DNA of 64,000 nucleotides from Verrucomicrobiota bacterium. Its GTDB lineage: Bacteria > Verrucomicrobiota > Lentisphaeria > JABSQK01 > JAJFLO01. Positions 1 through 64,000 of the stretch are shown piece by piece. Location of the stretch: NCBI GenBank assembly GCA_021772615.1, contig JAJFLQ010000160.1, positions 207 to 64,206 of the forward strand, given 5' to 3'. Made by a program: the position numbers and the translations under genes. The notes beneath the pieces were generated by a model. The model made no database searches and was not told the DNA's origin. It was given only the letters and a program-made list of their open reading frames with translations. Each line of letters begins with the position of its first letter. Position 1 is the stretch's first letter.

Positions 1-311
1 CCGGAACCCAGCAAGTCAAAGGAATGGGCGCAAATGCGATCGGCAGCGGCCAGAATTCGTGATCGATACTCAGGCGACATTTCTGTGATAAGGGCCACAA
101 TTTCCACATTTTCGTTCGCTGAGAAAAAAACCCGGGGATGGCGGGTAAATGCAGAACACTTCCTTATAATTGAGCGTCCGTCCATAATGCGATATTTTTC
201 CTAAAAAATAACGATTCCGATGTGCCGCAAAACGCGCCCTGGTTCGAAACGGATTTCGCACCAATCCGGATGATTCTTTGCTTTACTCTCCAAATGCGCC
301 ATTCTCCCGAC

Positions 312-1535
312 TCAACTGATCTCGTCAAACACGTTGACCAAATCGCGAGTCAACTTCGCTCGATCAAAATTCTCGATGAACTCCCGATCGACCTCAAGCC
401 GAACGGCTCCCGCAGACCATTTCTTGTGAGCATCGACAATCGACAATCTGACATCCTCGGAATCATGGGAGGTCACGACGTACGCATTCCTTGAATATCG
501 ACGAATGATATCAGCGTTGTCACCTTCGGGAACATCGGCAAGTATGGGAATACCGGTGGCCAGATATTCGAAGGTTTTTGCAGCGATTGCGGTATATGGC
601 GGGTCGCCAGGCACCCTGCCCTGCTTAAGAAACAGCAATGATGCCGTTGCGAGAATCCCAAGGGCCTTTTCATGAATGACAAAGGGAATTGACGTCACAT
701 TTTCCGTAATACCATATCGCTCCGCACATTCCGACACATCTGAACCCACCGAAATAAAACGGTAGTCCATTTCGAGCTTGGCCAGGGCCGCAAAAAGTAA
801 ATCCGGGGTTCTGGATTTATAAAAGGACCCTGTGTATACAATTGTAAAACGATCGGTTTCCGGTACAGCGCTCACGATTTTGTCGTAACCGTTACTTACG
901 GTTCTCACGTTCAAGCCCGGATATTTCTCAGCATACCATATCCTGGCGCCCTCGGTCGTGACGACCAAACAATCCGTTCTGTCGAGAACAAATTTCTCCA
1001 GCGACTTTGCGCGGCTATTATGATTCCGAAGGTAGTTCCGATAGGGATTCTGGGCCCAGACATCTCTGAAGTCACAGACCAGAGGGCGATTCGACATCTT
1101 CTTGACGTAGGCGGCAATAATGGCCGAACTGAACGGAGAGCATGAAACATAAATAACGTCACTCCAACAAGCCAATCGTATGGCCTTAAGCAGACAAAGC
1201 CATCCGAATTTCGGATCCGGCGTGCAAAAATAACTGTCAAGAAAATTTCTCTTGGACGTAAACCCCAGCCCGGCCAGCAGTTCAGAAATCGACCGCACGA
1301 TTTTCTTTAAGTCAATTTCGCACGAACGATAGACAGGAATGTCGCCGTTGACGGCTTCTCCCACGGGATAAGCCGGATCAAGATTTCCCCTCGTCGTCAA
1401 AATGCGAACATCCCATCCCTGCTCTATTAGATTCCGGGCAAACCCGACACTGCGGTTGGAAGCCGCAGTGATTGTCGGCGGAAAATAATAACAAATCATC
1501 AAAACCCGCTTCATCAGATTGACCAATGTTCCCAA
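312..1535 (-). CDS. Glycosyltransferase, GT4 family (GT-B fold)
   Basis: 407-aa ORF. The N-terminal half resembles the Glyco_transf_4-like N-domain (MICYYFPP...). The C-terminal half has the GT4 Glycos_transf_1 pattern, with an E...E motif region (FEYLATGIPILADV). Assigned from sequence pattern only. Confidence 0.7.
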   Translation of the reverse strand: MGTLVNLMKRVLMICYYFPPTITAASNRSVGFARNLIEQGWDVRILTTRGNLDPAYPVGEAVNGDIPVYRSCEIDLKKIVRSISELLAGLGFTSKRNFLDSYFCTPDPKFGWLCLLKAIRLACWSDVIYVSCSPFSSAIIAAYVKKMSNRPLVCDFRDVWAQNPYRNYLRNHNSRAKSLEKFVLDRTDCLVVTTEGARIWYAEKYPGLNVRTVSNGYDKIVSAVPETDRFTIVYTGSFYKSRTPDLLFAALAKLEMDYRFISVGSDVSECAERYGITENVTSIPFVIHEKALGILATASLLFLKQGRVPGDPPYTAIAAKTFEYLATGIPILADVPEGDNADIIRRYSRNAYVVTSHDSEDVRLSIVDAHKKWSAGAVRLEVDREFIENFDRAKLTRDLVNVFDEIS

Positions 1536-2257
1536 AGATCATCCGACATGTTCGTTTGAATGCCCATTTGGTTCGGATGGCGCCACCGTCCGAAACGGGC
1601 AATTCGCGGCAATTTTCGGGTATTAATGGAACCACAATGAACGAGGTAGCCGTGCCAGAATATCACGGTTCCGGCCTTGGCAACAAGCTCTCTCGGCTGC
1701 TCGTCAACGTACCGCATCAGGGGCGCAAAGTGCGTCTGCGAGTCACTCATAAAACTTCCGTCGATATGTTCGGGAAACCGCCTGAAGTACTTATGGACGG
1801 CAAGATGGCTCTTCGGCCAACATACAACGGCTCCACCACCTGCCTCAACATCATACAGATAAACGGTAGCACCAAACATAAATCCGCCCGACCATCCTCG
1901 AGGACTGTAGCCATCAACATGCCCCCTGCGCGGCATCTGCCATTTCCTGTCCGGATCCGGCCAGCGAATCACCGGTGTACCTTCACTACCGACGAAAATT
2001 CCCTGCCCCATCTGCCGAACAATAGCTGCTACCCGTTTATGCCTTCCGATGTCGTGGTGACCAACGACCTTCCGAAAATCGGGAAACACCTCCCGGTCGG
2101 TTGGCCATGACGCCCGGTCATCAATCTCGGATTCGAGAAATGTCCACATCTGTGACCGCCATAGCTCCAACACGTCCGGGGCGATGAAATCTTCAAGGAC
2201 CAGAAAGCCATTAATCTTAAAGGAATCCACCTGTTCCGAAGTCAATGAAACGTTCAT
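1514..2257 (-). CDS. Phytanoyl-CoA dioxygenase (PhyH) family Fe(II)/2-oxoglutarate dioxygenase
   Basis: The ORF runs 1514..2413. The likely true start is the internal M (MNVSLTSEQVDSFKINGFLVLEDF...) at 2257, because the upstream part overlaps the preceding gene. The N-terminal region (LTSEQVDSFKINGFLVLEDF) and overall composition resemble PhyH-family proteins. The alternative start is unresolved. Confidence 0.6.
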   Translation of the reverse strand: MNVSLTSEQVDSFKINGFLVLEDFIAPDVLELWRSQMWTFLESEIDDRASWPTDREVFPDFRKVVGHHDIGRHKRVAAIVRQMGQGIFVGSEGTPVIRWPDPDRKWQMPRRGHVDGYSPRGWSGGFMFGATVYLYDVEAGGGAVVCWPKSHLAVHKYFRRFPEHIDGSFMSDSQTHFAPLMRYVDEQPRELVAKAGTVIFWHGYLVHCGSINTRKLPRIARFGRWRHPNQMGIQTNMSDDLWEHWSI

Positions 2258-2413
2258 TCGTCTTTCCTTCATCCTGTGTCGGATCCGATATAGCAATAAA
2301 CTCGTCAGCTGAAGGACGCAGAGGTTGGCAATTCGGCTCGACAGGCGGACAGCGTTTGCTCCTGACCGGCTGGCAGGCCCGTATCGTTTTGTCGACTCGC
2401 ACCTTCGCGCCAA

Positions 2414-4006
2414 TCAACCAGGTTGATCGGCATCACCAAAGCCACCGGAAATATCGCGACGCAGCGATTCGAGCGCCTGAGCGCTTTCGGCAGGGTCCAC
2501 GCGGAGATTCGCCTGGTACAACGCGTCGTAGCTCATGGGATTGCCCTCAAGCTCGACGTGCCAATCCTGGCCGCCGTCGCGATCACGATTGGTCATGAAC
2601 GACAGGTGCTCCTGGTCCGAAAGTACACAGTCGGCACGGACGTCGCCCGCACCGCACTCGATCGCGCCGCGGTCGAGTGCATTGTAGAGCAATGCGCCGT
2701 CTGCGCGAATCGAGGGCGCTGTCACGTCGATAAGTACCGCGTTATCTACGTCCGCACGATCCGCCTGCACACCGATGACGACACTGTTGGTGATGCTTCC
2801 AGCGCCTATTGCTGCATCGACAACGACAGATCGATTATCGACCACCAGGTTCTCGCCTGCCGTGAATGCCGCACGGCGCTTCCCCAGGCCGAAGAACTGA
2901 CGCATGGCGTCGGACTCGGCGCCGTCTCCGGTGAGTTTGCGGCAGTTGTCCATATAGCGATGGACCAGGCCATAGTCCCACCAGTACGCAGTCGCACCGA
3001 TATCCACCGCACCGAATAATCTCGAAGTGGGACAACACATCGCAAAAAGTGACTTGAACTTTTGCATCCTGGCATAGTGCTCGCTCGCTTGCGATTTGGT
3101 CTCCCCCTTGGCTGTCATCATGGTGATGTATGTGCCTTCGTCCAGGGTCACCGGCATCCAGAAGTGGGGATCGGCGTCGAACTTACCTTGTCGGCTCGCG
3201 AGTTCACGACTGAACTCCTGAACGAGCATACTCTTCAACTCCGCGGAAATGCTGAACGAGCCGAGACTGATCCCGATCCCGCCGGAAGCTGAAATCGTCT
3301 TCTTCGCAATCAGGTCTTCCAACGTGGTGTAGTTGATTTTTTCGACCTGTGCTGCGTCCCCGTTTTCATCAACCGCGATCAGGCCATACGCATTCAATTG
3401 CCGCGATTCCCATTCTCTGGCCGTAGGCAGCGGAGCAAGTCGGCAAAGAATATCGGCGTGGTGTGTAGCGTCATACGCCGCAGGCTGCGAGGGTACAAAG
3501 ATCTGGTCGCCCCAGAATACTGACACACGACCTTTGCGGCTGGGTGCGTAGATGGCCGTTTGCCGTATGACAGATTCCAGCAAGGTCACAGGCCGGCGGA
3601 CGCCGGCGACATCAAGCAGTTGCGGCAATTTTACTGCGGCCTTGTTATTGTTTTCGCTGCCAGGCAGGGGTGCCAGCCGTGTACCTTTGCCGGCCGTGTG
3701 ATAGACTGCGACTGATTTTCCCCAATTCAATGCCTCATTGAGTCCGAAATTGAATTTGCGCTGTGCCTTCTCCGAGGCCTTTTTCAACGCGTATAATGTA
3801 CCCAGACCATTGCCAGCACCGCCCGGCCAATCCTCATGAACGGCAACGATTACAGCGTCGCGATTGGCAACCTGCCCGCGCGTGGCCTCAAGCCGTTTCT
3901 GCCAATACGCCTCCTGCTGCGCACTCGTGGTCGAGACGATTATGATATCCATCCCGGCATTTGTGCCGGCAGCGGCCGCCATCAATTCGATATTTTGAGT
4001 TTGCAT
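2414..4006 (-). CDS. Sugar-1-phosphate nucleotidyltransferase of the fucose-1-phosphate guanylyltransferase (FPGT)/fucokinase N-terminal family, with a C-terminal left-handed beta-helix
   Basis: 530 aa. 'IIIVSTTSAQQEAYWQKRLE', 'PGGAGNGLGTLYAL' and 'YHTAGKGTRLAPLPG' match the three conserved blocks of FPGT/Fucokinase (PF07959-type) pyrophosphorylases. The C-terminus has hexapeptide-like repeats (VVVDAAIGAGSITNSVVIGV). The FPGT match is recalled from memory, not searched. Confidence 0.55.
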   Translation of the reverse strand: MQTQNIELMAAAAGTNAGMDIIIVSTTSAQQEAYWQKRLEATRGQVANRDAVIVAVHEDWPGGAGNGLGTLYALKKASEKAQRKFNFGLNEALNWGKSVAVYHTAGKGTRLAPLPGSENNNKAAVKLPQLLDVAGVRRPVTLLESVIRQTAIYAPSRKGRVSVFWGDQIFVPSQPAAYDATHHADILCRLAPLPTAREWESRQLNAYGLIAVDENGDAAQVEKINYTTLEDLIAKKTISASGGIGISLGSFSISAELKSMLVQEFSRELASRQGKFDADPHFWMPVTLDEGTYITMMTAKGETKSQASEHYARMQKFKSLFAMCCPTSRLFGAVDIGATAYWWDYGLVHRYMDNCRKLTGDGAESDAMRQFFGLGKRRAAFTAGENLVVDNRSVVVDAAIGAGSITNSVVIGVQADRADVDNAVLIDVTAPSIRADGALLYNALDRGAIECGAGDVRADCVLSDQEHLSFMTNRDRDGGQDWHVELEGNPMSYDALYQANLRVDPAESAQALESLRRDISGGFGDADQPG

Positions 4007-4092
4007 AGCACCTATCCGGTATTAATCTGAAATCACTATAACCCGATACCGTTTCATTTTGCAATCAAACCGCTGCAATCCAGACGAACATT

Positions 4093-4863
4093 ATGATTAC
4101 CGACACACAAATCGAAGCGTTTTATGACACCGGCTACGTAGTGATACCGGATATTTTCGGGGAACCCGAGCTGGAGATCATGCGCAGCGCCTGCGACCGG
4201 CTGGTGGTAGAAGCCGCGGAACTCGAAGGCATGGTCATACACAATGGCAGCCAGTTTGTCGTCGAGCGCAATCCGACGCATGCCGAATTTCCGGTTCAGA
4301 TCAAACGCGTGGTGTGGGTGGGCGCGGCCGAACCGGATCTTTTGAAGCTCGGGCAATCCCATCAGCTCACAGATATCGCCGGCCGAATTATGGACTGTGA
4401 TCGCCTCGAACACATCATCAATCAGGTCCATTTCAAACTGCCGAACGACGGCGTATTTTTTCCGTTTCACCAGGACAGCCGCCACCGCGGCTATGGCACG
4501 GACAATTGGAAAGACGCGAACGGTCGCGGCAGCTACGTGCAGATCGTCACCGCGATTGACCGTGTGACCATGGAAAACGGCCCCCTTCTGTTCATCCCCG
4601 GCAGTTGCCGAAACGGGCACCTCGACCTGCCTTACGACGAACAACACGCGACCGAATCGCCCTTGTTCAACCCGGACGACGCCGTTGCGGTGCCGATGGC
4701 GCCCGGAACCGTCGCGATTTTCGGCCCGTATACGATTCACGGCAGCCTGCCGAATACATCGACGAAGAGCCGCCGCGTTTTCATTAACGGATACGCGTAT
4801 CCCGGCGCGAATTTTCGCCAGTACCCCGGCGATGGCGCGGGGATGCTCATTGATGCAAGGTGA
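4093..4863 (+). CDS. Phytanoyl-CoA dioxygenase (PhyH) family Fe(II)/2-oxoglutarate dioxygenase
   Basis: 256 aa. The N-terminal 'TDTQIEAFYDTGYVVIPDIF' is typical of PhyH. 'FHQDS' gives a candidate HxD iron-binding motif and 'YTIHGS' a C-terminal His. It is divergent from the nucleotidyltransferase gene. Confidence 0.7.
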   Translation: MITDTQIEAFYDTGYVVIPDIFGEPELEIMRSACDRLVVEAAELEGMVIHNGSQFVVERNPTHAEFPVQIKRVVWVGAAEPDLLKLGQSHQLTDIAGRIMDCDRLEHIINQVHFKLPNDGVFFPFHQDSRHRGYGTDNWKDANGRGSYVQIVTAIDRVTMENGPLLFIPGSCRNGHLDLPYDEQHATESPLFNPDDAVAVPMAPGTVAIFGPYTIHGSLPNTSTKSRRVFINGYAYPGANFRQYPGDGAGMLIDAR

Positions 4864-4969
4864 GACCAGACCAACGCCGACAGCACGCCCCGCCCGCACG
4901 CAATTGTCGTTGAGATGATTCATTGCGTGCGCCATTCTCCGGATCAGCAGATGTCCGGAACCGCTGGGT

Positions 4970-6988
4970 TCATTCCGGTGACGGTGATTGCAGCCGTCGT
5001 TCCAGGAATGCTGCGATGTGCCGGTACGCCGTGATGCGGTTGGCGCGTTTACGAATGCCGTGGCCTTCATCCGGAAACCGGAGATACGGTACCTCCCGGC
5101 CGCGTTCACGCAGAGCCGCTACGAATTGGTCCGACTCGGAAACCGGGTTTCGCGTGTCATTCGCGCCGTGCAGCAGCATGATGGGCGTGGTTAGCCGATC
5201 AACATGAAACAATGGCGAGATGCGGCGAAAATAGGCAACATCGTCCTGATCGGAAATGTCACCGTACTCCAGCCGATCGCTCGCTTTGAGCTGCGGCGAG
5301 GCGCCTTCGAGCGCCGTGATCCAATTGGATACGCCCACAAATGATATCCCGCCACGGAAGCGTTCGGGAATATGCGTAAGTGCGGCCATCACGAGGTAAC
5401 CGCCGTATGAATTACCCATGATAGCGGCACGATTACCATCGACATAACCCGCGGAATCCAGATGGCTCAATGCGTCTTCAATGTCGCCGATTTCGTTGTG
5501 CCGCAGGCGGCGATCGTTGAGCCGTGCGAATGCCTTTCCGAATCCGGTGGAACCGCGATAATTGAGGTCGAATACGGCAATGCCGCGCGTGACCAGATAC
5601 TGAAATGCAGGATTGTAACGCGGCCGCGCCTGAACGGTGGGACCGCCATGAACGGATATCAAGACCGGCGGTTTTTCCGCCGACGTCGTAGTCGTGGGCA
5701 GATATAACAATCCATGAAGCTGAATGCCGTCTCGCGCTTCAAAATTGACACTATGTGGATGCGACAAGCGCTGCAGATCGATGCCCGCATCCGTTGACCG
5801 AGTCGAACGGCTAAGCTCCCGTTCTGCAATGTTCCAGGTCCATATATCACCTGGGACACGCGGCCCCGTTACGTGGACCGCAACGATCGGCGCGTCGGCT
5901 GCCCAGGAAAACGTGTATACACCCGGCGGCACCGATGGGGGGTCGATATCTTCACCGGTTTTGAGACATCGAAAGTGTAGTCTCGAATAGCCATTCTCAA
6001 TAGCGGACCAGCCGATATACTCGCCTGAAGCGGATAACGCAACCTGTTCGATATCTGCGTCGACCTGATGGAAATATCGGAATTCGCTCGTTGTGATGTC
6101 GTAGCGGCCGATTCCAGACCAATTGCGATCCTGATTCGTTACAAAGAAAACAGCGTCCCCCGCCGGAGTCCACGAGAACGACTTGTATGACGATGCGACA
6201 TTGGGTTCGAACATCGTCGTAACTGTCCCTGCCGATACATCCAGCAGGTAGATGTTATTTGCATCTTCACCGCGGTCTTCGGAGAGAATCACCGCGTTCC
6301 CGGCGGGATGCCAGGCGACCGGATACAATCCCATCCTGCCGCGAAATACTTCACGTTCGCTGCCAGTAGCGATATCGATCACAAAGATATCGAAATCGAC
6401 ACCATTTCGCCCGGTACTCGAATAGGCGACCGTCGCGCCGTCGCGTGTAAACCCACCGAACTCCCGAAAGACGCCGGACGCGGGCAGCAACGTGCGTTCG
6501 GTCTTTCCGTCGGGCGATACGAGGTAATACCCTTCACGTTCATCACCGCTACGGTCGGCACCGTAAATAATCCATTCTCCAGTCGGCGACCAGCGATGAA
6601 ACGTAACCGACTCACCAAAGGTAAGCTGCCGCGGCCATCCGCCGCCGGTGGCCACCACCCAAAGCTGCGGATGCCCCGTAATCGAAGTGGTAAATGCCAC
6701 CTGATCGCCGGCTGGAGACAGGGACGGACGCGTCGCATCGCGGATATTGAAAAACCTGGCAATATCCGGCATTGGATCCCCGGCAAGCGAGACAGGACCG
6801 CTTACCGGCTGTGGCGCATCCGGATGCGGGGCAGATTCGTCAACGGCATAGAGCGGCACACAAATACGTGTTCCGACTACCGCACAAAGGACAACGGCTG
6901 CGACTGAATTCGGCACAAACCGACACCACACTCCACCCCACCCTTTGCGCCTGCAGATCCCCTTCCCCGATACACAACAACTACTCAT
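4970..6988 (-). CDS. S9 family serine peptidase (prolyl oligopeptidase/acylaminoacyl-peptidase type) with an N-terminal TolB-like beta-propeller
   Basis: The ORF runs 4970..7126. The likely start is M47 (MSSCC..., 6988), followed by a hydrophobic signal/anchor. The propeller repeats read 'FTTSITGHPQLWVV', 'YLVSPDGK' and similar. The catalytic motif is GNSYGG (GxSxGG), and there is a C-terminal Asp/His region (HGANDTRNPV...HGI). Confidence 0.8.
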   Translation of the reverse strand: MSSCCVSGKGICRRKGWGGVWCRFVPNSVAAVVLCAVVGTRICVPLYAVDESAPHPDAPQPVSGPVSLAGDPMPDIARFFNIRDATRPSLSPAGDQVAFTTSITGHPQLWVVATGGGWPRQLTFGESVTFHRWSPTGEWIIYGADRSGDEREGYYLVSPDGKTERTLLPASGVFREFGGFTRDGATVAYSSTGRNGVDFDIFVIDIATGSEREVFRGRMGLYPVAWHPAGNAVILSEDRGEDANNIYLLDVSAGTVTTMFEPNVASSYKSFSWTPAGDAVFFVTNQDRNWSGIGRYDITTSEFRYFHQVDADIEQVALSASGEYIGWSAIENGYSRLHFRCLKTGEDIDPPSVPPGVYTFSWAADAPIVAVHVTGPRVPGDIWTWNIAERELSRSTRSTDAGIDLQRLSHPHSVNFEARDGIQLHGLLYLPTTTTSAEKPPVLISVHGGPTVQARPRYNPAFQYLVTRGIAVFDLNYRGSTGFGKAFARLNDRRLRHNEIGDIEDALSHLDSAGYVDGNRAAIMGNSYGGYLVMAALTHIPERFRGGISFVGVSNWITALEGASPQLKASDRLEYGDISDQDDVAYFRRISPLFHVDRLTTPIMLLHGANDTRNPVSESDQFVAALRERGREVPYLRFPDEGHGIRKRANRITAYRHIAAFLERRLQSPSPE

Positions 6989-7128
6989 TCGCCGGCCGTT
7001 CCTATTCTCGAAATTACGGGTTGTCAATTGTAGTCCCGCACTTATTGTATTCGCAACTGTAACGGAAGGAACTGCCGTTGCAGTAGACACCATCTCGGTA
7101 TTCACACGCGGACACAGGCAGAACACGC

Positions 7129-7845
7129 ATGATGCAAGACATTATCGCCACATTACTGGAGGTACAGGACAAGGACATCAGAGTATTCAATCTAAGGAAG
7201 CAAATCGAATCTGTACCGGCCGAAAAGAAAAAGATTGAAAAACTCATTCATGATTCCGAGGAACAACTTACACGGGCAAAGGAGACTTTACAGGCAACTG
7301 AGGCGAAAATTAAAGAGGTAGAACTTGAGATTGCCGCACATAAAGAAAAGATTCTCAATCTGCAGAGCAAGTCCACCGCTATCAAGAAAAACGATGAATA
7401 CCGTGCGTTGCTCAAAGAAGTAGACCTGCACAACAAGCGGATTTCGGAATTTGAGGACAAGCAACTGGAACACTGGGAGGCGCTCGAGAAAGCCAAGGCC
7501 GAGCGTGCGCAGGCAACGAAGAATCGCGAAGCTACTCAGGCGCGAATTCAGGGCGCCTATGAAGACCTTGACGTTCGTGATCGCAACTGTACGCAGCAGG
7601 TAGACAAGGTGATCGCGGATCGCAATGCGATGCTTACGAACATACCGGAAGACCTCCTGCGAATCTACCAGCGGCTTGTCGACAGACCCAACCGTACAAA
7701 GCACTTTCGCAAGGTTCTCGTCCCGATTCAGAACGGCAACTGCGGAGGCTGCTTTCTGGCCGTCACGCCGAATATTAAGGCATTGGCGAAGAAGAAGCTG
7801 GTCCCTTGCGAGAACTGCGGCGTTCTCCTATTCTACGAACGATGA
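7129..7845 (+). CDS. Zinc-ribbon domain protein (COG1579/DUF164-like coiled-coil protein with C4 zinc ribbon)
   Basis: 238 aa. There is a long coiled-coil with a C-terminal CGGC...CENCG zinc ribbon. This is the typical architecture of the COG1579 family. Confidence 0.75.
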   Translation: MMQDIIATLLEVQDKDIRVFNLRKQIESVPAEKKKIEKLIHDSEEQLTRAKETLQATEAKIKEVELEIAAHKEKILNLQSKSTAIKKNDEYRALLKEVDLHNKRISEFEDKQLEHWEALEKAKAERAQATKNREATQARIQGAYEDLDVRDRNCTQQVDKVIADRNAMLTNIPEDLLRIYQRLVDRPNRTKHFRKVLVPIQNGNCGGCFLAVTPNIKALAKKKLVPCENCGVLLFYER

Positions 7846-7938
7846 CGTCCATGCCGCTCCGGAGCCACACTGCCAATCCTGCGCCACGCATCGCCTCTCG
7901 CAACCTGTCCATTTGCCCCCTTTCGATCTCCACGCCTT

Positions 7939-8796
7939 GTGTCAACCAAAACAGCACGTAACTGGCTACTGCGAATAGCATACGACGGCTCTGCGTACTT
8001 CGGCTGGCAGACGCAGATCACTCATCCGACGGTTCAGGAAGTGCTGGAAGACAGGATGTCCCGGGTTCTCGGTGATTCGATACGCATACACGGTTGCAGC
8101 CGAACCGACCGTGGCGTCCACGCCCTCGATCAAACTGCTTCATTCACGCCACCTGCAGACAACGGGATACCAGCCGATAATTTTCGTCGCGCGGTGAATG
8201 CTGTGCTCCCGCCGGATATCCGTGTCCGGTCGGTTGAACCGGTACCGCCGGAATTCCACGCACGCCACGATGCCGCAGGAAAGGCATATACCTATGTGCT
8301 CTTCTCCGGGCGCGAGTTGACATCGCCCTTTTGCGCCCGGTATTGCTGGCAACATACACGGCCGCTGGACATCGCGGCAATGCGACACGCTGCGGCGTTG
8401 CTGCCAGGAACACATGACTACACGGGCTTCGCTGTCAAGAGCAAGGAGAGCGATCGCGATCCGGTTAAAACCCTATATGCCGTCCACATGAAAAAGGCGG
8501 CATCATTTGTGGTGATCACGGTTATCGGCAATGCGTTTCTGTATCGCATGGTCCGCCGCCTGACCGGATTTCTGGTGGCAGTCGGCCATGGTACGATTGC
8601 ACCGGACGCGGTAGCACTTGTCCTGCAGCAACATGAGAGCAGCCCGTCGTTCGACACCGCGCCGCCGCAGGGCTTATTCCTCGAAAGAGTATTTTATGCT
8701 GCAGCCGACATGGCGCCCCATACCGCACGTCAGCTACCGTTCCTGGCATTCCTCGATATACCGGATACGATGAGCGATGACATACACGCGGAATGA
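7939..8796 (+). CDS. truA: tRNA pseudouridine(38-40) synthase TruA
   Basis: GTG start. 'LRIAYDGSAYFGWQ' and the catalytic 'RTDRGVHA' motif are present. Confidence 0.85.
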   Translation: MSTKTARNWLLRIAYDGSAYFGWQTQITHPTVQEVLEDRMSRVLGDSIRIHGCSRTDRGVHALDQTASFTPPADNGIPADNFRRAVNAVLPPDIRVRSVEPVPPEFHARHDAAGKAYTYVLFSGRELTSPFCARYCWQHTRPLDIAAMRHAAALLPGTHDYTGFAVKSKESDRDPVKTLYAVHMKKAASFVVITVIGNAFLYRMVRRLTGFLVAVGHGTIAPDAVALVLQQHESSPSFDTAPPQGLFLERVFYAAADMAPHTARQLPFLAFLDIPDTMSDDIHAE

Positions 8797-9268
8797 CTAC
8801 CTGATGATGAGCGACGATGCCTTGCTGCTACAATGCCGGTGCGATTGTTTCCGCGCACGGGGTCCTGGCGGGCAACATCGCAATACAACCGACTCGGCTG
8901 TGCGCCTGACACTCGATGATCCGGAGATTACGATTGCGGTCACGGAAGCGGCCAGCCGATCGCAGCAGCGTAATCGCGCAGCAGCGATCAAGAAACTTCG
9001 GTTGGAAATCGCACTATTGTGGCGCACCGAACCCTGCCAGTGGTCAGAAGAATGGAAAATCGGACAAAAAGACCGTCGTTACGCCATGTTTACAGCGACA
9101 GTACTCGATGCGATTGAAGCAGCGCACTTTCACGTGTCCACAGCCGCAGCGTATCTCGGCATTTCCACGGCTGTACTGGTAAAGATACTTGCTCGCGACG
9201 TTCGGCTTTGGCGGCTCATTAACGATCAGCGAAAGAAAAAGGGATTGAAACCACTGGTGCACCGGTAA
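8777..9268 (+). CDS. GGQ-motif peptidyl-tRNA hydrolase domain protein (ArfB/release-factor-like) with a C-terminal Fis-type HTH-like segment
   Basis: 'RARGPGGQHRNTTDSAVRL' is the class-I release factor/ArfB GGQ motif. The C-terminal 'AAYLGISTAVLVKILARD' resembles an HTH_8 (Fis) motif. The start is uncertain: 8777 overlaps the truA end, and 8807 (MMSDD) is an alternative. Confidence 0.55.
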   Translation: MTYTRNDYLMMSDDALLLQCRCDCFRARGPGGQHRNTTDSAVRLTLDDPEITIAVTEAASRSQQRNRAAAIKKLRLEIALLWRTEPCQWSEEWKIGQKDRRYAMFTATVLDAIEAAHFHVSTAAAYLGISTAVLVKILARDVRLWRLINDQRKKKGLKPLVHR

Positions 9269-9437
9269 CACACTTAGGCTCAATCGTAGAAAACCCATCG
9301 CGCCGCGCGCGATTCGGGGGATTTGAATCGGCACGTGCTGCATCCACACGCAATGCGTGCTGAGTTGCGCCGGCCACAGCTGCTGCCGCTTTTCATCCAT
9401 CAGGTCCCGTAAGCCGTAAAGAAGGTAACGGGCCAAT

Positions 9438-10571
9438 TTATGAAACAAGACAACCTGATCGAACACAATCCTCGGTGCTGGCGTCAGCATGGCGCTCAAC
9501 CTTGCCGGTCAGCCCATGTATCCACTTTTTCATATCAACGTGCCGGAACAGCATCGTTTCCTGCAGATTCAATCGTGTTCCCGCCTGGGAACGTACAGCA
9601 GTGTCATACATTTGACAGGCGATTGCGATGTCCGCAAACGCCAGCCCAACAGCATTGAAATACACCCGCTCCGTCGGACTCTCCCGACCTGGCTTCTTGC
9701 CCATCACGATTTCAACCAGGTCTGCGTGAATATCACTGTCTGCCAATTTGTGCTCGCGGTACATGCGGCTAAGCGTCTGTGTTCTATGCTTCACTGTTTC
9801 CCAGTCATCACACACAATCTTCTCACACCGCCTGGCGACATCGAACTCATCCTCGTAACCCCCGACATGACTGTAGAACACGCCTTCTTTCATCCACGCT
9901 GCTTTCAAAAAAGGAGCTTGCGAACTCGTTGCTGTTACCAGTACGTCGGCCCCTTCCATCGCCCGCTGGTGGCACGTGTCCGCGGCGCAAAAAGTCATAT
10001 CGGCAAAAAGCGGCTGCATCTCGTCGATAAAGGCTTGTTCTTCGTCGGCCAGTCTTGCAGCCACCCTGCATTCGCAAATCGACGGTAGGACATGCTTCAG
10101 GGCGACGAGTTGCATTTTCGCCTGCTCACCGGCGCCGATGAACCCAATCGATCGCGAATCGGGTCGTGCCAGGTACTTCGCGGCCAATCCGCTCATTGCG
10201 CCTACACGCAGGTTCGAACATAGCGTGCCTTCCATAAAACACAGCGGAAATCCACGCTCAATTTCCGACAGAATAATGACCGCCGTCAAATTCTGCACGC
10301 CGAAGCGGTACGGGTTCGGCGGGAACACCGACACCCACTTCACTCCACATATTTTCTTATCCAGCAACGTTGCCGGGAGACAATTTATACGTTCCTGCGT
10401 GTCATCATTAAAGATTTGAACAATCTTGTCCGGAAATAGTATTCGCTTGTTGTGGAAATCTACGAGTGACCGTTCGACGGCATCGATAGCAGCGCCCATA
10501 TCGAAGCAGCCCGATGTCAAGAGATCTTCCTGTGACAGATAGAGTACGTCAAGTGCGTTGCGCATTGCCAT
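9438..10571 (-). CDS. Ornithine cyclodeaminase/mu-crystallin family NAD-dependent enzyme
   Basis: The ORF runs to 10628. The start at 10571 (MAMRNALDV...) is preceded by a GAGGAGG RBS on the coding strand. 'IGFIGAGEQAKMQLVAL' is the Rossmann motif of the OCD family. Confidence 0.75.
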   Translation of the reverse strand: MAMRNALDVLYLSQEDLLTSGCFDMGAAIDAVERSLVDFHNKRILFPDKIVQIFNDDTQERINCLPATLLDKKICGVKWVSVFPPNPYRFGVQNLTAVIILSEIERGFPLCFMEGTLCSNLRVGAMSGLAAKYLARPDSRSIGFIGAGEQAKMQLVALKHVLPSICECRVAARLADEEQAFIDEMQPLFADMTFCAADTCHQRAMEGADVLVTATSSQAPFLKAAWMKEGVFYSHVGGYEDEFDVARRCEKIVCDDWETVKHRTQTLSRMYREHKLADSDIHADLVEIVMGKKPGRESPTERVYFNAVGLAFADIAIACQMYDTAVRSQAGTRLNLQETMLFRHVDMKKWIHGLTGKVERHADASTEDCVRSGCLVS

Positions 10572-11187
10572 CTTCAATAACCTCCTCACTAAACACGATG
10601 CAGACGGCACGGAACGTTTACATGCCACGCCTCTCTCGCACCGCCTCGTTGTGTAGAATACACAGCCCTTATCTCAATGGCGGTACGTGGAGCATAGGCA
10701 CAGCCAATTCCACGACTGATCGCATAACGATCTGTTAATTAGCGCATTACGAGTTCTACACAACGCAACCGACAGGCGGGGTATCCGAATACGGATTATA
10801 GGAAGAACACGAAAACGGAAAGGATGAGGGGCGAGCGCAGCGTGTCAGAGCGGCAACGCTACCGGCACTGTGGCTATGCGTGGTAATCGCGTGTGGCACA
10901 ATCAATGCGAATTTCAGGCTAGGTGGGCCAACGCCCGACGGTATACGACAGACGACATCTGATCCCTGCCACAGCGCCACTTTACACCACAGGCAATTTG
11001 CGGTATAATAGCTGGCTGTATCGACTTGGGCAGGAAATTATGTTGCAAATTAACCCGGAGACCAGTGTAAAACCCTCAAGTCGTACTGGTCGTCTCGCCA
11101 TTCATTAATATAAACTTTCTCGCGCTGCAAACGTTACCGCATGACACCGAATGCATCAGCGCGTCACACTTCGGATAAGAATGCCTT

Positions 11188-11916
11188 ATGGAGTCATTAG
11201 CAGACACGGATTATCTGGCCGGACAACGAATGTTGATCCTCGCACCGCATGCGGATGATGAGGCGTTTGGCTGCGCGGGTACCATTGCAAAGATAAAGGA
11301 TGCAGGAGGCGAGGTCTACGTCATGGTCTTCAGCGTTGGCGATCTCGACCACTACAATGCGGAATACGGTCACGTAAGTGGGTCCACCCGTGTGCAGGAA
11401 TTCGAGAAGGTCGTCGAATTTCTGAGAATCGATGATTACGACATCATTTTCAACGATACCCAGACTCATATGCGGCTCGACAGCATTCCCCGCCGCGACC
11501 TCATCCACATTATCGAGAAGAAGAGCCGTCTGGCACTGGACCGGATCTCGCCGACCATCGTGGCGTTGCCTGCCATCTCATACAACCAGGACCATGTCGC
11601 AGTTTTCCATGCCGGCTTCACGGCATGTCGGGCCCATGATCCCGGAGTAAAGTCGTTTCCTGCAACTGTACTTGCTTACGACAATCCGACGTTGTCCTGG
11701 AACGTAGATCACGAAAAATTTCGCCCCAATTTTTACGTCGACATCTCCGACTACCTGCAGCACAAGATCAAGGCGCTCGCGCTACACAAATCCCAGCTGC
11801 GGCATTCTCCACATCACCTGAGCATTGAGAACATGGAATATCTCGCGCGTGTGCGCGGCCACGAAATTTCGGTTGTCGCCGCCGAGGGGTATATGTGCTA
11901 CCGATTTGTGCTTTGA
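11188..11916 (+). CDS. PIG-L/LmbE family N-acetylglucosaminyl deacetylase
   Basis: The 'ILAPHADDEAFGCAGT' signature of PIG-L deacetylases is present. 242 aa. Confidence 0.8.
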   Translation: MESLADTDYLAGQRMLILAPHADDEAFGCAGTIAKIKDAGGEVYVMVFSVGDLDHYNAEYGHVSGSTRVQEFEKVVEFLRIDDYDIIFNDTQTHMRLDSIPRRDLIHIIEKKSRLALDRISPTIVALPAISYNQDHVAVFHAGFTACRAHDPGVKSFPATVLAYDNPTLSWNVDHEKFRPNFYVDISDYLQHKIKALALHKSQLRHSPHHLSIENMEYLARVRGHEISVVAAEGYMCYRFVL

Positions 11917-11967
11917 CATTGGCCACCATTCCATAACTGTTCGGAATCCGGACAAGATCTGATCGCC

Positions 11968-12384
11968 ATGGTGTATTCCGCAACCATCCACGTTGAGACC
12001 AACGGCTTCTCCGACATACACGACCTCACACGCGAGGTGGTCAAGGCCGCTGCGCAATCCGGTATCATCTGCGGTGTCGCCGTAATTTTCGTACCTGGCT
12101 CGACCGCCGGCATCACCACCATCGAATTCGAAAGCGGAGCGGTGCACGATCTCAAGCAGGCGCTGGAACGGCTCGCGCCAATGGCAGACACCTACGAGCA
12201 CAATCGGCGATGGGGTGACGGAAACGGGTTCTCGCATGTCCGCGCTGCCTTGCTCGGTCCGTCACTTTCAGCGCCAATACAGAACGGACAGCTCGTCCTC
12301 GGCACCTGGCAACAGATCATCCTGGTAGATTTCGACAATCGCCCGCGCAATCGCGATGTGCTCGTCCAACTCGTTGGCGATTGA
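11968..12384 (+). CDS. YjbQ/UPF0047 family protein (secondary thiamine-phosphate synthase enzyme)
   Basis: 138 aa. 'ITTIEFESGAVHDLKQAL' and 'NGFSHVRAALLGPSLSAPIQNGQLVLGTWQQI' are characteristic YjbQ blocks. Confidence 0.85.
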   Translation: MVYSATIHVETNGFSDIHDLTREVVKAAAQSGIICGVAVIFVPGSTAGITTIEFESGAVHDLKQALERLAPMADTYEHNRRWGDGNGFSHVRAALLGPSLSAPIQNGQLVLGTWQQIILVDFDNRPRNRDVLVQLVGD

Positions 12385-12403
12385 CGGTATTCATTTTTTG
12401 ACG

Positions 12404-12458
12404 CTGATTGCTTTTGTTAGACCTCCACGTCTGGCGGAGGTCTAACAAAAGCAATCAG
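12404..12458. terminator. Perfect 23-bp inverted repeat hairpin (9-nt loop) between convergent genes; candidate bidirectional intrinsic terminator
   Basis: ctgattgcttttgttagacctcc (12404-12426), loop acgtctggc, then ggaggtctaacaaaagcaatcag (12436-12458). A T6 run immediately 5' (12394-12399) would give the U-tract for the minus-strand transcript. The hairpin overlaps the stop codon of the inositol monophosphatase gene. Confidence 0.6.
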
Positions 12459-13297
12459 GAACCGCGCAATAATGCAGCAAGTCGATCGTGCACACGCCCG
12501 TTACTGGCCAGTATCGACAACTGTGATTGCGATGTATCGAAGTCGTTACTTTCGATAGTGGTGACGCAACCGCCTGCTTCCCGGACGATTATCGCGCCTG
12601 CGGCGACGTCCCAGATATTGACGACGTCTTCCCAGTACGCGTCGTACCTGCCGGCAGCAACCCACGCACAGTCCAATGCCGCCGAGCCGAAACGCCGCGT
12701 ACCGCTGCATGCCATCGCTGTGTCGGCCAGGCGCGTGTTGAATTGCGACATGCCTGCGCAACCTTTGAAAGGAATCCCGGTTGCGAACAAACAGTCGGAG
12801 AGGCTCTCTCTGGCGGAAACACGGAGTGGTTGACCGTTCAGAAAACTGCCGCGCCCGCGTTGGGCAGCAAACATCTCCTCCCGGATCGGATCATACACCA
12901 CGCCGGCCATCAATTCATGGTCGCACGCAAGGGCGATGGAAACAGCGAAGTGCGGCACGCCGTGCAGAAAATTCGTGGTACCGTCCAGCGGATCGATAAT
13001 CCAGCAATTACTCGCAGTATGCGCACTACGACCGGACTCCTCGGCTAGAAACGCCCAGTCCGGATACGCCTCGGACAGGGTCGAAATGATCATTGCCTCG
13101 GCCCTGGTGTCCGCCTGTGACACAAAATCAGCGGGGCCTTTCTTGCGGATATCAAGTGCATCAATACGCCCGAAATCACTTACCAGCGCCGCTCCGGCTG
13201 CACGCGCCGCTGTTTCCATTCGCCGTAGTGCCAATGGCTCGGCCGCGTCGCCGCTGATATCATTCTTCTCGCTCATCTGGCTGGTCACAATAGTCAC
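12455..13297 (-). CDS. suhB: Inositol monophosphatase family protein (SuhB/ImpA-like)
   Basis: 'WIIDPLDGTTNFLHGVPHFAVSIAL' is the IMPase metal-binding motif. The 'AEESG' and 'WDVAAG' blocks are also present. Confidence 0.8.
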   Translation of the reverse strand: MTIVTSQMSEKNDISGDAAEPLALRRMETAARAAGAALVSDFGRIDALDIRKKGPADFVSQADTRAEAMIISTLSEAYPDWAFLAEESGRSAHTASNCWIIDPLDGTTNFLHGVPHFAVSIALACDHELMAGVVYDPIREEMFAAQRGRGSFLNGQPLRVSARESLSDCLFATGIPFKGCAGMSQFNTRLADTAMACSGTRRFGSAALDCAWVAAGRYDAYWEDVVNIWDVAAGAIIVREAGGCVTTIESNDFDTSQSQLSILASNGRVHDRLAALLRGS

Positions 13298-13319
13298 ACA
13301 AATTCTCGTATCGACGCGG

Positions 13320-13895
13320 TCACCGCTCGATTGGCGCCAATTTTAAAAAAAGTTCCGGTTCAGATCCAAGTTCGTAATGGGTAAAATGCAGCATGCCGTT
13401 TGCCCAGTGCAACTGGACGTTCACAATAGAGCAGTCGCCGGGATCATACATGTCCTCATGCCAGAGCGCACTGCCTCGAAATCTACCGTCCGAATCGAGG
13501 TCGCCTTGCAGACGAAACTCTTCTCCTCCGTTACGTATCACCCCATCAGCAATGGTATATCGTGCGCCGCCGTCTGTAACCGTGCCGCCATCGACTGCGT
13601 AAACACCATCGAACGTGCTGGTGGCCGTGGACTCGTAATACGATGACAGCAGTGGAAAGCCGAGAAGTGCTCCCTCGCCAAGCTCTGCGTCGTCATACGG
13701 GACAGGAATCGTCGTAGTATACATGAAGTAGAAGTATGAACCGACGATGACTGCGAGAAATCCCACAAGAATGACGTAGACTCGACGACTGCTTCGGTCG
13801 TACCTGTGAACTGTAGACTGCCATTCCTTATGGTGATTATCAACCGCTTGCTGCAAGTCGTCCAACTTGCGGTGAATATCGTCATCGAGAGTCAT
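13320..13895 (-). CDS. Hypothetical single-pass membrane protein
   Basis: The ORF runs to 14033. The likely start is MTLDDD (13895). It has a short coiled/acidic N-terminus, one TM helix (VYVILVGFLAVIVGSYFYFMY) and a Gly/Asp-rich extracytoplasmic domain. No family was recognised. Confidence 0.3.
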   Translation of the reverse strand: MTLDDDIHRKLDDLQQAVDNHHKEWQSTVHRYDRSSRRVYVILVGFLAVIVGSYFYFMYTTTIPVPYDDAELGEGALLGFPLLSSYYESTATSTFDGVYAVDGGTVTDGGARYTIADGVIRNGGEEFRLQGDLDSDGRFRGSALWHEDMYDPGDCSIVNVQLHWANGMLHFTHYELGSEPELFLKLAPIER

Positions 13896-14391
13896 TCGGC
13901 GGAATTCGGAAACATTTTGAAGTCGAAAGCGATTAAAAAACTGGTCAGCACTGTATAATGGCCAACATAGACCATATGCAGATCGATTCCACAGAAAATG
14001 TTCACAAGCGATACAGATTTCGTAAAATCGCATTCGCGCGGGACTGAGATGTATTTACCGCGGCCAAGCCTACAGGGCGAGCCGACCTGGATGCCAGCTG
14101 ACAATATTATTGAGTTAAGGCTCGCCGTTGAAGTTCACGCTTCAGTCGGGGGTTTCACGCCCCGCAAAGCAATACGCGCAACATAACGCAGGCGCGTCCC
14201 GCGACTGCGGTGGCGCGAACATCGGATCGCCTCAATCAACAGCAATGATTGTTCCCGTGCCACACCGATCTGGAATCGCCGGCATAAGCCAATGGCACAA
14301 CTTATGCGCGAACAAACCACGCCGCAACGCAAATTTTAATGACAGGCCGTGTTGCTTGTTGAGGCCCCGGAAAACGAAAGGTTATGCGCAC

Positions 14392-15462
14392 ATGCAGCAA
14401 ACACAAAAAGTACTGATCGTTGATGACAACGAGCATAATGTGGCGATCTTGGAACTAATTTTGGAAGAATACATTCTGGAGACGGCAGCGAATGGAAATG
14501 ACGCATTGGCAGTCGCACATCGATTTCGTCCGGATCTGATTCTTCTCGACGTGATGATGCCCGGTATGAGCGGGTATGAGGTGTGCCGCACATTACGCGA
14601 TGACAAAACATTCACGAATACAAAAATAATTATGGTCTCGGCTAAGGCGATGACGGCGGAGCGCGTCAAAGGCTACGAAATGGGTGCGGACGACTACATC
14701 ACCAAACCATTCGATGAAGACGAACTTCTGGCCAAGGTTCGCGTCTATCTTCGGCTCAAGTCGCTGGAAGAAGTTGCAAAGATGAAAAATGACCTTTTGT
14801 CGTTGCTGTCACACGAGTTGAACACGCCACTCAATCAAATTCTCCCGGCCCTCGAACTATTACAGGACGATGACGACATGAATGTCGCCGAACGTCGGCA
14901 ATGGCTAGACATCATCCGGTCTGGCGTGACCGGTCTCGAGGCACTGTTTGACCGCATCATGACACTGAATCAGTTGAAGTCCGGGACGTCGACATTCGAA
15001 TGTGATGTCGTCGATATATGTGAAATCATGCGCGGCGAAATACATGCTCTGACGATGGAGGCCGATAAGCGAGACATACACCTGATCGACCGCCTGCCGG
15101 GTGCAACGCATTGCAGTGTCGATATACAATATATCAATCGCGTGTTCGCCGCCGTATTGGATAACGCCATACGATACAGCCCGGAGGGAAGCGATGTCCT
15201 GGTCGAACTTGAACCGAATGGCAGCACGGTCACGCTGCTGATCGCGGACGACGGCCCCGGAATCGATCCCGAGCTGATTCCCGCAATCTCCGACGGTTTC
15301 GCCGTCACAGATGTCAGCCATCACTCATCCGGGCATGGATTGAGTCTTGCGATCGCCAACGAAATCATGATAGCACACAACGGTCATATGGAATGGCAAC
15401 TACCGCCAGACGGCGGCACAACCGTGGCAATTTCAATCCCCGCATCGGTCGGAACAGATTGA
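14392..15462 (+). CDS. Hybrid response-regulator receiver / histidine kinase (REC-HisKA-HATPase_c) with no sensor or TM domain
   Basis: The start at MQQTQKVLIVDD (14392) follows an RBS-like GAAAGG. The REC domain shows DD...D...K positions. The H-box is 'LSHELNTPLN', and there are HATPase_c blocks with a C-terminal G1/G2-like 'DDGPGI...GHGLSLAI'. Confidence 0.75.
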   Translation: MQQTQKVLIVDDNEHNVAILELILEEYILETAANGNDALAVAHRFRPDLILLDVMMPGMSGYEVCRTLRDDKTFTNTKIIMVSAKAMTAERVKGYEMGADDYITKPFDEDELLAKVRVYLRLKSLEEVAKMKNDLLSLLSHELNTPLNQILPALELLQDDDDMNVAERRQWLDIIRSGVTGLEALFDRIMTLNQLKSGTSTFECDVVDICEIMRGEIHALTMEADKRDIHLIDRLPGATHCSVDIQYINRVFAAVLDNAIRYSPEGSDVLVELEPNGSTVTLLIADDGPGIDPELIPAISDGFAVTDVSHHSSGHGLSLAIANEIMIAHNGHMEWQLPPDGGTTVAISIPASVGTD

Positions 15463-15562
15463 CAATGTCCAAAATTAATCAACATGCGTATTTGAAATAT
15501 ACCGACTGCTGATTACAATAACCGTCTGCGTTTTCGATTGCTTGAAAGCTTAGACCTCACGT

Positions 15563-15637
15563 TCCGGCATAGCTCAGCGGTAGAGTAGGTGGCTGTTAAC
15601 CACTTGGTCGTTGGTTCGAATCCAACTGCCGGAGCCA
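15563..15637 (+). tRNA. tRNA-Asn (anticodon GTT)
   Basis: It folds as a cloverleaf. The acceptor stem is TCCGGCA/TGCCGGA, the anticodon loop is cTGTTaa, the T-loop is GGTTCGAATCC, and CCA is encoded. It is followed by a T-rich tract (ttttttattttta). Confidence 0.85.
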
Positions 15638-15867
15638 TTTTTTATTTTTACATGCAACCTGTTTATAATAAGCACGTTACGCATGGTTATGGTTCCTGCC
15701 AATTTCAACAGTTGCGCACCATCTTATGCCTGCGCTACATTTCCGCCCTCCGAATCTCCGCTTCTTACTTTGAAATCGTCGACATTCGATACAATATTAA
15801 ATTAGTACTTGATATTGTTTGAATAGATATTGGACCGAAGCAACAAACGTTTCCTTTCTAGATCGAT

Positions 15868-16110
15868 ATGCCGACAATCCGAAATATTACCGGTCCGTAT
15901 CGATTCTACTTCTATAGTTTCGATTGAAGTGAGCCTATGCACGTTCATGTCCAGAGAGAAAGAATGGTATGCAAGTTTTGGCTGGACCCGCTAACTCTGG
16001 GGAAGAATTACGGCTTTTCTGCTAAAGAACTTAACCAAATTCGTAGATTGATTACTGATCGCATTATCGAAATACAGGATGCATGGCATGAACATTGTAA
16101 CCAGTATTGA
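15868..16110 (+). pseudogene. DUF4160 family gene interrupted by an in-frame TGA at codon 20 (15925-15927)
   Basis: The translation reads MPTIRNITGPYRFYFYSFD*SEPMHVHVQRERMVCKFWLDPLTLGKNYGFSAKELNQIRRLITDRIIEIQDAWHEHCNQY. This matches the DUF4160 pattern (...PYRFFFYSxDxDEPPHVHVERD...AKFWLDP...) in one continuous frame. The TGA sits where relatives have Arg or Gly. Confidence 0.55.
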
Positions 16111-16366
16111 ACCTCGCATCAAGAATATAAACCTGACCGAAGATGTAATTACCGCTGAGCTTGCGGACGGTCGAACGGTAAGCGTCCCATTAGCGTGGTC
16201 ATGGCGTTTATCAGATGCGACGCCGGAACAGCGAGCGAATTACGAAATGATCGGTGACGGGCATGGCGTTCATTGGCCGGACATCGACGAAGATATTAGT
16301 GCGAGTGGAATGTTGAACGGTGCACCAGCGCGACCGCCTAAGCGGGAATCGCTATTCGCCCAATAA
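16088..16366 (+). CDS. DUF2442 family protein (partner of DUF4160)
   Basis: 'DGRTVSVPLAWSWRLSDATPEQRANYEMIGDGHGVHWPDIDEDIS' matches the DUF2442 consensus. It overlaps the 3' end of the DUF4160 gene. The ORF tool starts at 16079; MNIV at 16088 fits the family's usual MN start. Confidence 0.65.
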   Translation: MNIVTSIEPRIKNINLTEDVITAELADGRTVSVPLAWSWRLSDATPEQRANYEMIGDGHGVHWPDIDEDISASGMLNGAPARPPKRESLFAQ

Positions 16367-16633
16367 TTTCATACAACTATTTTTTTCGGTACCTCCATGA
16401 CAAACTCAAGTTTGTTATCAAGAATACCTCTCGGTTCGGCAGTAATGGTACGGAAAGCGATGATCCGAGATCTATGAATAATAGTAGAATAAATGCTGAA
16501 ATCGATGAGGGCTGGCGACGCGCCTGAAGTCGAGCGCAAAGATTTCCGGGTAGTGTCGCTTTATGTGGGCGAGCAAGTCGATGAAAAGACCCTAATTCTA
16601 CTCTTGCTGAATGCAATCGAACAAGGGTAGAAA

Positions 16634-17011
16634 ATGAAAACATGCTCACCTATTTTTCCCATGGTCAAAACTCCGATTAATTCTATCCTCAGCACCGAAT
16701 GCAAAGATGGAATTGTAAAATACTTTCATCAAAACAAACTTGCCTTTTCGCACCCATACGATGACCATACCAAATTTCGCTATATAACCTCTGGCTATGT
16801 TCTGCTCAAATTATGCAAAAAGGTTGAAATAGCAAGATGTTTTGAAGTCACCCAGGATAGTGTCAAATATTATGCCAATAAACTCCGGCGAGAAGGAGAA
16901 TGTGTTTTTTTTGAGGGAAGATCCAGAAAACTCACAAAAAAAGTAGAAGAATTTGCGCGACATGAGTTTCGCAGAATTTTTCCGGAAAATAATAAATGTT
17001 ATTCAAACTGA
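16634..17011 (+). CDS. Possible transposase N-terminal winged-HTH fragment (IS630/IS481-like), truncated
   Basis: 'VEIARCFEVTQDSVKYYANKLRREGECVFFEGRSRKLTKKVEEF' resembles the HTH_Tnp (grprkLt) motif. The ORF is only 125 aa and AT-rich. No DDE domain follows. Confidence 0.3.
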   Translation: MKTCSPIFPMVKTPINSILSTECKDGIVKYFHQNKLAFSHPYDDHTKFRYITSGYVLLKLCKKVEIARCFEVTQDSVKYYANKLRREGECVFFEGRSRKLTKKVEEFARHEFRRIFPENNKCYSN

Positions 17012-17385
17012 CCACTCAATAACTTGATTGGATATGATGACGATCCTGAGATATGTTTAACGATTAAGAAGTTTGTGTCCATATTGTGACCATTTGAGGC
17101 TCGCCATGCCGGGAATGGTGGTAAATAAAGGGAGATGCAACTCGTCCGATCTGTGCTTGTGGAAGTGTAACTTTTTGGAGAATATAGGGTTATGAAAATT
17201 GCAGTAACGAAACTCATAACCTGAAGGTCGGAGGTCAAAATTCTGCGGGGGAGTAGAGTTATCGTATATGATGCGCTTGTGGTAAAATATCCCTGAATCG
17301 CCCAAGCTGCTCGTCTTCGTTCCTTACCGAACACAATGGACGCAATCTCCTTTCAGTAAAGAGTTTTCTACATTCACACGAATCA

Positions 17386-17739
17386 TTAGTTTGGACAAAT
17401 TCGAGAATTTGCGGGGAGAGCTTGAGAATGCTCAGCATCCGATAGAGGTGGATTCGGGAGAAGCCAAGCTGTTACAGCGATCTGTGATTTTGTCAAATGG
17501 GGATTCTGATTAACTACTTCGGCGTAAGCGTTTGCTTCATCTACAATATTAACTTTCCCGCTAGAATACTGTGATTTTCGCTCTGCTCGAATGCGGTCTC
17601 TTAATTGCCGTTTTGTGACAACTCGATTGCTGTAAAATCCGGACGGTGGCGAGTCAAAAAGGATAGTTTGAAACTTATCGTCGAGCTGTATGACTGAACT
17701 CACCGAATTAGCCTCAGAGGTCGAAAATCGCAATCGCAA
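17386..17739 (-). CDS. Hypothetical protein (possibly the C-terminal piece of a disrupted gene together with 17761-18483)
   Basis: 117-aa ORF lying 22 bp downstream of, and on the same strand as, the 240-aa ORF. No recognisable motif. Confidence 0.2.
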   Translation of the reverse strand: MRLRFSTSEANSVSSVIQLDDKFQTILFDSPPSGFYSNRVVTKRQLRDRIRAERKSQYSSGKVNIVDEANAYAEVVNQNPHLTKSQIAVTAWLLPNPPLSDAEHSQALPANSRICPN

Positions 17740-17760
17740 ACGGAACTCCCGATCTTTCGT

Positions 17761-18483
17761 CTATTCCAACGGTTCGTTTCTGTACCCCAATGCACGGCTG
17801 ATTGCGTAGAACAACTGCTTGTCGCTTTGACCGACGAGAAAGCGTACCTTGGTTCCGAATCGGTCTTCAATTTTTCGTTCCCGCCCCCGCAGGAAGCCTT
17901 CGATACGGTTCGACTGTTCAGGCTGCCGGTCAAGTCGGGGCAAGAGATGAACGTCGACTCGATCAGCATGGGCAATGACAATGCCCGCGGCATGAGTCAA
18001 GGCTCGGAGCACCACGTGATCATCACGGTAGTTGTCGTAGGCCGGACGAAAATCCGTTAAGGCTTGGCAGAAAATATTCCGGCACGTGATGCGTATGGCA
18101 TCAACCAACACCTTGCGGTCCATGTTAGGGCGCACATATTTTTCTTCAATTAGCATCAGCAGTCGAGATTCCTTGCGGGCCACCAGAGCTAATTCTGCAT
18201 TCACCTCGTTGAGCTGTTGGCGTAAATCCCGACGTCGGGATTTTTCTTCGACTTGCTTCTCGGCTTCGCGTGTTCGGCTGTCATTGGTATTGAATCGTTT
18301 TTTTAGTTTCGCCACGCCACGCTTCAGCTCGTCCATGGCTTTGTCGCAGATGCTGTTCGGATCGACATCGCTCAGTTGCTGTCGCAGTTGAGCCGCTTGC
18401 TGTTGCAGGTCTCGACGTTGGCTTTCCACTTTCGCCAGGGATACAGCCGGCAGGGAATCAAGGGTAAACAGGCACTGTTTCAA
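17761..18483 (-). CDS. Hypothetical protein with an N-terminal coiled-coil
   Basis: 240 aa. The N-terminal 120 aa are heptad-rich (LQQQAAQLRQQL...). The C-terminal half is unassigned. It may be part of a degraded mobile-element gene. Confidence 0.3.
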   Translation of the reverse strand: MKQCLFTLDSLPAVSLAKVESQRRDLQQQAAQLRQQLSDVDPNSICDKAMDELKRGVAKLKKRFNTNDSRTREAEKQVEEKSRRRDLRQQLNEVNAELALVARKESRLLMLIEEKYVRPNMDRKVLVDAIRITCRNIFCQALTDFRPAYDNYRDDHVVLRALTHAAGIVIAHADRVDVHLLPRLDRQPEQSNRIEGFLRGRERKIEDRFGTKVRFLVGQSDKQLFYAISRALGYRNEPLE

Positions 18484-18745
18484 CTGTTCGGTTACCCGGC
18501 GATCCGTTGGAGCTTAAAATGTAGCTATTCCAGCGCCTCACCAACGCAGGCGAACACAGCCCCGTACGCCGGCTATTGTATGATCGCTTTCTGGAGATAT
18601 CATGGAAAAATCCCCCGTTTACCTCAACAAATTGCGGCACAATATGACTTGATGGTGCGGAAATCGTCGCGGTACCAGGAATGAGCGAAGAAGAGGGCGG
18701 GACGGGAAAAAGCCGTATTTTCTTACCCAGAGGAAAGACCACAAC

Positions 18746-19768
18746 GTGGCGCTACGACTGATGCAAATCTATATCCCTTCCGACACCGGGTCGGAAGTGA
18801 ACCAAATTCTTGACGGCTACGATATCATTGGCCGATGGCGCGACGCCGGCGATGAAGATCGCCTGGTACTGCACGTTCTTGTGCCCGCCGACAAGACCGA
18901 GCCGATCATGGATAAACTGGAAACCCGCTGCACCAAGGTCGACGGATTTCGGGTTGTCCTGTTTCCGATAGAAGCGACACTTCCGCGTCCTGATGTCAAC
19001 GTGGAAGGTGACGGACCTGAAACGGCTGTAGCGGGAAACAGACCGATTTCTGTCAATGACGCGGATCGAGTGAGCCGCGAAGAACTATACAGCGACGTTA
19101 TGGAGACACTCGGTGTTTCCCGCGTCTATATTGCCATGATCGTACTCTCGTCGATTGTTGCCGCTTTCGGCCTGATGCGAAACGACGTCGCAGTGATCAT
19201 CGGCGCCATGGTGATCGCTCCACTGCTCGGCCCGAACGTAGCCATGTCGCTGTCTGCAACACTCGGCGATGTAAAATTATTCCGCCATGCACTGCTCACC
19301 AATATTACGGGGATTGCGCTGGCATTTGTATTGTCGTTTGCCGCCGGGATTGTCTTCACCATAGATCCCACGAATCCCGCGATTGCCGCACGTACGCGTT
19401 GCGGTATTGGCGACCTGGCCCTCGCGCTCGCTGCGGGCTCTGCCGGCACATTCGCATTTACGCGCGGCATGGCCGGGGCCGTAATTGGCGTGATGGTTGC
19501 CGTGGCACTGATGCCGCCACTGGTTACGTTCGGGATGCTGCTCGGCGCTGGCCAGGTTGCTCCGGCGTTGGGCGCCTTTATACTGCTGGTAACAAACGTC
19601 GTATGCGTCAATCTCGCGGGAGTGGCGACATTCCTTGCTCAAGGCGTCCGCCCGCGGGGGTGGCGCGAGGAAGACCGTGCCCGGCGCGCCAGCCGGATAG
19701 CCATCGCTGTCTGGATGCTTCTATTGCTGGCGCTGGCAGCCAGTATTTATATCATGCCGACGGATTAA
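18746..19768 (+). CDS. DUF389/TIGR00341 family membrane protein
   Basis: The N-terminal soluble domain starts 'MALRLMQIYIPSD...'. The C-terminal polytopic hydrophobic domain shows repeated GxxxG/Ala-rich helices typical of the 'uncharacterised hydrophobic domain'. Confidence 0.6.
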   Translation: MALRLMQIYIPSDTGSEVNQILDGYDIIGRWRDAGDEDRLVLHVLVPADKTEPIMDKLETRCTKVDGFRVVLFPIEATLPRPDVNVEGDGPETAVAGNRPISVNDADRVSREELYSDVMETLGVSRVYIAMIVLSSIVAAFGLMRNDVAVIIGAMVIAPLLGPNVAMSLSATLGDVKLFRHALLTNITGIALAFVLSFAAGIVFTIDPTNPAIAARTRCGIGDLALALAAGSAGTFAFTRGMAGAVIGVMVAVALMPPLVTFGMLLGAGQVAPALGAFILLVTNVVCVNLAGVATFLAQGVRPRGWREEDRARRASRIAIAVWMLLLLALAASIYIMPTD

Positions 19769-19800
19769 CGTGAGCAGCGCGCACCACGGCGATTCGCACC

Positions 19801-22800
19801 TCATCCCCTGGGACCGCCGCAGTCCATGATCTTCTGCTGATACTTCTTCTCGCCACCAATCAATTTGTTCAACAAGGACCACCCCGCGCCGAAGGCGGCA
19901 TCATCAGGGATTTCGTATTCCGTTTCCTTGAAATCTGCCTCACCGTTTTTCAAGATGGACAATCGCTCGACTAACTCATTTAAGATTTTATTCGCGTTGT
20001 CCAATTTTCTCATACCCTTACCCTCATTGTCCTCGAATCTCTGCGGAAAAAGTGACTTGAAAAAGTCTGCGCGCGCGGTCGATCGCGAGAGCGGCGAATC
20101 CTGTCGCTTGGTTGCCTCCCGCTCTGCCTGCCTGAAGCCTTCGAGCGCCTCCTGGACTTGTTCGGCATTCATGTCGGCGGGTTCCAGCGGCTGAGTGGGT
20201 GTCTGCACAACCTCTTCGGGCGGCGGCGGCTCATCCTCATCGGGCACAAGACGGATTTGGAAGCCGGCGGCGCCGCCGGGCAGTGGTTCGTACACCACGC
20301 TATCCGTGCCCGTCGGATCGCTGAGACGAATCGGCTCATTACCGACATAACGGTAGAGATTGGCATCGCCCCCCGCGAACCGGATCGGATCCTCGGTGGT
20401 GAAACGGCCGGTCGATGGATCAAAGTATCGCGCTTTTAGATCGTACCAACCGAGGACGGCATCGTACTCCCGTGCGTTGAACAAAAACCGTGTTGTCCGC
20501 CTGGGGTCGGATTCGCTGACCAGACGTCCGAATGCATCATAACAAATATGATTGAGAATTTGACCGGATGCATCCGCCAGATCCCGCGTGGAGCCCAGGT
20601 GGTCCGACAGATGCCAGAGGACGTCTCCGCCGGTGTCAGTCGCGAGAATACTGTCCACCGTGATGCCGAAGAAGTTGCGTGTCCTCAACGTTGCCACATC
20701 GGAGAATTCGAGCCGCGGCACGCCGTTGGCGTAGATGAAGTGCGTCGTAGTCACCCCCGATTCGTCCGTGTGCGTTCGCCGGATCCGGCGGTCGAATCCG
20801 TCATAGATGAATCCCGTGCGCTGCGTGTCCGCGCCGCCGTTATGGGAATCGACAACCTCGACAAGACGATCCCTGTGGTCATAGACAAATGTCCTTGTGG
20901 TGTTGTCCGCGATAGTCGTACGACTGATCAAACGGCCGTCCGCATCGTGTGTATAGTTGAACGCCCCGTCGGTATCAAGCCGGTTTTGGACGCCGACAGC
21001 GTAGCCGCTGGCGTGCAGGTAGGAACTGGTGCGATTGCCGTTGGCGTCGTACGTATACGTTTCCTGCGGCTTTTGGGAGCTGGTGTGTACCGCGTCAACA
21101 ATCTGACCGCGTGCGTCGTACGTAAACGCGCTGACGCCGTCAATATCGCTAATTTGGGAAATTCGGTCATCAGCGGAGAAAACATAATCATAAGACGCAG
21201 TCTGCTGCCCGGCGCCGTCGGTATGGGTAATCGAAACCAGGCGTCCGAGTTGATCGCGCGCATAATCACTCTGTGCCGCGGCCGTGGCGCCGGCTGCGTC
21301 GGCAAAGCGGGCCAACGATTGGATGCGATCTTGCACGTCATAGACGAAGTCGACGCGTTTGGGAGTAAACCCGCCGGTTTCGATCGTGCCGGCGATGCGA
21401 TTCGCATCGTCGTATGTGAACGTCTGAACGGCGCCGGGTTGACCATTGATCGTTTCTGTAATCGCGGTCAGGTTGCCGGCATCATCGTATGTGTAGGCGA
21501 TCTGCACCTGGGGTGCGCCAGGGCTACCGGCATTGGTTTCGTTAATGACGCGATTGCGCGCGTCATAGGTGATCGTGACCGTAGAGTCGTTGTCTGTCAG
21601 CGCGGTGACGTTGCCGAATGTATCGTAGGAATAATGCAACACGTTGACTTCCGTCTCATTCTCGCCCAGCCACGTCTCTTTTGTCCGGCGATTCAATGTG
21701 TCGTACTCGTAGCGCGTTACACGCCCGGTACGGTCCGTCACCGAAGCGAGGTTTCCGAGTACGTTGTAGATGCGCCTGATTTCGGCGCCGCTATGATCAC
21801 GCTCGACGATCACCTTGTTGCGCGGATTGGTGGTAAACTCGGACCTGTTTCCAAGTGGATCCGTGATCGCACTCACATCGCCGTTGGCGTGATAAGTGAA
21901 CGACGTGACGGCGCCGTTCTCGTCGGTCACCATCTTAAGTTGACTGCGTGCGTCGTATTCCAGCTCAATCGATTTCGCCTCAACCGACGTCCGCGACAGG
22001 CGATTGTCATTCGCGTCGTAGCCGTAGAACGTTGTGTTGCCCGCATCATCCGTCGTCTCCACGAGCCGATCCCTCGAATCGTAGCGGAAGGACATGGTTG
22101 TACCATCGGCGGCAACGCTCGAAACGACATTGCCGCCCGCGTCATAAGCCATTTCGCGTACCGGCGCCGCCGCCGCGCCTCCGGGACTCGGGCTGGTCAC
22201 CCGCGTCACGCGATTCATCGCGTCATACTCGAATTCAGTCCGATTCCCGAGTTCATCGACCATTCCTGTTACTCTTCCGGCCGTGTCGTACTCATACAAT
22301 CGTTCTGCCTCATCCGCCGTGGCTTCGGCGAGGATCTCCTTTGTCAGGCGGCCGAACGCATCGTAGACATTGCGCGTTACCCGTCCCAGGGCGTCGGTTT
22401 CGGTTTCGAGTTGCCCTTGCCCGGTATACGTCCAACGCGTTATCACATCGTCCGTTTCAGCGCTCTCCGAATCCGGCATGCCGACTACTCGAATGTACGA
22501 CAGTGTATCGCCGTTGGCGGGATCGATTTCGAAGCGCGTGAGGTTTCCGGCTTCATCCACGATGGAGGAAAGCTGGTTGAACGCGGGGTCCCAGGTGAAT
22601 GTGCGGCCCAAAAGCGGCGCTTCATCTTCCACCGCGATCTGCGGCGCGGCAGCTTCTCCGGAAGCGGGACGTATCGCCATGGACAACGTTTCTGCGGAGT
22701 TCGCCAAGGTAGAGGCCTGCACTGCCCCCTCCGCCTTCTCCGTCCCTTCCTGCCGCAAATGATCACCAGGATGCGCGAAGCCGATAACCGAATCGCGGCC

Positions 22801-25800
22801 ATCCTGCGGATATCGCTTGAGCCGCAGGCTCTCTGGCGTGCGGCGGCTTGACGCCGCTTTAACATCCTCCGGAGGAGGACGCATCGGTCCGCTCTGTTTC
22901 AAAGCGGCGCCAAGCCGACGCACGCCAAAGCGCTTCGCGCAAGGCATGGCCGACGGACTCATGCCAAGCATCTTAAAGGCGTCCGCCGTTCCGGGCTTCG
23001 ACGCATCTGAAACCACCACGGCAGTCGCTCCAGCGCCGGTCGCCGAGACCGCGGTGAACGTCAGGTCCTGGTCGTTGTACGCCGGCTGTAGTTCGAGGCC
23101 GCTGCCGATGTCCGTGCCCGTAATCGCAGTAAAGACGCCAGCCACGGCATTCCAGGTCATCACTTCGTAACCGTCGTTTTCGTTGACAACCAGACCGTCG
23201 GCGAGCGTCAACTCCAGCGTACCATCCAGGGAGGCTGTGCCACCGACCGTGCAACGACCGATATCCTGAATGTTCGTGCCGCCGATAGTCACGCCTATCA
23301 AACCGGCAGCCGTCTGGAACATGACGCCGGTCACGTTCAGTACATGGCCCGGTCCGACGGTGACGGCGGCGCTGTTCGTCAGGCCGCTACAGTCAAGGCT
23401 GTATTCACTCAGATCGATAGCCCCACGATTGTCGATGGTGGCGCTGATCGATCGGCTGCCGCCCAAAGCGGCCAGCGAATGGATAGCGCCGTCAACCTCG
23501 TTAACGAAAGCACTGCCTGAGACGATCAATTGCGGATTGCCGTTACCACTGAATGCTGCCAGTTCAACGGAGCCGTGATTGGTCACGGGGCCACCGACCG
23601 TCAGTTGGGCGGTATCACTTCTGCCGGCCTCGATTCGAAGCACCGCCACGCTTCCGCCAACCTGACCGTTGATCATGGATCCGGTGACCGCGGCGTTGAA
23701 TGTAGCGGCGGCGCTAAACGTGTCGCCAGCCCGATAGATGAAGCTACCCAGATTAACGACGTCGCCGTCGATGGTGGAAGCGCCGAGCATCTGTAGACTT
23801 GCATTGATGGTGAGCGTATCAACCGTAAGCGCCGCCGCATTGACGGTGCTTGCGCCGTTGAGCGCCAGGTCGGCGAACTGGGCCAGACAACGATCGAAGG
23901 TGACGTTGCCGTCCCCGTCGAGCATTCCCGTTTCCGTCTGCTCGTAGAAGCCTTCTTCGATTTCCATGGCGCCGGGCGACGACGTCGTTATCACTCCGCT
24001 ATTGGTGAATCCCGGATCGGCACCGGCATGATCGAGTTTGAACAGCTCGCCCGTGATGGTGATTGTACCGCTGTTGGCGCCGACGTTGTCGACGATATTC
24101 AGCCGCAGCCCTTGCTGGCCGTCGACTGTTCCGCGGTTATCAAATTCGGCAGTGATGCCGCGTGCGCCGCCCCGCGCCGTCGGGATCGTCTGGATGATGC
24201 CGTCCGCTTCGTTCACCAGCGGACCTCCCAGGACGCTGATCCAACTGACGCCGGGCTCCAACGTACTGTGCTGCGTGAGTTCAATGCGGTCATGGTTCGT
24301 CAGTGTCCCGGAGATGCGCAGATCGGCGGTATCATTGCGCTCGGCGCTCACACGCAACACCGCATCCGAATCCCCGCCTTCTGCGCCGTTGACAAACGAC
24401 CCGTTGACCAATGCCGTAAATGTTGTGGCGAAACTGGAACCGTCACCGTCCCGGTAGGAGAACGTGCCAAGATTCACGACATCGGCATTGACAGTGCAGC
24501 TACCGCGGAGCAGCAGGCTGCCGTTGATCGTGAAGGTATCGGGCGTGCTGATGGTGGCGGTAATTGCCGTGTAGGTGCTGTCCATTGGAGCGGCAGCGGC
24601 GTAATTCGCGACGCAACGGTCGAACGTGACATTGCCGTCACCGGTAAGAACGCCATTTTGGCTGAACGCGCCTTCCTCGATCTCCATCGCGGCGGGCGCG
24701 ATGACAGTGATTGATCCCGTATTCACAAAGCCCGGATCCGTACCGGCATGATCGATCTTGAATAAACCGCCGGTAACATTGATTGTGCCGCTATTTGTGC
24801 TGACATCGTCGGTGGTCGCGACAACCAAACTCCGGCGGGCGTCGATGTGCCCGCGACTGTCAAGCCGTCCTGCAATACTGCCACTACCGCCGCCCTGGTT
24901 GGATATTGTCCGGATAACACCGTCAATTTCGTTGATCAAAGGGCCGCCGAGGACAGTGATCTTGCCGGCACCAGTTCCGGAAGGGTGAAACTGTGTAAGT
25001 TCCACAAGGCCATGATTGGTCATGGCGCCGGTAACGCGAACGTCCGCCGTGTCGTTTTCACCACCGGACGCCCGCATGACGGCGCCGGATATCGGCGACG
25101 GCTCGCCGTTGACGAAGTCGCCGTCGATCGTAAAAGCGAACGTGGTTGAGGCGCTCAGATCGTCGCCGCCGGTGAACGCAATGAGTCCGAGATTGACCAC
25201 ATCCATAGCGATCGAACCCGCGTCGTCCACGATGATGCTGGCGCGGCTGGTCAAGGTGCCGGGGCCGGAGATGTGACCGTTTTCCAGAATCCAGGAGGTG
25301 CTATACGCCACGTCTGCAGGGAATGTGCCGGTGGCATTGCGGAACCTCACGGTGCCGCCGGCGATCGTCGCACCGGTCTGCTGGATGAAGTCGCCACCGG
25401 AGACGGTAACCGAGAGGCCATCACCGATCTCGATGTTGCCGATGTTGGTAAACGACGGTCCGGGGATTCCTGAGCCGCTCTGCGACACCTGAAAGCTGCT
25501 CTGTTCGAGAATGATCGTGCCGGTATTACGATGCCCGGCGTCTTCCCTGGACAAAATGAGGAACTGTTCGACTTCGATTGTGCCGCGGTTGACCAGTTCC
25601 GCGCTGATGTAGCGTGTGCCGCCGCCGGCGCCGAAAGCGCAGAGGATGTCGCCCTGGGTTTCGTTGATGAGTTGCCCGTCCGCCTGAATATCCGGGCTGC
25701 CGCTCGCCCGATTCGATGTCAGCTCAATCATGCCGGCATTCGTCACCGTCCCGGTGATCGCCAGAACCACCCGATCATTCAGACCGGCGTTGATCTCGAT

Positions 25801-28800
25801 CCGGCCGCCGATGCAGTTGGTGATGCTGCCGTTGACATTGGCGGTTCGCGTCGAGTTCGCGCCAAATGTATCGGTATGGCGCCAGCGGATTAGCCCACTG
25901 TTGACGATGCCGCCGGCGTAGAGCGCACCCTCGCGGAAATCGAGCACGCCGGAGCTGTTGATCGTCAGGCCGCTAGCCACTGTCAGCGAACCGCTGTTCA
26001 GGACAATCGTCTGCGTGCCGACGGCGCCGCCAAGGATGACGGTGCCGACAGTAATATCGGCATTGACCTGAATCGTCCGGGTAACGCCGTCGAGACCGAG
26101 GATCACGGTGTCATTGGATCCGGGGACAATGCCCGCGCTCCAGTTTCCGGGCTCATGCCAGTTGGCGTCGACGGCGCCGGTGAACTGGTTTTCCGGGATC
26201 GCGAGGTCATCCAGTACCCGAATGAGATTGCCGCGCTCGTCGTACTCGAACAGTGTCGTCGTCCCGTCGCCGTCGGCGATGCCGGTAATTCGGTTGTTCG
26301 CGTTACGCGTTACGGTGACGCGCGGGCCCTCGGCATCTTCGGTGTCGGTATTCTGGCCGAATTCATCGAGGGCTGTCTGCTGGATATTGCCATTTGGATC
26401 ACGGTAAATCGCCATCGTTGGTCCTTCGTCGGTGACGACCGGGAGCCGGTCGAGGTTGAGTAGGTCGCCGGTTATTTCCGGTGGGTACAGGCCGCGAACG
26501 GCAGCCGGCCGCACGCTGATGGTCGAACCGTCGCTCAGCGTTGCGCCGGTGACGCGACCCGCGAAGTCATAATACGCACGCTCGTGAAACGACAAGCCCT
26601 CGTCCGCCGCCGACGGCGTATTGCCGCGCCTGGTAATCTCTCCGGTCATATGATGGTCGTCGTCGTATTGGAAAACACGCTGCGAGCCGTCCGGATCCGT
26701 GATCCGCACAAGATCGCCGGCATTGTCATAGTCGAATGCAGTGACACGGCTTGCCGGGTCGGTGATGGCCGTGACCTTGTCGTCGGTGTAAGAAAGCGTC
26801 GTTTGCAGGCCTACGGGATCGGTTATTGTCGTCAGCTGACCATTTCCATTGTATGTGAACATGGTGATGTTGTTGTTGCGGTCGGTTATAGATGCCAGCT
26901 TGTTGTCGGCGTTGAAGGTATAGATGGTCTGATCTCGCAGGGTACGCTGGAAGGTATTATCAGGCATCCGCTCGAGCACGGAGAAGTCGCCAGGCGGCGA
27001 TTGGTAGCCGTCGTCGCTGAGCTTGAAGCGCCATGATGTCTGGCCGCCGCGCAACAACAGCACCGAATCGTCCGGATTCTCAATCACGTGTTCCGCCACA
27101 TTCAGGCTCCAGCCGGCGCCGAATGGACTGCTGATCGTATTGATATGCATGATCTCACCGCGGATACGGGACGTCGTTCCGTCGAATCGGATGACCCGTT
27201 CAACGGCAAATTGGCCATCGGGTTGGCGGACTGACGCCGGACCGTCGGAGTAGCGTCCTCGTCCGGTACTGAATTGATACTGGTAAATACCGGACGGCTG
27301 ACCGCGCAGGTCGGCCTGCATAGCAATATTGACGCTGCCGGCCTGGTAGGCCCAGAAATGATAGCCTGGGCGGATCAAGATCTCGGGCAAATCGAGAGGG
27401 TGTCCCAGATACGGCTGCGGCACCCATATGCCGAAGTCCCCTCGAGTAATGCTCAGCCTTGCTGTGATAACGGCGCCGGGTGTGCCTGCCACCAAATTGC
27501 CGTAGTTGATGTGGAGGATCGGTCGGGCGTCCGCATGCAGTGAGTCGTAGGTGAGGCGCAACTGCCGCGTCTCCCCGAGTGAGAAGTAGGGCACAAGATC
27601 ATGTGTCTCGACGAGCGCGCCGGAATGCAGTATGATATCCGATGTTCCGGGGCCGCCGGCCTGGCAGCTGTTGCACGATTCGTCGCTGCCGTTGTCATCG
27701 CCGCCATCGCTGGCGTCGGCGTCCTCGGTTTGGACGGCGAAATGCCAGCTGCTGTTGCGGATACCGCCGCTGAGCGTCTCGATCACAGAGCCGTCGGCGC
27801 TGACCACCGCGGTGCCGACGTCGTCGAAGTCGCCGGTAAACGGGTTGATCGACCAGATCGTCATCTGCGTGCCGGGCGGATACCCCATCCGATTGGGCAG
27901 CGTGATCGGCGCCGGCGTGGTGAAGACCATTTCGCCGGGCTGGATCGTGACGACCAATGCCGGCAACAGGCCGTCCGGCAGCGCCGCCGGCGTCAACTTC
28001 GGGGGTACTTCAGTAACGCTCAAATTGCCTGTGTACGGTGCGCCGTTCTGTTCGGTCAGCGTGTCGGCAGCAACAAAGACCTCCACCGGCAGTTCGTCTG
28101 GATTCAACGCGACACTGACGGTAACATCCATGCCGGGGACAATGGGGCTGGCATTGGCGATGTCGAGCGCAGGGAGATAGATCGGACGGCCGATAACGTT
28201 GTTGATACCGGGCGTCACAATTCGCCCCAGCAGAAGCTGCAGCTTCTCCGCTACTGTCGGGTAGAAAGCGCCATTAATTGTACCCGGCGCCACGTGGAGC
28301 GTTTCCGCGGCAAACGGGGCGGCTGATCCGTTGTCCAGCTCAAAGCGGCCATTCACGTCAGTCTGCATGGTAACGTGGCCGAGTGAAACGACGACTCCGG
28401 AAAGCGGCTCTTGCAGCACGTTTAACACGTGCCCGGACAAACGCGTAGTCGTTGCCGGATCTGCTTCGATTGTGACGGAAATGGTCTGCCGAATTTCCTG
28501 CGCTCCGTCATCAGCCACCACATCGAAGGTGTAGGCGCCTTCATCACCGGGAAGCGGTTCAAAGATAATACGATCTTCTTGTATGCGGCCGCGTGGCAAG
28601 ACACCATCCGAAGCGATTCGAAATTGGACATTATCACCGTCGGCATCCACGAACGTTAAGGGGATCTCGAGATAGCCGCCCGTGAAAACATTAAACGGTG
28701 TAAATGCGTTGAATTGGGGAGCCGTGTTGGCCGCTCCGGCAAGGATTGTGGGACGAAGAGAGAAACCGAGTAGACCCGGGTTCGCGATTTCCACATGAAT

Positions 28801-35276: not shown

Positions 35277-37004
35277 ATGCAAGCCCCGCAAGCCAGCCAC
35301 GATCAGGAACAGTCAGCACAAGACGCGGCGGCACGGTCGGACATGCAAGGCCCAATCGGCGTCGCGCTGTCCGGCGGCGGCTTTCGCGCAGCCGCATTTC
35401 ACCTCGGCCTGCTGTCGTATCTGAACCGCGTTGATTTACTGAAAAATGTGACCATTCTGTCGACAGTCTCCGGTGGTACATTTACCGGGGCGAGCTATGT
35501 CCAGAGCCTCATAGAGCGCCGGCCGTTTTCCCAATTTTTCCGGACGTTTTTTCATACATTGGAAAATACAGACCTCGTCAAACTCGCGTTGGGAAAGCTC
35601 GCTCACCGTCGCGAACGCGGTGAGGATCGAACCCGGAATCTCATTACGGCGGTCGCCGATGTCTATGCCGATACCTTCTTCGCAAATCACGTCACAGAGA
35701 AACCGTATACATTCGGCGATGTGATCGATGCGGATCTGCCGATACGCGATATCATATTCAATACCACGGAGTTTCGCCACGGTATCGCATTTCGGTTTCA
35801 GACCAGTGCGAATCCCAAGGCCAGAATTGGCAATCGCCGAATTTATGTTCCCGTGGCCGATGCACGGCATGCGAGGATCGCCGATATCGCCGCGGCATCG
35901 GCATGCTTCCCCGGCGGCTTTGAGCCCATATTATTCCCCGACGACTTTAAGTGGGATAACCACGTTGCTCGCGACTCGATCAATCGACATTTCGCGACCA
36001 CAGGCACGCCTTCGATAGCGCTAATGGACGGCGGAATTTACGACAACCAGGGCATCGACAGCCTGCTTCTGGCCGACAAGCGAAACGGCAGGTCGTTGCA
36101 GTGGTTGATCATATCCGATGTGAATCACGACGGGCGATCGTTTTACAGCATACCTGCCCCGCCTCGACGGAGACGCCTCACTCTGGGCGGAATTCGCCGG
36201 GCGGGGCAACTCCTTTTCGGCGCGTGCTTCCTGGTACTGGCGGCAGCAGCGACATTGCTGGTTTGGCAGGCTTGTGACAGCAAGCCCGCAGTCCCCGAAC
36301 AAATCGGATTCTATACCGTGACGCTCGTTTTCGCGGCATGCACGGGGATGTCGCTGTTGTGGATACATCATTTCATTCGCGACCGCGTGCTGCCCGCGAT
36401 TCCGCAGGCGGGGCGGTCGGCCTGGGACGATGTCCGCCATTTGACCGTCGATCAAGTCGCAGGTATGGTTCAGGTACGTATGGCATCGCTTGTATCCTTG
36501 ACTAACAATATATTCACTAAGCGCATACGATCGTATGGTTACCGGCTGATCTACAGCGACGTGGGATACCGGGGAAAACGCATTGTCAATCTTATCTACG
36601 ACCTCGCGCCGGGGCATGCTTTTGCGAATCTTCCCGGGATCTCGAAGCCGTCAAAAGCGATGCTGAACATTGTTCGCGTCGCGTCTGAAATGCCTACCAC
36701 GCTATGGTTCGAACCGACTCGAACGTACGTGCTGCCTGCTCTTGTCGCGTGCGGTCAGGCGACTACCTGTTATAACCTGATGCGCCATATCAAACGTCAT
36801 TTCGGCCCGGTTCCGGCGACATATCCGGACACCATCAGTCGGCTTTGGGCACTGCTCGAAGCGGATTGGGAACGTATGGTATACGATCCTCTATGTTTCG
36901 TGAAAGAAGAAGCAGCACGCGTGGATCTTACGACGCCGCCCAACAATGGTGCGGCGGAACCGTGCACCAACACGATCACCGGAATCGAATCTGCTCAGGT
37001 ATGA
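35277..37004 (+). CDS. Patatin-like phospholipase family protein with C-terminal membrane helices
   Basis: The oxyanion motif is 'LSGGGFRAA'. The nucleophile region is 'ILSTVSGGT', i.e. TxSxG instead of the canonical GxSxG. The catalytic Asp motif is 'LMDGGIYDNQGID'. Hydrophobic helices lie around residues 300-350. 575 aa. Confidence 0.65.
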   Translation: MQAPQASHDQEQSAQDAAARSDMQGPIGVALSGGGFRAAAFHLGLLSYLNRVDLLKNVTILSTVSGGTFTGASYVQSLIERRPFSQFFRTFFHTLENTDLVKLALGKLAHRRERGEDRTRNLITAVADVYADTFFANHVTEKPYTFGDVIDADLPIRDIIFNTTEFRHGIAFRFQTSANPKARIGNRRIYVPVADARHARIADIAAASACFPGGFEPILFPDDFKWDNHVARDSINRHFATTGTPSIALMDGGIYDNQGIDSLLLADKRNGRSLQWLIISDVNHDGRSFYSIPAPPRRRRLTLGGIRRAGQLLFGACFLVLAAAATLLVWQACDSKPAVPEQIGFYTVTLVFAACTGMSLLWIHHFIRDRVLPAIPQAGRSAWDDVRHLTVDQVAGMVQVRMASLVSLTNNIFTKRIRSYGYRLIYSDVGYRGKRIVNLIYDLAPGHAFANLPGISKPSKAMLNIVRVASEMPTTLWFEPTRTYVLPALVACGQATTCYNLMRHIKRHFGPVPATYPDTISRLWALLEADWERMVYDPLCFVKEEAARVDLTTPPNNGAAEPCTNTITGIESAQV

Positions 37005-37103
37005 TTTTGCATTGTAGATCCGGAGTAGCAGTCCTGCACTGGAGTCGGGGCGGCCCGCCGCCGACACCACGCCGGCGAACATTAAACAGCGGAGATTGAA
37101 CAT

Positions 37104-38378
37104 ATGGTATTGAAAGAGTTGATGAAACGCGAATCCGCCATTCGTATCGGTGTCGCCGGTATCGGTTCGATAGGAACAGGCATCTTGTACCAGGCATCCA
37201 TAACCCCCGGTATTGACTGTGTTGCGATTGCGGATACGACAATCGGAAAAGCCGTAGAAAGCGCAGACCGATTCGGCATCGCGTACGAGATCGTTACGTC
37301 TCGTGATGGTGTCGATAGCGCGATTGAGAACAACAAACTGGCAATCTGCGACGATGCTTCCCTGATTGCAGAAAGTGGTCGCGTCGAGGTCTTTATAGAC
37401 GGGACCAGTGCCCTGGCCGAAATCGAAGCATTCGATGTCGTAGCATTGCGGCACGGCAAACATGTGATCATGATGAATGCCGAGGCGGATCTGATGTACG
37501 GACCGTATCTACTGAAAGTCGCACAGGAAAATGGCGTTGTCTACACCAGCAGCGACGGTGACCAACCCGTGGTCATCAGGAAGCTGATCGATGACATACG
37601 CCTGTGGGGTTTTGATCTTGTTATGGCCGGTAATATCAAGGGCTTCATGGATGTCTACAGCAATCCCGAACGCATTGTCCCCGAAGCCGACAAACGGGGT
37701 CTCGACTATGAAATGTGCACGTCCTACACGGATGGCACAAAACTCTGCGTGGAAATGGCAATCGTCGCCAACGCCATGAATCTGGGCATTGTGAAGCCCG
37801 GCATGATCGGCCCGAGAATGAACCACGTCTCGGAGATATTTGACCATTTCAATTTCGAAGACATTCACCACACACACGGTGCGGTAGTGGACTATGTCCT
37901 TGGCGCATGTCCCAAAGGCGGCGTATTCGTCATAGGATATACCGATAAGGCGTACCAGCAATCGACGCTTGCGTGGCTGCCTCCTGATATGGGCAAAGGG
38001 CCGTATTACCTGTTTTATCGCCCGTACCATCTTTGTCATTTCGAGGTGATGGCGAGTGTTGCCGAGGCCGTATTGCACGGACGCGCCCATCTGACCCCGG
38101 AATACGGGTTTCGCACAAATGTTTACGCCTATGCAAAAACGGCGATCAAAAAAGGCGAGAAAATCGACGGATTCGGCGGTTTCAAGACATACGGCCTGAT
38201 AGAAAAGTGTGCGGACGATTCCGGCTGTCCCGGAATTCCGATTTTATTAGCAAAAGGCGCTGTGGCCAATAACGATATCGAAAAGGATGCACGAATTCCT
38301 TTGGCGTCTCTGGCCGTAGATCAGACCCATGCTAATTTTCGGCTGTATAACAAGGCGCTAGATGCCGCGAAATCATGA
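37104..38378 (+). CDS. NAD(P)-binding oxidoreductase of the 'predicted homoserine dehydrogenase with C-terminal SAF domain' type (COG4091-like)
   Basis: The N-terminal Rossmann motif is 'IRIGVAGIGSIGTGIL'. It has the Gfo/Idh/homoserine-DH-like layout, with a C-terminal SAF-like region. 424 aa. Confidence 0.5.
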   Translation: MVLKELMKRESAIRIGVAGIGSIGTGILYQASITPGIDCVAIADTTIGKAVESADRFGIAYEIVTSRDGVDSAIENNKLAICDDASLIAESGRVEVFIDGTSALAEIEAFDVVALRHGKHVIMMNAEADLMYGPYLLKVAQENGVVYTSSDGDQPVVIRKLIDDIRLWGFDLVMAGNIKGFMDVYSNPERIVPEADKRGLDYEMCTSYTDGTKLCVEMAIVANAMNLGIVKPGMIGPRMNHVSEIFDHFNFEDIHHTHGAVVDYVLGACPKGGVFVIGYTDKAYQQSTLAWLPPDMGKGPYYLFYRPYHLCHFEVMASVAEAVLHGRAHLTPEYGFRTNVYAYAKTAIKKGEKIDGFGGFKTYGLIEKCADDSGCPGIPILLAKGAVANNDIEKDARIPLASLAVDQTHANFRLYNKALDAAKS

Positions 38379-39295
38379 AACTCGGTATACTGTCCATCTA
38401 TCTTGTTTCTCCTGACAATACCGGCCTGCTCACACTCCAACTCGATTACATTGCGGCAAATACCGCCTCAAACTACCGTATTTACGGCGTTGCGGTCCGG
38501 ACGACGGACGAAGTAAAATCGATGTTGCATCAGCGCCACGATGTCTGTGTCGTCGACATACCCGAGACCTCGCTCCGCGGCGCGCATGAGCACAGCTTCT
38601 ACCTCGACCGCCTGCTGGATCACGCGCTCTCAGACGGATGTACGCATATTGCAATCTTCCATCTCGACTCGTTTCCCATCGCAGCCAATTGGGACTCGCA
38701 CATTGCTTCCAGGTTAAATGAAAAGACGGTAATGGCTGCAGCAGTCAGGGAAGATGTCGTCGATCAAAAGCCGTTTACGGCGTTCATGATGTTTGAGGAG
38801 GCGTTTCACAGGATTCACAAACCAACGTTCCTGCCGACCAAAGAAGAAGCGACATCCGAACGATATCTATCGTACCGGAAGGCGTTTCCACATACGATCG
38901 AATCCGGATGCGGTTACGGATATACGATTTTCTGTGAGGGCCTCGACTGGTACAAACTTGGCTGGACGAACAAGAGTAACAATCACGTGTATTTCGGCGT
39001 TGTTCACGGCAACCTGGTTTACCATCTGGGCGGCGCGACGCATAAGGAGCGAAGCTATCCGACTGGTACTCCAACGATTGGCAAGAGGATCCGTCGCCGG
39101 ATCATACACTTGTTTCCTCCGAGGTATCGCAGCAAAACGGTAAGTTTCGTCTTCCGCCATGCACCGTTTATCGCGCATGCTTTTCCGGATGTCAAACACA
39201 CGCAAAACGCATTCGAACGGGAACGAAACCTCCTGTTGACCAACCCTGATGCCTATTTACGCAGATTGCTTAATAAATCTGTCACCGTGCCCTGA
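38375..39295 (+). CDS. Hypothetical protein whose start overlaps the preceding gene (ATGA overlap)
   Basis: 306 aa. The start ATG overlaps the TGA stop of the oxidoreductase gene. No recognisable domain. Confidence 0.4.
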   Translation: MKLGILSIYLVSPDNTGLLTLQLDYIAANTASNYRIYGVAVRTTDEVKSMLHQRHDVCVVDIPETSLRGAHEHSFYLDRLLDHALSDGCTHIAIFHLDSFPIAANWDSHIASRLNEKTVMAAAVREDVVDQKPFTAFMMFEEAFHRIHKPTFLPTKEEATSERYLSYRKAFPHTIESGCGYGYTIFCEGLDWYKLGWTNKSNNHVYFGVVHGNLVYHLGGATHKERSYPTGTPTIGKRIRRRIIHLFPPRYRSKTVSFVFRHAPFIAHAFPDVKHTQNAFERERNLLLTNPDAYLRRLLNKSVTVP

Positions 39296-39301
39296 ACCTA
39301 T

Positions 39302-40627
39302 TCAGAATGTCACGGCGTGATTCAGCTGCGGCGGAAGCGACTCCACCTTCCGAAGTTTCAAACGGGTAATTTTTCGGGCGTCGGCAACGAGGATTTGCGC
39401 GCGAATACCCGGCAAGTCGACAACTTCGCGATTGGCCGGAATCCGCCCAAGTTCGGCGGATATATAACCGCCTATCGTATCGTAGTCGCCCGTTTCGGAG
39501 ATCGTGGTTGCAAGTACTTTATTGACATCGTCGATCGGCATACGCGCGTCTGCGATCAACGCCCCGTCGTCGGTCAATACGTACTGCGGCGCGTCCTCGT
39601 CATGATCGTATTCATCCAGAATCTCACCGACGATTTCCTCGAGAATATCTTCAATCGTTACGACACCTGCCGTACCGCCGTATTCGTCGATCACAACGGC
39701 GATGTGGTGCTTGTTCTTCTTGAATTCATCAAGGAGATCACTTACATTCTTCGCCTCGGGAACAATAAAGGGTTGGTGGTAAAGGCGTTCGATCGACCTA
39801 TCGTCTGATAGATTCTTGTCGTCAAGCAGATCCTTGGCATAGAGAAATCCAATAATATTGTCGATTCGCTCGGTATATACCGGAATCCTGCTGTGCCCGC
39901 TGGCAACGATCTTCTCCTTGGCCTCGGAAATCGTCGCTGTCACACTCAAACCGTCGATGTCGACCCTCGGTGTCATGATTTCTTTTACCAGCGTTTCATC
40001 AAGGTCGAATATTCCCCGTATCATCTGCCGTTCCGCGGCCTCCAGTGTACCCGACTGACTCGCCTCCTGTGCATCCTTTTCTACGAGAGATATAATCTCA
40101 TCGGCGGTGGTCGCATGCGGGATATCGTCCTGGTCATCGGCAAGGGTTGTAAACCGCTGTTGAAGGCGTATTGCCGGCTGCAAAATCGGGCACAGGCCCG
40201 CAAGCAACAGATTCAGAAATAGTGAGGACACGTTGAGGAGACGCCACGGGTACGAAGCGAGAAATCCGCTCCCTATTAACTCAGTGAGGCCCACGAACAC
40301 GACCGCGGCGACGGCACCGCATAGAACGGCGACCAATATCGAATGGCTCAGCGCGAGGAAGTAGCCGGCTACGATATAGCAGAGGATCGAGAGGATCGAA
40401 AGATTCGTCAGGATCAGCAGCCGGAAAATAACATTGAGCACGGGTATCTGCTCAAGCCACCGGGTAGCGCTGTTTCTGAGCCTCGTGCTTTTCGCAGGAT
40501 CAAGCTTCCGGATCTTCGCCCAGCTCAGGTTCAACACAGCGGTCCGCACGCCAATCAACCAGATGGAAAGGAGCATGTTGACAAGGATTAACGCGAAGCA
40601 AGTGATAAGAAGATTATCGCCATTCAT
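39302..40627 (-). CDS. CNNM/HlyC-CorC family transporter-associated protein (DUF21 + tandem CBS + CorC_HlyC)
   Basis: There are N-terminal TM helices, CBS-pair blocks (IMTPRVDI..., GFLYAKDLL) and the C-terminal CorC_HlyC pattern ([25 protein letters not shown]). Confidence 0.8.
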   Translation of the reverse strand: [441 protein letters not shown]

Positions 40628-40688
40628 TATAGCGTTCTGTTATACCTCCATTACGATGTCGTTGTTGTTCATACACATGCGGCCATGA

Positions 40689-41189
40689 TCACGAGTCGGC
40701 GTCGCTCCCGATCACCTCGTCAAGGTCAAACTCCCTGTCAAGCTCGCAGAGGATCTCCTGCTCGCGCTGTTTCATCCGGCGCCGATCCTGCGGATCATGA
40801 TCGTCGTATCCGCAAAGATGCAGGACGCCGTGAACGAGGTACAATATCACCTCTCTGGAATGCGAATTCCCGAACTGCTCGGATGCCGACCGCGCGATGT
40901 CCAGGCAAACAAAAAGTTCCGCCATGGTCCAATCGCCCGACGCTGCGCAGCTTCCGGCGCCGGCACGATAATCAAATGTAATGACATCCGTCGGACCGCT
41001 GTGATCCAGGTAACGCTCATTCACGCTCGCGATCTCTGCAGCGTCGACGAAGACGATCGAAAACTCCGCATTAACCCGAGACGGCGTCTCCAGTTTCGCG
41101 CACGTCGTTATCCGCTTCAACAGATGGTTCAGCCTGCCCGGATTTAGCAGCGGGTACGTCGACTGCCGGTTGGTCACCGTGATTTTCAT
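40689..41189 (-). CDS. ybeY: rRNA maturation endoribonuclease YbeY
   Basis: The zinc-binding motif 'HGVLHLCGYDDHD' is present. The ORF runs to 41222. The YbeY-like start MKITVTN is at 41189. Confidence 0.8.
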   Translation of the reverse strand: MKITVTNRQSTYPLLNPGRLNHLLKRITTCAKLETPSRVNAEFSIVFVDAAEIASVNERYLDHSGPTDVITFDYRAGAGSCAASGDWTMAELFVCLDIARSASEQFGNSHSREVILYLVHGVLHLCGYDDHDPQDRRRMKQREQEILCELDREFDLDEVIGSDADS

Positions 41190-43479
41190 CGGTAATAATC
41201 TTTGGATACGAGATTCGCCCATGCAGCATCGTCGAGAGCGTTTTGATGATACACCCTTTGACGGTGTGAAGTTCTGCCATATTCAGTTCGCTATCGTTAA
41301 ATTGCCCATCAAGTATCTTATTGCGGATGATCTCTGAAACCAGCGTGGTGATCTTTTTCGGCGTTGGCTTTTCCAACGAACGCGATGCGGCCTCGCATGA
41401 ATCAGCCATGCTTATTATCGACGCTTCCTTGCCGACAGGCAACGGTCCCGGATATCGAAAATCATGCTCATCTACTTCGCTGTTTTCCGACGCACTCTTG
41501 TCGGTCATCGCCCGGTGATAAAAGTAATAGACCAGACTCGTGCCGTGATGCGACGCGATGACGTCGCGGATTGGTTTTCGAAGTTTGCATTTTGTTGCCA
41601 TCGCCAGACCTTCCTTCACATGATTCAGGATGATAAGCGAACTCATTCGAGGGCTGAGATCCTCGTGCCGGTCTACGCCGAAACTATTTTCGGTGAAGTA
41701 TGATGGATTGGAGAGCTTGCCGATATCATGAAAGTACGTTGCCACGCGCGTAAGCAGCGCGTTGGCGCCAATCGCCTCGGCGGCCTGCTCCGAAATCGTG
41801 GCCACCATTAACGTATGGTGATACGTCCCCGGCGCCTCTATCTGCAGGCGCTTCAGAAGCGGGTGATTCAGGTCGCACAATTCGAGAAGACTGATATTGG
41901 TGTATATCCCAAAAAGATACTCCACGATCGGAAGCAGCATGTTTGCTACTATCAGAATAGCAATACCGTTGACTGCGGCCACGCCCAGCATGATCAGGTA
42001 ATTCGGCAACGGTGTAGAGAATATCATGAGATACACACCTTCAACGGCAAAAATGGATAACGCGATCGCCAGAACACCGCGGAACGTCTGTGTCCGCGTA
42101 CGCGCTGAATAAACGGCAAGTGAGCCCATGCACGACGAGAACAGCCCGGCAATAAAAATGTGAAGCGACTCGGAGCCGGCCAACGCCGCCAGTAGCGGCA
42201 TGAACACGGCAACAGTTAGTCCGGCGCGTCTCCCTAGAAGCAACGTCAGGAAAATCGAGGAAAACGCGAGCGGCAGCGCCGGGACAATGAATAACCGGGG
42301 AATATTCGGGAATACCTGCAGTATCTCTTCAACACTCTTCAAGAGAACGATATTGGCCGACATTGTTGCTGCGACGAGGAATATCAGTGATCTTGATCGG
42401 CTTATCTCCCGGTGCTGCGTGGCGAAATAGATAATGCCGATTCCGATGGTAAACGTGCAGAGTACGAGCAGCGAAACGATCTTGAAAAAGTATTGCGAAC
42501 TGTCCACCGTTGCCCGCAACGTTTCATTGTGAATACCAAGTTTCTGCAAGTCTTCACGGGTGACCGTTGTACCTCGCTGCAGAAATACCGTGCCTTCCGT
42601 GATCCACCGTTTCACCGGCTGGATTGCCTGACTCGCCTTGCGTCGCTCCCTTTCTGTGAGTGACCGCTCAAATGTAAGGTTGGGGTGGATCAACGCCGAA
42701 ACGACAGACTCGCCCAGTTCACTGACCGTATCCGGGTCATGATAATGGAACCTGTCCGTATGAAGGGCAAGCAGGTAATCCCCAGCCGCCCGGGGCGTCT
42801 TCAAGGCAGCCACTTCGGTCTTGATCTTGCGCTGGTGTTCGTCGAGCAGAGAGACACGCTGCGACGCCGGCCGGTTCGCGTACTGCACGGCGGGAATAAC
42901 GCCCTTAATGAGTATACGCTCGAGATCCTGGAGGAAGGCGCGCTGCTTGTCTTCGCCATCGAAAAGCACGATCAGCGCGTTGATCTGGCTTGGCGTGAGC
43001 GTCTTGTATACATCTATCACAGCCGCCGAAAACCGATCCTCGGCGAGTCGGGCCAGGTCATCGATGAGCGGCCGTCTCTCGATAAGTTCGAATAGTTCGA
43101 CGAAACCCTGATATGTCACTTCCGTTGATGCATGATCAATGCGATAAATGTCCGCCACGGCTGCTACGGCGTCCTGTTGACGCAGCGACGTTTCGCCGGT
43201 ATGCACGTGTCCGAAGTCAACCCGGGCATAGACATCTACGGGTACGCGTTGGCCAACGACAAAATCATATATCTCGACCGTTGGCGTACTCATAAAAATG
43301 TATGCAGCGGTCACGCCCCACAGGAGGAAGAACGAAAGGAGGTACACGAGAATGGTAGAAATCCGGTATGGCGCAATCTTGTCGCCGGAGCCATTCGCCG
43401 CTGTCTTCGCAGACGTGCCGAAGTTTCTCACCTTCCGCGGAGATTTAGATCTCCAGAAAAAATATTTTTGAAGAGCCAT
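41071..43479 (-). CDS. Membrane-bound HD-domain hydrolase with an N-terminal 7TM domain (YqfF/PgpH-like cyclic-di-AMP phosphodiesterase family)
   Basis: The central region has multiple TM helices. The C-terminal HD domain reads 'HHTLMVATISEQAAEAIG...YFHDIGK...HH'. The gene is next to ybeY, as is typical of this family. 802 aa. Confidence 0.75.
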   Translation of the reverse strand: MALQKYFFWRSKSPRKVRNFGTSAKTAANGSGDKIAPYRISTILVYLLSFFLLWGVTAAYIFMSTPTVEIYDFVVGQRVPVDVYARVDFGHVHTGETSLRQQDAVAAVADIYRIDHASTEVTYQGFVELFELIERRPLIDDLARLAEDRFSAAVIDVYKTLTPSQINALIVLFDGEDKQRAFLQDLERILIKGVIPAVQYANRPASQRVSLLDEHQRKIKTEVAALKTPRAAGDYLLALHTDRFHYHDPDTVSELGESVVSALIHPNLTFERSLTERERRKASQAIQPVKRWITEGTVFLQRGTTVTREDLQKLGIHNETLRATVDSSQYFFKIVSLLVLCTFTIGIGIIYFATQHREISRSRSLIFLVAATMSANIVLLKSVEEILQVFPNIPRLFIVPALPLAFSSIFLTLLLGRRAGLTVAVFMPLLAALAGSESLHIFIAGLFSSCMGSLAVYSARTRTQTFRGVLAIALSIFAVEGVYLMIFSTPLPNYLIMLGVAAVNGIAILIVANMLLPIVEYLFGIYTNISLLELCDLNHPLLKRLQIEAPGTYHHTLMVATISEQAAEAIGANALLTRVATYFHDIGKLSNPSYFTENSFGVDRHEDLSPRMSSLIILNHVKEGLAMATKCKLRKPIRDVIASHHGTSLVYYFYHRAMTDKSASENSEVDEHDFRYPGPLPVGKEASIISMADSCEAASRSLEKPTPKKITTLVSEIIRNKILDGQFNDSELNMAELHTVKGCIIKTLSTMLHGRISYPKIITDENHGDQPAVDVPAAKSGQAEPSVEADNDVRETGDAVSG

Positions 43480-43510
43480 AGGAGTCGGACGCAGCGAGTC
43501 CGTATATCGG

Positions 43511-44173
43511 TCACGGAATTCTCAGCGACATTCCCGGAGATAATGTGTCGGGGTTGCTGAGAATATGACGATTCGCGTCGAATAACCGCCGCCATTGCCG
43601 GGCATCACCATAATGCTTCTCGGCAATCTGCATCAATGTTTCTCCTTTTTGTACGACATAATTACGGGCGCCGTCGGCAATTGTGCCGGAGGCTGCATGT
43701 TCGGGTACAATGCGAAACACCGTCGTGTCCGCCGGCGACGCACCACCCGCGTGATCGAAGTCGAATATCGGCGCCGGGAGTCGATTGGAATCGGGACTGA
43801 AAGGGCCGTTGATAACCGGCGCCGCATTGCTTCCGGCGGCCCTGTCATCACGGGCGCGTACCCGCACTTTATGTCGGGTTTCCGCCGGGGCTGCTGCGGG
43901 TGGCAGCCGGTACACAGGCGGCGACACGCGACCATCCGTTTCATTGTGTTCAACCGGGAGAACAGGTTGGTTCCACTTACTATAACTGTCTTGTATAATC
44001 GACGACCATTGCTGCTCCTGGGATGTCGCAGGTCGCTGCGCCAATTCGGGATGGTTCATGCGCCATGGCAGCGACGCGCAGGATACCGATAACAGGATCG
44101 TGGCGAAGAACAAGGGAAAGCGGATCATTACGGTACACAACAGATTCGAGAAATCTTTGCGATCAATCTTCAT
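43511..44173 (-). CDS. LysM domain-containing protein with an N-terminal signal/anchor
   Basis: The C-terminal LysM motif is 'YVVQKGETLMQIAEKHYGDARQWRRLFDANRHILSNPDTLSPGMSLRIP'. Confidence 0.6.
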   Translation of the reverse strand: MKIDRKDFSNLLCTVMIRFPLFFATILLSVSCASLPWRMNHPELAQRPATSQEQQWSSIIQDSYSKWNQPVLPVEHNETDGRVSPPVYRLPPAAAPAETRHKVRVRARDDRAAGSNAAPVINGPFSPDSNRLPAPIFDFDHAGGASPADTTVFRIVPEHAASGTIADGARNYVVQKGETLMQIAEKHYGDARQWRRLFDANRHILSNPDTLSPGMSLRIP

Positions 44174-44353
44174 AGTGTAGTGGTGCGGAATCCGAGAACA
44201 ACCTGCCGCAGATCAACGCACCTTCCGCGTTTTGAATACGAGCGGCGACGTTGGTTCTGCCGATACCCCGCAACAGCGACATTGCGGCACCGACGTTTCA
44301 CAGGCTACAAATACCGACATTGGCATATCTGCAGCTGCGACGTGTCGAACATC

Positions 44354-45610
44354 TCACAATGATTCACGGAGCCGTGTTAGCGCCAGCACGGCATTGTGTC
44401 CCCCGAAGCCAAAATTCAGGTTTAACGCCGCGTCGACCGTACATTCCCGACTTTCGTTCGGAGTGTAATCCAGATCACAGTCTGGATCCGGTGTGTCGCA
44501 GTTGTACGTTCCGGGTACAACGCCTTCATTTAACACCTTCACGCATACAATTGTCTCTATCGCACCGGCCGCGCCAAGTGTATGGCCTGTCAACGACTTC
44601 GTACTGCTTATCGGCACGTGATACGCGTGATCGCCCAGTGCCGTCTTGAGAGCCAGGGTTTCTGATTTGTCATTTAACCTGGTGCCGGTTCCATGAGCAT
44701 TAATATAGCCAATATCGCTCGGCGCCAAATTTGCATGGGTCAATGCTATTCGTATCGCGGCGACCGCGCCAGAACTGTCCGGCGGCGGCGACGTGATGTG
44801 GTGTGCGTCACCGGTTGCGCCATAGCCCGCTAACTCAGCCAGAATCGGAGCGCCGCGGCCCAGTGCATGCTCCAATGTCTCCAACACCAGCACGCCGGCC
44901 CCATCAGCCAACACGAATCCATCGCGATCGGCATCGAATGGCCTGCTGGCGGCCTGCGGCTCATTGTTTCGCTGCGACAGCGCCTTCATTGCAGAAAACC
45001 CGGCACACGCGATTGGCGACACACATGCCTCCGTGCCGCCCGCAAGCATCACATCCGCGTCGCCTCTGCGCAGAATCCATGAGGCCTCGCCGATGGCATG
45101 ACATCCTGTGGCGCACGCCGACGCCACACCGAAATTAGGTCCGCGAAAATTGTAACGGATAGCCACAATGCCCGCTGCCATATCACCGATCATCATCGGC
45201 ACGAGAAATGGCGACACACGCGACGGCCCCTGCTGAATACTACGGCCGATCTGGTCTTCGAGCGTGATGATGCCGCCAATCCCGCTCCCGATCAGCACTC
45301 CACTACGGTCGCGATCGATTGCTTCACAGTCGATTCCCGAGGACTGAATAGCCTCGTCCGCCGCAGCGATTGCGTACTGACAAAACGGATCGAGCCGACG
45401 CGTTTCTTTTGCCGACATCAAATCGGCAATGTCCAGATTCCGCACCTCACCGGCAATCGTGCTACGATAACCCGCGGTGTCGAACTTGCTGATCTGATCA
45501 ATGCCACTCCGCCCATCAAGCAAGCTGCGCCAGCTATCAGCGACATTATTGCCCACACTGGAAACCATGCCCAGTCCAGTAATGACAACTCGTCTGCTTT
45601 CCAAAATCAC
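44354..45610 (-). CDS. fabF: 3-oxoacyl-ACP synthase II (KAS II)
   Basis: The active-site Cys is in 'SACATGCHAIGEA'. 'HGTGTRLND' and 'GHTLGAAGAIE' are also present. 418 aa. Confidence 0.9.
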   Translation of the reverse strand: MILESRRVVITGLGMVSSVGNNVADSWRSLLDGRSGIDQISKFDTAGYRSTIAGEVRNLDIADLMSAKETRRLDPFCQYAIAAADEAIQSSGIDCEAIDRDRSGVLIGSGIGGIITLEDQIGRSIQQGPSRVSPFLVPMMIGDMAAGIVAIRYNFRGPNFGVASACATGCHAIGEASWILRRGDADVMLAGGTEACVSPIACAGFSAMKALSQRNNEPQAASRPFDADRDGFVLADGAGVLVLETLEHALGRGAPILAELAGYGATGDAHHITSPPPDSSGAVAAIRIALTHANLAPSDIGYINAHGTGTRLNDKSETLALKTALGDHAYHVPISSTKSLTGHTLGAAGAIETIVCVKVLNEGVVPGTYNCDTPDPDCDLDYTPNESRECTVDAALNLNFGFGGHNAVLALTRLRESL

Positions 45611-45692
45611 GTTCCTCTGGCGTACTTGATGTTGATGCCGAACGACTTGGTCGGTCGTACTATGGCACTGACGTCAAGCATTTACAACAACA

Positions 45693-45932
45693 TCAACCGT
45701 TCGATTCGATATACTTGATGACGTGGTCGACCGTTTGCAATTTCTCGGCATCTTCATCATCAATCTCGGTGCCGAATTCCTCTTCCAGCGCCATAATAAG
45801 CTCCACGGTGTCAAGTGAATCGGCACCCAGATCGTCTACGAACTTGGCGTTGGGCGTTACCTGCGCCTCATCTACGCCAAGTTGCTCCACTACAATTTTC
45901 TTTACACGCTCCGCTATGTTTTCCATAGTCAA
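45693..45932 (-). CDS. acpP: Acyl carrier protein
   Basis: '[19 protein letters not shown]' is present, with the phosphopantetheine Ser in DSL. 79 aa. Confidence 0.9.
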
Positions 45933-46059
45933 TCCTCCACTTTACTCTTTGGAATTCAAGATTGTCTGGTATGATTCCGTATGATTGAATACAGCTTGAT
46001 CGTCAAATTTGAAAAAGCCCTAATATGCTTTTCAGTGTGGGAATGTCAACCCCGCAGAG

Positions 46060-46800
46060 TTACATCGCCAGACCGCCGTCGACATTGAAAGTCTGACCGG
46101 TTATGTAGGACGCGTCATCGGATGCCAGGTAGCAGACAAGACTTGCCACTTCGTCGGGCTTCCCGGCACGACGCAATGGTATGTTATCGAGAAATGTGTC
46201 CTTGGCCTGGGCGATCAAATTTCTGGTCATGTCGGTTTCTATGTAACCCGGAGCGACGGCGTTGATGGTTATGGATCGCGCGGCGAATTCTCTCGCCGCA
46301 CTCTTTGTCAGTCCGATTATCCCGGCCTTCGACGCGGCGTAATTCGACTGGCCGGCGTTGCCGACGAGCCCGACGATTGACGCAATATTGATTATGCGGC
46401 CAAACCTTGCCTTTGTCATCGGCCGCGAGACCGCCTTCATGCAGTTAAATGTACCCTTGAGGTTTACGTCGAGAACGAGATCCCATTCGTCCATTTTCAT
46501 TCGCAGCATGAGGTTATCACGCGTGATACCGGCATTGTTCACCAGTATATCGATACGCCCGTGCTCGGCCATCACGTGTTTCACCATAGCCGCTACATCA
46601 TCTGGATCGGCAACGTTTACGGTAACATTCGCGACATTCAGACCTTCCTCAGCCAGCGACCGAAGCGCCTCCTTTCCGGAATCCGGGTTCACATTGCCTA
46701 TGACCACACTGGCGCCCTCCGCGGCAAATCGTCGGGCAATTGCCTTACCGATGCCCCGTGTGCCCCCGGTGATTATTGCAACCTTTCCCTTCAGCTTCAT
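46060..46800 (-). CDS. fabG: 3-oxoacyl-ACP reductase
   Basis: It is a short-chain dehydrogenase/reductase. The NAD(P)-binding motif is 'TGGTRGIGKAIA', and 'NAG' and 'YAASKAG' are present. Confidence 0.9.
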   Translation of the reverse strand: MKLKGKVAIITGGTRGIGKAIARRFAAEGASVVIGNVNPDSGKEALRSLAEEGLNVANVTVNVADPDDVAAMVKHVMAEHGRIDILVNNAGITRDNLMLRMKMDEWDLVLDVNLKGTFNCMKAVSRPMTKARFGRIINIASIVGLVGNAGQSNYAASKAGIIGLTKSAAREFAARSITINAVAPGYIETDMTRNLIAQAKDTFLDNIPLRRAGKPDEVASLVCYLASDDASYITGQTFNVDGGLAM

Positions 46801-46832
46801 TTTCCTCCCTCACTTTCCTGATCGATCAGATG

Positions 46833-47831
46833 TCACCAGCGAATAAGATTCGCACCCCATGTCAAACCACCGCCGAACGCAACCAGGAGAACGTAATCGC
46901 CTTTGCTCACCAGCCCGTTGCGTACGATTTCATCGAGCGCGATAGGTATTGTCGCACCAGATGTGTTGCCGTACTTATCCACGTTGATATACGCCCGCTC
47001 AAGGGGCATATCAAGCCGCTTTGCGACACTGTGGATGATCCGTGTATTGGCCTGATGCGGAACGAGCCAGCGGATATCATCCTTGGTCACATTTGCGGCT
47101 TCCATTGTCTCGACAGCAGCGGCAACCATAGTGTTCACCGCAAGCTTAAACACCTCCTGCCCGGACATATTAAGGTAGTGCAGCTCGTTCTTGAGTACAT
47201 CCGCGGAAAACGGTATGGCCGAGCCGCCGCCGGGTACGTGAAGGATATCGGTGTAGTTGCCGTCCGAGCCGAGTTTCGAATAGAGGTATGTGTTGTCCTC
47301 CGGCGCGCAGGCGGACAGCACCACGGCGCCTGCACCATCACCGAACAGCACGCACGTGCTGCGATCGTTCCAATTGATGATAGATGAAAGCTTCTCTGCT
47401 CCCACCAGCAACGCGTGGCTGTAGAGTCCGGTCCGTATCAGCGCAGCGCCGATCGCCATGATGTAGACAAAGCCGGAGCAAGCCGCCTCAACCGAAAAGC
47501 AGGTGGCGTTCGACGCACCGATGCGTTTTTGCACAAAACACGCCGTGTTGGGAAATATCTTGTCGGGACTGATCGTGGCCACGATGATCAAATCGATGTC
47601 TTCCGGCGTCAGGCCCGCGGCGTCAAGCGCGTTCAGGGACGCAAGCGCGCCCAGGGCGGAACTGGGCTGGTCATCCGCGGCGATACGCCGTTCGACGATG
47701 CCGGTGCGGGTCTGGATCCACTCATCGGTGGTGTCGACCATACCTTCCAGCTCTTTATTCGACAAAATTTTCTCGGGCAGATACGAACCGGTTCCGGTAA
47801 TACGTATCCCTATACCCTCATGATTAGTCAT
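46833..47831 (-). CDS. fabH: 3-oxoacyl-ACP synthase III (KAS III)
   Basis: The active-site Cys is in 'VEAACSGFVY'. 'HQAN' and 'GNTSGA' are present. 332 aa. Confidence 0.9.
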   Translation of the reverse strand: MTNHEGIGIRITGTGSYLPEKILSNKELEGMVDTTDEWIQTRTGIVERRIAADDQPSSALGALASLNALDAAGLTPEDIDLIIVATISPDKIFPNTACFVQKRIGASNATCFSVEAACSGFVYIMAIGAALIRTGLYSHALLVGAEKLSSIINWNDRSTCVLFGDGAGAVVLSACAPEDNTYLYSKLGSDGNYTDILHVPGGGSAIPFSADVLKNELHYLNMSGQEVFKLAVNTMVAAAVETMEAANVTKDDIRWLVPHQANTRIIHSVAKRLDMPLERAYINVDKYGNTSGATIPIALDEIVRNGLVSKGDYVLLVAFGGGLTWGANLIRW

Positions 47832-47871
47832 GCACCTGTTCCTTCCAAATTCTCACTGGTCTCAACCGCTT

Positions 47872-48900
47872 TCATGACACTGCGGATACGGATTTCCAGT
47901 CGATACCGGCAATGCGCGCTGCCACATACTGGTTGTATTGATGCCGGATCATTTCGCGGGACACGCGGATGGCATTGCGAATCGCCTTGGCCGATGACGA
48001 GCCGTGGGCGATGATACATATACCGTTGATACCCAGTAACGGCGCGCCGCCGTATTCTTCGTGATCAATAATTTCTTTTAACTCGCTAAACGCATTCTTG
48101 GATAGAAACGCGCCGGCCATGCGTACCGGTGACTTTTTTAGATTCTGCTTCAAGATCCCTGAGATCGCTTTTGCGAGGCCTTCGCAGCATTTCAGCACCA
48201 CATTACCGACAAAGCCATCGCAAACAACGACATCGACGCCATTCGCAAATAAGTCCTTGCCCTCGACATTACCCACAAAATTCAATGGCAGCCGACTCAG
48301 GATTTTGTGAGCAGTCTTTGTCAGTTCATTGCCCTTCTCATCCTCACCACCGATACTGAGAATACCGACTCGTGGTTTCTCTACTCGCAGCACCATCTGC
48401 GAATACGCCTCGCCAAGAATGGCATACTGGGCAAGGTGGAGGGGCTTACAATCGACATTCGCACCAATGTCGACAATGGTAAACGGCCCTTTCGGGGCCG
48501 GAAACACACTGGCGATACCGGGCCGATCAATGCCCGGCAACATTCGATTCAACACTACGGTTGAAGCGACGGCGGCGCCGGTATGTCCTGCGCTAACCAC
48601 TGCATCGGCGCGTCCAGCTTTGACCAGCCCGGCAGCTACGGAAATAGTCGAATCTTTCTTCTGCCGTATCGCAACCTTGGACGCCTCATGCATCTCTACG
48701 ACCTGCGAAGCATGGACAAGTTCGATGCGCGAGTCGGTGTCGGCAAGGCCGTGCTCTACTAATTTCGCTGCCACGCGGTCGCGGTCACCAACGAGCAGTA
48801 CTTTATTGATGTCGGGAAAATCGGCCAGCGCGCAGGCAACGCCTTTAATGATTTGTTCCGGAGCGAAATCGCCACCCATCGCATCAATGGCAATATTCAT
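47872..48900 (-). CDS. plsX: Phosphate acyltransferase PlsX
   Basis: 'IAIDAMGGDFAPE' is the N-terminal signature. 342 aa. Its ATG overlaps the yceD stop (ATGA). Confidence 0.9.
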   Translation of the reverse strand: MNIAIDAMGGDFAPEQIIKGVACALADFPDINKVLLVGDRDRVAAKLVEHGLADTDSRIELVHASQVVEMHEASKVAIRQKKDSTISVAAGLVKAGRADAVVSAGHTGAAVASTVVLNRMLPGIDRPGIASVFPAPKGPFTIVDIGANVDCKPLHLAQYAILGEAYSQMVLRVEKPRVGILSIGGEDEKGNELTKTAHKILSRLPLNFVGNVEGKDLFANGVDVVVCDGFVGNVVLKCCEGLAKAISGILKQNLKKSPVRMAGAFLSKNAFSELKEIIDHEEYGGAPLLGINGICIIAHGSSSAKAIRNAIRVSREMIRHQYNQYVAARIAGIDWKSVSAVS

Positions 48901-49373
48901 AACTCAAGGCGATCCAATTGACTCCATGCATTGATCGGGTCACTGGCGACGCCGCAGTTGCAGTTGCCCCGGTTGAGATTCGTACCGCAGATTGAGCATA
49001 AACCGCGGCATTCGGGATTACAAAGATATTTCTGTGGAAACATGATTAAAATATCCTCCCTGATAGCCTCGGTCAGATCAACGATTTTGTCCGTGGGAAT
49101 CACCACAAGGTGGCATATGTCCGCATTTGTAATGACGTGACCGTAAGATGCCAGACAACGGTCACATGGACCGTGAATAATGGTGGAAACAACACCCTTT
49201 GCAAGCAGCTCCTCACTCACCAGCGCAATGTGAAGCCGATAGTCGATCGCCGCAATATCACGATCCGGCAGACTGTCTCCAAGATCCAGAATGGTCGGCA
49301 GAAGCTGCCCTGCCATTTCCAGCCCCGGTGCCTGTATATGGGCCGCGTTGATGCGTAATCGCCGTTTTTTCAT
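48897..49373 (-). CDS. yceD: YceD/DUF177 family protein (23S rRNA accumulation protein)
   Basis: The Cys-rich C-terminus reads 'CNPECRGLCSICGTNLNRGNCNCG...DPINAWSQLDRL'. It sits immediately upstream of plsX. The start is uncertain (MKKRRL at 49373; the ORF runs to 49391). Confidence 0.65.
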   Translation of the reverse strand: MKKRRLRINAAHIQAPGLEMAGQLLPTILDLGDSLPDRDIAAIDYRLHIALVSEELLAKGVVSTIIHGPCDRCLASYGHVITNADICHLVVIPTDKIVDLTEAIREDILIMFPQKYLCNPECRGLCSICGTNLNRGNCNCGVASDPINAWSQLDRLEL

Positions 49374-50095
49374 CGTTAAGCAGAATAGCACGCATTAAGG
49401 CACGTTGCCATTCAGTCGCTAATCAGACAAATGTCGCACCCGGGCTGGAGATTGCCGCCGCATCCAAGAAATTGCGCACCAGACGCGCAACGACCGGGCA
49501 TCGCGTATCGAGACCCGTAGTGGGCAAGAATATACTGAAGCACCACCGTCGACACAAGAACGAACACTGAAAATACTGTATTGCCATGGATTCATTCAGG
49601 CGGCACACGGTGGCGAGCCGCCGCGCGCGTTAGCGAAGACGCCCTGAACGCCCCTATATCCTGCGGAATTCGACAGTGCAAATGCACCGGCAGGCATGTT
49701 GAAATTCGCAGGTTTCCGGGTAAGTGTGTTTCTGATTTCCGGGCCCACGCTTCCTACCTGCCATTGCGTAGATTGACCATGCAACGAAACGCTGCTCCAT
49801 GATCACATTTGTAATCACGCTGCTCATACGCATCCTCCGATTACCCTTCGACTTTGTCCTGTTGACCATACACTGGTTCCGCGGAACCAGCTGGCTTATC
49901 GGATTCACGATCAAGGACCACTTCGAACTTCCCAAAGAAACGAGTTGGCCGTTCGACTGCCTGACGGCACAAACGAAATCCGGTGAGCCTGCCTGCCTGC
50001 CTGGGAAAAAGTACGGCAACGCATTCGTGTTTCACATGCTCTGCCCCGATCATTCACAAGCACGGTGCAATTCGGTATGTGAAAGTCGGTGCGCG

Positions 50096-51916
50096 ATGAA
50101 GCTCTACGAAAGTCGAGATGCCTGGCGTCCGTCATGGTTTCGGATCGCCATGACTGGCATGCTGCTGGCATTGCTGTGGTCGGTACCTGCGTACTCGTGC
50201 GTGATGGAGGTAAAAAAGCGTATACCGAAACACTACAAGACGGCGCTCCGCGCCATGATAACGCGCGATCGCAATGAACCAGTCACCGTGACACCGGCGC
50301 CGGCACAGCAGGACGAACAGGAGATCGATGATTTTTTTGAACACGCGGAGGCATTGGCGGCGGCGCTACGCTACGAAGAGGCATTACTGGACTATAACAA
50401 CGCAGTCCGAAACGACCCGGAAAATGCCGCGATCCACATGGCACGCGGCAATTGCCTGGCCGCACTCAACCGCAATGACGACGCCCTGCGTGCCTTTCGA
50501 TATGCCGCACAACTGGGGCCGGACCTGTTTGAGGCACAACTGGCAGTGAGCCGAATGGCGAGCAAACTGGGACTCATAAATCAGGCACTTCGGGCAGCGC
50601 AAAAAGCCCGCGAGATGCATCCGCGAGACCCGGAATTGCATGTTATAATCGCAACATGTCAGGCAAGTTACGGCGACACCAAAAATGCAAGGGAGACGCT
50701 CACACAGCTGACGAAGCTGCCGGCACTTGATACCGGCACACTGGTCTTGGCCGGCTTTCTCTTTTTCCAGTTGGGCGACTTCGACCATGCCAGGTCAATG
50801 TACGACAATGCGCTGGTTTCAGCACCCGATTCGGTCAATGCCCGCATCGGCCAGGCTTATGTGGAGATTGCCGAAGCCCGCTTTGGCGAAGCTGAAGCGA
50901 TCGTTACCGGGATTCTGGAGAAGGAGCCGGAGAACGTGAAGGCCGCCGAGTGTATGGCCGAACTGTACTATAACCGCGGCGAAATCAGGGAGGCAGTAAA
51001 GTCCTACGAAAATCTGATCGCGAGAAACCCGGAAAAATCGGCGATCAAGATACGCCTCGCCGAAATCCTGATCAAAGCACGAAATATTGATCGCGGCATC
51101 CAACTCCTGAAGGCCGTACTCGACAGCGAGCCCGAACACATTCCGGCGCGGCTGCAACTTGCCGCTGCGTATCTGGACATTCGCCTGTTTTCGGCTGCCG
51201 AAGAACAGGCACTCGCCATTTTGCGCGGCAATGACCGTATCTTCAAGGCGCGGCTGCTTCTGATACGGGCATTTATTGGCCAGGGACTGCTTGAAGAGGC
51301 AATCGCGCATATCGAGAAAAGCCTGAAAACTTTCCCAAATCAGTTAGACCTTCAGCTCATCCTCGCCGATGCGTATCGTCAGCTTGGCGACAAACAGAAG
51401 GCTGTCGACTATTTTCGTCAGGCCGCAACAGCCCACCCGGGCACCATCACGCCGTTATTAAACCTGGGGAAGATACACAAACACTACCTGGAATTTGATG
51501 CCGCGATAGATGCCTACCGCAGCGTATTGAAGATCCAACCCGAGAATCCGGTCGCGGCGAATAATCTTGCGATGCTTTTGATCGAAACCGCGACGGACAT
51601 CGACGAAGCCCTCGCGATCGCTGCAGCGCTGCACGAAGCCTACCCGGAACACGCCGAGATTACGGACACCCTCGGCCTGGCGCATCTTGAGGCCGGAAGG
51701 AGCGAGCAGGCCGTAACATTGTTCTCTATCTGCGTTGAACAACGACCTGACCAACCGATTTATCATCTGCATCTCGGCAAGGCGTTGGCACGTGCCGGTC
51801 GAGAAGCCGCCGCATTGCAGTCCCTGCAGCACGCCCTTACCTTGTCGGACGACTTCGGCGGTGCGGCAGAGGCCCAAGAGCTTATCGACAAGATCAGGGC
51901 CGACACACGGCGGTAA
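50096..51916 (+). CDS. Tetratricopeptide-repeat protein with an N-terminal signal/anchor
   Basis: Multiple TPR-like A/L/Y-rich 34-aa repeats run throughout. The N-terminal hydrophobic segment is WFRIAMTGMLLALLWSVPAYSC. The ORF could extend to 49799. Confidence 0.55.
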   Translation: MKLYESRDAWRPSWFRIAMTGMLLALLWSVPAYSCVMEVKKRIPKHYKTALRAMITRDRNEPVTVTPAPAQQDEQEIDDFFEHAEALAAALRYEEALLDYNNAVRNDPENAAIHMARGNCLAALNRNDDALRAFRYAAQLGPDLFEAQLAVSRMASKLGLINQALRAAQKAREMHPRDPELHVIIATCQASYGDTKNARETLTQLTKLPALDTGTLVLAGFLFFQLGDFDHARSMYDNALVSAPDSVNARIGQAYVEIAEARFGEAEAIVTGILEKEPENVKAAECMAELYYNRGEIREAVKSYENLIARNPEKSAIKIRLAEILIKARNIDRGIQLLKAVLDSEPEHIPARLQLAAAYLDIRLFSAAEEQALAILRGNDRIFKARLLLIRAFIGQGLLEEAIAHIEKSLKTFPNQLDLQLILADAYRQLGDKQKAVDYFRQAATAHPGTITPLLNLGKIHKHYLEFDAAIDAYRSVLKIQPENPVAANNLAMLLIETATDIDEALAIAAALHEAYPEHAEITDTLGLAHLEAGRSEQAVTLFSICVEQRPDQPIYHLHLGKALARAGREAAALQSLQHALTLSDDFGGAAEAQELIDKIRADTRR

Positions 51917-52101
51917 CCGCCAGTCGCAGCAATCACCAGCAGCGCAACGGCGCATAGCCATAGTTGGTAGATTTTTTGTCAAACATCTGGAACTTTGGCA
52001 AACGAGCCCTGTCGAAGCGACTTTGAAAACCTTAGAAATGTACGGTAGCCGTGCAGGCATGATTCACGGCCGACCGTCATAATTACGGCGTATTAAGTAT
52101 C

Positions 52102-53064
52102 ATGATAAAAGTTGACAACCTCACCAAATGGTTTGGAAAAAATCTGGCCGTGGACGGCGTCTCGTTCGAGGTCGCGAAAGGTGAAGTGCTTGGATTTCTC
52201 GGACCAAACGGCGCCGGCAAGTCCACAACGATGCGGATGATTACCGGTTTCATTCCGTATGATATCGGAACGGTGACGATCGGCAGTTACAACATTGACG
52301 ACAACCCCCTCAAAGCAAAAGCAATGATGGGTTATCTTCCCGAAAACGCGCCGGCGTATGGAGATATGACCGTCGCGGCGTTTTTAGGCTTCATTGCAGC
52401 ATTGCGCGGTCTGTCGGGCAGAGATCGGCGCATTGCAGTCGACAAGGTTATCGAAACCTGTTTTCTCCGCCCAGTCCGGCACCAGTCGGTCGATACACTC
52501 TCAAAAGGGTATCTGCACAGAACGTGTTTCGCACAATCGATTATCCACGACCCCGATGTCCTGATTCTCGATGAGCCGACAGACGGCCTTGACCCCAACC
52601 AGAAGCACGAAGTGCGCAATCTCATCAAGCGCATGGGTGAACGCAAAGCGATTATCATCTCGACGCACATACTGGAAGAAGTAGACGCGGTCTGCAGCCG
52701 GGTGATTATCATCAACAACGGCAGACTTGTGGCCAACGGCAACCCGGCAGAATTGAAGGCACAGTCGAAATTGGCCGGTTCCGTGGTTGTGACCATACAC
52801 GGCGTCGCGTATAACGATGCCGCCAGACGACTCGAACAATGCGACGGTGCGAAATCCGTTCAGAACATTGCAGAAGAAAACGGCGCCTGCAAGGTACGCG
52901 TCTACCCGGAATCAAGCTCAGTAGCGAATGGACTGGCCGAACGCGTCCACGCTGCTGCGTCCGAATCAAATTGGATAATCAGTGAATTGCATCGCGAGGA
53001 CGGCCGGCTCGATGAAGTTTTCCGAACCATAACCACATCAGACACCGATACAGCACAACGATGA
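52102..53064 (+). CDS. gldA: ABC transporter ATP-binding protein (GldA-like)
   Basis: Walker A 'GPNGAGKST', the ABC signature 'LSKGYLHR' and Walker B 'ILILDEPTDGLD' are present. Confidence 0.8.
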   Translation: MIKVDNLTKWFGKNLAVDGVSFEVAKGEVLGFLGPNGAGKSTTMRMITGFIPYDIGTVTIGSYNIDDNPLKAKAMMGYLPENAPAYGDMTVAAFLGFIAALRGLSGRDRRIAVDKVIETCFLRPVRHQSVDTLSKGYLHRTCFAQSIIHDPDVLILDEPTDGLDPNQKHEVRNLIKRMGERKAIIISTHILEEVDAVCSRVIIINNGRLVANGNPAELKAQSKLAGSVVVTIHGVAYNDAARRLEQCDGAKSVQNIAEENGACKVRVYPESSSVANGLAERVHAAASESNWIISELHREDGRLDEVFRTITTSDTDTAQR

Positions 53065-53810
53065 ATTCCTCAATCAAAAACATACGTACGATCGTTGCCA
53101 AAGAACTCAGCAGTTATTTCGTCTCGCCGGTAGCGTACGTGTTTATCGTCGTTTTCCTGATGTTGTCGGGTGTGTTTACGCTTGTTTTCAGTCAGTACTT
53201 TGAGTTTAATGAGGCCACGCTGGATCCGTTCTTTTACTGGCACCCGTGGTTGTACATGGTTTTCGTACCCGCCGTCGGCATGCGCCTGTGGTCCGAAGAA
53301 CGCCGCAGCGGCACGCTCGAGTTGCTTCTGACGCTGCCCGTCACAGTATGGCAGGCGATCTGGGGAAAATACCTTGCCGGCTGCATTTTCCTGATTTTGT
53401 GCCTGTTCATGACGTTTCCCATGGTGATTACCGTGAACTACCTCGGCGACCCCGATCAGGGCAAGATCCTGTGCGGTTTCATCGGCAGTCTTCTGGTAGC
53501 ATTCACGTTTCTCGCGGTCAGCGGGTTGACCTCCGCCTTTACCAGGAATCAGGTGGTGAGTTTCATTATCTCACTTGTCGTCTGCTTCGGACTCATCTGT
53601 TGTGGCTGGCAGCCGGTCACCGATGCAATGGTAGCGTTCGACGTCCCCCCCGATGCGGTGAAATTCATCACGGCATCCAGCATTTTCACCCATTTCGAGA
53701 GTATCCAGAGAGGCGTCATCAACAGCCGCGACGTGGTCTACTATGTATCCATGATATGCTTTCTCATCTTCAGCACAAACGTCGTCTTAAACAGCCGCCG
53801 GGCAAACTAG
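53061..53810 (+). CDS. gldF: ABC-2 type permease (GldF-like)
   Basis: It has six predicted TM helices. The N-terminal 'IVAKELSSYFVSPVAYVFIVVFLMLSG' is typical of GldF/ABC-2 permeases. It overlaps gldA by 4 bp. Confidence 0.7.
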   Translation: MNSSIKNIRTIVAKELSSYFVSPVAYVFIVVFLMLSGVFTLVFSQYFEFNEATLDPFFYWHPWLYMVFVPAVGMRLWSEERRSGTLELLLTLPVTVWQAIWGKYLAGCIFLILCLFMTFPMVITVNYLGDPDQGKILCGFIGSLLVAFTFLAVSGLTSAFTRNQVVSFIISLVVCFGLICCGWQPVTDAMVAFDVPPDAVKFITASSIFTHFESIQRGVINSRDVVYYVSMICFLIFSTNVVLNSRRAN

Positions 53811-53829
53811 CAGTTCCGGCGTCTCAGGA

Positions 53830-55758
53830 TTGAAAGGCACCATGAGCACAACGACCAAACGAAATCAAACGTTCTTCTATTCGACTGCGGGCCTGTGCGT
53901 GTCCGTGCTGATTTTGATATTGGTGAATTATCTCGCAGCACACTCATTTGTGCGCGCCGACTTCACGGACGACAAGCTTCACACGCTTTCGCCGGGGACG
54001 AAAGAAGTCCTCTCCCGCCTGAAGTCGCCGGTTACGATTCGATTTTACTGCACGCAAGAGGCTGACGCCATGCCCAACAACCTCAAAAGTTACGGGGCGC
54101 GGATCGAGGACCTTCTGAAGGAGTTTGAGCTGGTCGGCGACGGAAAAATCCGCATCGAGATACATGACCCGGAACCCGATTCGGACGCAGAGGATGCAGC
54201 AGCGCTTGATGGTATCGAAGGTCAGCAGATTGCACCCGGCGAACGCATCTACTTTGGCCTGGCCGTAAGCTGTGTCGATCAAAGTCTGTCTGTTCCTTTC
54301 GTTTCACCGGCCGCCGAGAACCGGCTGGAATACAACATTACGCGCATGATCTATCGTGTATCCGACCCGCAGGAACTGAAGATCGGCATCATGTCATCGT
54401 TTCCTGTGATGGGCGGCGCCAACGCCGGCATGCCGCCGATGCCGCGCCAGCCCCGCGAACCGGCATGGGTCTTCGTCGACGAGTTGAAGAAGGATTTTGA
54501 CGTTGCCGAGATCGAGTCCACGACCGACGCGATCGACGATGACGTGGCGATACTGATCGTTATCCATCCAAAAGACGTGTCGGAAACCACATTATTTGCC
54601 ATAGACCAGTTCGTCCTGCGGGGCGGCAAGCTTGTTGCCTTCGTCGATTCGGCATCGGTGATGCAGTCGCAATTTCAGTCCGCACCACCGATGGGCGGTC
54701 AGGATGCGTCATCCAGCCTGGGCAAGCTTTTCGATGCCTGGGGCGTAGAATTCGAGGCAGACAAAGTCGTCGTCGATATGACATACAGCACCGAAGTAGG
54801 CGGACAAGGGGGACAGCGCCAGGTGTCGCCTGCTGTTTTGACCCTTGATAGTCGCGCCATGAATGCGGAGGATATCATCACCGGGCCGTTGGAGAATGTG
54901 ATTATGTTGTATGCCGGCGCATTCACCGGCGAGCCGGCCGAGGGCCTCAAAAAAACCGTTCTTATGAGAACGTCGACACAATCTCAACTGATCGACAGCT
55001 TCCGGGCGCAGCTGCCGGCCAGCACGATTCAGAAAGATTTCGAGTCGGACGACAAGGAGTACGCCCTTGCGATTCGCCTTCTGGGACGATTCAAGTCGGC
55101 GTTTCCCGACGGGAAACCGGAAGCCCCCGACGACGAAAGCGACGACTCGGCGAATTCTGAAGCCGCGGACAACGCATCATACCTTGCGGAAGCGGAGAAC
55201 GACAATGCTGTCATCTTAATCGGCGATGCCGATATGATCTACGACGATTTCTGGGTACGAAAATCAAATTTCTTCGGTCAAACGCTCCAACAGGTGATCA
55301 GCGAAAATAATGTGCTGCTGCAAAATTCCGTGGAGCAGCTGAGCGGGGACCAAAGTCTGATCTCGATCCGTTCACGCGGCGTAACCAAACGCCCGTTCAC
55401 CGTCATTCGCGACATGCAGATGGAAGCAGAAAAAAAATACAAGCAGGAAATGGCCAACCTGGAAGAGGAACTTTCCGAGGCGCAACAGAAGATCAACGAA
55501 TTGCAGAGCACCAAGAAGGATCAGAAACAAAAGTATATCATGTCGCCTGAGCAGACCCGGGAATTGGAAAAATTTCAGGAGAAACAGGTCGAGGTGCGGC
55601 GAAGACTCAAGGAGCTGCGGAAGCAGTTGCGCAAGGACATCGACCGTCTCGAGACCCGCCTCAAACTGGTCAACATACTCATGATGCCATTCGTCGTCGT
55701 TGTATGCGGCATCGGCTTTTATTTTGTACGACGCAACCGCGCGAGTTCATCACGATGA
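53830..55758 (+). CDS. gldG: GldG-like ABC-transporter auxiliary component (ABC_transp_aux family)
   Basis: The layout is an N-terminal TM anchor, a large extracytoplasmic domain, a coiled-coil segment and a C-terminal TM helix (ILMMPFVVVVCGIGFYFV). This matches GldG-family proteins. Confidence 0.65.
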   Translation: MKGTMSTTTKRNQTFFYSTAGLCVSVLILILVNYLAAHSFVRADFTDDKLHTLSPGTKEVLSRLKSPVTIRFYCTQEADAMPNNLKSYGARIEDLLKEFELVGDGKIRIEIHDPEPDSDAEDAAALDGIEGQQIAPGERIYFGLAVSCVDQSLSVPFVSPAAENRLEYNITRMIYRVSDPQELKIGIMSSFPVMGGANAGMPPMPRQPREPAWVFVDELKKDFDVAEIESTTDAIDDDVAILIVIHPKDVSETTLFAIDQFVLRGGKLVAFVDSASVMQSQFQSAPPMGGQDASSSLGKLFDAWGVEFEADKVVVDMTYSTEVGGQGGQRQVSPAVLTLDSRAMNAEDIITGPLENVIMLYAGAFTGEPAEGLKKTVLMRTSTQSQLIDSFRAQLPASTIQKDFESDDKEYALAIRLLGRFKSAFPDGKPEAPDDESDDSANSEAADNASYLAEAENDNAVILIGDADMIYDDFWVRKSNFFGQTLQQVISENNVLLQNSVEQLSGDQSLISIRSRGVTKRPFTVIRDMQMEAEKKYKQEMANLEEELSEAQQKINELQSTKKDQKQKYIMSPEQTRELEKFQEKQVEVRRRLKELRKQLRKDIDRLETRLKLVNILMMPFVVVVCGIGFYFVRRNRASSSR

Positions 55759-57083
55759 AAGCAAAGCAACTGGGAATACTTATCGTTGTCGGCGCGCTGG
55801 CGGCGGCGGCTGGATTGTTCATGCACCAGCGAAACCAGGAAAAGTCCTTCGCTACGCAGACTGAACTGGGGCAGAAGCTGTATCCCGACTTTCCCGTCAA
55901 CGAGATTCGCAAGATACATGTCCGTTCCGGCGACAAAGAGGTTATCCTGGCGAAAGCCGACGACGTGTGGCGCGTGAATACGAGCCATGCATACTACGCC
56001 GATTTCAAAAAGATTGCAGACTTTCTCAAAAAGCTGCCCGAGCTGAAGGCGTTGCAGGTCATAGACATTGATCCGGCGGATTACGGGCGGCTGGCGCTGG
56101 ACAAATCCGATGCCGACGAGGACGCAGGCACGGTGGTGGAGTTTGTCGGCGCGTCGGACAAGGTAATCGGCAGCATCGTGCTCGGTAAGAATCACATGAA
56201 ACAAGGCGGCGGCAACTCTCCGTACGGCGGCGGTGGTTGGCCCGATGGCCGCTACATACTCGAGCCGAGTTCCGGGATTGCAGCACTGGTGTCGGAGACG
56301 TTCTCCGCAATAACCGTCGACAGCGCAAACTGGATCGACAAGACCTTCTTCAAGGCCGGCAAACTGAAGCGCGGGACGTTGGAGACTGGCGACTCAGTCG
56401 ACTGGACCGTACAGCGCGCCGACGAATCAGACGCCTTGACACTGGCCGACCTGCAGCCTGGCGAGGTTCTCGAAAGCAGCAAGATCAGCGGCGTCGACGG
56501 TGCGTTGAACTATCCTAATTTTTCAAAGATAGCCGATCCTGAATCAAGTGATGCGTCACTGGGATTGGATGCACCGCGGATATACACCGCAGAAATGTTT
56601 GACGGCATGTCAATTTCGCTGCAGATCGGAACAAAGACGGGAGATAATACCTATCCGGTGAGGGCAACGTTCGCGTTCACAGAGCCAAAAGCACCCGTGG
56701 CGCCCGAGGATGAAAGCGATGAAGACCGAACCACGCGGGAGGCCGAATTTACAACCAAGGTGGCGGAAACCCGGCAGAAGGTCAATGAATACAACGATAC
56801 TTTCACCGGCTGGACCTACCTCATGTCCACGTACAGCATAGATAAGCTCTTGATAGATCGCGCCGCCTTCATCAAGAAGTCCGAAGATTCGGGTGATGCA
56901 GACAAGACATCCGCCGAAACGTCCATGCCCGGACCGCTCGGCCCGATCACAACGCTGCCACGCATTGATCTTCCCGTCAGCGAAACGCCACCGGCGAAGG
57001 CAGAGGGCAGCACGACCGTGCCCCCGCCGGTAACGGTGCCGGCAACAGCAGGCGACACGGACAACGGCGATACCGAGGAATAA
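55755..57083 (+). CDS. DUF4340-like secreted/anchored protein at the end of the gldAFG operon
   Basis: Its start overlaps the gldG stop (ATGA). It has a signal/anchor (MKAKQLGILIVVGALAAAAGLF) and a Pro/Thr-rich acidic tail. The family call comes from the typical gldG-DUF4340 gene order and is made with low certainty. Confidence 0.45.
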   Translation: MKAKQLGILIVVGALAAAAGLFMHQRNQEKSFATQTELGQKLYPDFPVNEIRKIHVRSGDKEVILAKADDVWRVNTSHAYYADFKKIADFLKKLPELKALQVIDIDPADYGRLALDKSDADEDAGTVVEFVGASDKVIGSIVLGKNHMKQGGGNSPYGGGGWPDGRYILEPSSGIAALVSETFSAITVDSANWIDKTFFKAGKLKRGTLETGDSVDWTVQRADESDALTLADLQPGEVLESSKISGVDGALNYPNFSKIADPESSDASLGLDAPRIYTAEMFDGMSISLQIGTKTGDNTYPVRATFAFTEPKAPVAPEDESDEDRTTREAEFTTKVAETRQKVNEYNDTFTGWTYLMSTYSIDKLLIDRAAFIKKSEDSGDADKTSAETSMPGPLGPITTLPRIDLPVSETPPAKAEGSTTVPPPVTVPATAGDTDNGDTEE

Positions 57084-57122
57084 GTAATAAGCGCACACGG
57101 TCTAATATAAGAACGCCGTCGC

Positions 57123-57935
57123 TTACGTAGTCCCGTCCTCCCGGTACACCTCCCGCGCGTCTATTACCGGGCCATCCCTGCAGGTCCGTACGTACTCCCA
57201 ACCGTCGGCGTTATCGGCTTTTCGCTTCATAACGCATGTGAAACACGCGCCGACCCCGCAACACATATTCATGTCGTAACTCAGGTAGGCCTCAATATCC
57301 CGGGCAAGACACATGTCGGCGACGGCATCCAACATGGCGTTAGGGCCGCATGCATACGTGACCGGTGACGCCCCGGCGGTTTCGGTCAAGACGCGGTCCA
57401 AAAGCTCCGTGACCAGCCCCTGGTGTCCGCAGGACCCGTCGTCGGTAGATATATGCACGCGGAATCCGGTCGCGGCAAACGCGTCCTCAACGAGAATATC
57501 CGCTTTGTTACGAGCGCCCAGCAGGCAAACTCCGGGCTGTGCGGCGCCCCTGGCAATAAGGTACGTCGACGCACAGCCGTATCCACCGGCAACGATGATG
57601 ATCCCGCGCCCGATGGGCGTTGCCGGAAATCCGTTGCCCAATGGTCCCAACAAACTGATGCGTTTCCCACGCTCAACGGCGGCAAGAGCGGTGCTTCCTG
57701 CACCGACGACTTTGTAAATCACCGACAACGTCCCCTCATCGGTGGACGCATCGAAGACGCTGAACGGACGTCGCAGTGTGAGGTGCGGCATATCCGGCAG
57801 CTGGATATGGACAAACTGTCCGGCCTTGACACCGGGGGTGATGAGACGGGAGCGAAAGGTGATCTGGAAATAATCACCACGGTAATTACAGTTTTCAAGA
57901 ACATCGCATACTTCCTGAAAACGGCTATGATTCAT
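57123..57935 (-). CDS. pyrK: Dihydroorotate dehydrogenase electron-transfer subunit-like flavoprotein (PyrK family: FAD/NAD-binding + C-terminal [2Fe-2S] cysteines)
   Basis: 'RRPFSV' is the FAD-binding motif. 'GGYGCAS' is present. The C-terminal cysteines are CGPNAM...CCGVGACFTC. The start MNHSRF is at 57935. Confidence 0.65.
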   Translation of the reverse strand: MNHSRFQEVCDVLENCNYRGDYFQITFRSRLITPGVKAGQFVHIQLPDMPHLTLRRPFSVFDASTDEGTLSVIYKVVGAGSTALAAVERGKRISLLGPLGNGFPATPIGRGIIIVAGGYGCASTYLIARGAAQPGVCLLGARNKADILVEDAFAATGFRVHISTDDGSCGHQGLVTELLDRVLTETAGASPVTYACGPNAMLDAVADMCLARDIEAYLSYDMNMCCGVGACFTCVMKRKADNADGWEYVRTCRDGPVIDAREVYREDGTT

Positions 57936-58194
57936 TTCGGATCCGATCTTTGTCCCGCTCGCAGCGAGAACGCAGCGATGCACGCTCAACCGTGAGATCT
58001 TCGTTCAATTGTGTGATGCGCTGCACATCGCCGGAGGCATCGCGAAGCCGCTGCTGGTGCATGATATCCGTTTCTGCGCGTTTCGCTTCGTACCTCCGTT
58101 CGACTTCGGCGATTCGCGTCTTCTGTTCATCTGTGAGATGCGACACAGGTTCGTCGCCAAATCGTGCCATTGCCAGTTCATACGCGCTTTTCAT
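57925..58194 (-). CDS. Small hypothetical protein
   Basis: The ORF is about 90 aa (ORF tool start 58218, alternative MKSAYEL at 58194) and overlaps the pyrK-like start by ~10 nt. There are no motifs. It may not be expressed. Confidence 0.2.
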   Translation of the reverse strand: MKSAYELAMARFGDEPVSHLTDEQKTRIAEVERRYEAKRAETDIMHQQRLRDASGDVQRITQLNEDLTVERASLRSRCERDKDRIRNES

Positions 58195-58267
58195 TGGGAC
58201 AATACTCCTCGTCGACATTAGTTATGACGAAACCGTGGTTCAAGTTCACATCTTGCGGTATACTATA

Positions 58268-58344
58268 TTGGTACCCGGGAGAGGAATCGAACCTCCGACC
58301 CAAAGTTTAGGAAACTTTTGCTCTATCCACTGAGCTACCCGGGC
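58268..58344 (-). tRNA. tRNA-Arg (anticodon CCT)
   Basis: The reverse complement is GCCCGGGTAGCTCAGTGGATAGAGCAAAAGTTTCCTAAACTTTGGGTCGGAGGTTCGATTCCTCTCCCGGGTACCA. It folds as a cloverleaf with anticodon loop TTCCTAA and CCA encoded. Confidence 0.8.
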
Positions 58345-58488
58345 AAAAATCGGTGCCTGTAGTCTGTCGGTCCGGCCGGCGACTGCGAATAACCTATCGG
58401 AGAAAATCGGCGGGACTAATCCTAGTATACCCGATATCCCGAATCAAGCGTGAACCACGGAAAATCTAGATACAACGGATCAGAGAAA

Positions 58489-58926
58489 ATGGCCGACATC
58501 GCGACAAACCGCAAAGCTTACCATGATTATCAGGTATTGGAAACATACGAGGCCGGTATTGCACTTCGCGGTACTGAAGTAAAATCCTGCCGGCAACACA
58601 ATGTGAATTTCATGGACTCCCACGCCGGCATCACCGGCAATACTGTCCGACTTTACAATTTGCACATCACACCATACGCCCAGGGCAATATCAACAATCA
58701 TGAACCGCTGCGCCCGCGCTCCCTTTTACTTAAGAAACCGGAGATTCGCAAACTGGCAATGGCACTGAAGCAGAAAGGACTGACGCTGGTGCCGTTGTCA
58801 CTATATCTCAAGCACGGCTTGATCAAGGTCAAACTCGGTGTCTGTCGCGGAAAATCGCAAGGTGACAAACGTGAATCACTTAAGAAAAAACAGCACGAGC
58901 GCGACATGCGCCGGGTCATGCGGTGA
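58489..58926 (+). CDS. smpB: SsrA-binding protein
   Basis: 'IATNRKAYHDYQVLETYEAGIALRGTEVKS' is present. The ORF begins at 58450. The likely start is MADIAT at 58489. Confidence 0.85.
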   Translation: MADIATNRKAYHDYQVLETYEAGIALRGTEVKSCRQHNVNFMDSHAGITGNTVRLYNLHITPYAQGNINNHEPLRPRSLLLKKPEIRKLAMALKQKGLTLVPLSLYLKHGLIKVKLGVCRGKSQGDKRESLKKKQHERDMRRVMR

Positions 58927-58932
58927 GCTGTA

Positions 58933-59973
58933 ATGCTGCTATCGGATTTTGATTATGACCTGCCTGATGACCTGATTGCCCAACATCCAATGGTCAATCG
59001 CCGCGCGTCGCGAATGATGGTGATGCGGCGGTCTACTGGTGATGTGGCATTGCGCACCTTCGCGGATTTCCCGTCATTTGTGAAACCCGGTGACTGCCTG
59101 GTGGTGAATGATACACGGGTAATACCTGCCCGGTTGCACGGTGCAAAAAGCGACACAGGCGGAAAGGTGGAAGCCCTCCTGACGCGCGAGATATCGCCCG
59201 GCGTCTGGCACGCACTCCTGAAGCCTGGGAAACGCCTTAAACCCGGCACCGAGGTTGAAATCGATACAGATCGCGCCGACCGCGTGACGTTTACCGTGAT
59301 TGCCAGGGAGGAAGACGGTTCCGCCACGATCAGGTTTTCCTGTATGGATGTATCAAACGTGCTGAACCGGTACGGTCATATACCGTTGCCGCCGTACATT
59401 CGCCGTGACGACACCGGCGAGGATGCAGACCGCTACCAAACGGTGTACGGTACCAACCCCGGTGCAATCGCAGCCCCCACAGCCGGCCTTCATTTCGACC
59501 GCGACATTCTGGAGCAATTGGAGGCACGGTCGATTCGTATCGTCAGACTGACGCTCCACGTCGGCATCGGCACGTTTAAAACAATAGCAACGGAGCATAT
59601 AGAAGACCACAACATCCATCAGGAGTATTACGACCTGCCTCCGAAATCGGCGGCAATAATCAACGACACCAAACAGTCCGGCGGTGCGATCGTTGCGATA
59701 GGCACCACCACCGTACGTGTACTCGAATCCTGCGCCAATCCCGACCACACCGTGTCCCCGGACAGCGGATTCACTACGATATATCTTCACCCGCCCTACA
59801 GGCCAAAAATACCGGACATGCTGCTTACGAACTTTCACTTGCCCAGATCCAGTCTGCTCGTGCTGCTATGCTGCTTTGCATCCCGGCAAGCGGTTCTGGA
59901 TGCGTATCGGACAGCCGTACGCGAGCGCTTCCGCTTTTACAGCTATGGCGATTGCATGTTACTAAAAAATTAA
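58933..59973 (+). CDS. queA: S-adenosylmethionine:tRNA ribosyltransferase-isomerase
   Basis: The N-terminus is 'MLLSDFDYDLPDDLIAQHP'. 'TAGLHF' and 'VGIGTF' are present. 346 aa. Confidence 0.9.
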   Translation: MLLSDFDYDLPDDLIAQHPMVNRRASRMMVMRRSTGDVALRTFADFPSFVKPGDCLVVNDTRVIPARLHGAKSDTGGKVEALLTREISPGVWHALLKPGKRLKPGTEVEIDTDRADRVTFTVIAREEDGSATIRFSCMDVSNVLNRYGHIPLPPYIRRDDTGEDADRYQTVYGTNPGAIAAPTAGLHFDRDILEQLEARSIRIVRLTLHVGIGTFKTIATEHIEDHNIHQEYYDLPPKSAAIINDTKQSGGAIVAIGTTTVRVLESCANPDHTVSPDSGFTTIYLHPPYRPKIPDMLLTNFHLPRSSLLVLLCCFASRQAVLDAYRTAVRERFRFYSYGDCMLLKN

Positions 59974-60026
59974 ACCGGCATCCGCCACGGGCAGGTATCG
60001 ACGCATCACTGCCCGCCTCGTCAATT

Positions 60027-60608
60027 ATGGTCTTGTCCAAAACCGTATCTCGATTCATACGCCGAATGACGATCTGTAGTTTCCTGGCAGCGGCAACCAT
60101 TGCCATCGCCGTGGTGGTGATGATTGCCGACAGGACAAAACGAATGGCGGTATACAACAAGATGATTTCAGAAGCGGGCCTGCGACACGATGTCGATCCA
60201 CTTCTTATCAGCGCCGTGATCCGCCAGGAGAGCAACTACGACTCGGACGCCGTCGGCAAGCATGACGAGGTTGGTCTGATGCAGATCACGCCGCTCGCGA
60301 TCAAGGACTGGGCAGACTGGCATCGTCGCGACGCTCCGCGACGCGGACTTATATTCACACCGGCTCTGAACATCGAAATCGGCACATGGTACCTGGCCAA
60401 AGGGTTGCGGGACTGGCGCAACAGTCAAGATCGGGTCATCCTTGCTCTTGCCCAATACAACGCCGGGAGAAGCCGGGCAATCAAATGGGCCACGGAACTT
60501 AAGGGAAAAAATGTATTGGAATCCATTCCATTCAAGTCCACCCGACACTATATTGAACGCGTACTCAGGTATCATCAGCAGTTAACCGACGAAGATGGCA
60601 GACAATGA
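60027..60608 (+). CDS. Lytic transglycosylase (SLT domain) with an N-terminal membrane anchor
   Basis: 'LISAVIRQESNYDSDAVGKHDEVGLMQI' gives the catalytic Glu in the ES motif. 'AQYNAG' is present. The likely start is 60027 (MVLSKT). Confidence 0.7.
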   Translation: MVLSKTVSRFIRRMTICSFLAAATIAIAVVVMIADRTKRMAVYNKMISEAGLRHDVDPLLISAVIRQESNYDSDAVGKHDEVGLMQITPLAIKDWADWHRRDAPRRGLIFTPALNIEIGTWYLAKGLRDWRNSQDRVILALAQYNAGRSRAIKWATELKGKNVLESIPFKSTRHYIERVLRYHQQLTDEDGRQ

Positions 60609-61426
60609 CGCAGACACGGACACTTGTCCCGACTGGTGATCAGCACAAGCTCGATGCCCTGATAAAGTTGCTGGAGGACGAAGACGCGCATATTTCGACA
60701 GTGGCCATGGAACAGTTGCTCAATATGGAGCACTGCATCGACGGTATCCTGGCGGAATTTCAGGAGAGCCACAATCCCATTCTTCGGAACCGTATCCATC
60801 AAATGGGAAATATTCTCAAGATCCGGCGTTCGCGCGTGAGCTTCATAGAGAGTGTCCAACATTCCAGATTGAATCTCTGGGACGGGATCGTACAGATAAA
60901 CTACCAGTTCAATCCGCGCCTGAACGTCCAGGAAGTAGAGAAAATGTTTTCTTCGATGGCTCAGCGACTGCCCAAAAAATTAACAACCGCACGGCTCGCA
61001 AGCTTTATGCGCAAGAAAAATTTCACCTGCGCCGATGAAGACGTGCTGAACGCCGACCTCTACCTTATCGAGGAAGTGTTGCTGCAGCGTATCGGTTCAC
61101 CGTTATTACTCTCGGTAATCGCCATGCTGCTCGGCGAACCCCGTGGCTGGTCCGCAGCTATCGTGATTTACAAGGGACGGCACTGCCTTCTGGACAAGAC
61201 GAACACGTTGATCGAACCGGCCGAAGACTGGCGCATGACACCGTTGACCAACACCGACAAGATCCATCCTTGTGATAAAAATGAAACATGGCTCATCATC
61301 CTGTGTCAATTATTTGTGTCGGCTGTGCTGGAGGGGCGATTGCAGGCGATCCATCGCGTAGGATCGCTTCTGGCCGAACTCAATGCGGGCCATGTGCGTG
61401 ACCTGCCGTTTCCATTGGGCAGCTAG
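60605..61426 (+). CDS. Hypothetical protein
   Basis: 273 aa and helical-looking, overlapping the upstream gene by 4 bp. No motif was recognised. Confidence 0.35.
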   Translation: MTQTRTLVPTGDQHKLDALIKLLEDEDAHISTVAMEQLLNMEHCIDGILAEFQESHNPILRNRIHQMGNILKIRRSRVSFIESVQHSRLNLWDGIVQINYQFNPRLNVQEVEKMFSSMAQRLPKKLTTARLASFMRKKNFTCADEDVLNADLYLIEEVLLQRIGSPLLLSVIAMLLGEPRGWSAAIVIYKGRHCLLDKTNTLIEPAEDWRMTPLTNTDKIHPCDKNETWLIILCQLFVSAVLEGRLQAIHRVGSLLAELNAGHVRDLPFPLGS

Positions 61427-61571
61427 CCTGTCGGACGAAACGAATCGGTGAATGCCGTAATGTCGCACGATTTCGACGTCGTTTCGGATTATCGAGTCCG
61501 AACGTGGCGTGGCTCAGTACACAACCTCATGATCGGGGTTCAACCATGCATGCTAAAACAGGATACAGTAA

Positions 61572-62702
61572 ATGCGTACCGTCCAAACTTTCATTATAGC
61601 CATGGCGATGGGTATGACGTCCCTGTTATCAGGACAATCCACCGCGACCGAAACAGCGGTTCAGTTGCCGCAACTGGACTATTCCGATGAACTCAAACGC
61701 TACGAATTCGAGATCGAAGTACGTGCATTTCAGGCGTTGAAGGAGGAGCTGGACGCGCATAAATATGCAGAATCGTTGAAGATAACGGGTCCGATACATC
61801 CTGCCGTAATGACGCAGGACCAGGTGCGTCTGCAGATTGCCGATGAGCTCAAACGCATTGTTGAGGAGCAATTTCCCAATTCGCGTTATACAGAGATTAA
61901 GAACGAAGCCGAGCAGTTGTACAAAATGTACAAGGTCGGTGAACGTATAACAATCAAGAGACATTATGGCGGCCAACAATTGGAAGTCGACGGCCTCCTT
62001 GAGGTCATTTCCACCGACCTGGTTAAGATAAGCAGCCTGCCTGTTCCCAAGGTCGATATTGCCAAAGACGATCTCGCTCGGATTTTCTGGGCCGAGCACG
62101 AAGACGCCATTCAGAAATACATTCGCAAACAAACCCGTATTTTCGAGGAGAATCGCAAGACATTTTCTGAGAAACAGAAGAATCTTATCTCCAATAAACT
62201 GTGGCTGGAAAACGGTTATGTGCGCAATAAGAAGACCCGGCGGTGGGTTCCGATTCAGGACGTGTTCATGAATAAATATGAGCGCGAAAAAGACAGCAAG
62301 CTCAATAGTTTGCGTACCGAGATTCGCAAGGAAGTTTACCAGGAAAATAACTTCGTCCACGTACCTGAGCGCGGCGGTTGGATACGCGAGTCCGACCTTG
62401 TCGTCGAAACCACGGTAGAGACGGAGGACGCTACATTCCTGGGCAAGGTAAAGACATTCTTCAAAACCAAGAAGGAGTCGGACAGCGACATCGAGAAATC
62501 AGGCGTTGTTAAAGTCACTGATGAATCCAGCAATGCAACGCCGGCAGGCAACGCCGAGGACGAAAGCGACCTCTGGGATGCAGACGATTTCCAGCACGAC
62601 AGCGGTGAGTCCGGCGACGCGTCACCAGGCGATAAGCCCGCAGATGCCCCGCCGGCGCCCAAGAAAGAGGATGTGAGTGATCTTTTCGACGAGTTCGATT
62701 GA
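61572..62702 (+). CDS. Hypothetical secreted protein with a highly acidic C-terminal tail
   Basis: It has a signal peptide (MRTVQTFIIAMAMGMTSLLSGQS), a Lys/Glu-rich body and a D/E/S-rich C-terminus. Confidence 0.4.
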   Translation: MRTVQTFIIAMAMGMTSLLSGQSTATETAVQLPQLDYSDELKRYEFEIEVRAFQALKEELDAHKYAESLKITGPIHPAVMTQDQVRLQIADELKRIVEEQFPNSRYTEIKNEAEQLYKMYKVGERITIKRHYGGQQLEVDGLLEVISTDLVKISSLPVPKVDIAKDDLARIFWAEHEDAIQKYIRKQTRIFEENRKTFSEKQKNLISNKLWLENGYVRNKKTRRWVPIQDVFMNKYEREKDSKLNSLRTEIRKEVYQENNFVHVPERGGWIRESDLVVETTVETEDATFLGKVKTFFKTKKESDSDIEKSGVVKVTDESSNATPAGNAEDESDLWDADDFQHDSGESGDASPGDKPADAPPAPKKEDVSDLFDEFD

Positions 62703-63935
62703 GTGCCTATGCGCACGGCACAGCACGATCAAAAAATCGTTTTTTCAGATACCGAGCGCAAGACTCGTATCGCCTTCTCGCCCGGCACCGCGGCTGGTCC
62801 TGAAGAAGTTGCAATCGGATCAACGCCAATTGTCGGCGGATGCTTTTGCCGCTTCGGGGCATTAACAGATGCCGCACCGGTTATTGACTCCTTTCATCAC
62901 TGGCGTAAGAACATCGTCCACAATGTCGAGATAAGGGGTTTTATACCTTTCGCCTCGCAGATCGCGTTTCGCCACATTTTCCACAACGCTCCCGGATATC
63001 TCGCGGCGATCACGGATATTACGGTCCCAAGGCGAACGACCCTGTCGGGGCGAATCGAGATCGCATCTGTCACGTTGCCAGGAGCCTGGCATGCGGTAAC
63101 CGGCATCGGTTGTGATGCCAACAGCATCCTGACGGCCACTCGCCGGGAAAAAATCACCGGTGCGCCCGGCGCCGTGATCGCAACATGGGCCGCAGACACC
63201 GTCGCGCTGATATTCGAGAAGTCCTGCGGCCGCAGGATCGAAATCGGCATCGGCAGTGACATCTGGCGCTGGCATATGGGATTTTGTCCGGAGCAGGACG
63301 GGGTCGAAATCGAATTGACCGCACAAGACGATGGTCTTGTCCTGCATCGAATTGTCTCGCGGCCGGATCGCGATTTCGTACCAGCCCCGCGCCGCTACCG
63401 ATTTTCATGGTATATGGCGTGGTCCGACGGACACACGCCCTCGCCGCCGGATGACCGCAAGGCAGTAGGGCCCGTATGGTCTTCGGACGGCGACATAGAC
63501 TTCGAGTCAACACAGCGCCGAATCAAGAACGCTCCCCCTGGAACCGTCCTGGCGATTGATTTCGAAACATTGCAGTGGAATGCCGGCATTCACAGGCGAC
63601 ACGCCGGCCATGGACATGATGAAAAACCCTGCTTCGCCGCGAACCGCACTCTGGTGCGTTGCCGGCGTATTATTCGCCAGATAGCCGCGCTGGATGCCGG
63701 TCCGTTCCCGGTGCAAGTTGGCGGTCTGGCGCCGGGCATATGCGACCACGGCCGACATATCCTGCGGCATGGCAAGAAATTACATTGGGACCTGCCGGCA
63801 ATAATGCAACTGGCGACATGGACACGGCAATGTATTGGCAATTCACGTGAACTCAGCATGAACACCGCAGCTCTGCCCTGCCCCAGTCTCATGAACCTCT
63901 TAACCGCACCGATTCTGCACCATGACGACGACTGA
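62703..63935 (+). CDS. Hypothetical protein
   Basis: 410-aa ORF starting 1 nt after the previous stop. No recognisable domains. Its composition is high-GC, which invites shadow ORFs on the other strand. Confidence 0.3.
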   Translation: MPMRTAQHDQKIVFSDTERKTRIAFSPGTAAGPEEVAIGSTPIVGGCFCRFGALTDAAPVIDSFHHWRKNIVHNVEIRGFIPFASQIAFRHIFHNAPGYLAAITDITVPRRTTLSGRIEIASVTLPGAWHAVTGIGCDANSILTATRREKITGAPGAVIATWAADTVALIFEKSCGRRIEIGIGSDIWRWHMGFCPEQDGVEIELTAQDDGLVLHRIVSRPDRDFVPAPRRYRFSWYMAWSDGHTPSPPDDRKAVGPVWSSDGDIDFESTQRRIKNAPPGTVLAIDFETLQWNAGIHRRHAGHGHDEKPCFAANRTLVRCRRIIRQIAALDAGPFPVQVGGLAPGICDHGRHILRHGKKLHWDLPAIMQLATWTRQCIGNSRELSMNTAALPCPSLMNLLTAPILHHDDD

Positions 63936-64000
63936 TTACGAGGACATGCCGGCGATATCCTGGTTTCCCGGGCACATGCTCAAAGCGGAGAAGCAGCTCG

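Follow-up and report, generated by a model that had tools for sequence, protein, structure and literature searches.

YD-repeat shells that end in an RHS core are known from several systems. In the TcB-TcC cocoons of the ABC toxins (TcdB2-TccC3, 4o9x/6h6e; YenB/YenC2), the shell leads to an autoprotease core and is interrupted by a non-YD domain, a position held by a beta-propeller in TcB; the TcC cargoes act in host cells, Tc translocation favours basic cargo, and to our knowledge these cargoes have no immunity gene. The Rhs effectors of the T6SS (RhsA 7q97, Tse5, Tre23, Tse15) combine YD repeats and a core with an encapsulated, cleaved C-terminal cargo and show PAAR, VgrG and chaperone linkage. 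Polymorphic toxins often have orphan tails. Bacterial teneurin-like proteins (BiTLP, 9ifo/9pt5) have a BIG-TTR-(insert)-plug layout, which is followed by an NHL propeller and the YD shell; their CTDs are of ~15 kDa, a size that the shell cavity may limit, and an extra gene lies directly downstream of almost all of their genes (PMC13018210).

In the window, by which we mean the whole 64-kb stretch of DNA analysed, we identified an RHS/YD gene (19801..30897, minus strand; 3,698 aa plus stop) whose product is an unusual version of this known toxin-delivery design and not a new type of system. The minus-strand frame is uninterrupted over 19801..31002, and the ATG at 30897 gives 3,698 aa, in agreement with the single ORF of ~3,700 aa that the original prediction had proposed from the sequence alone. 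An identical 3,698-aa protein is encoded on an independently assembled Logan contig (SRR15505516_76395), and in the protein collection the exact protein stands alone in its cluster. Its layout would run from a signal peptide through Ig-like domains, a transthyretin-like (TTR) domain, a ZU5-like sandwich and a plug to the YD shell, the RHS aspartyl autoprotease core and a 167-aa tail. The reading that we prefer, and to which we give about an even chance, is that this intact gene encodes a giant Sec-exported YD-repeat cocoon, which resembles the bacterial teneurin-like proteins and TcB-TcC fusions in its construction, with a cargo that either is harmless to the producer or is not a catalytic toxin.

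With the bacterial teneurin-like proteins, the window protein apparently shares Sec-type export, as well as Ig-like adhesion domains that would be followed by TTR and by a further domain ahead of the plug, a YD shell and RHS core with R/D/D residues, and a small polymorphic cargo (~15-19 kDa) with no dedicated delivery machinery nearby. It differs from them in having no NHL match, with YD repeats directly after the plug, in the four-repeat module, the sole interruption, that begins ~490 aa into the plug/YD region, in the lack of a downstream immunity gene, and in the occurrence of its family in planctomycete-type genomes, whose phylum is absent from the six reported for these proteins (PMC13018210). 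The TcB-TcC cocoons share with it the YD cocoon and autoprotease core, visible as weak PDB matches, and the interruption of the shell by a non-YD domain, at a site where relatives of the window protein have FG-GAP repeats. In contrast to them, it consists of one polypeptide that starts with a putative signal peptide, has no SpvB or TcdB-mid Pfam match and no TcA-sized gene in the window, and its insert is not a propeller and its cargo is acidic. The T6SS Rhs effectors have the YD repeats and core in common with it, RhsA 7q97 being the best full-shell match, and by analogy its C-terminal cargo would likewise be encapsulated and cleaved. However, the window protein has two to three times the size of these effectors, the insert breaks up its shell, it has no immunity gene, and a signal-peptide-like N-terminus is found instead of PAAR, VgrG or chaperone linkage, none of which was detected nearby. 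T6SS, PAAR and VgrG domains are absent from both the protein and the 64-kb window, and no T6SS, PAAR, VgrG or TcA genes occur in these 64 kb of housekeeping context.

The N-terminus, MTLRPRFIYTVLSLTLLTCLCTFSQ (aa 1-25, 30823..30897, minus strand), carries two Arg followed by a 17-residue hydrophobic core (Kyte-Doolittle 2.1 over 12 aa) and has no lipobox; on this heuristic inspection, it fits the putative Sec (SPI-type) signal peptide that had been claimed. The lineage-specific region that follows (aa 26-460, 29518..30822, minus strand) has no counterpart in alignments with the relatives L002, L010 and L011 (see below) and includes an Asp-rich stretch (aa 170-235) and a Big_13 domain (aa 363-443, E 2.4e-7). 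Both Big_13 and a Big_9 domain further downstream (aa 724-809) pass their Pfam thresholds, which bears out the predicted Ig-like domains. The thrombospondin-3-like repeats assigned to the same protein did not hold: the TSP_3 Pfam model gave no match even at E<=1, and the Asp-rich stretch displays just four DxDxD motifs by eye.

The family-conserved module that comes next (aa 461-1576, 26170..29517, minus strand) comprises unknown beta domains, Big_9, a putative TTR domain (aa 818-900), a ZU5-like sandwich (aa 901-1056), a Cys/Asp linker with CxxC (aa 1057-1085), and the putative plug plus the first YD block (aa 1086-1576). In profile and single-sequence searches of the PDB with the pre-shell module, the Big_9/cadherin-like domain alone was matched, and the plug region showed no sequence match to BiTLP. 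When a model of aa 810-1300 was submitted to Foldseek, the best four matches were teneurins (E 3e-6 to 3e-4), with a TM of ~0.15 and a plug pLDDT of 50-70; by this fold search, the TTR, ZU5-like sandwich and plug would make up a teneurin-like pre-shell region. The proposed order of its parts agrees with the BIG-TTR-(insert)-plug layout of bacterial teneurin-like proteins, and by analogy the Ig and TTR domains may be exposed on the outside, where they would mediate attachment or recognise a target.

The YD shell and canonical RHS core were confirmed by RHS_repeat (PF05593, 6.6e-85 over 14 stretches), YD_repeat_2x (TIGR01643, 1.3e-61 and 1.6e-25 in two blocks) and Rhs_assc_core (TIGR03696, 75.1 bits versus a cutoff of 32.5, aa 3453-3530). 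The second YD block (aa 2767-3452, 20542..22599, minus strand), to which the YD_repeat_2x value of 1.3e-61 belongs, is 40% identical to L002 and matched RhsA 7q97, the bacterial teneurin-like protein 9ifo/9pt5, Tse5 and teneurins in the PDB. RhsA was the strongest full-shell sequence match (E 6.8e-45), 9ifo/9pt5 matched over the shell at E 2.4e-35, and BiTLP 9pt5 was the best PDB match of the aspartyl autoprotease core (aa 3453-3531, 20305..20541, minus strand). In the alignment to 9pt5, R3490 (20428-20430), D3503 (20389-20391), D3527 (20317-20319) and T3531 stand opposite R2103, D2116, D2140 and L2144, respectively; the autoprotease roles of the BiTLP residues are taken from PMC13018210. The core ends in ...YRYVGNEPIRLSDPTGT, with DPTGT at aa 3527-3531, and PIRLSDPTG at aa 3522-3530 represents the PxxxxDPxG core ending. 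The cut site is predicted after T3531. By analogy with the solved relatives, the shell would close around the tail, R3490, D3503 and D3527 would cut the chain after T3531, and the freed 18.6-kDa tail would stay enclosed as cargo.

The shell itself is not continuous. A module flanked by the two YD-repeat blocks, and hence located within the shell (aa 1577-2617, 23047..26169, minus strand), consists of an N-cap, four tandem repeats of ~240 aa (aa 1640-1879, 1880-2119, 2120-2359 and 2360-~2530) and a sandwich-like C-terminal end. The units show 28-50% pairwise identity, and a direct repeat with 720-nt spacing is present in the DNA of the module. The original prediction had described three beta-helix-like repeats N-terminal to the shell and an oversized TSP3/Ig/beta-helix region; there are four copies, they sit between the two YD blocks, and what had been taken for an N-terminal oddity is inserted into the YD shell. 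The module matched nothing in Pfam, NCBIfam or PDB sequence searches. The tail, aa 461-1290 and two repeat units served as queries in homologue searches, which for the inserted repeat yielded just two homologues, both standalone secreted proteins made of the same repeat.

The closest relative of the window protein is encoded in a Pirellulaceae MAG (L002:4241-12850, JAWKTR010000013; 40% identity). This protein and two metagenomic ones, L010 and L011, are collinear with the window protein at 35-40% identity over the pre-shell module, the YD blocks and the core; on the strength of this alignment, they are its actual family, which is small (14 members) and so far found mainly in planctomycete-type genomes. 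Judged by its closest homologues, the window DNA would be of planctomycete/PVC origin. The N-terminal 460 aa and a linker bearing a REP-type hairpin are unique to the window protein in this comparison. Gene calling divided the homologues in L010 and L011 into two or three ORFs that overlap. At the insertion point, the planctomycete relatives carry FG-GAP repeats (L002 and L011) or a repeat module plus FG-GAP (L010), and the shell of the Opitutaceae relative L007 is uninterrupted, with no insert. Judging from these alignments, the insertion point is a hot spot where relatives hold FG-GAP repeats or nothing. Collinearity would place the insert on the shell exterior, and the 1,040-aa four-repeat module in the shell loop may therefore be displayed outside as well, at the site of the relatives' FG-GAP repeats.

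Such a composite structure raises the question of whether the gene could be an assembly chimera or an annotation artefact, in which the N-terminal part of an RHS protein, a repeat adhesin and the C-terminal part of an RHS protein were joined at repeats. A junk-like linker that contains a dispersed repeat element does border the insert, and the overlapping ORF calls in L010 and L011 could be read in the same way. We nevertheless find this explanation scarcely credible: the frame is maintained over 11,097 nt, the identical protein occurs on the second (Logan) assembly, both halves are collinear with the single-ORF protein L002, and the repeat element has one copy in the window.

What the cocoon would carry is the orphan C-terminal cargo (aa 3532-3698, 19804..20304, minus strand), which has no family or structure match. 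Counted from DPTGT, it measures 167 aa and not ~190 aa as first estimated, and consists of two short strands, a Pro/Glu-rich spacer (~45 of the 167 residues) and then ~120 aa that look helical. It has a mass of 18.6 kDa and a pI of 4.6, and no hydrophobic segment; with no His and one Cys, its composition speaks against an HNH/GHH nuclease, a zinc deaminase or an HExxH protease. The mass fits the ~15-kDa CTDs of bacterial teneurin-like proteins, which counts in favour of the enclosed-cargo reading. No match to the tail was obtained in Pfam, NCBIfam, PHROGs, a PDB sequence search, a 5.8-billion word search or Foldseek, and when 1.84 billion representative proteins were searched exhaustively with HMMER, the window protein itself and three spurious, repeat-inflated matches were all that came back. 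The latter (P0009-P0011) were rejected as homologues, since tandem repeats in the targets had multiplied what were short matches (BLASTP E 1e-4 to 1e-2 per segment). The AF2 model of the tail has a pLDDT of 50, and the best Foldseek match of this low-confidence model (E 2.7) is meaningless. The C-terminal domain is thus as unrecognisable as had been stated, with no credible homologue in family, PDB and 1.84-billion-protein searches.

An orphan sequence of this kind could also be a decayed or neutral remnant, left after loss of the toxin-immunity module and carried by a protein whose sole role is now that of a large adhesin or structural component at the surface, or whose gene is becoming a pseudogene. 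The absence of any homologue among 1.84 billion proteins fits this possibility, as do the Pro/Glu-rich spacer, the low model confidence and the large adhesin-like decorations (Ig, TTR and a repeat module also found as standalone secreted proteins), and the in-frame REP hairpin with its junk-like linker shows that the gene tolerates non-coding-like sequence. However, in codon usage the tail scores 0.23-0.39 bits/codon, at or above the gene mean, and on this score a decayed or out-of-frame tail was rejected; the stop-free 11-kb ORF and the intact catalytic triad point to purifying selection, and the amphipathic helical sequence is unlike the product of random GC-rich DNA. We therefore consider a remnant unlikely; if the tail were one, the locus would show a polymorphic toxin turning into an adhesin.

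Another important question is how the producer would be protected from such a cargo. The RHS stop is separated from the stop of a convergent DUF389 membrane-protein gene (18746..19768, plus strand; PF04087, E 1.1e-35) by 32 nt (19769..19800), a gap too short for an immunity gene. The DUF389 gene is real, as predicted, and is a neighbour, not a part of the system; in L002 and L010 it does not lie beside the RHS homologues. The RHS gene is followed by no ORF on its own strand, the only minus-strand ORFs downstream being Arg-rich antisense frames of DUF389. The missing adjacent immunity gene is a genuine exception, though not one without precedent. Two neighbours were considered as immunity genes, DUF389 and a divergent GNAT gene, and both are unlikely, as they are linked to homologues in neither L002 nor L010. 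A tRNA-Asn, a low-GC island and mobile-element debris are located 1-4 kb past the 3' end.

The absence of a partner bears directly on the view that the protein is a classical interbacterial polymorphic toxin with a new antibacterial tail, whose immunity gene is encoded elsewhere or was recently lost or displaced from the 3' end. After the conserved core, the tails of L002, L010, L011 and the window protein are mutually unrelated, and in L002 a 176-aa ORF overlaps the RHS stop by ATGA, which together indicate that the family is polymorphic-toxin-like and that the window locus is the exception. Because L002 carries this immunity-like ORF, the ancestral state was probably a toxin plus immunity, and loss or relocation of the immunity gene at the window locus is a live alternative. 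The extra gene that follows nearly all bacterial teneurin-like protein genes (PMC13018210) points in the same direction, and the tRNA-Asn, low-GC island and debris suggest that the neighbourhood was remodelled. Nonetheless, the 32-nt gap leads to an intact gene of a conserved family and holds no remnant of an immunity ORF, and L010 has no same-strand downstream ORF either. No orphan RHS core, tail or immunity cassette, of the kind that the original prediction had proposed to look for, is present within the 64-kb window, and for the acidic, His-free tail the low-confidence model and Foldseek show no known enzyme fold. Taken as a whole, an interbacterial toxin is possible, although we regard it as doubtful. 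No cognate gene lies downstream, and it is most likely that the cargo cannot harm its producer. In our preferred reading of an exported cocoon, this lineage-unique, acidic, His-free and largely helical cargo of no known toxin family would have a target that is absent from the producer (eukaryotic or otherwise foreign, as for TcC cargoes), or would not be a catalytic toxin at all. The four explanations offered by the original prediction, namely a toxin that spares the producer, immunity encoded elsewhere, a non-toxic adhesin and a rearranged locus, are all compatible with these results.

If this reading is true, teneurin/Tc-type YD cocoons exist in planctomycete-type bacteria in a form outside the recent TLP survey, one shell loop takes up large surface modules that can be exchanged like cassettes, and the locus is a natural example of grafting receptor-binding modules onto a shell. 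Some cocoons would then carry cargo without an immunity partner, which widens the design space of RHS delivery, and the orphan cargo found here may have a non-bacterial target. A more far-reaching proposal, which we put forward as a speculation and consider quite improbable, is that of a self-sufficient cocoon toxin independent of TcA and the T6SS, in which the shell-loop modules (FG-GAP in relatives, the four-repeat module here) set the target, the cargo is an acidic non-enzymatic or eukaryote-directed effector of a new class that requires no immunity protein, and the REP hairpin is a scar left when the module was captured from a donor gene together with its 3' untranslated region.

The junk-like linker of ~150 aa that holds this hairpin comes after the repeat module and rejoins the shell (aa 2618-2766, 22600..23046, minus strand). 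Its coding potential is low, with a codon-usage score of 0.0-0.17 bits/codon versus a gene mean of 0.28 (sd 0.11). No counterpart of aa 2618-~2745 was found in L002, L010 or L011, and the final ~20 residues start to align with L010c and L011b. The in-frame REP-type hairpin (22828..22933, minus strand) has 33-nt arms that are 88% complementary and a 40-nt loop, and is the strongest inverted repeat in the window, with an RNA MFE of -80.4 kcal/mol (z -6.4). Together with the linker, it could impair expression of the C-terminal half of the ORF. Present as a single copy in the window, the element has its arm motif in 46 metagenome contigs, and in a stop-to-stop ORF test for an intergenic location, 16 of these 46 copies fell, in one frame or another, within an open stretch of 300 codons or more.

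The RHS reading frame is unbroken over 19801..31002 on the minus strand, and the ATG at 30897 gives a protein of 3,698 aa. RHS_repeat (Pfam) matched 14 stretches of it (6.6e-85), YD_repeat_2x (NCBIfam) was also found, and the RHS repeat-associated core model TIGR03696 (NCBIfam) scored 75 bits (cutoff 32.5) over aa 3453-3530, with PIRLSDPTGT (aa 3522-3531) closing the core. The identical protein forms a singleton cluster in a collection of 15 billion proteins and is also present on an independently built Logan contig (run SRR15505516); we consider an assembly artefact highly improbable. The stop codon lies 32 nt from that of a genuine DUF389 gene on the opposite strand (18746-19768; E 1.1e-35), and the minus-strand frames past the RHS stop are only Arg-rich antisense frames of DUF389. 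Thus, as the original prediction stated, nothing lies downstream on the RHS strand.

The tail after DPTGT (aa 3532-3698) comprises 167 aa, not the ~190 aa first claimed, and its description as unrecognisable was borne out: no match was found in Pfam, NCBIfam or PHROGs, among PDB sequences or in a word-indexed search of 5.8 billion clusters, and exhaustive phmmer against 1.84 billion representatives returned only the protein itself and three spurious matches. According to pairwise BLAST, these three were short alignments inflated by tandem repeats in the targets. The AlphaFold2 model built without an alignment (pLDDT 50) begins with two short strands and an unstructured spacer, followed by five to six helices, and yielded no Foldseek match. 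The tail (18.6 kDa, pI 4.6) is strongly hydrophilic, lacks histidine and any hydrophobic segment, and has one cysteine, a composition that speaks against an HNH/GHH nuclease, a zinc-dependent deaminase or an HExxH protease. The lone cysteine, C3693 (19816-19818), is located five residues before the C-terminal end. Because the tail has a codon-usage score (0.23-0.39 bits per codon) no lower than the mean of the gene (0.28), it is genuine coding sequence in the correct frame rather than junk read-through. That the tail has decayed and the protein is now an adhesin seems quite improbable to us.

The shell consists of two YD-repeat blocks (aa ~1290-1576 and 2767-3452), and the repeat region, originally placed N-terminal to the shell, sits instead between them. 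This inserted module (aa 1577-2617, 1,040 aa) comprises an N-cap, four tandem ~240-aa repeats with a mutual identity of 28-50% (DNA repeat spacing 720 nt) and a sandwich-like end. It has no match in Pfam, NCBIfam or PDB, no family model exists for its ~240-aa repeat, and only two homologues, P0012 and P0013, were found among 5.8 billion clusters. Both are standalone signal-peptide proteins composed solely of this ~240-aa repeat, one from a Zixibacteria bin, and they carry the same N-cap, ISWSNASGGNW..NW.GG.VPG.

Scanning of species-representative genomes revealed a 2,869-aa relative in a Pirellulaceae MAG (L002). To either side of the insert it aligns collinearly with the window protein (35% identity to aa 461-1576 and 40% to aa 2767-3546), and FG-GAP repeats replace the four-repeat module. 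At the same site, the homologue in metagenomic locus L010 carries a repeat module plus FG-GAP and that in L011 carries FG-GAP, while an Opitutaceae protein (L007) crosses the point with a short loop only. This shell site is therefore a hot spot at which large domains are inserted. The homologues at L010:10001-21573 and L011:937-11561 are called as overlapping ORFs, three and two respectively, with breaks at the insert borders; these may be frameshifts, sequencing errors or truly split, TcB/TcC-like genes. The L007 ORF (L007:44-18826, CAYGQM010000005) exceeds 6,260 aa; its YD shell is very long and unbroken, and its DPTGL core motif precedes a further stretch of about 1,600 aa that includes cadherin-like repeats; this post-core part seems too big for the ~15-kDa enclosed cargo described for teneurin-like proteins (TLPs).

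On the 3' side of the module lies a linker of ~150 aa (aa 2618-2766) with a coding score near zero. Within it, a hairpin at 22828-22933 (minus strand, aa ~2653-2690) has 33-nt arms that are 88% complementary, a predicted RNA MFE of -80.4 kcal/mol (z -6.4) and the top rank among inverted repeats across the 64-kb window. Since 46 unrelated metagenome contigs contain its arm motif, with the arms paired in about ten, the hairpin is a dispersed REP-type (REP/MITE-like) element translated in frame (...RFGVRRLGAALKQSG...KAASSRRTPES...). In a stop-to-stop ORF test, 16 of the 46 motif copies fell within an open frame of 300 codons or more in at least one reading frame. A gene may have been captured here together with its 3' untranslated region, leaving the hairpin as a scar.

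The conserved pre-shell module occurs in only 14 proteins of the collection, the sole named source being Planctomycetales. Directly upstream of the putative plug (27643-27729, aa 1057-1085) are a CxxC motif conserved in the family and a conserved Ser. An AF2 model of aa 810-1300 made with pre-shell homologues had a mean pLDDT of 70 (about 90 over aa 810-1060). In Foldseek, its best four matches were teneurins (E 3e-6 to 3e-4, probability at least 0.97), with low TM-scores, as expected for a multi-domain model. The solved bacterial TLP, BiTLP (PDB 9ifo/9pt5), was the top PDB match for the RHS core; R3490, D3503 and D3527 align with its catalytic R2103, D2116 and D2140, and T3531 with its cleavage residue L2144. 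The window protein appears to follow the order reported for TLPs, BIG-TTR-extra domain-plug-YD shell-small polymorphic tail (PMC13018210). It lacks the defining NHL propeller and is therefore outside the TLP family as defined. In BiTLP, a plug Cys near an N-terminal cleavage site is disulfide-bonded to a cargo Cys (PMC13018210), and a similar tether is conceivable here.

We give roughly an even chance to the reading that the protein is an exported YD cocoon that would enclose and cleave off a lineage-unique acidic helical cargo, with the Ig/TTR domains and the inserted repeat module displayed for attachment; the immunity gene would be missing because the cargo cannot harm its producer. Export, cleavage, encapsulation and activity are what we infer from solved relatives. 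Orphan tails are routine among polymorphic toxins, and the TcC cargoes of ABC toxins are likewise not known to have an immunity gene; what is unusual is the particular feature combination, the cassette site in a shell loop, occupied by a non-propeller module, and the translated REP element.

In the Pirellulaceae locus (L002:4241-12850, JAWKTR010000013), the start of a 176-aa ORF overlaps the RHS stop (ATGA), the classic toxin-immunity arrangement, and the tails of L002, L010 and L011 all differ; the family behaves like other polymorphic toxins. We rate it as unlikely that the protein is a conventional antibacterial toxin with an immunity gene that was lost or is encoded elsewhere. No same-strand ORF follows the Cys-rich 120-aa tail in L010, and the 64-kb window contains no orphan core, tail or immunity cassettes and no T6SS, PAAR, VgrG or TcA genes, its context being housekeeping (fab genes, queA, truA, ABC transporters). 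Just past DUF389, in the region 15563-17800, a low-GC island (36-46% versus about 55%) comes after tRNA-Asn (15563-15637). It contains a DUF4160/DUF2442 pair (15937-16366) as well as small ORFs that could not be annotated, but no immunity candidate; it looks like an integrated-element remnant beside the DUF389/RHS locus and is evidence of local remodelling. Neither a coiled-coil-like 240-aa ORF past DUF389 (17761-18483, minus strand, no family match) nor the divergent GNAT acetyltransferase upstream of the RHS gene (31100-31612, plus strand) is associated with the RHS homologues elsewhere. At L010:21700-22599 (minus), convergent to the RHS homologue, two paralogous ~90-aa ORFs are interleaved with an IS66 fragment and share ...KLTRVD..WLIGDL..AIV.LDCDDEDAH.LC.RLEFI.E..KGSLRAW.
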